From assembly GCA_964016885.1 (NCBI GenBank), contig OZ024746.1:74772001-74836000 (forward strand): a DNA stretch of 64,000 nucleotides, read 5' to 3'. The translations under genes were made by a program, and so were the position numbers. The notes under the pieces were generated by a model, which worked only from the letters and a program-made list of their open reading frames with translations, was not told where the DNA came from and did not search any database. Below are positions 1 through 64,000 of the stretch, in pieces. The first letter of the stretch is position 1; each line of letters opens with the position of its first letter. The stretch comes from Eledone cirrhosa (taxonomy: Eukaryota).

Positions 1-13865: not shown

Positions 13866-14661
13866 AAATATAAATAATTAGGGTGTTCGCTCTCACAAGT
13901 ATATCGAGCGAAATACGTTATGTTTACGAATAAACCTTTTGAAAGCCTTCAGCTTCTAGCGGATTCCAGCATAAGCGAAGGGTAGGTAATTGATGACGAC
14001 GTCGTTTTTGACTCTAGTCGTATCAAATCAGTGCTCCCTTACCCTGTTCTGTGCTGGAACTCAACAGAGGCGAAAACATATAGCTTAGACACCTATGTAC
14101 ATGAGATGATTAGACTTATTTGTATATAGATCTATCGGTATTCAAGGGACACACGTGCCTGTGGAATGTTCTACCGCTTGCACATTAATTTCATGTTGGT
14201 CAAATAGCTGAAACACTGATCTTCGAAACCGATATATGTCTAACAACAAGAACAACAACAAAAATATTCATTTATATATTTACCCATTTTACCATTTTAA
14301 TCAGCAAATTAAGTATGCGTACATGAATTAACAATCTTCCCATGTCTACGTACAATCTATAAGCGAATTGTTAATAGAAATAATTAACTAACTCCCCTAC
14401 CTAGAACAATTAAGATGTTATAGCCCTAGTTTCATTAACCAAGCAGCCACATCTTTCCGCTTCTTCACTTGTCCTTTTTCTCCTCTTATCTCACACAACA
14501 ATCCATATATACAAAGCACAAAGGAGTAACCGTCTCATTATCTCTCCAGCATTTAAATTTCAACGGTGTTTCAAAAATATACCTCCGTATTCAAACAATT
14601 ATTTTGATTTTAATTCTATTATAATTTTGATGTTTTTAATCTTCATATATATATATATATA

Positions 14662-14785
14662 TGTTTTCTTATCTAATATCTGATACGATCCTTATATGAG
14701 GTCATCGATATTAAACTGATTTTTGGAGGACAATGAAGAGTTAGGGGCTTGCACCACCTTACCTACGGGTTGGCCTGGTATTCCA

Positions 14786-14788
<3 letters not shown>
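14662..14788 (+). pseudogene. U2: U2 snRNA pseudogene fragment (~nt 40-167), truncated at both ends
   Basis: TTCTTATC..TAATATCTGATACG, stem IIb, Sm site GATTTTTGG (14718), GGGGCTTGC and GGGTTGGCCTGGTATT(C)CAGTA are colinear with metazoan U2. It lacks the 5' end and branch-point recognition sequence and is flanked by (TA)n. Confidence 0.85.
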
Positions 14789-14829
<41 letters not shown>

Positions 14830-14875
14830 AGTAAGAATATTTTCGAAACAGCGAGTGGGTTTGAAATTATTAGAA

Positions 14876-15075
14876 ATGTAAACTATCGCCGTATTTTGAC
14901 TAAAGAAATTAAAGAAATTATTTAGCCTGATAGTGGGGTTAAGAGCCCTCGGAGAAATAGAAAACATGAGTATGTACGTCAATACTCATCTTTTTCCATT
15001 TCTCCGAGGGTTCTTAACCCCACTATCAGGCTAAATAATTTCTTTAATTTCTTTAGTCAAAATACGGCGATAGCT

Positions 15076-15080
<5 letters not shown>
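14876..15080. repeat. ~200-bp fold-back palindrome between TA tracts
   Basis: CTATCGCCGTATTTTGACTAAAG..GAGTAT pairs with ATACTC..CTTTAGTCAAAATACGGCGATAG; loop about 14974-14981. Confidence 0.95.
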
Positions 15081-15129
<49 letters not shown>

Positions 15130-15131
<2 letters not shown>

Positions 15132-17346
15132 AGACACCAACACACAATTTCAATACTTCATGACAACGATACACACTATATGCAAAAAGTTTGTCCCGGA
15201 GCAAAAGGCAAACAGACACAAAAATCTTATTCCCAAAGATAGGAAAATCCTTATGAGACGTAGAACCAAGCTCTCAAACCAGCTAAATGCACAACAAGAA
15301 AACAAAAACAAGAAGGAATCCTATTTGAAACGTGCACTACTTGACACCGAGATTGCACTCAAACTTTCCCATGAAAATGAGAGGGCAAAGAAAGAAAGCG
15401 GGGCCATAGAAAACATTAAAACAAATCCTAAGGCCTTCTTTAAATTTGCAAAAGAAACTGCCTCGGCATACTGCAAGATTGGGCCACTCTTCCATACAGA
15501 CGGTTCATTAACCGAGAATCCCCAAGAGATATGTGAAATACTGAACGAACAGTACAAAAGTGTCTTCACATGTCCACTGAGGCACATGCAAATAACAAAG
15601 CCAGAGGAGTTCTTTGATGCCACAACACTACATGAAGAAATGGCGACCATCAACCACATAGACATAACGGAGGAGGATGTGGTGTACGCCATAGATGAAA
15701 TTAGAACAGACTCAGCTGCTGGACCTGATGGATTCGCAGCAGTCCTCTTAAAAACATGTAAGCGGGCCTTAGCAACTCCACTGAAGACGCTCTTCAGAAG
15801 CTCCTCGGCTAGCGGTATACTACTCAGGGAGCTGAAAGAAGGCACAATATGCCCTATCCATAAAGGAGGTAGCAGAGCGGAGGCCAAAAACTATAGGCTA
15901 GTCTCCCTGACGTCGCATATCAGTAAGGTCATGGAGCGAGTCATCAGAAAGAAACTGATCACTTTCCTCGAGGAAAATGACCGCCTGACTAGCACGCAGC
16001 ATGGCTTCCGCCCAGGAAGAAGCTGCCTTACACAGCTGCTACATCACTACGACTGGGTACTGAAACGACTACTAGACAGCTCACATGTAGACGTGATATA
16101 TCTTGACTTTGCGAAGGCCTTTGACAAGGTCGACCACGGAATGATGTGTCACAAACTACACGGACTCGGCATAACTGGAAAAGTAGGTGAGTGGCTGCAT
16201 GACTTCTTAAAGGACAGAAGCCAGACAGTCGCAGCAAACGGGACCCTCTCAAAGGAAACATCAATAACAAGTGGGGTGCCCAGGGGACATTCCTGGGACC
16301 ACTACTGTTTTTGGTGACTCTCTCAGACATGCCCTCTGTAGTACATACAACAACATCCCTCACTAGCTATGCTAATGACACTAAGGTAGCACAGGCAATC
16401 AAAAACCCGGCTGACGCTGCCCTTTTACAACAAGATCTGGATGCCATATACAAATGGGCGGAAGAAAACAACATACAGTTTAATGTTGGCAAATTCCAAG
16501 CCCTACAATACAAACCTGCAAACACAAATACAGTACAACACAGTTACGCAGGTCCGGGAGGGACCGATATGCCCGTGTCAAAATCGATACGAGACCTGGG
16601 TATAGACATGAGCGATCATGCATCTTTTTCCTCACACATCATGAAAGTGGCGACAATGTGCAGACGACTCGCTGGCTGGAGGACTTTCCGAACAAGAGAC
16701 CGAGACACCATGTTGACACTATGGAGGAAATTTGTCCTAAGCCGCCTGGACTATTGCTCCCAGTTGTGGCCACCCCATAGTGTCAAACTAACCACGGAGC
16801 TCGAGGCAATCCAGCGGAGCTACACCAAGAGGATTGCCACGATGAAAGAGACAAGCTACTGGGAGAGGCTAAAAGAACTGAACCTCTACTCCTTGGAACG
16901 AAGACGGGAGAGATATGCAGTGATCTACCTTTGGAAAATCCTGGAGGGACTAGCACCAAACATTGGCATTGGGAGCTGGACCAACCGTCGAACAGGACGT
17001 CACTGTGTGGTGCCAAAGGTCCCGTCTTCCACATCTAGAATAAGGAGCAGATATTGCAATAGCCTGGGATTCAAGGGCCCTCAACTCTTCAACAAGCTGC
17101 CGAAGGATCTGAGAGATTTGCATGGTGTGGAGGGGGATGTCTTCAAGAAACATCTCGACACCTTGCTATCCAGGATCCTGGATGAGCCCACAGCAAGACA
17201 CGAGGGAAACCTAAGGGCAGTAGCAACAAACTCCCTCTTACACCATTGGCCAACCAATACAGGCTGAAGATAAAATGTGTAGCAGCAAGGGCGGTGCCCC
17301 AGGATGGCCTCAGCCGGATGGCTGGAACAGGTAAAAGAGTAAAAGA

Positions 17347-17348
<2 letters not shown>
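15130..17348 (+). mobile_element. 5'-truncated CR1/L2-group LINE inserted in (TA)n
   Basis: ORF2 RT plus a short 3' UTR GGCGGTGCCCCAGGATGGCC..GTAAAAGAGTAAAAGAG; (TA)n on both sides. Confidence 0.92.
15160..17267 (+). pseudogene. LINE ORF2 reverse transcriptase, disabled
   Basis: Motifs AAGPDG, NYRLVSLTS, QHGFRPGRSC, YLDFAKAFDKVDH, DLGI, LERRRER. A 1-nt loss near 16280 breaks GVPQG.LGPLLF, and catalytic YADD reads YAND. Confidence 0.92.
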
Positions 17349-17385
<37 letters not shown>

Positions 17386-17428
17386 ATAAGAAACGGAGAA
17401 TCAGTGGTGCGACGAATAAAATGTATTA

Positions 17429-17523
17429 GACATATTACAATCGTTTCTCTGGCGACCAGCTCGAGGCACGATCGATGCAATGATCTAACCTGACTCTGAA
17501 ATCGCAAGATCCTCAGATACGTC
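17429..17523 (-). ncRNA. Type I hammerhead ribozyme with long stem II
   Basis: gacgtat-CTGAGGA-(tcttgcga..tcgccaga, ~60 nt)-GAAA-cgattg-TA-atatgtc. Confidence 0.75.
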
Positions 17524-17541
17524 TCGATTGGTTTTAGCTTG

Positions 17542-17701
17542 TATTATCGACTCTGTAAGGATGAAAGGCAAAGTTAACCTCAGTAGAGTTCAAATCCTGC
17601 CAAGTTTAACTTTGCCATTCATCCTTACGGGGGTCGATAAAATAAAGTACCAGTAATGCACTGGAATGATTGCTGGCTTTATGCCAAAAGTAGAAACAAT
17701 T
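17542..17701. mobile_element. Two SINE-A fragments in opposite orientation
   Basis: A minus fragment (17542-17585) is fused to a plus fragment running from the B box to the tail (17586-17701). Confidence 0.8.
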
Positions 17702-19089
17702 ATTTTATTAAATCTACTCATTTCTGAGTTAGTCAGGTTGAGTAGTCGGATGGTGGGTTTTCTTGCAAAGATAAGTTTGTGGTGTTTAAGAGAGAAATAC
17801 GTATCCCGAGGGATGAGTGGTTCCATATGGTTCTAGATCTTCAGATTCGATGTGATTCTATGCCCCTACTCGTTAATCTTATTAATCATGTGTGCATTCA
17901 ACTTTTGATAGGTTGAAGTGAAGCTATTATATATATATATTAATATAAGCAAGTATTGCACACAAAAAATAAAATTAAACGTCGTTGTGAAGAGATTAGG
18001 AATTTATTTGTCTACATATGCTGACTATAATATATATTGTTCAATAATATGCAATACTTAATTATTTATTACACTTCATCAGAAAGCCTATAGTAGTGGA
18101 ATTCAACTATTCACTACGCAGTAGAGAATAGTTTTATATATAAACTTAGGAAAATTAACAAAGAGAAGACAAGACAAAGAGGCTGAGGCGAATGGGGAGG
18201 AGGAAATGTTAGAATAAGAGAATTGCTCCAAGACGTTTGTTTTCTGTCTCCAATTAAAATAAGGTACTTCATGACTATGATCTATTTGAGTTGTTTCTCT
18301 TAGTGCATTATTATTATTTTTTTTTTTTTTTTACTTATTTAATTATGAAAAACAGAATACATCAAAGTAAATATATATTTGGGTAAATAAGGTGGGGTGA
18401 GGGAAAAGAATGGATAGTCACAGCTGGAATGCCTTTAATTATAGATCTGCTCGATTAAGACTTAACTGGGGTTAAACACCAACTACGACACAGCAGATAT
18501 ATACAAATATTATCGTTTTTCTACTTTTGATTGCGCTACTATAAGTATTCCCTTACTATTATTCCCTTACGTGATTTTGATATTATTCATTTTGAGAACA
18601 ATACCTTAATATCAATATGAGTGGCCAGTTACAGCTCGTTTGAACAGAAAGGGGTGAGAGAATTCTGGCTGGATACAGCCGGTTTAAATGCTAAATGTTT
18701 AAACATAATTGAATAACCACATATATGATAATTACTTGCGAGCAATAAATTAGTTGTTAATCATCTTTACAACGTGTCAGCGTTGTGGATTTATTCAATG
18801 TGGTAGAGAGGATCATATGATTTGGCATAGGTGAGGGCGGACTGAAGTGAAATATTTAGTAATTCTATTAATGGGATCAGAGCAAGAAGTGCCAAAAATT
18901 AGGTTCGTCAGCATACCAAACTGTTTGTTGAAAATATTTTATTTGGGAGAATGGGACGCAAAACTAGAAGAATGGGGAGCACAATGTAGAGCTAGGCTGG
19001 AGTACTAAATACCTAAACACCGGCTCTAGCACACACCACAAACTATAGCATTAGTACCATTATTTTAGTACCATTAGTACTATTACTAA

Positions 19090-19280
19090 GACGGTGGGTT
19101 GGCAGAATCAGTAGAATCAGACGAATGGGTTGGCAGCATAGAGTTACGGAACTTAACGTTCTGAGTTCAATTCCCGCCAAGGTTAACTTTGCCTTTCATC
19201 CTTATGGGGTCGATAAAATAAAGTACCAGTAACGTACTGGGATAATTGATGGTCTTGTGCCAAAAACGTAGAAACAATTA
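19090..19280 (+). mobile_element. SINE family A
   Basis: A and B boxes, Nin-like domain and tail present. Confidence 0.85.
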
Positions 19281-20541
19281 TTACCATTATTAACGTGGTA
19301 ACTTACTCAGGTCCATCAATCTCAACATGTTTGTTTGTTCTGATTTTATTTTTGTAATTTTCACCATTAGAGAGAGAGCAGATTTCAAACACAGAACCAA
19401 CACATTTCATTGAATTTAGACAACATCAACTAGATAATTGTGTATGTATGGAGAGAGGGGGGGGGGGGGGATAAAACGGTATTCATAGAGAGACAGGCAA
19501 AGTGGTAGACAGAGAGAAAATAAAACTGTATGCATATATAGAGAGACAGACAGATAGACAGAAAGAAAGAAAATAAAGCTGCTATTTATGGGGTGACGGC
19601 TATTTTGATAAATGACTATATCGTAGTTAGTACTCATCAGCCTAATAATCCCTTCACTTTAGTGGTTTGTCAGAGTGTATAGGATATAACCCAGCACCAC
19701 CCTCATTAAACACTTCATACACACGTACACACACACACACAAACACACACACATACACAAACACACAAACACACACACACATATTCTTTTTTCTACCCAC
19801 CCTGACCTTTTTATCTCTTATCAAAAGATTGGGAGGTGGCCACATGAATTGAAGAGGACTTTGTCTGGAATGTTCGTTGCTTAAAGTGGGTGTGGTGCCA
19901 GCGGTATACCCTCCAACGGCGTCAAGGACCCACCCCCAACCCGACATTCTGCTCGCTATTATTATACAGACAGCTAGGTATCAGAAGCTGCTCTCTCTTA
20001 TTCTCAGCCCCAACCTTTCTTTTTTGTTATATGTATTTTTTAATATACCCTGTTCTCTATTGAACGAAAGATAAATAAATAATTAACTCCTCTAACCACA
20101 GGTCCCATTTATAGAGAAGCCATAAATTACGGATTTCAGCAAGGGCTATATGGTTGACGATAAGGCTATATATAAGTTACAATCTTGTTATATAATTCTT
20201 TTTTTCCTTTATCGCTTAGGAAGGGTAGCGCCTATCATCTTTACCAAGGCCTCCAAGATTAATGGGAGAGGGAGAGAAACGAAGGTAATCTTCAAACAGG
20301 AGATCTAACGCAAAAGATTACCACAGAATAGACCCCACTAAAGGCATCCAAGGGCCAGGTGTAGACGTTAACCCTTTCATTATCACATATCATATAACAA
20401 TATCATATAACGAAAACACTGCCTATGTTTTTCAAATAATTTTGAAAATATCCAAGAATTTAAACGGATTGAGTAATATAACTTCCTCGCTATTATGTTG
20501 GTGTTTACAACACAATTTAACAGTCTCTTTTATAAAGTTAT

Positions 20542-20731
20542 AATTGTTTCTACTTTTGGCACAAGGCCAGCAATTATCCCAGTGTATTACTGGTTCTTTA
20601 TTTTATCGAGCCCGTAAGGATGAAAGGCAAAGTTAACCTCGGCGGGATTTGAACTCAGACAATATAGGGCCATAACTCTTTGCTGCAAAGCATGGCGTCC
20701 GACCCTCTACCGATATTGCCAATCAACCGCC
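20542..20731 (-). mobile_element. SINE family A
   Basis: Full-length; TSD TTATAAAGTTATAAT. Confidence 0.9.
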
Positions 20732-20987
20732 TTATAAAGTTATAATGGAGGGTTTTTAGATAGATATAAATACTTTAAAAGAAACAGTTTTGTATAAGAG
20801 AACCAGGGATGTTTTCGGGCGTTTTGGTATCATAAAGAGTAAAGTGGAAGTTAGATCCGAAGAAAATATTTCATGGAATACTCTTGGTTGGATCTTGACG
20901 TCTGTGGCAAATTATGTAATATGTTGAGATACGTCGAGGGTATTTCAAAAAAACAAGACTAACTTTGAATCTTATTATATGTGTAAG

Positions 20988-21192
20988 CGCGATGGATTGG
21001 CTTTATCGGTAGAGCATCGGAAAACATGCTTTGCGGCATAGAGTTACGGCCCTTTCCGTCCTGAGTTCAAAACACGCCGAAGTTTTTTATCCTTACGGGG
21101 TCGATAAAATAAAGAATCAGTAACGGACTGGGGTCAATTTAATCGACTTTCCCCTCCCACAAAATGTTTGGCCTTGCATCTAAATCAGAAAC
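20988..21192 (+). mobile_element. SINE family A variant with longer 3' part
   Basis: Head, Nin-like domain and a GGGGTCAATTTAATCGAC segment also seen at 55082. Confidence 0.75.
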
Positions 21193-21414
21193 CACTATAT
21201 GTGTGTGATTGTGCGTATGTGATCACGCGCGCGTGTGTGTATATGTTGGGGGGTATATGTGTATGTGTTAGGGTATATGTGTGTTGATGTACATGTGTGT
21301 GCATGTGTGTATGGGGGGGGGGTCTTGGTAAACAGAAATATGGATGTAGATAGATAAATAGAGAAAGAGAGAGAGAGATCGACAGATAGATAGACAAACA
21401 GACTCACTCTCATC

Positions 21415-21846
21415 TGGTGCACATCGGTGTTTCCTGGGGCTCACCCTCCGGGTCTGAGAGCCACACAAATACTGTTGCGAGTCTACTGAGGTCTCTATCG
21501 ACCTCCAGCCATTATCCTGCCGTTACAATGCCGGCCGCCGTCAATGCTGCTCCCCAGGTGATCATAAAAGGTGGCTTGGATGCTTCAGGATTTCTTTCCC
21601 AGCTTGAGTTAGTGAGGCTAGAACAAGTGGACGGCAAATGGCCAAACAGCATAAGTGTTCCCCCGTTCCGAGGTGGTAAACCCCTCATTTGAGATGCCAC
21701 AGGCTGCGTCGACTTGGCTAACCCAGGCTTTGTTGCTGGTCCAGCTAAAGTATCTAAATATGGGTCGTTCTCCCATAGGTTTGCGGTCGAACCTGTAGCA
21801 GTGGAAACTTCTGGCATTCTTCGCTCCCGAACCACATCCCTACTTA
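21415..21846 (+). mobile_element. CRE-clade non-LTR retrotransposon fragment (zinc knuckle plus RLE domain)
   Basis: VIIKGGLDASGFLSQLE..DGKWPNSISVPPFRGGKPLI*DAT..KY..EPVAVETSGIL fits the CRE DGKRPDG..W..GK.L.WDAT..AVET pattern. Confidence 0.75.
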
Positions 21847-22563
21847 CAAATTAACAACTCATATATATAATTACTATTAATTCTTTTTGTTGCAGGAAAT
21901 AGAAATAATGACAAGATACCCAGATAAGGAACTCCCTTTTTCTTGTTGTTTTTTTGTTTTTTTTTACTTTAATTATGTTTTTGTTTTTTTTTTGTTTTGT
22001 TTTTGGGGGGATTTTCTGGGGGCGGGGATAGTTTCTTCCAAAATACATTGTAAAGTAATTTCATCGTGGTAAAATTATTTAATCATTAAAAAAAAAAGCA
22101 TGTCGATACACAAACACAAAAACCTTTACATTTATTATTTATTTGTTGGGGCCAATCTTTTGGTCGTACTGTTTCTGCCCTAGTCACTGACACAGTTCCA
22201 CTGCAACAAAGTGATGTCTAATTATCCAGTTAGTTTCGGCTTGAAACTTACAATTGTTAATAAAATATGACTCAAGTACAATATGATAATTAGTCCTTAA
22301 TAGGTACAATTAACTTTGAGTGTAACCAGAATAAAGATGAAAGGAAGATGTCTAGATTATCAAATCTCGTAAATATAATATATTTAGACATAAAGTTGTT
22401 AGTCATTAGAACGTAGGATATATCCCTTGCACTATTTGTTCCGACTCACTACGTTCTCAGTAGAAATCCCGTCTAGATCAATTACATATTTAATACTTTC
22501 GGGTCTATAAAATATAGTACCAGCCCATGCTTGTGTATTACTATAAATGTTAGAGTCAGAGAA

Positions 22564-22903
22564 GGCGCATGGCTTAGTGGTTAGAGCATTAGGCTTGCAA
22601 TCGAAAGGTTGCGAGTTTGATTGTCGGACCGGGTGATGCGTTGTGTCCTTGAGCAGGACAGTTTATTTCACGTTGCTCCAGTTTATTTAGCAGCAGAAAT
22701 GAGTTGCGATGTCACTGGTGCCAAGCTGTATCGGCCATTGCCTTTCCCTTGGACAACATCGGTGGCGTGGAGAGGGGAGACTGGTATGCATGAGCGACTA
22801 CTGGTCTTCCACAAACCACAAACAACCTTGCCCGGAGTTGTGCCTCGGAGGGAAACTTTCTAGGTGCAAATCCCATCAGCATTCGTGACCAAAGGAGTCT
22901 TCT
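22564..22903 (+). mobile_element. tRNA-derived SINE (family C), sharing its head with family B
   Basis: A box TGGCTTAGTGG, B-box-like GAGTTTGATT, CCTTGAGCAGGAC core, distinct body; approximate TSD TAGA(G/C)TCAGAGA. Confidence 0.8.
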
Positions 22904-23110
22904 CTAGACTCAGAGATGACTTGTAGTATATTTTCTGTTCTTTGAAATAGGAGTTCAAATGTCGCTGTGGGCTAGATGGGTGGTATACTTAATTCATCTC
23001 TCAGTTTAACCGCATCATCTGGCTCTTGGGGGACATTTAACGGAGGCCACATTGAGCAAATCTTCGGATTGAGAACGTCTTCCTATATATATATATATAT
23101 ATATATATAT

Positions 23111-23306
23111 AACGAAGGAAATGTGGTAAGGAACCAGATGGACCATAACGCACCAAAGTACTCAATACTTAGGGTAGTAGAGTGGGTAATAGGAACGAGT
23201 AGGGCCCCGACGGCTGAGCTCAAGCCGTTTCGACGGCTAATTCTGGACTCAGAATTAGCCGTCGAAACGGCTTGAGCACAGCCGTCGGGGTTCTACTCGT
23301 TCCTAT
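23111..23306. mobile_element. TA-inserted fold-back element with two hammerhead 3' halves
   Basis: Palindrome 23189-23306; each strand reads GAAA-cggc..gccg-TC-gggg; homologous to 53764-53957. Confidence 0.8.
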
Positions 23307-23355
23307 ATATATAGGAAGATCTTCGGATTGAGAACGTCTTCCTATATATATATAT

Positions 23356-23399
23356 GGTGCCCCAGCATGGCCTCAGTCGGATGGCTGAAACAGGTAAAA

Positions 23400-23402
<3 letters not shown>
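23356..23402 (+). mobile_element. Extreme 3' end of the 15-17k LINE family, in (TA)n
   Basis: GGTGCCCAGCATGGCCTCAGTCGGATGGCTGAAACAGGTAAAAGA resembles 17293-17338. Confidence 0.85.
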
Positions 23403-23480
<78 letters not shown>

Positions 23481-37609: not shown

Positions 37610-37800
37610 TCATCATCATCATCATCATCATTTTACGTCTGCTTTTCCCTGCTTGCAAGGGTGGGACAGGTCCTATTCAGCACAGCATCTCTCCACTTGT
37701 CACGGTCCTTCGTCATCTCCTCCATGAGCTTCAGTGATCTGAGGTCTGCTCTCACCGCCTCTGCCCATGTTTTTCATGGTCTTCCTCTACCGCGTCTTCT
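37610..37800 (-). mobile_element. RTE-clade LINE 3' end
   Basis: Translates RRGRGRP*KTWAEAVRADL..EEMTKDRDKWR and ends GACGTAAAATGATG(ATG)n. Confidence 0.8.
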
Positions 37801-37806
37801 TTCTAA

Positions 37807-38253
37807 TGTTATTTTGGCCAAATTTCCAACATGTGTTTAAAATCTTTTGTGTTGTCTCTATACACCAATCTTCATTAAAGCTGATTAGTAATGTAAATGC
37901 TAAAGGGTTAATATATGTAGTAATTCTTTGAAGTACCATAAGGGGATTTATCTTTAAAAAATGTGTTGTGGGAGATTTGGCTACTATATTGAACTGGTTG
38001 ACCAACTGACTATAATAAACAATAATCCCATACCCTGTCAGCTACTAAATCATTGATGAACAAAAAATCTATAAAACTGATAATTGTCCTGAAATTATAT
38101 TTCGTTTCGATTTTTATTCCTATCGCTATCATTTTGTTAAATTCACTTTCTATTTCCAACAATGTAATATTTATGATCATTGTCGTTGTAGTTGTTGTCA
38201 TAGTCGTCGTCATAGTCATTGTTGTTGTTTTGTTGTTACTATTATCATTATCA

Positions 38254-38306
<53 letters not shown>

Positions 38307-38408
38307 GTTGTTGTTTATTATTTATTGTTATTTTGGCCAAATTTCCAACATGTGTTAAAAATCTTTTGTGTTGTCTCTATACACCAATCTTCATTAAAGC
38401 TGATTAGT
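37807..38408. repeat. ~83-bp direct repeat (37807-37889 and 38326-38408)
   Basis: TGTTATTTTGGCCAAATTTCCAACATGTG..AAAGCTGATTAGT occurs twice. Confidence 0.9.
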
Positions 38409-40890
38409 CTTCAAGCTATAAAAGCATTGATTTCTAACAAACATGTTTTTAATTACTCTTATTCAAGTTGTATTCTGTGTTTTATCTTCAAACTCATCAT
38501 AATTGTGTGTGATGAGCTTCAGATATGTGTTAAAGATAGTGGATGACACTGTAGCAATAATTTGCATAAATTACTCCAAACAAATTGATTATCCAAAGTA
38601 AGTTTTCTTAATTAATTTGCAGAAACTGAAAAAAAAAAAGTTTTTCAATCATAGAGGAATGCAAGGACTAGGCAACTTAATAACTAACATTTTGTATAAC
38701 TGTTTTATTTTCCTTTTTAAATAAGCTACATAATGTGAATTAAAGGAAAGCTCAGTCCTATACTAACAGTGCAGGCCTTTGAGAATAAACCAGAATTGTT
38801 TGCCAAATTTCAAAATGAAAATTACATATTTACTTTCTTTTTTTTATTTTGTTTTTGATGTATGAAATTATTTTTGCTTCCCCCCTCCCATCTGTTCCCC
38901 TATGTGATGTGATATTGTTCCTCCCATGTTAATATGCTAATATTTATACACAAGAATCAATTATGATACATCAAATATATAATATTTTTCAATAAGGTCT
39001 TCCATTCTTCTAATCTACCATTTCTCAAAGTAGATTCCATAAAAATATTCTAGAGTTCCTGAGATAAAGTGTCTTTTATAAAATTTAATAAAAATGTATT
39101 AATGATATATATGAAGGTCTAATTATACTCACCAAAACTTCCTAACAGATTCATTGAAAATGAACATCTTATCTGAAATATATTGGGACTTATAAATACT
39201 ACCAAGGCAACATCTAGATTCTCTCACCCCCCCCCCCCCTCCCTTAAACCATTCTTTTTCATTTCTACTCTTTTTCCTTATCCAGTCTTGTTACCACAAA
39301 ACTCACAACCCTATTTGTTGTGTTGTGGCATCCAAAACCTACCCATTCTTCACATTTCCCAATACTTCAAGCAATCTATAAGACCCTCTTTTTATATATG
39401 AATAGATTTTCACTCTAAAACAATTTTTGTTTCATTTAATGTCTTATTAAAATTAGAGTGGAGGGGATTGTCTGTAAAATATGGGTATGCATTTCATAAT
39501 TTTGAGGAAAATTTAGTTTTCTGAAAAAATAAATTGAGGATTCACTGATCTAAGCCATTTTAAAGTTGTTATATTTGTTGTTCAGGGGATAGGTATGGAT
39601 TCATGTCTTCTAAACACTTCTAATTCTACTAAACAGAATAGTGTGGGCAGTAGTGTTACTACAATTGATTTGTGCATTGTCTTGGCTTGTCCAAGATGTA
39701 CACAGAACAATGAAACTTTCTTGCACATACTTGTTCAGTGTTGAAGCATTGCTTGTGAAGATTTGTCAAATAGTTTTAGTTGCATGTAGGTTGACAGATG
39801 AGGTTATCAGCCTGGTCGGTCATGATGATAACCTCATGGCTTTCTACTGTCAGGTGACTAAGGCAACAGTAGTTGTGTGGTGGGTGTGACTAAGTAGTCT
39901 GAGAACAGGCACTTTCCTCTTTTGTCAAGTCCTCAGCAATGTTTTCAAAGTCCCATTTTCCAGTTATTTTGTTGAAAGGTCCATGAGGTTGACTAAAATA
40001 GCCCAGATGGATGGGTCAACTTTCAGCTTGCATCTGTAGGCCGAAGCAAGCAGGTTAAAGTGAGTATTGCCCTTGATAATTTGTGTAATCCAGAATATAT
40101 GGAGTTTCCTTGATTAGCTCCATGTGGCTGCTCCTCCTATTAAGACATTCCATTTCATATCCCTTTCCCCTTCCCTTTTTTTTTTGCAGGGGAGAAATCA
40201 ATATTTGATTCTGCATACACCACTATATTTATAAATTTGTCCTTTAAATATATGTCCCCTTTTATCCATTGCCCTTGTGGCAAATAAAATGAAGCATTAT
40301 TTACAGGGCTGATAATATATAGTACCAGTAAGGCACTGGTTGATTTAATTGACTTTTCCCTTCAACGAAATTGTTGGCCTTGTGCCTAAACCAGAAACAA
40401 TTATTACTATCATAATTAATAATCCTCATCATCATCATCACCACCACTCTCATTATCCAACTTCAGATCAGATTTCTAATATATAGTAGTAGTTATAGAG
40501 GAATGCATTAACCACATATCAATAAATATAATGTACTTTCATTATTAATATTTTTTTTTTGTATTCTTCCATTCATCAAATTAAAATTTTATAATTTTGA
40601 TATCATATACACATTTATTAATATTTCTAGTTGTATGCATTTTATCATGATGAAATAATAAATCTTGTATCTTTAAATTTTCTTTGTCATATAGATGAAT
40701 ATGGAAAAAGGATTTTTACAATTGTTTGATATCCTCTTGCATAATTTAACGATTATCTGGAAATTCTTACAATTAACATTCCTATATATATATATATATG
40801 CATATATACATATATATAATTATCAGTAGAAAATCATATATATATATATATGCATATATACATATATATAATTATCAGTAGAAAATCATA

Positions 40891-40928
<38 letters not shown>

Positions 40929-41194
40929 AACTAAATATAATTTATGTATGTACAATGCACATGTATTTTTACTTCTGTCTACCTATATATATATATATAT
41001 ATAGTGTGTGTATGTATGTGAGAGTATGTATACACCTGGACAAACTTAAATAGTGCACACATGCAGACAAAACAATACACACACACACACACATATTTCT
41101 ATAAAAAACTGAATATAAATTTTCCTATAAAATGTAAATGTGCCTCTGTATATTTGATAAGCTTTTTTCTCATTGGACGAAGATATATAAATAA

Positions 41195-41381
41195 TAATTG
41201 TTTCTACTTTTGGCACAAGGCCATAAATTACCCAGTGCATTACTGGTACTTTATTTTATCGACCCCGTAAGGATGAAAGGTAAAGTTAACCTCGGCGGGA
41301 TTTGAACTCAGATCATAAAGGGAGGTAACTCTATGCTACAAAGCATGGTATCCGACCCTCTACCAATACTGCCAATCCACC
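41195..41381 (-). mobile_element. SINE family A
   Basis: TSD AGATATATAAATAATAAT. Confidence 0.9.
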
Positions 41382-42112
41382 AGATATATAAATAATAATG
41401 TGGAAAATAATGTACAGATGCATATTTATATAATTACACACACACACACATATATATATTTATATACACACATATATATATATGTGTCTGTGTGTGTGGG
41501 TATATGTCTATACATACGTGTATATATAAATATATGCGTATGTCCATGTGTATGTTTATTTATATATATATGTGTATGTGCATGTATGTGTGTGCATATA
41601 TATGTGTGTGTGTATAAATATAAATATAGATATATATGTCATCATCATCGTTTTAATGTCCACCTTCCCTACTAGAAAGGGATGGACGTGTCTATATAGA
41701 CCGAATCAGTTATGAAGTGGGGTTACTTATCACCTAGACAAGGTATGGACTAGTGTCCCTCTCATATACAGTCTCATCTTTTATTGAGTGTTTAGATTGA
41801 ACTTGTAAATTACTGTCACCTTTTATTTACACCATATTCTTAAGTATGTCATATTGAAATAAACCTGAAGATGCTCAAGAATAAACAGCTTGAACTAAAA
41901 TCTAGTTTAATATCCACAAGAAAATAGTGTTAATAGTCTGAGTTCTAATTAGTTTGTTTCCTGTTTATATGACTTAATACCAACCCTAGGCTGCTAAAAT
42001 ATTTATTTGTTATTTTTATTTTCACTTCCTTCAGCTTCCTTTTCTTTTTTTTCTTCCTTTACTACTTTATATATTTCATTGTGACATTTTCACATCTGCA
42101 TCTCCATGCCAG

Positions 42113-42165
<53 letters not shown>

Positions 42166-42425
42166 ACATTTTATGTCCGTTCTTCCACACTAGCATGAGT
42201 TAGACAGGTTGTCCTGTTGTGGGCAGTGTCCGGTCGGCAGACCTTGTCTTGCTCATACAGGAACTGATTCTGGCTTGATTTCTACAGCTGGATGCCCTTC
42301 CTAACACCAACCTCATTTACAGTGAGTGCTGGGTGCTTTTTTTCCATGGTGCCTATACGTCCACTTTACAGTGTGGGCTGGGTGCTTTTTTGCCGTGGTA
42401 CCTCCACGACTTTTTTGCAGTGGGA
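42113..42425 (-). mobile_element. SINE family B variant, 3' part
   Basis: (CAT)n tail and CTACAGCTGGATGCCCTTCCTAACACCAACC core. Confidence 0.8.
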
Positions 42426-42523
42426 AAGGGTGGGGGCATATTATTTATATGCTTCATCTTACGATAAATGGCTCTAATATTTTGGTGTTTTCTAAACTCA
42501 GAACATTCAATGGTAAGATTGAG

Positions 42524-42561
<38 letters not shown>

Positions 42562-42882
42562 TGGGTGGAGATCTTAAGATGGTTGGCTGATGCATGGCTT
42601 GGAGAGTATATTTACATCCCCATATCATAATAACAATGTCAATAGTAACAATTTATGCTCCCTTCATCTTTTTTTTTTTGTAAATATGTGACCAGTATGG
42701 GTCTTATTAGATAATTGAAAAACTTCTCTTTTTCTAACTCCCCCTCTTCATCCTTCCCTACCCAATCCTTCCTTTTTTATTCTTTATCCATCTCTTCCAC
42801 CTAGCTTCTACTCTTCCTTCTTCCCAGCTTCCTTCTCCATCCTATTCTTACCAACTTTTTTCTCCACCTCCTTAACCTCTTT

Positions 42883-43250
42883 TCATCATCATCATCATCA
42901 TCATTTTACGTCCGCTTTTTCCTTGCTTGCAAGGGTGGGACGGGAACTGATTCTGGCTTGATTTCTACAGCTGGATGCCCTTCCTAACACCAACCTCATT
43001 TACAGTGAGTGCTGGGTGCTTTTTTTCCGTGGCGTCTACATGTCCACTTTACAGTGAGCGCTGGATGCTTTTTTGCCGTGGCACCTCCACGACCACTTTG
43101 CAGTGGAATGATAGGGACCCCAGTCCCTATCATTTCATTTCTACAGCTGAAATAAAGTGTCTTGCTCAAGGAAACAACACATCACCCGGTCTGAGAATTG
43201 AACTCACAACCTTTCAATTGCAAGGCCAATGCTCTAACCACTAAGCCATA
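42883..43250 (-). mobile_element. Full-length SINE family B (tRNA head, RTE tail)
   Basis: Head TGGCTTAGTGGTTAGAGC..GAGTTCAATT, CCTTGAGCAAGACAC core and tail GGACGTAAAATGATG. Confidence 0.88.
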
Positions 43251-43609
43251 TCTTTTAGATATGTTTAAAGCTTCTGTTTTTCTATACTCCCTTTCATTTT
43301 CCCCCTTCCTTCTCCACCTCTTTCTCTCCCCCCATTCCTTCTCTCATTGATAATTTTAAAGCTGCTCTGCTTTTTTCTCTTCCTTCATTTCATAATATAA
43401 GACTCCTGGATTAGAAAGAAATAGATTCTACTATGTTTGTAGCTCATTGAATTAACTATACTATTGATTGTCTTGACTGTTTCTCCATGACCATTGTAGC
43501 CTGATCATCACTCCCACATCATGGATCATTGTCTGTGGCTGAACTATATATATCCTTTCAATTGTTGACCTTAGATTCACTATAACACTTTGATCTATGA
43601 TTACCACTT

Positions 43610-43651
43610 ACACAATGGTCAGGTATCAGCTATGATACCTGACCATTGTGT
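43610..43651. repeat. Perfect 19-bp-arm hairpin
   Basis: ACACAATGGTCAGGTATCA-GCTA-TGATACCTGACCATTGTGT. Confidence 0.9.
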
Positions 43652-44036
43652 TGTACATATATCACTCAGAAAGAAATTTAAGAACATAAACACATAATGT
43701 GTCTATATTTATATATATATATATATATACATATATATATGTGTGTGTGTGTATGTGTATGTATGCGTGTATATATGTATGTAGCAGGGGAAGTGAACAT
43801 TTAACGATGATAGTGGTGATGATATATATATACAGTATGTATGTATAAATGTATACTATTAACCCCATTTACAATATTTATAACTACACTACATTTTAAT
43901 CTCTTCAATCTCCAATCACACCATTCCTGGATATGTAGATGGCTTCACATTAATTTCAATCTAGCACATAACTGAGGCTAATTATTCACTAATGGATAAG
44001 AGTAGTATTGCCTCTTGGTGTTGATATAAAGCCACC

Positions 44037-44790
44037 TAGTTTGAATCCATTGTACATATCTAGAATTATGACATCTAGTGGCAATTACCTTTAGTTTATA
44101 AATAACTATTACTAGTTTGAATCCAATCTGGAACATGCCCAGGATTATGACATCTGGTGGTAATTACTTTTTTGTTTATAAACATTCCTAGTTTGAATCC
44201 AATCTGAGTCATAGCATACATATCTAGATTATCTCATCTGAATATATGTGGCCTGGTGGTAAGGATTTTGAATGCACAATCCTAAGGTTGTGGGTTCAAC
44301 TTCTGGACCTGATGATGCATTATGTTCTTGAGCAAGTTTACTTTTATTTGATTTTCATAGGACGGGTGTCCATATCACAAAAACACCAATAAACCTCCTA
44401 TTAGATGTAACCATGTTGTGGGCTGTAAATTTCGTTTTCTTTCATATCTGGTGGCATCTACCTATAGTTTATTAATAAATATTTCTAATTTGAATCCAGT
44501 CTTGATCATTGTAAATATCTTGGATTATAACATCTGGTGACAATTACTTTAGTTTAGCAGGGGAAATAGACATTAAACATTGATGATGATGATGATGATT
44601 CTTAGTTTGAATTCTGTCTGGGATAATGTGCGAGGTTAACTTTGCCTTTCATCCTTACGGGGTCGATAAAATAAAGTACCAGTAATGCACTAGGTAATTG
44701 ATGGCCTTGTGCCTAAAGTAGAAACAATTATTACATCTGGGGACAATTGTCTTCCATTTATTAATAAAGATTCCCAGTTTGAGCCCAAGA
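44037..44790. repeat. Diverged ~75-85-bp tandem repeat interrupted by SINE fragments
   Basis: CTAGTTTGAATCC..GATTATGACATCTGGTGG.AATTAC recurs about 6 times; SINE-A fragment at 44631-44730. Confidence 0.75.
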
Positions 44791-44996
44791 ACAAGATATC
44801 TGAATGAGAGATCAAACCAAACATAATGTAGATATTAATATTACAAATATACTCTTAAAAGATTAAGTTAATAGATCCCAAATCCATGTTTTATAAAATG
44901 TCAAGATAAGTTTCGTGATAACATAATTATATATATACATTTATATATACATACATATTCATTTTTTTTATGTATGCATATATATATATATATGTA

Positions 44997-45044
<48 letters not shown>

Positions 45045-45084
45045 TATATATATATATATGCATATATATATATATATATATATA

Positions 45085-45142
<58 letters not shown>

Positions 45143-45449
45143 TATATATATATATATGTATATAATGTTGAACAAGGAAAAAAGTAAGACAAGATTGTAA
45201 TCAGTATTACATCTCAGTATTGCACTGAAGAAAATATGGTAATATCCTATAGATTAGAGATGAATCACCTCATTAACTCCGTTCTAAAGTATGTATATTA
45301 ACAGGAAAGTGAAAAAAAGAAATACACATCTTGCCATTATATATCATATACTTGATATGTTGCTAAAGGTCGAAAGAAATAAAAGGAAAAAATAATAAGG
45401 GACCAGTGTCCTGGTATAGTTCATTCCTCTCCAAGTTGGTTCATTCCTC

Positions 45450-45738
45450 GCCAATTTCTTCCAGAGAGACTAAGAGAAAGGAAGAGAGTAAGAGAACATT
45501 TGACCCCAGTATTGCACTGGTACTTTATTTATTGGCTTTGAAAGAATGAATGATAAAGTTGACCTCAGCAGGATTTGAACTCAGAGCACTGGTTCACAGC
45601 CAATTTCTTCCAGAGAGACTAAGAGAAAGGAAGAGAGTAAGAGAACATTTGACCCCAGTATTGCACTGGTACTTTATTTATTGGCTTTGAAAGAATGAAT
45701 GATAAAGTTGACCTCAGCAGGATTTGAACTCAGAGCAC
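45450..45738. repeat. 149-bp-period tandem duplication including an old SINE-A fragment
   Basis: GCCAATTTCTTCCAGAGAG..GAACTCAGAGCAC occurs twice, apparently identical. Confidence 0.92.
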
Positions 45739-46302
45739 GGCTAGTGAGAACAAATACCAAGGCATTTTTAATCCAATAGCCTAGCTACTTTGCCAATTGT
45801 TGTCATAATTATGTTTGTTTATAACTTTTTATAATTCCGCTAGAGTCCCTCCCCACATATTTAGTTTTGTGTGTGCACATGTGTTTGTGTGTTTGTTTGT
45901 GTGTATGTGTATGTGTGTGTGTGTATGTGTGTGTGTATGTGTGTGTGTATGTGTGTGTATGTGTGTGTTCACACATGTGCCTGCACAGTAAAATAGGTTC
46001 TTTCATGTTCAGAATAAAAAAAAATAGTTCTTTTTTACCTCTGTCTTTGTGCACATGTTTGTTTCGTGTGTGTGTGTAAGTATGTATACATGTATGTATG
46101 TATGTATATGTATGTATATGTATGTATGTATGTATGTACGCATGTATGTATGTCCATACACACACAAACACACACATATATGTATATATAATAGGTAAAA
46201 GTATAAATGTTTCTGGTAGTGTAGAGAATAATAACCTAATAAAGTATAGTTGTCAGAAGAAGTAATAAAACAATGTTTATCACTTAGGTAAAGAGTCTAG
46301 TG

Positions 46303-46424
46303 CTTTCAAGAGACTTATCAAGATATAAATTCAACTGTTATTAAAAGGGTAGGCGAAACGGGGAGGGGTGGGGGGAATTACTTTTAATGACAACTAAATT
46401 TATGTCTTGATAGTCTCTTGAAAG
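46303..46424. repeat. Old imperfect inverted repeat
   Basis: CTTTCAAGAGACTTATCAAGATATAAATT pairs with AATTTATGTCTTGATAGTCTCTTGAAAG. Confidence 0.7.
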
Positions 46425-46491
46425 ACTGAACGCACCAGATTCAAATTATAAACAATGTTATAATATATTTTTTTAAACTCAAGTCAAAATT

Positions 46492-46528
<37 letters not shown>

Positions 46529-46608
46529 GTGCAAGAATAGACAAGGGAAACACAGAAATGCAAAAACACTAAGTCTTATTAGTTTCACACTTGGGAAGAA
46601 GTGAATAA

Positions 46609-46654
<46 letters not shown>

Positions 46655-47040
46655 TTTTATATATATACATGTGTGTGTGTATATATATATATATGGTAAG
46701 TCAGATGAAGCTACCAAGCTGACATTTTGAAGTCCTTACTTCTTTTGCATTCAGAGAATATAATTTACACCCTACCTACAATCATTTTGTTAATGTTTCA
46801 ATGCTTTAAGAACTACAGTATTTTTAACAACCGTTCTAATATTATACACAGACACACATATACACACACTAGCAATAATAACAAGCCGTTAAATGATGAT
46901 GACACATAAATACACATTTGTTTGTATAAATACATACACACACAAAGAGGTCGAGTTAAAAAGAAAACATTAATATGATCTGGAACAGGAGCAGATAAAT
47001 ATATACATACATACATGCATGTATGTATGTATATATATAA

Positions 47041-47074
<34 letters not shown>

Positions 47075-48309
47075 ACACTCATACACATGTATAATTGATT
47101 TTTGTGAAGGGAACAAACATAAAGAACTTAAAAACTAAAAGATAGGCTTGACATCTATTTATTATAGACTAGAATATTTGAGCAAGGAAGACTGACAGGC
47201 AGACAGACAGATAGGATAGATTCAGTAAACAAATTATTTTGTTACTTTAAATTACTGGCATGGCATCAATTATTGATTAATTCCATAGCTATGTATCTTG
47301 CGTCATTGAAAACATAAAAGAATTTCACAATGTTCCACTTTCAAAACGAGAAAAAAGATTTAAAATTTTAAAACCAGTTACATCATTTGCTCAGAACTTA
47401 TATTATATAATACATGCTTCTTCATAATAAGCATTATCTGAGTTCCTTATCATTGCTGCCAAATATTGGTTCACATGACAAACATCTAACTGTACCTAAT
47501 TGTATCTTGGTCTCTTCTCTCTTCTTCCATCGCTTCCGTTGCCATCATCTCTTTCACACATACACATACATGCACACCACACCACACTATACATGGTGGC
47601 TTCACTTCTTATCATCAATGCCAGGCCTCTGACTTCTAAAACTTCAGAAATTTCTAAGACAATGATTGTACTTGTTTAGATTTTTATATGGGAATTGTTA
47701 CTTTGAGTTCTGGCTTTTAATTTAGTGGAAAAACAATTTCTTTTTATCTATGTGTTTATTTTGTCTTCCATTCATATATTTCTATATTATTTAATTCGTT
47801 CACTTCTGGTTTCTATTTGTTGTTTAGTTATATTATTATTATTATTATTATTATTTTATTTTTGGTTTATCATATCATTCTGAGCTGCTGTAAGAGGTTG
47901 GGGGTATACTTAAAAATGTTGGTTATCATCTCTTAAAGGAATGCAAACAGAGTATCATTAAAAACAAAACCACACAGGAATGAATATCTCTTTGCTTAAT
48001 GCCTCACACACATAGCCACTTGTGAACAAAAACTCACAGAAACACACACACACACACACAGACATGCATACACATATAGCAGCATACATAATGTGTCTGT
48101 GTGGGGGTGTATATGCATTATATCATTGTTGTTGATTTTATGTCCACTTTTCTATGCTGACATCAGTTGTACAGGATGTTTTGAGACAATATTTTACAGC
48201 CAGATACCCTTACTGATGCCAACCCTTTTAATCATCTCTTACAATAAGCAGGGATGCAAAGTATCTATTTTAAAATCCATGATACAGATGGAATATATAT
48301 GTGTGTGTG

Positions 48310-48355
<46 letters not shown>

Positions 48356-48380
48356 CATTCATAATAGGTAAGTGGTGAGT

Positions 48381-48429
48381 CTTGTTACTCTGGAGTTTCA
48401 CCTGCACATTCGCAGGATCATCAGACAAG
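48381..48429 (-). ncRNA. Type I hammerhead ribozyme with canonical core
   Basis: cttgt-CTGATGA-t cctgc gaatgt gcagg t-GAAA-ctc ca gag-TA-acaag. Confidence 0.85.
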
Positions 48430-48619
48430 TCTTGTCTGATTATCGGTACACATGTACCGATAATGCTTAGTCATTTATTTGTTAATTTCATGAGCATGCT
48501 GTTCCTGTGATCAAACAACTGAAACACTCCTCATCATAACTGACAGAGGCCCATTCCACTCCATATCAAGATATCGGTAATGAGATAGAGACTGGAGAAA
48601 GATGGAAAACTGTCTGATA

Positions 48620-48870
48620 TCATCATTTTACGTCCGCTTTTTCCCTGCTTGCAAGCGTGGGACGGGAACTGATTCTGGCTTGATTTCTACAGCTGGATGC
48701 CCTTCCTAACACCAACCTCATTTACAGTGAGTGCTGGGTGCTTTTTTGCCGTGGCACCTCCACAACCACTTTGCAGTGGAATGATAGGGACCCCAGTCCT
48801 ATCATCTCATTTCTACAGCTGAGTAAACTGGAGCAATGTGAAATAAAGTGTCTTGCTCAAGGAATCAACA
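48620..48870 (-). mobile_element. SINE family B, 5'-truncated
   Basis: Same body and tail as 42883-43250. Confidence 0.88.
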
Positions 48871-49182
48871 TATAATAACTAAATAAAAAAGATGGAACAA
48901 GAAGGAGAGAGAGGTTGGGGAATGAACTTAAGCTAAAGACAAGTAAGAAGCTGGAAGTCTATCAGGACGAAATACACATCCACCTGGTTAGCATAAGATG
49001 TGCATTTTTTTTTTTTTTTTCACCCACTAATGATAACCTGATCAATCTACTGAACTACATAAAGGAACTCTGTGCTGATTACAGAGGAGAGGGGATCTAA
49101 CTTCATAAAAAACCTAAATGGTAAACTATCGGTAAAACCCACAAATTTCTTATGGACATGGAGCAGTCCTTCACACACACAC

Positions 49183-49265
<83 letters not shown>

Positions 49266-49454
49266 GATAAATCTACCAAAAGTTTACGGTAGTGTCCAAT
49301 CCGTATGTAGAACTCAATTTAATCCAGATATCATGAAAAGAGAAAATGCATTCAAAACTATTTTCGGTGAAAAATAAACAGAAAACAGAGTCAAGATAAA
49401 TTAATAAAACAATGAATAAACAAAGAAACAGTTCCTTATATTAAAAAAAATTTC

Positions 49455-49590
49455 TCATTTTACGTTCGTTTCTTGGATATATATGTGTTAGAGTTGGTAT
49501 GCATATTCTATAGATCTATGTACAATATTTATACAAACTATCAGAGGGAATATACATACCTACACATATATATGCTGTCTTCAGAAATAA
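49455..49590 (-). ncRNA. Type I hammerhead with long stem II (family of 29288-29435)
   Basis: attt-CTGAAGA-(~105 nt)-GAAA-cgaacg-TA-aaat; the mirror copy on + reads GAAAcgatcgTAaaat at about 50216. Confidence 0.7.
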
Positions 49591-49705
49591 TGATATTTGT
49601 TTATTGAAAAAAACAAAGATTCAATACAATAGGTTCCCAAACAGACCTATTGTATTGAATCTTTGTTTTTTTCTATAAACAAATATCATTATTTCTGAAG
49701 ACAGC

Positions 49706-49890
49706 GGGGGTGGATTGGCAGTATCGGTAGAGGGTCGGACGCCATGCTTTCCAGCATAGTTACGTCCCTTTACGATCTGAGTTCAAATCCCGCCGAGGTT
49801 GACTTTGCCTTTCATCCTTACGGGGTCGATAAAATAAAGTACCAGTAATGAACTGGGTATTTGCTGGCCTTGTGCCTAATGTAGAAACAA
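49706..49890 (+). mobile_element. SINE family A
   Basis: Full-length; ~18-bp TSD ATTATTTCTGAAGACAGC duplicating the hammerhead core. Confidence 0.93.
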
Positions 49891-50002
49891 TTATTTCTGA
49901 AGACAGCATATATATGTGTAGGTATGTATATTCCCTCTGATAGTTTGTATAAATATTGTACATAGATCTATAAAATATGCATACCAACTCTAACACATAT
50001 AT

Positions 50003-50178
50003 AGGCAACACGGTAAAAACCTCCCAGCCCCACACTGTAAATGTGGTTGGTGTTAGGAAGGGCATCCAACTGTAGAAAACCCGCCAGACAGTCCTATGCG
50101 AGCAAGACAACCACTCTTGCCTCAAGTGGGAAAACCCCTGTCCAAACCCATGCAAGCGTGGAACACGGACGCTAAACC

Positions 50179-50209
<31 letters not shown>
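50003..50209 (+). mobile_element. SINE family B variant, 3' part
   Basis: Matches 63561-63763; (GAT)n tail. Confidence 0.88.
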
Positions 50210-50286
50210 ATCCTAGAAACGATCGTAAAATGATGAATTTTTTTTAATATAAGGAACTGTTTCTTTGTTTATTCATTGTTTTATTA

Positions 50287-50323
<37 letters not shown>

Positions 50324-50700
50324 AGTTATGTGTGTAACTACAGTTATAGGCAGCACCCCCCCCCCATTCAAACCATTCAATGCTGTTACAAGGTCTGTGT
50401 CGTGTTGGGTTGGGTTGTATTCCAGAGTTAAGGCGGCTGTAGTGTGCAGAGCGTATATAGAGTAAGTAGAATTGAAGGTCAGTGTTGCAGCATATGAACA
50501 AACTTTAATGACGTATTACGATTGTTTTGATATCAATCAACTAATGGCATAATCAAAATGACAGGGCCTGTCCCTTCTTCGACATCTCATCAGATATATG
50601 TTTCTTTTGTGCAAAGAGACAAAAATTGTTGGCCTTGTGCCTAAATCAGAAACCCTTATTCATTCATTCAATGGACTTCCATACATTTTCTATCAACTTA

Positions 50701-50813
50701 CTTGTCTTGGGTAGACTCACATGTCTTGGGTAGACTCACATGTCTTGGGTAGACTCACTTGTCTTGGGTAGACTCACATGTCTTGGGTAGACTCACATGT
50801 CTTGGGTAGACTC
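50701..50813. repeat. 19-bp minisatellite, 6 copies
   Basis: C(A/T)TGTCTTGGGTAGACTCA repeated. Confidence 0.95.

Positions 50814-64000: not shown

What the first reader, a model, noticed from the sequence alone, without database searches (positions are those of the whole stretch)
23111..23306. Twin fold-backs (23k, 53.8k): same turn point, copy-specific arms
Both elements turn right after CGGCTA(A/T)TTCTGG, yet each right arm mirrors its own left-arm variants (CGAGTAGGGCCCC/GGGGTTCTACTCG versus AATGTATGACCCC/AGGGTCATACATG). Each keeps only hammerhead 3' halves, as if the turn lies in stem II. A diverged third copy at 12925 is not folded. This implies repeated snap-back at a programmed site, or an element whose palindrome is regenerated at each replication.
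Basis: partly seen in the sequence, partly recalled or inferred. Interest (0 to 1): 0.78.

Follow-up and report, generated by a model that had tools for sequence, protein, structure and literature searches.

The report
Mini head-to-head Penelope retrotransposon insertions
These fold-backs are two of over 13,000 tiny head-to-head fragments of a Penelope-like jumping gene in this genome, likely made when two reverse transcriptions run off the same, likely capped, start of the element's RNA and are joined, which would explain how this class builds its inverted ends.

Summary
The palindromes are real but not a self-regenerating element. They are ~195-bp, 5'-truncated head-to-head insertions of a 3.5-kb Penelope-like retrotransposon (Hydra-clade motifs, intact ORF elsewhere) in (TA)n; at least 13,443 such fold-backs exist in this genome. 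The layout (inverted arm, one-sided tail) is known for these elements, and this scan noted it before on two other genomes. The 'copy-specific' arm variants are mostly subfamily marks, and the turn is a ~12-nt zone, not one point. New here: arms stop at one base, the A of an initiator-like T(T/C)AGTC with a TATA-like box ~28 nt upstream and 41 nt from the ribozyme cut. The next base is often G (6,390 G vs 1,068 A), which the read-through copies seen never carry, although part of this G comes from the partner arm. Tail-less and tailed arms reach this end equally often, some arm pairs do not overlap, and unpartnered arms stop there too. Best reading: two cDNAs primed on both target strands run off a capped RNA start and are end-joined (about 0.6); snap-back remains a rival for part of the junctions. 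No RNA data were available.

The parts
23111..23249 (-). Copy 1, tailed arm: from the A of the initiator-like TAGTC (23249) through the hammerhead 3' half to the distal end
23111..23188 (-). Copy 1, 78-nt 'tail' between the proximal end (CCTAT) and the distal end (CGTTAT), present on this arm only
   Evidence: tail ends at +82 in 72 of 87 copies; both ends fall on TAT in the full unit
23194..23244 (-). Hammerhead 3' half (stem II 3' strand, GAAA, stem III with palindromic loop, GUC cut site between 23209 and 23208, stem I 3' strand); 5' half absent
   Evidence: fold of a read-through copy; 22 read-through copies aligned by pattern
23250..23250 (-). Junction base: G on the element strand, not present in read-through copies; candidate cap-derived base, but also the last base of the inverted arm (ambiguous in this copy)
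23250..23306 (+). Copy 1, tail-less inverted arm ending at CCTAT in (TA)n
   Evidence: 58 of 63 abutting inverted arms end here
23060..23110 (.). Left target: 24-bp unique stretch (23060-23083) plus (TA)n
23307..23342 (.). Right target: short (TA)n, a 5-nt inverted copy of target DNA (23314-23318), then the duplicated 24-bp stretch (23319-23342): target-site duplication with a small templated fold-back
   Evidence: sequence read directly
53763..53898 (-). Copy 2, tailed arm (different subfamily), ends 3 nt short of the initiator A
53899..53957 (+). Copy 2, tail-less inverted arm, 2 nt deeper than the tailed arm, with CpG-type decay; in (TA)n
12923..12980 (-). Copy 3: solo tail-less arm of a sister family; begins G-AGTC at the equivalent position and ends in (TA)n; no partner arm
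30690..32247 (-). Decayed ORF remnant of a related Penelope-like element (RT thumb, CxCX5C linker, GIY-YIG part), interrupted by a SINE piece; not physically part of the fold-backs
   Evidence: tblastn of the family ORF, 31-60% identity, E 1e-13 to 1e-27

Best explanation
The fold-backs are ~195-bp head-to-head fragments of a 3.5-kb Penelope-like retrotransposon inserted in (TA)n, whose arms stop at one initiator-like base, likely because two cDNAs primed on opposite target strands run off the likely capped 5' end of the element's RNA and are then likely end-joined. Shown: parent unit and ORF; two fixed outer ends (+5 and +82, both on TAT) that define the one-sided tail; a sharp inner limit at the A of T(T/C)AGTC; a G excess before it; independent, roughly symmetric trimming of the two arms; microhomology, A/T runs and templated filler at junctions. 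Inferred: (1) the element's promoter (TATA-like box ~28 nt upstream, initiator) starts a capped RNA at that A, inside hammerhead loop II, so this RNA lacks the ribozyme's 5' half; (2) the protein cuts both strands of (TA)n and primes reverse transcription at the two internal start sites, which lie only ~60 and ~140 nt from the cap; (3) both cDNAs run off the end ('strong-stop'-like), sometimes copying the cap as C or adding As; (4) the two 3' ends are joined by microhomology-mediated end joining, trimming one arm by 3-6 nt. When the same two sites are used in the downstream repeat of a tandem transcript, the products are the kb-long inverted insertions.
For: Parent: 3,528-bp tandem unit, 784-aa open frame, Hydra motifs. 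Copy number: 20,690 exact tail matches, 13,443 fold-back junctions. Of 85 tail-selected copies 56 end in the -49..-63 zone, 19 shorter, 3 at -64..-150, 7 read through; 63 of the 79 examined have an abutting inverted arm, 58 of these ending at the proximal site. In 31 of 37 junctions at least one arm reaches the initiator A or the base before it (my count). Base 5' of that A: G 6,390, A 1,068 of 32,819 arms; T in the first 100 of 5,440 read-through matches, T or C in 22 held read-through copies; both arms with G 396 loci, both with A 10. Sister family, first 100 of 373: 25 G vs 8 A by hand count. Two cDNAs: the G-bearing complete arm is tail-less in 15 and tailed in 15 of 30; tail-less arm deeper in 11 of 37 plus 7 copies; non-overlapping arms joined by microhomology at the initiator A (L149, L152); spacer of 0-2 nt between two complete arms in 29 of the first 50 double-G loci (hand count); solo arms end at the same zone (8 of the 16 copies without partner; L155, L157, L173; copy 3); kb-long inverted arms share the same outer ends (L137, L138, L139). 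Literature: a PLE protein cuts and extends both strands and starts at two internal sites flanking the tail (PMC11167929); untemplated 5' G marks capped L1/SVA templates (PMC4859970, PMC11702581); Penelope's promoter lies in the pLTR (PMC2377424).
Against: The G is often ambiguous: in 10-12 of 30 G-selected loci it continues the partner arm, about 8 more have a second reading (templated C subfamily, re-priming on the tail, the commonest double-G junction read as a 3-nt copied patch), and only about 12 have no other source (hand reading; the script lacked one subfamily and mis-sorted several). Among 52 unselected arms reaching the A, the next base was T 23, C 14, G 11, A 4, so G is not the majority. 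The commonest junctions would also be hairpins with 3-6-nt loops, and one class (7 of the first 50, hand count) matches snap-back at a built-in 4-bp inverted repeat. Copy 1's target carries a small fold-back of target DNA, so snap-back does occur. Later deletions in palindromes could mimic asymmetry. Promoter elements are consensus look-alikes only; no transcript was seen.
Confidence: 0.62

Rival explanations
1. Same element, but the inverted arm arises by snap-back: one cDNA stops in hammerhead loop II (RNA end or roadblock), folds on itself via 1-4-bp microhomology, copies itself back and is joined to the second target end at CCTAT by TAT microhomology.
For: Arms concordant by locus (49 of the first 50 double-G loci share the A/T subfamily mark); loops of 3-6 nt in the commonest junctions; a 4-bp inverted repeat flanks the initiator in C-type subfamilies and 7 of 50 junctions fit it; target fold-back at copy 1; templated filler.
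Against: Cannot give a tail-less arm that is more complete than the tailed one (15 of 30; 11 of 37 plus 7), non-overlapping arms, 0-2-nt spacers between two complete arms, solo tail-less copies and tandem arrays ending at CCTAT (L065, L133, L142) or rare subfamily-discordant arms (L067, L080), unless later deletion is invoked.
Confidence: 0.2
2. Two cDNAs as in the best explanation, but the inner limit is not a cap: it is a structural or protein roadblock in hammerhead loop II, or an uncapped processed RNA end, and the G comes from partner arms and terminal addition.
For: The limit lies just past the 3' strand of stem II; many Gs are partner-continuous; T runs are more common than G.
Against: Single-base sharpness at an initiator-like motif with a TATA-like box at the right distance; G over A also where the neighbour is filler or flank, in an A+T-rich genome; same base in a sister family with different loop sequence.
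Confidence: 0.13
3. The palindrome is itself a mobile unit (MITE- or foldback-like DNA element, or a non-autonomous RNA with a fixed hairpin) and junction variety comes from later central deletions.
For: High copy number, small size, some junction types recur.
Against: No side-specific arm lineages (short-short 6.3, long-long 4.5, short-long 5.5 differences); continuum from 15-nt to 3-kb arms with the same outer ends; both arms are pieces of the PLE leader; junction insertions as well as deletions; one-sided tail.
Confidence: 0.03
4. The turn is set by hammerhead self-cleavage.
For: A complete type I hammerhead with U3-A8 core is present in 20 of 22 read-through copies; 3 of 190 arms end one base from the cut site and 2 more could.
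Against: The turn is 41 nt upstream of the cut; 126 of 190 arms run through the cut and all of stem III; in PMC11167929 cleavage was not needed for insertion.
Confidence: 0.02

Closest known systems
Hydra clade of endonuclease-positive Penelope-like elements (Craig et al. 2021, PMC8557442), e.g. Hydra-1_Obim
   Same: Single ORF with RT and C-terminal GIY-YIG part, RWx, DKT, CxCX5C, CxxC and CxH motifs, hammerhead in the terminal repeat, (TA)n target.
   Different: Unit 3.5 kb with ~1.1-kb 3' UTR (Hydra generally <3 kb); RWR for RWK; distinct family from Hydra-1_Obim (2,507 bp, other hammerhead, 'no pLTR'; compared by eye with the supplement); U3-A8 core.
Inverted-pLTR (head-to-head) PLE insertions with one-sided 30-40-bp tail (PMC3846280; PMC8557442; D. 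virilis Penelope, PMC2377424)
   Same: 5'-truncated inverted copy abutting the direct copy, tail on one end, partial tandems, palindromic junction.
   Different: Tail is 78 nt; two thirds of sampled copies have both arms cut at one initiator-like base, giving >13,000 miniature palindromes; those papers (passages seen) suggest self-priming on an antisense template or leave the mechanism open.
Poseidon element of Anolis in vitro (Frangieh et al. 2024, PMC11167929)
   Same: Two internal RT start sites flanking the tail, near the RNA's pLTR-ORF junction; both strands cut and extended; A+T-rich target.
   Different: Here both start sites show TAT microhomology to the target; the paper (half of text read) does not derive inverted insertions or a capped run-off.
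L1 twin priming and cap-derived 5' G (PMC4859970, PMC11702581; twin priming itself recalled, seen only as a cited title)
   Same: Two target ends prime two cDNAs that are joined by microhomology; extra G at complete 5' ends.
   Different: In L1 the two cDNAs come from non-overlapping parts of one RNA and give an inversion; here they overlap and give a palindrome, at programmed start sites.
Animal non-LTR retrozymes (bioRxiv 10.64898/2026.07.22.740005)
   Same: Short PLE-derived, hammerhead-related, non-coding repeats.
   Different: Retrozymes are direct tandem repeats with complete ribozymes; these are inverted, dispersed, lack the ribozyme core and are probably dead on arrival.

Membership tests
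EN+ Penelope-like element | Single ORF with PLE-type RT and C-terminal GIY-YIG endonuclease | tested here: met
   784-aa open frame with YRDD, VIYQ...YIG; co-linear by eye with Hydra proteins in the supplement alignment. No Pfam or PDB hit; 646 unnamed homologues of ~700 aa.
EN+ Penelope-like element | Tandem/partial-tandem units forming pLTRs, inverted 5' copies, one-sided tail | tested here: met
   3,528-bp tandems, inverted arms of 15 nt to 3 kb, one end at +5 and the other at +82/88.
EN+ Penelope-like element | Type I hammerhead in the pLTR | tested here: met
   Fold and core in read-through copies; U3-A8 variant known from PLEs (PMC4209133). Activity not tested; no Rfam hammerhead among the 150 listed hits of the window.
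Hydra clade | RWK and DKT motifs, GxKF/Y not conserved | tested here: met
   RWR at 104, DKT at 184.
Hydra clade | CxCX5C linker; CxxC and CxH around the conserved E and N; no CCHH | tested here: met
   CNCPDRSIC 639, CNLC 737, CKH 765; absence of CCHH judged by eye.
Hydra clade | (TA)n insertion preference | tested here: met
   All 87 tail ends run into a TA run.
Hydra clade | Phylogenetic placement with reference Hydra RTs | not tested
   Reference proteins were readable in the supplement but could not be entered into tools.
Non-LTR retrozyme | Direct tandem repeats each with a complete hammerhead | tested here: not met
   Fold-backs are inverted and lack the core's 5' half.
MITE / foldback DNA transposon | Terminal inverted repeats around a fixed internal sequence, copied as a unit | tested here: not met
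   Asymmetric ends, variable centre, RT parent.
Capped-template run-off (as full-length L1) | Untemplated G at a fixed 5' base | tested here: inconclusive
   6:1 G over A and absent from read-through copies, but a third or more of sampled Gs may come from the partner arm.
Capped-template run-off (as full-length L1) | Transcript start mapped at that base | not testable with these tools
   No RNA holder listed.

The most novel reading that the evidence does not exclude
Penelope-like elements integrate by programmed twin priming: two RT start sites in the RNA leader are used on the two target strands, and when the protein uses the sites at the 5' end of a capped transcript both cDNAs run off the cap, leaving a mass of miniature 'strong-stop' palindromes whose junctions record the transcription start, the cap and the joining step; the promoter sits inside the hammerhead so that the element's own mRNA cannot self-cleave at its 5' end while read-through RNA can.
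Probability: 0.5. Interest if true: 0.75.

Novelty: new variant of a known kind. Interest (0 to 1): 0.55.

Why it matters
How Penelope-like elements make inverted terminal repeats and the one-sided tail is named as an open task in PMC8557442; PMC3846280 proposed self-priming on an antisense template; PMC11167929 gave in vitro start sites but no insertion model. This family offers more than 13,000 short, fully readable junctions in one genome that discriminate between the models, and already favours two sense-templated cDNAs. If the limit is the cap, the junctions also map the promoter inside the ribozyme and tie these telomerase-related elements to both L1 twin priming and LTR-type strong-stop DNA. 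Such copies would likely be mis-annotated as MITEs or hairpin RNAs. The layout itself is not new.

Tried and rejected
Whole-window repeat and Rfam scans were swamped by microsatellites. An apparent side-specific difference between arms in the 30 best hits was rejected as selection by the query: none of the long arms printed other than copy 1 has it. My first clade guess (Neptune) was dropped after reading the Hydra definition. Pfam and PDB gave nothing for the ORF. RNA runs: no RNA holder listed; contigs of four runs of unrecorded kind were laid but did not cover the flanks, so no empty site was seen. ADAR-type A>G excess between arms: not seen in 36 deviations. A peak of arm ends at the ribozyme cut: at most 5 of 190. 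Target-site duplications outside (TA)n: only copy 1 and one weak case among the copies scanned. A second start 4 nt upstream (G-ATTTT-AGTC in 3 loci) and a possible ~65-nt leader intron (+25 to +88) that would remove an upstream ATG were noted, not tested. An oriented genome-wide junction count could not be run; an unoriented one was. Energy z-score of the leader fold is not significant (-0.12). Paper searches for a published twin-priming or cap model of PLE inverted repeats found none in the held library; subscription papers (e.g. Arkhipova 2006, Evgen'ev papers) and bioRxiv supplements are not covered.

Full report
Observation. Both fold-backs are in the sequence: 59-nt arms with 54 complementary positions centred at 23247/23248 and 58-nt arms with 52 centred at 53899; the copies are 87% identical over 196 nt and sit in (TA)n. 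Each has a further 78 nt on the left arm only. The third copy (12923-12980) is 76% identical over 59 nt and unpartnered. Copy 1 has a 24-bp target-site duplication (23060-23083, 23319-23342) plus a 5-nt inverted copy of target DNA.

What it is. The window lies in a 3.0-Gb animal genome; SINE pieces in it look octopus-like to me (recalled, not tested). A 36-nt piece of the left-arm extension has 20,690 exact matches, control 0. I read the first 30 listed places and 55 of the remaining 70 (85 copies). Reading the element on the window's minus strand, 72 of 87 copies (85 plus the two here) end at the same base, +82 from a CCTAT landmark, and run into (TA)n. Seven of 85 continue upstream for over 330 nt; following these led to an RT frame and to tandem arrays of a 3,528-bp unit with a 784-aa open frame, first Met at residue 68. 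The protein has RWR, DKT, YRDD, CxCX5C, VIYQ..YIG, CxxC and CxH, the diagnostic set of the Hydra clade of Penelope-like elements, which also target (TA)n and carry hammerheads (PMC8557442 section 11). Pfam and PDB gave no hit; 646 unnamed homologues exist. A different Hydra family is listed for Octopus bimaculoides in that paper's supplement. Read-through copies hold a full type I hammerhead, U3-A8 core in 20 of 22, a variant described for PLEs (PMC4209133, part 1 of 4 read). The fold-backs are therefore pieces of the pLTR/leader.

The fold-back family. An exact pattern across the turn finds 13,443 loci, control 0. Of 79 copies examined for it, 63 have an abutting inverted arm; 58 of these end at CCTAT (+5), 2 at +82, 3 internally. 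Long insertions show the same: inverted arms of 0.1-3 kb, one end at +5, the other at +88. This is the known PLE layout of an inverted 5'-truncated copy and a one-sided tail (passages of PMC3846280; PMC8557442; PMC2377424). This scan noted the same layout on two other genomes (unchecked notes).

Arms go by locus: own-arm distance 2.8 vs 5.5 to other loci, 0 of 10,000 permutations (n=38). But the marks are subfamily blocks (13 of 38 share copy 1's), and within subfamily the signal is weak (p=0.024, n=27). Two copies have discordant arms (L067, L080). Turn points are neither one point nor scattered: 56 of 85 tailed arms end at -49..-63, 19 shorter, 3 at -64..-150, 7 read through (four copies sorted by hand). 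In 37 junctions called base by base the tailed arm is deeper in 17, the tail-less in 11, equal in 9; junctions show 1-7-nt overlaps, A/T runs and templated filler.

What sets the limit. In 31 of those 37 at least one arm reaches position -55/-56 (my count), the A of T(T/C)AGTC, and matches beyond it are mostly T runs or the partner arm. The motif resembles an initiator (consensus recalled) and a TATA-like TATTTAAATA lies ~28 nt upstream; it is in loop II of the hammerhead, 41 nt upstream of the cut site; 126 of 190 arms run through the cut site and stem III and at most 5 end near the cut. Genome-wide 32,819 arms reach the A; the base before it is G in 6,390 and A in 1,068, while read-through copies have T (first 100 of 5,440 matches; that pattern misses a C-type subfamily) or T/C (22 held copies). 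Both arms carry G at 396 loci, both A at 10. The sister family of copy 3 stops at the equivalent A, with 25 G and 8 A in the first 100 of 373 matches (hand count). An untemplated G at complete 5' ends is read as the copied cap in L1 and SVA (passages of PMC4859970 and PMC11702581). Against: in 30 G-selected loci 10-12 Gs continue the partner arm, about 8 are ambiguous and about 12 have no other source (hand reading); among 52 unselected arms the next base was T 23, C 14, G 11, A 4; the commonest double-G junction can be read as a copied 3-nt patch. Copy 1's own G is ambiguous. So the fixed end is shown, the cap is likely, not proven. No RNA could be examined.

One cDNA or two. Snap-back of the tailed cDNA requires the tailed arm to be the complete one. 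Instead the G-bearing complete arm is tail-less in 15 of 30 and tailed in 15 (the tail split was checked by eye, the script's partner labels were wrong for L145 and L164); in 7 more copies the tail-less arm is at least 15 nt deeper; L149 and L152 have non-overlapping arms joined by microhomology exactly at the initiator A; 29 of the first 50 double-G loci have 0-2 nt between two complete arms (hand count); solo tail-less arms and tandem arrays also end at +5; and 8 of 16 unpartnered tailed arms stop in the same zone. In vitro a PLE protein cuts and extends both target strands and starts at two internal sites that bracket the tail (PMC11167929, parts 1-2 of 4 read). Both ends here fall on TAT, matching the target. 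In favour of snap-back for a share of copies: 3-6-nt loops, a 4-bp inverted repeat around the initiator in C-type subfamilies (7 of 50 junctions fit), and the target fold-back at copy 1. Later deletions inside palindromes cannot be excluded.

Mechanism (inferred steps). The pLTR promoter starts a capped RNA at the initiator A; the protein binds the leader, cuts both strands of (TA)n and primes at +5 on one strand and +82 on the other; with the cap only ~60 and ~140 nt away both cDNAs run off; their 3' ends are joined by microhomology-mediated end joining. One RNA could serve twice, or two RNAs from the same source; either gives by-locus concordance. Use of the same sites in the downstream repeat gives long inverted or tandem insertions. 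The mini copies lack ORF, promoter and ribozyme core and are probably dead.

Novelty. Family: new member of the Hydra clade by motifs (no tree). Layout: known. The fixed inner limit at an initiator with G excess, the arm symmetry and the two-cDNA run-off model were not found in the held library (searches); an octopus repeat paper lists active Penelope families without these features (passages of PMC13282606); the retrozyme preprint (part 1 of 5; supplements closed) concerns direct tandems. Older subscription papers are not covered and may hold such a model. Verdict: real, explained as to identity (about 0.97), mechanism about 0.6, new variant of a known kind, interest 0.55.

Noticed in passing
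window 30690-32247 (-) and 17692-17934 (-): Decayed ORF remnants of related Hydra-type Penelope-like elements (31-60% identity to the family ORF); the first is interrupted by a SINE piece near 31070-31135.
   Followed up: partly
window 14926-17267 (+): LINE reverse transcriptase (Pfam RVT_1) in two frames.
   Followed up: no
window 23307-23342: Target-site duplication preceded by a 5-nt inverted copy of target DNA plus (TA)n: the target strand seems to have folded back to regain a TA end before priming.
   Followed up: partly
L133 leader, +25 to +88 from CCTAT (window equivalent about 23111-23170, -): Possible ~65-nt intron (GT ... pyrimidine tract, TAG) that would remove an upstream ATG at +47; the distal RT end lies next to its 3' splice site. 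D. virilis Penelope has a 75-bp leader intron. Untested.
   Followed up: no
L061, L081 (read-through copies of copy 1's subfamily): Hammerhead core C3 with A8 (mismatch) instead of U3-A8, suggesting some source copies spread with an inactive ribozyme.
   Followed up: no
G000 C1:91.47-91.49 Mb, C2:51.27-51.29 Mb, C1:437.2 Mb (L133-L136, L140): Tandem arrays of 3-4 near-identical full units with intact 784-aa frames; many intact copies genome-wide, so the family is very young or active. L136 has a 55-bp tandem expansion at the array's 5' junction.
   Followed up: partly
L137, L138: Near-perfect 6-kb palindromes (two ~3-kb arms, 99.3-99.6% to the unit) stable in the assembly.
   Followed up: no
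L021, L026, L035, L102, L105, L177: Copies of this and sister families inserted back to back in each other's (TA)n flanks, forming clusters.
   Followed up: no
window 53270-53380 and 54215-54310: Two copies of a common SINE flank copy 2; also an N gap near 34340-34540 and very long TA-rich arrays at 3100-6000 and 60600-61200.
   Followed up: no
runs X5, X6: Two other organisms hold contigs of the same leader including read-through sequence, so the family occurs in related species.
   Followed up: no
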